Source: Paraphysomonas bandaiensis
Lineage: Eukaryota > Protista > Chrysophyceae
Reading direction: 5' to 3'
Assembly (NCBI GenBank): GCA_965644295.1
Contig: CBFFRP010000493.1
Span: forward strand, 1-16,752
DNA length: 16,752 bases
Shown here one piece after another: positions 1 to 16,752 of the stretch. The translations under genes were made by a program, and so were the position numbers. The notes under the pieces were generated by a model, which was not told the DNA's origin, ran no database searches, and saw only the letters and a program-made list of their open reading frames with translations. Every line of letters starts with the position of its first letter. The stretch's first letter is position 1.

Positions 1-1
1 G

Positions 2-238
2 CCTCCGACTGTGCTTTATCAGGACAACAAGTCCTCCATCTCCTTATCTGAGAATGGTACATCCAGATCAGGCCGGACTCAGCACATCAGAGTGCGATAC
101 CATTACCTACAGGAGCGCATCCTGAACGGTGACATTCGGCTCTGCTACAAGCCCACCAAGGAAATGATTGCCGACATTTTGACTAAGCCCCTTGGAGGCC
201 AGAACTTCACCGACCTGAGGCAAAACCTGCTCCAGTGA
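2..238 (+). CDS. pol: Copia pol C-terminus, RNase H domain (partial, open to the left)
   Basis: LYQDNKSSISL...RTQHIRVRYHYLQERI...KPTKEMIADILTKPL matches the copia RNase HI-like end (DN.SAI...R.KHI.VRYH...M.AD.LTKPL). Confidence 0.93.
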   Translation, partial: PPTVLYQDNKSSISLSENGTSRSGRTQHIRVRYHYLQERILNGDIRLCYKPTKEMIADILTKPLGGQNFTDLRQNLLQ

Positions 239-329
239 AGCCTCAGCTGCCTCCAAGATTCCCATACGTCTTACGGTAAACTGTCATTCCAATGTCGCAT
301 GATGCACACTCAGTACACATAACTCCATT

Positions 330-338
330 GCAGGGGTG
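330..338 (+). other. Polypurine tract (plus-strand primer) of element A
   Basis: GCAGGGGTG directly abuts the LTR start TGTTAC at 339. Confidence 0.75.
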
Positions 339-696
339 TGTTACACTATTTTTGTAGTTAGTCATCAGGAGTAGCAGATACTTGCACGTACTCCCCATGT
401 CTGTATAACACCTGTATACATACAGAATGCAAGAGATACGTCACTATCATTTATTGCCTCTCATGAAATCGTCAGTAGCATTCATAGCCACTTATAGTAT
501 AATCGTCAGTAGCATCCATAGCCACCCAAGTGCATTGCCTCTTGTGAATCAATCATCATATAGAGTCACTTTTCTCTATTGACCCGATTAGTGGTAATAA
601 CAACCATTTAATTACACTTGCACTTTAGACTTGCAACATTGTACAGCATATCCTTGAGAGGAGAGCTTTTTGTGCTACATCAGTCTTTGTCCAACA
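339..696 (+). repeat. LTR copy 1 (3' LTR of element A), 358 bp
   Basis: Starts TGTT and ends AACA (4-bp terminal inverted repeat). Direct repeat of 702-1059 with no differences found by eye. Confidence 0.95.
467..525 (+). repeat. 25-bp duplication within LTR U3 (467-491 and 501-525; also 830-854 and 864-888 in LTR copy 2)
   Basis: AATCGTCAGTAGCATTCATAGCCAC vs AATCGTCAGTAGCATCCATAGCCAC, 1 mismatch. Confidence 0.85.
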
Positions 697-701
697 TTTG
701 T
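697..701. other. 5-bp spacer TTTGT between the two LTRs, probable shared target-site duplication
   Basis: Junction reads ...GTCCAACA TTTGT TGTTACAC...; 5 bp is the typical copia TSD length. Confidence 0.65.
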
Positions 702-1059
702 TGTTACACTATTTTTGTAGTTAGTCATCAGGAGTAGCAGATACTTGCACGTACTCCCCATGTCTGTATAACACCTGTATACATACAGAATGCAAGAGAT
801 ACGTCACTATCATTTATTGCCTCTCATGAAATCGTCAGTAGCATTCATAGCCACTTATAGTATAATCGTCAGTAGCATCCATAGCCACCCAAGTGCATTG
901 CCTCTTGTGAATCAATCATCATATAGAGTCACTTTTCTCTATTGACCCGATTAGTGGTAATAACAACCATTTAATTACACTTGCACTTTAGACTTGCAAC
1001 ATTGTACAGCATATCCTTGAGAGGAGAGCTTTTTGTGCTACATCAGTCTTTGTCCAACA
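702..1059 (+). repeat. LTR copy 2 (5' LTR of element B), 358 bp
   Basis: TGTT...AACA termini; same sequence as 339-696. Confidence 0.95.
929..944 (+). promoter_or_regulatory. Putative initiator (TCACTTT, +1 near A931) and self-primer sequence CTTTTCTCTATTG (932-944; also 569-581 in LTR copy 1)
   Basis: A YCAYTYY-type Inr motif overlaps the start of a 13-mer exactly complementary to 1060-1072. The TSS itself is inferred, not observed. Confidence 0.55.
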
Positions 1060-1072
1060 CAATAGAGAAAAG
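1060..1072 (+). other. Primer-binding site, self-complementary type (CAATAGAGAAAAG)
   Basis: Lies immediately 3' of the LTR end, lacks the TGG expected for tRNA-CCA priming, and is the perfect reverse complement of 932-944. Confidence 0.8.
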
Positions 1073-1073
1073 C

Positions 1074-2615
1074 ATGGACGTCGGAAAGCTGACTTACACT
1101 CCGAATAACCTATCCACATGGCGCAGACAATTCTTGACATACGCCATCACTCATTACGGAGATGCTGGGACCATGCTCGATACAGGCAGCATGCCAGAGT
1201 ACATCGAGAACGAGTTCCCAATGCCGGAAGCGTTCCCGAAGCATAAAGACATGGAGTTTGAGATCATCAAGACCAAATACCTCGCACACACCAAGAAGGT
1301 TGAGCGTTTTGAAGAGTCTACCACTAGGCTCTACGGGGACATAATTCTACATATGTCCGAGGCCTCCATCACTCAAATGGAGAGCCACATCGATGAATAC
1401 GCAGAAGTCATCGAAAGCCGCTGCCCCCTCACGCTTTGGAAGCTGGTGATCAAGTCACATACCTTTGCTGGCAAGGAGGCCTCATTCTTAGAGAAGGAGA
1501 AGGCAAAGTCGAGACTCCAAGCGCTGAAGCAGGGATCTCAGAGTCTAGCCGAACATCACGCACGATTCGATCAGAAGCTCCAGATCTGTGAAGACATGCA
1601 GATCGATCCAGAGCCGAAGTGGGTGATCTATACTTATTTGCTCAGCCTGAATGTCGCGACCTTTGGCCAAATAGTGACCGAAATGCTGACCGAGATGGAC
1701 ACGGATCGGTTCCCGGCAACGCTGGAGGATGCGAAGCGCAGGATCGACCGTTTCTCTCAGTCATCGCGCCAAGTAGGACTACACGTTCGAAAGACTCCAC
1801 GCGATCAAGACTCTGCATTCGCCCATCATGCCGCCGACCACGACGACCAGAAGCAGATCCAATGTGCCTTTTGCGATAAGACAGGCCACTCTGCCCAAGA
1901 ATGTTTTTCACTGAAGAGATGGAGAGCAAAGAACCCCAATACGAATCCACCTCGTCAGAACAAGGGAATACTCAAGAAGCCCGCGCACACTAAGAAGAAA
2001 TTTCAGAGTCAGCGCAGCCAGAGCGAGAAGTCAGTGTCATTCGCTCAGTCGGACTCCGAGTGGGTATCTCTTTGTTCCACTGTCGGTGTAGATTCTGGAG
2101 ACATAGACGACTACATCATCGACAGTGGCGCCAATGTCTCAGTTGTGAAATCTACCTCAGGGCTGTCCGACCTCAAGACCATAAGTCCTATTTCAGTCAA
2201 TGGGATCGGGTCTGGTATTACCTCGAAATGCGTCGGCACGCATCGACTATTCGGACAATGCTACTTTGCACCCGAGTGTAGGATCAACATACTGTCACAA
2301 CACCGACTTGCCGAGAGATACAGCATTCAGTTTGACAGTGAGGTCGGGGATTTCTTTACATTGACTCCCAAGGACCAGAGCTCGGACCTACCCATTTTGA
2401 CCTTCGCGCCTGGTCCAGACCGATTGTATCACCTATGTCATGACCTTGCTCAGGTGTACGGGGCATCTTTTCGACATCGCGCCCCGCGAGATCCGAGCCA
2501 GCCCAGGACGCAGGAAGAGATCAATCGAGCCCGCGGAGTCCTTGAGTTGCATGCTGGACTCAACCACCCAGGGGACGACGCTTTGTCCAAACTCCAAGCA
2601 CTTCTTAACTGTTAA
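1074..2615 (+). CDS. gag-pol: Copia Gag-protease polyprotein, truncated in the pre-integrase region (513 aa from ATG 1074)
   Basis: Gag-like LKQGSQSLAEHHARF; CCHC knuckle CAFCDKTGHSAQEC (1863-1904); aspartic protease IIDSGANVS (D at 2121); GAG-pre-integrase LHAGLNHPG (~2547-2570). The last few codons probably read into flanking DNA. Confidence 0.9.
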   Translation: MDVGKLTYTPNNLSTWRRQFLTYAITHYGDAGTMLDTGSMPEYIENEFPMPEAFPKHKDMEFEIIKTKYLAHTKKVERFEESTTRLYGDIILHMSEASITQMESHIDEYAEVIESRCPLTLWKLVIKSHTFAGKEASFLEKEKAKSRLQALKQGSQSLAEHHARFDQKLQICEDMQIDPEPKWVIYTYLLSLNVATFGQIVTEMLTEMDTDRFPATLEDAKRRIDRFSQSSRQVGLHVRKTPRDQDSAFAHHAADHDDQKQIQCAFCDKTGHSAQECFSLKRWRAKNPNTNPPRQNKGILKKPAHTKKKFQSQRSQSEKSVSFAQSDSEWVSLCSTVGVDSGDIDDYIIDSGANVSVVKSTSGLSDLKTISPISVNGIGSGITSKCVGTHRLFGQCYFAPECRINILSQHRLAERYSIQFDSEVGDFFTLTPKDQSSDLPILTFAPGPDRLYHLCHDLAQVYGASFRHRAPRDPSQPRTQEEINRARGVLELHAGLNHPGDDALSKLQALLNC

Positions 2616-3415
2616 TTGATTCGACCTATATTCTTTTTTGCTATACTCTAGTATCAGGTAATAATTAGTGGTACTTGAGTAGTAGAGTGTGGAGCTGGAG
2701 TACTATTGGGCTGTTGGGTAATAATCAGTTCATTCATTGTATGTACAGTTATTGCTCTTATGTTACATGCGCAAGCACTAATGAGAACTAGTAGATGGTA
2801 CTGTAATGAACTATGAGATTAGGTGAAATTTATGTATGCTCAAGATTTGTCGTTAATTTGCAGCAAACGTATGCATATGTATGCTCTAATCTATACACTA
2901 TTCAATGAAATCTGATCCCTTTAAACAAAGAAGAATCAACTACTGCTTCAAATGTTTATTAAGTCATCAAGTTACAAGGATAAGAGTGAAAGATGTAGAT
3001 AGTAGTTGTAAGTGGTCTTTAGGTGAGATAAATATTAAGGTCAGAGGTGAGATAGCAGTGCAAGATATACACTATGTAGAGTGATAACAGGTCGCGACTG
3101 TCCTTCACGCTTTCTTATGTTCTCTGTGTACTTGTTTTGGCATTATTAACATAGATGCAGACACTTGTAAATTATACTTTTACAGCAACTTTAAAATCTC
3201 GGTAAAAAGAATGCTTAAAAGTTAAGGTGTTTATACTTTTTTATATGTTGTGCTGTTTCTTCCTGCTCGCCTTTGAACCTGCTTAGGCTTATGGATGATT
3301 ATTTACTTATTCATTACATTCAAATTACTTAGGAAATACTTAAGATTTACTTAAGTTTTCCTTAAATATCACCAGTGGAGATTTATCACATTTCGGAGAC
3401 TAAAGCAATCTTCCA

Positions 3416-3934
3416 TTATTTGCTCCTCGCAATCAGATATCCCGCCAAAACAATAGCAAGTGCGATTGGAATTGATTTTTCCAAATTACTGATCAACTCA
3501 CTCGTATGTGATGGTATACTTAAATATCTATGAATCTGCACTCTCGCATCATTTAAGTCAACAAAAATTGAAACCCCTGAAACAAAACTGGTCGTGGTAT
3601 TTCTCAAAAGTAAAGTTGGAGTTTTGATTCTCTGAAAATAAATATACTCCACGGAGTTGTAGTTGAGATCAGGATTGAGAAGCATTGATCTGAGAATTTC
3701 CAGGTTCAAATCTCTTGCTGACAACTGATTGAATTTTGGATTAACAGAACTGATGGATTCAATTCTTCTGATGTCTGTTTCCAAGTTACTATACTCAATT
3801 TCAACCCCCATTTCTATTGCCCTTGTGATATCACTGGAAATACTCTCCGTGTTTGGGTAGACCACAATCGCATCCATCAAAGTCCGTTTGGAAGCTTGTG
3901 AAAGTTTTTTCAATCCTTCCAGTGTGTGATCCAT
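3416..3934 (-). CDS. Hypothetical 172-aa protein with a C-terminal hydrophobic segment (tail-anchor-like)
   Basis: ATG-started 519-bp ORF in AT-rich DNA with protein-like composition, ending IPIALAIVLAGYLIARSK. No family recognised. Confidence 0.55.
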   Translation of the reverse strand: MDHTLEGLKKLSQASKRTLMDAIVVYPNTESISSDITRAIEMGVEIEYSNLETDIRRIESISSVNPKFNQLSARDLNLEILRSMLLNPDLNYNSVEYIYFQRIKTPTLLLRNTTTSFVSGVSIFVDLNDARVQIHRYLSIPSHTSELISNLEKSIPIALAIVLAGYLIARSK

Positions 3935-4332
3935 TCAGGTTTCTTGTAACTTACAACTAACTGATTACGAGTAAGCGCTAATTGATACCATGCATTGCTG
4001 TAAGTCTACATTAAAATACAGTCCCTGAGTCAATATACGAGTCAATATGACCCACATCATCATGAGCATCTTCTGCCTACCTGGCCAACTAGCCCAGAAG
4101 ACTTACTTCACTCCATACTGCTGTTGGTGTCTCCACACAGCTGTCATAATATTCTGCTGTCTGTGGAAATATGAAGATTCTGCAAAAAAATCGACGTTTT
4201 TTCGTTATTTCTGAAAATATATTCATCAAAAAACAACATGCATGACTTTTAGACTGCTGTGACATCCAGCAGTACATACATGCATACTCCGCAGATACAG
4301 CAGCACATACATACATACTGTACATACATACC

Positions 4333-4472
4333 TGTATGTATGTATGTATGTATGTATGTATGTACGTACGTATGTATGTATGTATGTATGTATGTATGTA
4401 TGTATGTATGTATGTATGTATGTATGTATGTATGTATGTACGTATGTATGTATGTATGTATGTATGTACGTA
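4333..4472. repeat. (TATG)n / (TGTA)n tetranucleotide microsatellite, about 35 units with a few TACG variants
   Basis: Directly visible. Preceded by a short opposite-orientation (CATA)n tract at ~4306-4331. Confidence 0.97.
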
Positions 4473-4738
4473 CACTGTTCTGTTATGTGTGGAATTTGCA
4501 TCTGGATTTTTGTGTACATGTTTGTACAGCAGGATGTATCGTTATACGGCTATGTTGTGCAGTGTGCGTGTGGGGTGTTTGCTGGTAGATTGAGAGGTTT
4601 GTCTCTGCGTTCAGAATCTAACCGAAGCTTTGAATATCTGTGTTTGTGGTGTGTGTTTGTACCAATCAAACGGTTCGGCGCCGTTCGCTGTGACATCTAT
4701 TGAGTTGTATCTCTGAGTCTGTTGTTTGTTCTAGAAGG

Positions 4739-5554
4739 ATGACGTGGCCTGTTAAGGGCGCTGCTGTGATGCTCAACAACGACCTGCCTGCTCCTCGAAT
4801 GACAGTTATGGATGCCTTCAACAAGACCTCCTCTAGTGTTAAGGAACCTGAAGTTGTGTTCGGCACTGGTTCTCGTCCTCCTCTCATGTCCCCAACATCA
4901 TCTCCTGGTCCAGGTGCTTATCACATTAAAACAACTATGAGGAAGACGATGGACTCAACGATTCAGTCTCCGAAAGAGTTTTCTATTCGGAGCAGGCAAA
5001 ATTTTGGTGATCCTAATCTTAAAGCGCTCTCGAAGTCCACTGCCAATGAACCTGGTCCCGGTCAGTACAAAATCGCTGATAAGTTTCTGACTGGTCGTGA
5101 TGAACCCAAATATAGTTTTCCAAAAAGTCGACCGCCAACGAGTAAGGCACTGCTTTCCCCTGGACCGGGTCAGTATCAACTGCCGCCTAGCATGGGCAAA
5201 CAACCGCTCTCCACTAAACAAAAGGCACAAGATGCCCCTTTTCCACAAGCAGGCCGCCCGACTTTGATCTCCCCTGGGACTACAGAGATTGGACCAGGAG
5301 AGTATGGGGTGCCCCCAGCAGCCTGTGAACCGCAGGTTGACTCGCGTAAACCCACTTGTTCGTCCGTTAAGTTCGGTACGGGATACCAGAAGAACATGAA
5401 GAACAATCAAAAGCTGGATCTTAGTGAGCCTTCACCTGGCCCAGGATCTTACAAACTTCCAGGAGGTGTTGCCACCAGGAGTTCGGGTACGCCATACAGA
5501 AGCTCGCCTGCTGCAAGCCTCAGTGGAAGAAATGCCTTTGGTAGCCCATGGTGA
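4739..5554 (+). CDS. ODF3/SHIPPO (PGP-repeat) family ciliary microtubule-associated protein, 271 aa
   Basis: Repeated motifs SPGPGAY, EPGPGQY, SPGPGQY, IGPGEY and SPGPGSY with typical spacers (PKYSF, PxFS, VKFGT). First ATG at 4739, just after a possible splice acceptor (TTGTTCTAG). Confidence 0.88.
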   Translation: MTWPVKGAAVMLNNDLPAPRMTVMDAFNKTSSSVKEPEVVFGTGSRPPLMSPTSSPGPGAYHIKTTMRKTMDSTIQSPKEFSIRSRQNFGDPNLKALSKSTANEPGPGQYKIADKFLTGRDEPKYSFPKSRPPTSKALLSPGPGQYQLPPSMGKQPLSTKQKAQDAPFPQAGRPTLISPGTTEIGPGEYGVPPAACEPQVDSRKPTCSSVKFGTGYQKNMKNNQKLDLSEPSPGPGSYKLPGGVATRSSGTPYRSSPAASLSGRNAFGSPW

Positions 5555-5972
5555 CTGCCTGCTGTTCTCACAGCTACCAGTCCAGGAATAATGATTGTGA
5601 ATGCACAAACGTGATCGGCTCCAGATTTTGCTCCCCTATTTTGCCACCTGCTAATGATTATTGAACATCTTCTACATGTTCTTATTATAGGGGAAGATAT
5701 TCGTTTTAAATGTGTTTTTGTAATAAGGGACATCTCATTTACCAAGAAGATGCTAGTCTTTCTTATTTCACTATATATACTCGTTTATTATATATTCAAT
5801 ATCCCTACCATAATTACAGCAATACAACACACAAACTAGATGATTCACAGATTAGTTTCTGAGATACATTGACTTGTAACATGATTCCTCGTTGTAAACG
5901 AGCTATTCATGCAATATCAATCTACATCAGTCAAAATGCCGATTCACACTCGGCTCATGAATTGTCATGCTA

Positions 5973-7466
5973 CTACTCTTCCAGCTCCGCAGACTCTGCG
6001 CACCACCACCTAATGAGCTCAGGGAACTCCACCAGACCAATGCTGTCAGCATCCACTATCCTGGTCAGTACAGCTACCTCTTCTTCGGTATATGCCTCCC
6101 CCATATCAGAAAGAAGAAATGGGAGGTCCGCTATGCTCATATCACCGGACAGATGTGAATCATATCGTTCAAACCTACCATAGGGTGACGTATAACAGAA
6201 CAATACATTGAAACACATAATATAGTACCATTAACTCACAGTTATGCAACGCCACACAAACAGAACACCAAAACACCATGCAGATAAGGAGTCATGTCAT
6301 AGTCACCTTGATCGGACAACGTGAAGCTCTTTCGGATGCATATTGTATTCTTCTGACAATGTCAATGCCACATAGGTGTGCTGCAAGTACCATACAGACA
6401 CCAGCAGCACAAAACGTAGCACGGAATCCCATGACATGTAATCTCGCTCCTCTGCCTGCAAGGCGGAGGAAAATATCAGTAGTTGCTTCTCTATCAAAGC
6501 CACTGAGGGGTAGGGCGCCAGAAACTAAGTACACGATAAATATACGCGTTAGAGCAAACGCATTCCATAAAATACGAGTAAGTCAGTCCGCGTGGAAAGA
6601 CACAAACAAATATGTTAGCAGCTCACCTTCGGTATAGGCTGAAGGAGAGATAAAAGGAAGGAGCGGGTCAAGGCAGCTACTTTGTATGATTCCATGGTGT
6701 CAGGGGGAGGGACTGTGGATACAGTATGGGATGATCCAGCAGACAGAGAAGGAGATGGATGGTGCTCCTGCAACAAAGCTTCAGATAAAACGGACAAATC
6801 ATCGGAGAGACAGAGCGATAGTGCCTCAACGGAGGACTCCAAGCCTGACCAGTTCCCGTTTTTTCCACTGTTTTGCTGTTTCTGCTGTTGGACCATACCG
6901 CCAAGTTCTCTCAGAAGCAAATGGGGAAGGGACTCTTTGCCCCAAGTATCCTTCGTGTAGCAATCTTTTGTTAACGTCCAAAGGCTTTGATGGTTAGGAT
7001 AAAAGTCAAGCGATATCTCGATATGACCGCACACTGCGCCTCTGCCGCTCTCTCCCTGCAGACACACATCAACCGACACATAACGAACACTCTCCATTGC
7101 GAATATCACCTCCTGCTTTTTACGGATGTAATACGTCCCACTCATACAAGTTCCCACCACAAGATTGTCTACTTCATATATATGCCGTGATCCGCTCTGT
7201 TCCCGTATGAACACACACACAGAGAGGTCCCATCCGAGACCACACCTCAGCTCGATATAATCGTCCCATACAGGGGATGAAACACTGACTGACTCAGTTC
7301 TTCTGGACACCCTCAGCACCCTCTGCCCCTCCCTCTCAACCAGAGAGCTGTTAGATAGATTGAGCTCAGCATAGACCTCGCCATCTCGAGGAGCATCAGG
7401 AGCACCAGATACGAAGCTGGCTCGATGAATAATAATCTTAAGGAAACCGAAGTCACTGCCGCTCAT
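5973..7466 (-). CDS. C2-domain / EF-hand protein, 3 exons (7466-6627, 6524-6307, 6174-5973), about 419 aa
   Basis: N-terminal C2-like pattern (FLKIIIHRAS...VYAEL...RRTESV...SPVWDD...GHIEISLDF). GT-AG introns 6626-6525 and 6306-6175 join three ORFs in frame and rebuild the EF-hand helix KELHVVRSRFERYDSHLSGDMSIADL, followed by a second hand DADSIGLVEFPE. Confidence 0.78.
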
Positions 7467-7959
7467 ATCAGATCATCAGACAGAGTGAACAATGAGAGTG
7501 ACAGTGACGGTGACAGTGACGGCCTCAGGACAGAGATGAGAACTGAAGATATGGGCATATACAGACACAGCAGTACGTGTATATGTATGTATGTGTGTGC
7601 CGAGACATGCAGGCTGTACATACAGCAGTGGCAACATGCAGTAGATAATACAGAAGAATACAGAACGGTATTCCTCTGATTTGAAATGAAACTAACTAAC
7701 GACTGTTTCGGCTGCTGTGTAGACAGGCCGTATTCCATGGTATTCCTGAGCTGTATTTGGGTGTATAGATGTGGAGGCAGTGTGTGTGTAGGTATATATA
7801 GTCTGTAGTGCATGTATACGCACCATATGCAGAGTGTTCCACATACATGTATGCGGTATACGAACACGCACCTCCCTCTGTATACACACATACATATCAG
7901 TCACTGTCAGCACATACACATACCGTCACTAGTACATACCGTCACTGGTGGTGAGGGTG
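7467..7959. promoter_or_regulatory. Probable bidirectional promoter between divergent C2/EF-hand and kinesin genes
   Basis: ~490 bp between head-to-head ATGs. CCGTCACT occurs twice on the sense strand upstream of each gene. Confidence 0.5.
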
Positions 7960-10570
7960 ATGGTGGATTCATCTGAGAAGAAGAGATCACCCGATGAGGT
8001 GATTCGAGTGATGGTGAGGGTGCGGCCGCCCCTCTCGAGAGAGATGAGTGTCAACATCAGCTCATGTATAACGGTCCCGTCCCCCTCCAGCCTGCTGCTC
8101 GTGAGTGATAAGCACCATGTAAAGTGCTCGTATGATCGAGTGTTCAGTGAGCTCAGCGATCAGAGTGACGTCTTCACAGAAGTGAAGCCGCTTCTTGAGG
8201 ACGTACTGTCCGGATATAACGGCTGTGTGTTCGCTTATGGACAGACCTCTGCGGGCAAAACACACACGATGATCGGGCCTGAGGGGGGGCAGATGGGGCA
8301 GACGGGACAGGGACACATGAGAGAGGAGTGGGGAGTTCTTCCGAGAGCTGCGGAGTTTCTGTTCAGCAGTTTAGAGGAGTCCTCTCACACCGCTTCTGTG
8401 TCCGGCGGCTCCTTCTCATACTCCGCTAAGGCTTCTTTTCTGCAGATATATAACGAACGAATTATCGACTTGCTGCGTGTGTCTGATTCGGATTATGTCT
8501 CACATCGCAGCAGAGGACGACAGGAAGAGGACCTTCGAATCAGAGAGATACCCGGTCGAGGTGGTGCAGGTCCCTGTGAAGTGTATGTTACTGGTCTGAG
8601 TGAATTCAGAGTGCAGACTGCTGAAGATGTGCTGAGGATATTAGCTGTTGGTAGTCATAATCGTGCAACGCGTAGCACCAACTACAATGCAACATCCTCC
8701 CGCAGCCATGCCATTCTGCAGCTTTCATTTGAGATTGAAAAAAGCGAGGGCGGGCAAACAATAATATACAAATCCAAACTGAGTCTGGTGGACCTCGCTG
8801 GTAGTGAGAAGATGTTAGCTATATCTGAGGGTAGTGATTCGGCTCCAGCACATTTAAAGGAGTTGACCTCTATCAACCAGAGTCTTTCTAGCCTTGGGAA
8901 TGTCATCGCTGCACTTGCCTCCAAGCGTCGGTCGCACATCCCATATAGGGACTCTAAGCTGACTCGACTGTTGCAGGATTCTCTTGGGGGTAACACTCGA
9001 ACAATTCTAATTAGCTGTGTGGCTCCAACTTCTCTTCACGCTTCCGAGAGTATCAGTACCTTGCAGTTTGCTGATCGAGCGAAATGTGTGATGGTCAAAA
9101 CTAAAGCTAATCTGGTAATAGATGACAAGGCATTGCTACAAAACGCTCAGGCAGAGATAGCGAGACTGAAGTTGCTTTTAAAGCAGGCGCTTCGTAAACT
9201 AGAGAGTGTAACTGGAAATGGGGGCGGAGAGGGTGACCTGAGATTGGAGGATGGAGAAACTGCAGATGAAATGGACCGGGTTCTGAAAGAAAACAGACAG
9301 TTGAGAAAAGAGAATACAGCCCTGATAAAGGAGCTGCGAGGAATTAGGAATGGCAAGGCGTGGAAAAGTAGGCGCATACAAGGCACACCGGTAAGTAGAA
9401 GGGGAGGAGGTAGTAGTCAGGGAGGGGCGAGGCGGAAGGTCAAACCTGAGTGGTCCACAAGTCTTGTGGATGACGAGGTTTACAAGGAGACAGCTGCAAC
9501 CAGGTTCGGAGCTGCTGTTGTATTTGAGTTTTAGTAAATATTACGTAGGAAACAGGTCAGGCGGTTGGAAAGAGGAAATGTAACGCGCCAGTCTCGAACA
9601 TCGCCTGTGGTATCAGAAGGGCCGCCCCATGGTGAGGGAGCTGGTACTGTAAATTAGCGTGTCATTATTTTTATATAATCACTTACAGATTCTGGTTCTC
9701 TACCTTCTCTCGATAGTGCACGAAGACAGGAGCAAGTCAAGACTGGGTCCCGATCCTCCCATCAATATAGAATACGAAATGCACTTGGATATGGGGCCGC
9801 AGCCTGCGAGAGTCCCGCCCCAACTAAAAAACAGGCGTCAGGCCCGGCACTTGGATCTCCTACTAAGCCGATAGAAGACATACGCCGCAGCTACTTCACT
9901 ATAAACGGAACAGATATATCTGACGAAGAAGGGTCTCTTGATGTGGACGGCGACCTAGATTTGGATCTTCAGGGATTGCGAGATAAACTGAGACGTGCAC
10001 AAGATAGTGCTCAGATGAAGGCCTTGGAGCAGCGACTGGCTTCCGCATCAAGATCTGTCAATTCGCAACTTGAGGCGGATGAGGCATCTCTTCAAAGCAT
10101 ACAACAGAGCCGATTGGAGCTCGAGAGGCAGCTAGAGGAAATGCGACGGGCTCAGGAGGCAGAAGACGAGCAACAAATACAAGGTTTGTATATGATATTG
10201 CGTGTACAGTGTTAACTGGAACCCAACAGAGAGACATAAAGTGGACGAGCTAGAAAGGGAGCAACAAAAGCAGCAGGTCTCGACATCTCCCGCTGATAAC
10301 GGAGGTACAGAGAATGCATCTCTGCCTGTTCATAAGCCACGATCTAAGGCTGAAGTGCGCAATCAGCACCCTCCTGCTAACCTTACCTATTCCAAAGAAG
10401 ATACCGGCCGGACAATAGAAATGTATGTGTACCGTTACAATGCATGGGAACCCATTGAGTTACTAGACTTTGAGACCTCTAACCAACTCCATAAGTGTCG
10501 ACACCCCGACAGAACCGAGAAATGGCTTGACCTAAAGAAGAAACCTATACGGTCGGTGCCAACGCCCTAA
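7960..10570 (+). CDS. Kinesin with N-terminal motor, coiled coils and a C-terminal Tudor-like domain; 4 exons (7960-9503, 9549-9631, 9689-10183, 10230-10570), about 820 aa
   Basis: VRVRPP, P-loop GQTSAGKT, switch I NATSSRSH, switch II DLAGSE and HIPYRDSKLTRLLQDSLGG. Three short GT-AG introns (45, 57, 46 bp) join the downstream ORFs in frame with no stops. Confidence 0.9.
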
Positions 10571-10795
10571 CTGTACGAACAGTCATTGCGAAATTAGATT
10601 TTTGTTCCTTTGTACGTATATCGTCGTCGAAAGTTTTCATATTTACTACTGCTTGGTGTGATTATATTACAACGTATAGAACTGTTGAACTCTGCTTAAA
10701 GTTGGATAGTTAAAAGATATGATTTTAAGTCTTTTAATTCAGGATAGTGTTATGAACTAGGGTATACTTAAGCATGCGGTTAGTGTTAGAGTTAT

Positions 10796-10871
10796 CCTTA
10801 TCTATTCCAAGAAAGATACCAGCCGGACAATATAAGTATATGTGTACCGTTACAATGCATGGGAACCTATT
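10796..10871 (+). pseudogene. 76-bp diverged duplicate of kinesin last-exon segment 10381-10456
   Basis: Ungapped alignment with 68/76 identities. The copy has an in-frame TAA (ATA GAA to ATA TAA). Confidence 0.9.
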
Positions 10872-10885
10872 TAGGGTTAGGGTTA
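10871..10885 (+). repeat. Short interstitial telomere-like tract (TTAGGG)2 TTA; degenerate tract TTAGTG TTAGAG TTA at 10780-10794
   Basis: TTAGGGTTAGGGTTA is directly visible, and the two tracts flank the duplicated exon fragment. Confidence 0.6.
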
Positions 10886-10999
10886 TCAATAAGCGCAAAC
10901 TTGTGCTTTGCCGCAGCCGACCTAACAACTCGCACGACACTAAGCATAGCAAGACTCTCATATAGTTCCTATTGCATGCGCCGACAAGTGCTCAACTAC

Positions 11000-12068
11000 T
11001 AGTGAATGTCTTATTATTAGCAATTGGTGTGTAAGAGTCAGTACAAATGTAGCATTGCAATTTAACTAACTAGTGCTTAACTCTGATATCCCACTATATA
11101 GCGCTACGAAAGCTGCTTGTGTGTCACCGCAAGCACCAAAGTGCAACCACTTCGCTCTATCACTCAAGCAAACGCAGTGATCAAGCGAATGTTTATATAC
11201 CTGACATCTGCAGACGTCTACACAGGCGACAGTTTTATTTAATAGTGTCCCTTGTACCACAGAAGCATTTTGGCTATGAGTGGGCACAACAATATCTGCT
11301 GACTGTATATGCAGCTCACGTTAGTTTCCCGAAGAAATATCTCCAGTACTTATCTCCCAGAACACCACGAAAAGGTGTGAGTTCGACTTTGTTGAGGGAA
11401 AGCGCGATGTATATAGATCCAACCTCGAACTTTCAGCTTCTTGCGGGACATTGTTTCAAGTCAAGAAAGGTTTTGAATGGTCGCAGTTCGCCTCGCACTT
11501 GGTGGAAAACCATCAATAAGTTCATAAAGTAGCTTGCTTTTAATCCCTGTGTGATATATATGCTATATATAGAAGACCCCTCTACACAGTCAGACTTGTA
11601 TCATTTCGTTGTGTTCTGGGAGATAAGTACCGGAGATATTTCTTCGGGAAACTAACGTGAGCTGCATATATAGTCAGCAGATTTTGTTGTGCCCACTCAT
11701 AGCCAAAATACTTGTGTGTGGTACAAGAGGGACACTAATATAACTATCGCTCGTGTAGACGTCTGTGGGTCCTGACAAATAAACAGATATCGGGGTATTG
11801 GGGCTGCCTGCTGATGTCAAACATCCAGGCTGTTCACTTTCAGGACACAAACTCCTGAAGGCAGCAGATGTCAGGTATATCAAAATTCTGCTTGCTCACT
11901 TATTTTGCTTTGAGTGATAGAGCGAAGTGGTTGCACTTTGGTGCTTGCGGTGACGCACAAGCAGCTTTTTTAGCGTTAAATAGTAGGATATCAGAGTTAA
12001 GCACTAGTTAGTTAAATTGCAATGCTACATTTGTTCTGACTCTTTCATGCCTATTAAGACATTCACTA
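11000..12068. repeat. Long inverted repeat (foldback): left arm ~11000-11372, right arm ~11604-12068, loop ~230 bp
   Basis: For example, TGTAGCATTGCAATTTAACTAACTAGTGCTTAACTCTGATATCC and its reverse complement GGATATCAGAGTTAAGCACTAGTTAGTTAAATTGCAATGCTACA occur in the two arms. The arms differ by scattered substitutions, small indels and a ~99-bp block only in the right arm (11766-11864). Confidence 0.92.
11404..11553 (+). pseudogene. Copia reverse-transcriptase fragment in the foldback loop
   Basis: MYIDPTSNFQLLAGHCFKSRKVLNG-RSSPRTWWKTINKFIK*LAFNPCV aligns with EGYCFKLKKSLYGLRSSPRSWWKTLDKFIRSMHFKPCV at ~16058-16171. Confidence 0.85.
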
Positions 12069-12659
12069 CTATAGAGGACGCCGAATGTACGAACGGTGAA
12101 TTTATGCGCAATGTCACAAATTAAGAATTGCCTATCGACATTTGCATTAACTGCGAGAATAACGAGACCAGAATAGCTCAGTTCAAACAGTCACCTAGCT
12201 AGCTACACAGGAAATCAACACACAAAATCTACTACTAGCCGCTTGCGTCTTGCTATCGGAGATCAGCCTACAAAGTTCCTTAATGGGAAGACACGTAGGT
12301 AGTCTTGTTCCACGTAATACTGCTATCTACACTAATTCTAACTGAATCTTCAGTCATTGCTCGTTCACACAATTCAATCTCAGCAACAATTGTAAATATT
12401 CATATAAATTATTTAAACCCAGTGTATTATGTGAGATGCAAGGATCGAAAGATATATATGTAATTAGTACATTATATTATGTAGTATGAAACCGAAGTAG
12501 AGAAGTGGATGACTATACAGGATACGATCACTGAGTGGGTGGTTTGTACACTATAGTAGTAAATGAATGGTGTTGAACACATCGAACACAACTTAGGTTC
12601 TTTATCATGTAATGTTTATAATTTCATCTTATCAGTTGAGAATAGTAAACCTTAGCAAA

Positions 12660-15600
12660 TAATGTCAACTTCTGTTATGGTAGCGAATGCTAGTTGTAGG
12701 ATGGGGAAGATGACAAGAAGCTACGGTTTGACAAGAACCAAGCAGACTATTCAGCGAGAAAATCAAGATGCATCTAATGAAGAAACCGAAACCATCTTGG
12801 CTTCGGAGGACCCGCCAGCCGGAGGAAGGAATTTAGAGTCATGGAGAGAGCCGTAATGATACCTGTGTTAGTACTATTTGGGAGGCTTGGTGAGCATGAC
12901 CCCGATGTGTTGGAGGTAGCCAATCAATATTTGGAGGGGAAGGCAATTTTACCTGCTGATGATCCTGCTAAGGAGGTGTTATCCAGCAGGAGTTCTTCCA
13001 GACACTGGTTGATAGGTTCAGAGGCGAGATTGGGACTGTATTGGAGAAGACTACGGCAGAATACCATTCGTTCAAAATAAGGCCGGGGGAAAAGGTGTTC
13101 AAGTTGGGGTAGATCGACTGAACGGTATAATCCAGAAGCTCATAAAATTGGGACAACCGCAGACAGAGGCAAGTAAATTAGCAAAGATAAAAAAGCAGCG
13201 CTGCAGATAGAGGAATTACATGATTTATGGATGTCGGTAGCGATGATGCCTAAAGCAACAACTACATTTGATTCGGTGAAAGAGGTCAGGAAGAGTATGA
13301 CGAGGCTATGACGCAGCTGAAGAAACTAAAGGGAGACAAATCTGAAGAGATCAATTTTACGGCGTCGAAGGAGCCAGTGGTTTGTTCATTTTGTCGGAAG
13401 AAGGGACATGTAGCAGCGAATTGTTATGCTAAGGAACGACAAACAAAAAAGGATAAGTTCAAAAGAAAAGGAAGACAAAGGAAAAGGCTTCGAAGAGTGT
13501 GCAGCAGCCAGGATCAAAGGATTATACTGGTTGTCATATCTGTGGAGATTTTAGTCATAAAGCCCGACAGTGCAAGTCGAAAACGGGGAAGAACATAAAA
13601 CTCGATAATGAGAATCCTCGAAAATCGAACAGGAAATTGAGACAGAATGGAAGAAATACGTCAACGACGGAGAGTCGTCGGATGATGAAGCGAATATGTT
13701 TGGAGAAGAGGTTTTGGTTATCGGGTGGATACGTCGGAAGAACCTCGTGTATATCTGGACAGTTGTGCAAGTAAAAGACTGTTTATAGTAAAGGATAAAA
13801 TTGCACTGGAGTCATTTACTCCTGAGTTTTAAAGCAATCCAACTAACTAGAAAGGGTTCTCAATTGGAGACACAGGGAACCTGGTACATTCGGGGAATGG
13901 AGAGACATCAGAGTTAGTGAAGAAGGTAGAAGAACATTGTGTCAGGAGGGATGCTGAGATCAATGGCGATACGGATTACAACTGCCTCGAAAGCCTAAAA
14001 TCGTGGAATTGGACTCTGGAAACGAGGTGTTGACTGAGAGTACGATGAGCATGGAGGAATGCCGTATGTGGACTTGATGGAGGTGTTAAATCTGCCAAAT
14101 GTGTCTATGTGCAATCAGATGGAGGAGGTAAATTTGTCGGATAATACAGGACAAGATGCTGGGGATCGTCACATGAGCGTACTGGACATGTCTCGAAATC
14201 GAAGCTATTAAGAAGCTCACTGACACATGTTATTCAGAGGATCAGGACTACAACGACATCACCTTTCGAAGGCAAAGGAGAAGAGTTGCAAGAAACCCTG
14301 TGTAAATGGTGTGCCAAGGCGAAGATAACCAGGCATTCGTTCAAATCACGGGACAACGAAGAGCTAAGCGCAGTCAGGTTCCGGAAAGAGTAACAGCGGA
14401 CATCTCCGTCTATCTTAATTGTGGAATCCAGACAAGGGTATAAGTACGTGCTCCTATTTACGGACTGTAGCAACAAAGATGATATGGGAATATGGATTGA
14501 GGACTTGTATCGGAGAGGAGGGTGGTTCAAATGTCTACGACACTTGTGTGAGGTCCACTTAGCGAAAAGTACGAGGGGTGGAACCCATAGTGGAGTATCA
14601 TGCCGATGGAGGATCCGAACTTATTAGTCAGCAGATAAGAGAGTATCTGTTGCAGCGATATGGGACTCGGGTGTCACATACAACACGAGACACGCCAGAG
14701 CTCAACGCGGTGTCTGGAGAGTGAAATTCCGAACAATTGGGGAGATGACACCGACGATGTTGACGGCATCTGACTTCCAAAGTCGTTCTGGTTTGGATGC
14801 CTATCAAACTGGCATGTTACATTGTGCGACGAATGCCAACTCGGACGTGGCAAGGATGGATGTCTCCATATGAGTGTGTCCCAGGGGGGAGCGTTCCCAG
14901 CCTATCGTGGCTACGGAAATGGGGGCAAAGCATATGTGCTACCCCAAGGCCGACAGGAGGAAGGACTGGGAGGACAAAGCAATGACAGGTTATTTCATAG
15001 GGTATCCAGCTGATCGAAAAGGATACAAGGTGCTAGTGGGGGACACCGTAGTACACCTTGTACATGTATTATTTGATGAATCGGTACCTGAGAGGTCTCA
15101 GGATTATTATAGAGAGCTGAGGAGGCTCAAGTGGCTATGATCCCGAGGCTCGTCAACCGGGTGAGTTTGAGTATCTTATCGGAAAGCACCATGAGGATGG
15201 TGGTCTGCTATACAAGGCATCAACAGAGTGGTGATAGGCAAAGGGACTTATTGTGGGATACCGGTCGTTGGTTACTGGTAACCAGGTTCAAGTGGAGGAT
15301 AAAACTCCTATTCTTGACTGCTGACATCAAGAAGATGACAGAGGATCTTGCGCAGAGGAGTGGTTAGGGCGAGAGTTGCTGACAACCGTGGCGGCGGTAT
15401 CAGCGGAGTGGTGCCAAGCAGCAGTCGGAAAGTGGGCAGGTGCAGCCCCAGGCTGACTCAGCATTACCTTCGGGGGAAGGGACCCTCGCCGAGAATCATC
15501 CGCACGGCAAACGCGCAAGAACTCCAAGGACGGTAACGAATGTGTCGGTGTTAGGACAAATCCATCATTTGAGTGATGAGAGTGATGTGAGTGACCTTTT

Positions 15601-16752
15601 ACAGGAGGAAGATTCAGTGTGGATGTCAGCGGAAGAGTCAACAGTGCCTCAGACACATCGTGAGTCCTTGGAGAGTGCCGAGCACAGGGAGTGGAGACGA
15701 GCTCGCAGTGTAGAGCGAGAGGGTTTGGCGAAGCGAGACACCATGGGGAGGTGACTCGTATACCGGACGGAGTCGTCCCACTGAACTCCAAGTACGTCTA
15801 TGGAAAGAAGTACGATAAGGAGGGAGAGGTCCGCCGATATAAGGCTCGTCTTGTAGCAATCGGTTGTGGACAGCAGTCGAGTGGTTGGGCGAACCATTTC
15901 GCACCCGTTGTTAAGGGGGTAACAGTGCGACTGTTAATCGCCATAGCCTTCGTGATGAACATGGTAATTCATCAACTGGATGTGTCTAAAACGCATTTCT
16001 ATATGCAGATATAGAGGGGGACGTATATATGAAGGCAACTCCGGACTTTCACTGCCTGAGGGGTACTGCTTTAAGTTGAAGAAGTCGTTATACGGGCTTC
16101 GGAGTTCCCCGCGGTCGTGGTGGAAAACATTGGATAAATTCATACGATCTATGCATTTTAAACCATGTGTATTAGACCCGTGTTTGTATTATCAGTATAA
16201 GGGCGATGAATTGATATATTATTAACAATATATGTGGATGATATCCTAGTGTTAGTAGGTCGTGATGTCAACATAGTGAAGGATTTTAAAGCTCAACTGT
16301 GTGCCCGGTTTGATATGAAGGATATGGGCGAGATGGAACATTTTCTGAATGTTCGAGTAACAAGAACGCCAGAGTATATATTCGTCTTGACCAATCAGTA
16401 TATGCGGCTAAGATCTTAGAAAAGTTTGAAAAGTATCTTTTGGGCCACCGCGAAAGGTACGGAAGAGTCCTCTACCGGCGGAAGCAATGGATTTAGTGGC
16501 AAAAGGGGCGCGGCATGAGCATACCGAGAAGGAACAGCTTATAGTGACAACTTCCCATATCGGCCGCTGATAGGTGCATTACTATATCTATCGATGAACA
16601 CGAGGCCGGATATTGCCTATGCAATGGGAGTACTGTCTCGGTTCAGTAATAAGGTGAATATTGAAGTATGCAAGCTATTAACACATGTATGGCAATATAT
16701 TCGTGGTTCTATTGACAAAGGGATTCAATATGGGAGTAGACGGTTCGACTTC
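12660..16752 (+). mobile_element. Degenerate Ty1/copia retrotransposon of a second family (gag-PR-IN-RT, heavily frameshifted), continues right of window
   Basis: Two CCHC knuckles (13383-13424, 13532-13573); protease VYLDSCAS (~13749); HERTGH and CKWC zinc motif (~14172-14315); integrase YKYVLLFTD, HADGGSE, TPELNAVS; KAMTGYFIGYP; RT YKARLVAIG, FAPVVK, HQLDVS, LKKSLYGL, YVDDIL, FDMKDMG, FPYRPLIGALLYLSMNTRPDIAY. IN lies before RT, which is the copia order. The 5' boundary is approximate. Confidence 0.92.

Follow-up and report, generated by a model that had tools for sequence, protein, structure and literature searches.

The Copia retrotransposon described here appears to start its reverse transcription from the 5' end of its own RNA, and Tf1-like self-priming is probably the best explanation for what is seen at its 5' LTR. 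The element was found in a contig from the chrysophyte Paraphysomonas bandaiensis (CBFFRP010000493.1 of assembly GCA_965644295.1), of which a stretch of 16,752 nucleotides was analysed as a whole and is referred to as the window. A preliminary description of this DNA had proposed that the Copia lineage self-primes, and this proposal is supported by an exact complementarity between the LTR and the site that directly follows it, by the covariation of these two sites in related elements, by the absence of a match among the host tRNAs compared and by an initiator motif at the start of the complementary LTR arm.

Instead of an intact element, the window contains a permuted and truncated copy, in which the end of pol and an LTR (1-696) are followed by TTTGT and then by a second LTR with gag (Table 1). 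The two 358-bp LTR copies are identical to each other (100%), and their boundaries are marked by the short inverted termini TGTT...AACA. The pol fragment is the end of a 1454-aa polyprotein (P0001) encoded by a full-length element on L058, a scaffold from a Tara metagenome, with which window positions 1-393 are identical (L058 6178-6570), and an RVT_2 domain was seen upstream within the same ORF in the contig C668. Furthermore, window positions 697-2595 match L058 1731-3629 at 99.8%, and the gag ORF gives a weak match to Retrotrans_gag. The window copy ends at 2595 and is followed by unrelated sequence; L058 and the contigs of the public runs X1, X2 and X4 go on differently. Host genes for a SHIPPO-repeat protein and for a kinesin lie beyond this break, and the closest named relatives of the kinesin come from brown algae, chrysophytes, Ochromonadaceae and oomycetes, with identities of at most 58%, which indicates a stramenopile host and gives no evident sign of a diatom.

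On L058 and in the public runs the element forms an ordinary insertion, with the order host flank, TTTGT, LTR...LTR, TTTGT, host flank. The first TTTGT is preceded by host flank ending in CAGCTTTGG, and the 3' LTR is followed by TTTGT and then by ACTAGTATGAG, in runs X1, X2 and X4 as well as on L058 and C437. The 5' LTR, the PBS and the gag start of the window copy are intact and identical to those of this complete element.

Table 1. Features of the priming region and its surroundings in the window, and the arm/PBS pairs of the window element and of two close relatives.
Feature	Position	Strand	Remarks
C-terminal end of Copia pol ORF	2-238	+	stop codon at 236-238; from the element copy upstream in the contig
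Polypurine tract CAGGGGTG	331-338	+	adjoins the LTR start
LTR copy 1 (role: 3' LTR)	339-696	+	contains a copy of the arm at 569-581
TTTGT, 5-bp target-site duplication	697-701		sits between the two LTR copies in the window
5' LTR, 358 bp	702-1059	+	TGTT...AACA
Initiator-like TCACTTT	929-935	+	exact YCAYTYY match; A931 is the putative transcription start
LTR arm, putative self-primer (first 13-14 nt of the transcript)	932-944	+	perfect complement of 1060-1072; covaries with the PBS in relatives
37-nt block right after the primer	947-983	+	identical in the 79% relative; predicted hairpin and AATAA inside
Putative primer-binding site (PBS)	1060-1072	+	complementary to the element's own LTR
gag ORF running on into the polyprotein	1074-2595	+	ATG at 1074-1076, one base after the PBS
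Arm/PBS pair, window			arm CTTTTCTCTATTG; PBS CAATAGAGAAAAG
Arm/PBS pair, R79			arm ACTTTTCTATTCTTG; PBS CAAGAATAGAAAAGT
Arm/PBS pair, R62			arm TTTTATTCACTTG; PBS CAAGTGAATAAAA

Judged from its domains and termini, the element is of the Ty1/copia type of organisation. An RVT_2-type reverse transcriptase (PF07727) was matched at 1e-22 in both P0001 and the C668 pol, and in P0001 it occupies residues 973-1208 of the 1454 aa, with about 500 aa without an assigned domain ahead of it. The Pfam rve domain was not detected in P0001; it precedes RVT_2 in P0004, a 38%-identical relative from Ectocarpus, over which 98% of the pol query is aligned. Further hallmarks of Ty1/copia elements are present in the form of the inverted LTR termini, the 5-bp duplication TTTGT and the polypurine tract before the 3' LTR, and the same tract stands directly before the 3' LTR in the relatives R79, R62, F22, F24 and F30 introduced below. 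Membership of the Tf1/sushi group, which is characterised by RVT_1, the order RT-RH-IN and a chromodomain, was also considered and rejected, as the reverse transcriptase is of the RVT_2 type and its domain is placed within the last third of the polyprotein.

The 13 nt at 1060-1072 are the exact reverse complement of 932-944 within the LTR (13/13 nt). As had been reported in the preliminary description, the pairing stops at the LTR boundary, and it cannot be extended at either end, where A1059 stands opposite A945 and C1073 opposite A931. The polarity assigned to the pairing in the same description is also correct: G944 stands opposite C1060, with which the sequence beyond the LTR begins, so that extension would copy U5, as needed for minus-strand strong-stop DNA. 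That an inverted repeat of this kind arose by chance has a negligible probability, and this explanation was rejected. After correction for the composition of the LTR, the chance of an anchored 13-mer is P = 2.2e-5 in the window alone, none of 20,000 LTR shuffles reached 13 nt (maximum 11 nt), and the longest LTR complement at 4,380 mock anchors within the full element was of 10 nt. Moreover, the pairing recurs with covariation at the same anchored position in 13 lineages, as described below, and what speaks for chance is only the AT-richness of some of the arms.

A more conventional possibility is that a host tRNA, a tRNA half or another small RNA primes the element and that the match to the LTR is incidental, as most Copia elements use tRNA-Met or half-tRNAs (PMC6317226). 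In agreement with the preliminary description, no TGG-initiated PBS is found at the LTR boundary, and the sole TGG nearby is the one within ATGGAC at the gag start. Across the 62.5-Mb genome there are 12 occurrences of the exact 13-mer of the PBS; nine are arms or PBSs of the family of the window element, and ARAGORN predicted no tRNA at the other three. When 14 distinct nuclear tRNAs, with CCA added, were compared with the PBSs of eight elements, the best complement was of at most 6 nt, and of less than 5 nt for the PBS of the window at 1060-1072. The set is a partial one (63 hits in the genome, 20 retrieved, 14 distinct), and its size leaves some room for a tRNA primer. The covariation argument set out below is independent of the tRNA set. 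Since the boundary lacks a TGG, tRNA genes do not contain the 13-mer and the 14 tRNAs offer no more than 6 nt of complement, priming by tRNA was rejected, and it appears very improbable given that the PBSs of the different lineages differ from each other and that each follows its own LTR.

The relation between arm and PBS was followed in two metagenomic relatives that were found by a protein search with the pol ORF, R79 (79% pol identity) and R62 (62%). Both keep a pairing of 13-15 nt that adjoins the LTR end, with letters that differ from those of the window element, arm and PBS having changed jointly (Table 1). An alignment of the LTRs shows that the GTCAC preceding the arm is kept in the window element, R79 and R62. 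The 37-nt block downstream of the arm is identical in R79, although the whole LTRs are only about 69% alike, and is not identical in R62; with its predicted hairpin and its AATAA at 958-962, it might act as an R/U5-IR-like stem-loop or as a poly(A) signal. Within the genome of the window element itself, an old rearranged copy (C319), whose LTR is 94% identical, still carries the arm and, ahead of its breakpoint, the first 10 nt of the PBS.

At least five further Copia families, here called the F group, were found in the same genome. In pol they show about 33% identity to the window element and 59-76% among themselves, and their LTRs have CG...CG termini, each flanked by a 5-bp duplication. A perfect complement of 13-15 nt, with family-specific letters, directly follows the 5' LTR (offset 0) in four of the five families. 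In the fifth family, F25, the pairing covers 15 nt, with one mismatch in the first copy and none in six further copies. These six copies fall into two variants, one with the arm ...TTTCC... and the PBS ...GGAAA... (CC/GG) and one with the arm ...TTTTC... and the PBS ...GAAAA... (TC/GA), and three separate insertions of each variant pair perfectly. The copy with the mismatch is a hybrid, in that its two LTR arms are those of one variant and its PBS is that of the other. The pairing is also perfect in all seven F30 copies with a locatable LTR end and in a second copy of F22. For these comparisons, the 5' ends of 17 more F-group insertions were considered, and three were left out, namely two pieces that miss the LTR end (one from a rearranged locus and one with a shifted offset) and L062, in which the LTR end and the PBS are present, the upstream LTR sequence differs and the arm lies outside the piece. 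For 13 non-identical R-U5-PBS sequences of the F group, RNAalifold predicted a closing helix of 16 bp, in which four pairs show changes in both partners and no pair shows a change in just one, the sole internal break being that of the hybrid.

Five more distant elements, with 30-38% identity to the query, extend this picture. One of them comes from an Ectocarpus fasciculatus assembly and four are metagenomic, and all show a pairing of 13-16 nt whose right arm adjoins the LTR end, just upstream of gag, with arms that are AT-rich in several cases, which makes chance inverted repeats somewhat easier in these elements. In all, 13 lineages keep a pairing of 13-16 nt next to the LTR end, in a sequence particular to each lineage, and the right arm without exception starts at the base directly after the LTR. 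The compensatory covariation between arm and PBS, which the preliminary description had put forward as a mark of self-priming, was therefore seen in the related Copia families, none of which keeps the PBS while losing the complementarity to the LTR. The end of U5 is defined by the start of minus-strand synthesis. In the 13 lineages the pairing begins exactly at this end, which the 3' end of the arm faces, and it is arranged as a primer would be on its binding site.

The same duplex could serve as a structural element of the 5' leader, involved in packaging, dimerisation or translation control at the gag AUG, the real primer being something else. In several lineages the PBS touches the start codon of gag or overlaps it, and a closing helix with inner stems is predicted in every lineage, both of which would agree with such a role. 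However, the right arm always starts at the first base after the LTR, and a stem would have no reason to respect the start of the minus strand. In addition, neither another candidate PBS nor a tRNA match was found in the comparisons described above, and two perfect alleles within one young family, without one-sided intermediates, fit the copying of a primer better than slow compensatory selection. A purely structural function of the duplex is hence unlikely, and self-priming remains the preferred reading.

For the arm to act as a primer, it should be located at the 5' end of the RNA. YCAYTYY is the initiator of oomycetes, which have been studied more thoroughly than other stramenopiles, and transcription mostly begins at its A (PMC3599244). 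The motif TCACTTT, with its A at 931, was confirmed at the position given in the preliminary description and matches this consensus exactly. The full YCAYTYY motif is also present at the start of the arm in R79, R62, L081 and L082, with the A at -2 to 0 from the arm, and 12 of the 13 lineages have a CA between positions -2 and +1 relative to the arm start. A 5' end of the RNA at the arm would fit the position of this initiator, the consensus being that of oomycetes. If the RNA does start there, its 5' end pairs with the PBS in the MFE folds of all eight lineages that were folded.

The public runs that hold the element are marine and include three of the host organism and several metatranscriptomes, all 20 runs being taken as assembled contigs. 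In runs X1-X3, the depth is greater at the pol end and in U3 than in gag, which is RNA-like, and LTR-flank junctions are present as well. A contig from an RNA library contains host flank together with the whole 5' LTR (U3-R-U5), which points to read-through transcripts or to DNA in the RNA libraries. With regard to the 3' end, a poly(A)-selected metatranscriptome yielded a contig of 1757 nt that passes from pol into the LTR and ends at 585, 4 nt past the arm copy at 569-581. Low-coverage contigs mostly stop before the poly(A) tail, and the end of this contig is for this reason compatible with a transcript 3' end, i.e. an R/U5 border, slightly further downstream. The self-priming model needs such a downstream site, since a poly(A) site at about 948 would leave only 4 nt of R after the primer, which would be insufficient for strand transfer.

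In the mechanism proposed here, transcription would begin at the LTR initiator, at about A931, and the first 13-14 nt of the RNA (932-944) would fold back over R-U5 and pair with 1060-1072. The RNase H of the element would then cleave after G944, and the freed 3'-OH opposite C1060 would be extended through U5 to give minus-strand strong-stop DNA. The plus strand would later copy the primer, so that the PBS would be rewritten from the LTR arm in every cycle, a process that would keep both sites perfectly complementary and at the same time let them drift jointly. Rewriting of the PBS from the arm would explain the lack of one-sided intermediates, the two perfect alleles in a young family and the hybrid F25 copy. 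In the latter, strong-stop DNA primed on the RNA of one variant may have moved to an RNA of the other variant packaged alongside, a step that is modelled on the scheme for Tf1 and retroviruses (PMC7175516), and the hybrid would match what is expected from self-priming combined with strand transfer between co-packaged RNAs.

The primer might also be provided in trans or by another copy of the arm, that is, by the 5' end of a co-packaged RNA or by the 3' R. The arm is indeed repeated in the 3' LTR, the F25 hybrid points to exchange between variant RNAs, and the poly(A) contig mentioned above ends shortly after this second copy of the arm. This version of self-priming nonetheless seems rather improbable, as the MFE folds favour the intramolecular helix and a primer taken from the 3' end would require the trimming of extra bases and of the tail. 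Priming by the folded-back 5' end of the same RNA is the version proposed here, as the more probable of the two.

Beyond the window element, it can be tentatively suggested that a deep clade of stramenopile Copia elements swapped tRNA priming for self-priming independently of Tf1/sushi and of the plant lineage TAR. Such a clade might comprise two branches, with about 33% pol identity between them, and be represented in brown algae as well as in metagenomes from marine and fresh waters; its primer may be tied to an INR-type start and its PBS fused to the gag start codon, and the duplex could double as a switch that directs the RNA to translation or to reverse transcription. It would be a second Copia clade of this kind, from a distant eukaryotic supergroup and with unusually clean natural covariation, given the allelic arm/PBS pairs and the hybrid copy within one young family, which suggests that priming without a tRNA originated or spread more than once. 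Elements that prime themselves would evade host defences aimed at tRNA-type PBSs, an expectation based on the role described for 3'-tRNA fragments (PMC7472051). From a practical point of view, LTR annotation pipelines that require a tRNA PBS will miss or misclassify the stramenopile clade. As the elements are young, with identical LTRs, and are present in RNA libraries, the self-priming model can be tested.

Several retrotransposons are known to depart from conventional tRNA priming. Drosophila copia, Ty5, Osser and Bianca are primed by half-tRNAs, with a PBS that corresponds to an internal region of tRNA-Met or tRNA-Ile. The window element shares with them the lack of a TGG-type PBS and differs from them in that no tRNA match was found in the set compared and that the PBS covaries with the LTR. 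The dictyostelid element Skipper also lacks a TGG PBS, and an unconventional priming has been proposed for it; it has a polypyrimidine stretch and no complementary LTR region (PMC5006619), whereas such a region is present here. Among Copia elements, fungal GalEa has no tRNA PBS and carries a Conserved Hairpin Site and, in the view of the authors, does not conform to the Tf1 model (PMC5445492). GalEa and the window element are alike in being Copia elements with a conserved structure at the position of the PBS instead of a tRNA PBS. However, the GalEa site is a local palindrome or hairpin without an LTR complement, whereas the site in the window is non-palindromic and pairs with the LTR, and a hairpin-site model with a palindromic 9-bp site at the LTR edge was ruled out on these grounds.

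As to the novelty of these observations, the preliminary description had mentioned a similar complementarity as possibly noted in silico for diatom CoDi Copia elements. This is not borne out by the CoDi paper, in which there is no mention of a primer-binding site, a tRNA or self-priming, and a full-text literature search for self-priming together with diatom, stramenopile or Ectocarpus returned nothing relevant. Conversely, the novelty of self-priming in Copia elements as such had been overstated, since an in-silico prediction of it already exists for TAR, a Copia lineage of plants to which Houba and Osr-1 belong (Neumann et al. 2019, PMC6317226; Capy 2005 cited there). No earlier report of self-priming was found for stramenopile Copia or CoDi elements. 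TAR and the present clade are both Copia elements with an in-silico prediction of self-priming in place of a tRNA PBS. Compared by description only, they differ in their hosts, which are green plants for TAR and stramenopiles for the present clade, the latter also being found in aquatic metagenomes.

Self-priming has been proposed for the whole Tf1/sushi group; to our knowledge, it has been proven experimentally only for Tf1, and beyond Tf1/sushi there are in-silico predictions. In Tf1, the PBS pairs with the first 11 nt of the element's own transcript, and RNase H cuts between bases 11 and 12 (PMC7175516). The window element resembles Tf1 and Tf2 of Schizosaccharomyces pombe, both of the Tf1/sushi group, in having a PBS after the 5' LTR that is complementary to its own LTR, and in lacking a tRNA PBS. 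Tf1 requires a stem-loop between its primer and the PBS, and one is predicted here as well. Unlike Tf1, the present elements, which are known from their sequences, belong to the Copia superfamily, have an RVT_2 reverse transcriptase, show a longer pairing (13-16 nt) and carry a PBS that adjoins or overlaps the gag AUG.

Two identical LTRs of the Copia element lie side by side at positions 339-1059 of the window, with the 5-bp target-site duplication TTTGT as the sole spacer between them, the end of pol on the 5' side of the pair and gag on the 3' side. At the insertion site of this element, ordinary host sequence flanks either side in public sequencing runs, in the full-length copy of a Tara metagenome scaffold (L058) and in contig C437 of the genome G000. 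The junction in the window therefore has one of two origins: the element was duplicated in tandem together with its target-site duplication, or the assembly formed a loop. The same element is interrupted mid-ORF at 2595/2596, where L058 and contigs of the runs X1, X2 and X4 continue with TGGACAATGGCGG..., whereas the window passes into unrelated AT-rich sequence.

The host genes of the window encode a SHIPPO-repeat protein and a kinesin (see the table), and thus suggest a flagellated stramenopile as the host. The window also contains a long (GTAT)n / (GTAC) microsatellite that spans about 200 bp (4309-4508), and a direct repeat of 82 nt with 88% identity and a spacing of 415 bp (10378-10459 and 10793-10874).

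Host genes of the window and further element copies in genome G000
Feature	Location	Strand	Description
SHIPPO (sperm-tail PG-rich) repeat protein	window 4700-5554		host gene
Kinesin motor protein	window 7948-9534		host gene
One-LTR junction	G000:C668 (L013 7934-8629)	minus	order: pol end, single LTR, PBS, gag
Hybrid F25 copy	G000:C263:417161-423700 (L025+L054)		arm variant CC in both LTRs; PBS is the partner of the TC variant

On contig C668 one LTR is common to two element bodies, which is a tandem or 1-LTR junction; the upstream body lacks a 5' LTR within 9.7 kb. The copy on C437 (L014) occupies the same insertion site as L058, and at ~3466 its gag (446 aa) is joined in frame to the RVT_2 domain of another Copia family, a much stronger match (3e-67). 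Neither protease nor integrase lies between gag and RVT_2 in this copy, which is a chimera, either of the element itself or of the assembly. In the hybrid copy of family F25, the arm and the PBS pair with one C·A mismatch, and this copy apparently preserves the trace of a natural exchange between RNAs of the two variants that were packaged together.

The LTRs of F25 and of the related families F22, F24, F30 and F43 (L022-L056) end in CG...CG (CGTAGAG...CTCTNCG) instead of TG...CA, and nonetheless have clean 5-bp target-site duplications. Furthermore, in the RNAalifold alignment of their R-U5-PBS sequences, an invariant AGAGA (columns 44-48) pairs with UCUCU (columns 169-173), which lies just 5' of the end of the LTR and is separated from the PBS by 3 nt; this is a second predicted stem beside the primer helix. 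This stem presents no covariation in the alignment, since both sides are invariant.

With regard to the window's own element, a contig of the poly(A)-selected metatranscriptome X5 ends at 585, 4 nt past the LTR arm. Directly 3' of the primer arm, a 37-nt block (947-983) with an AATAA motif and a predicted hairpin is identical in a metagenomic relative with 79% pol identity, while the LTRs overall are only ~69% alike; it could represent R or a U5-IR-like element.
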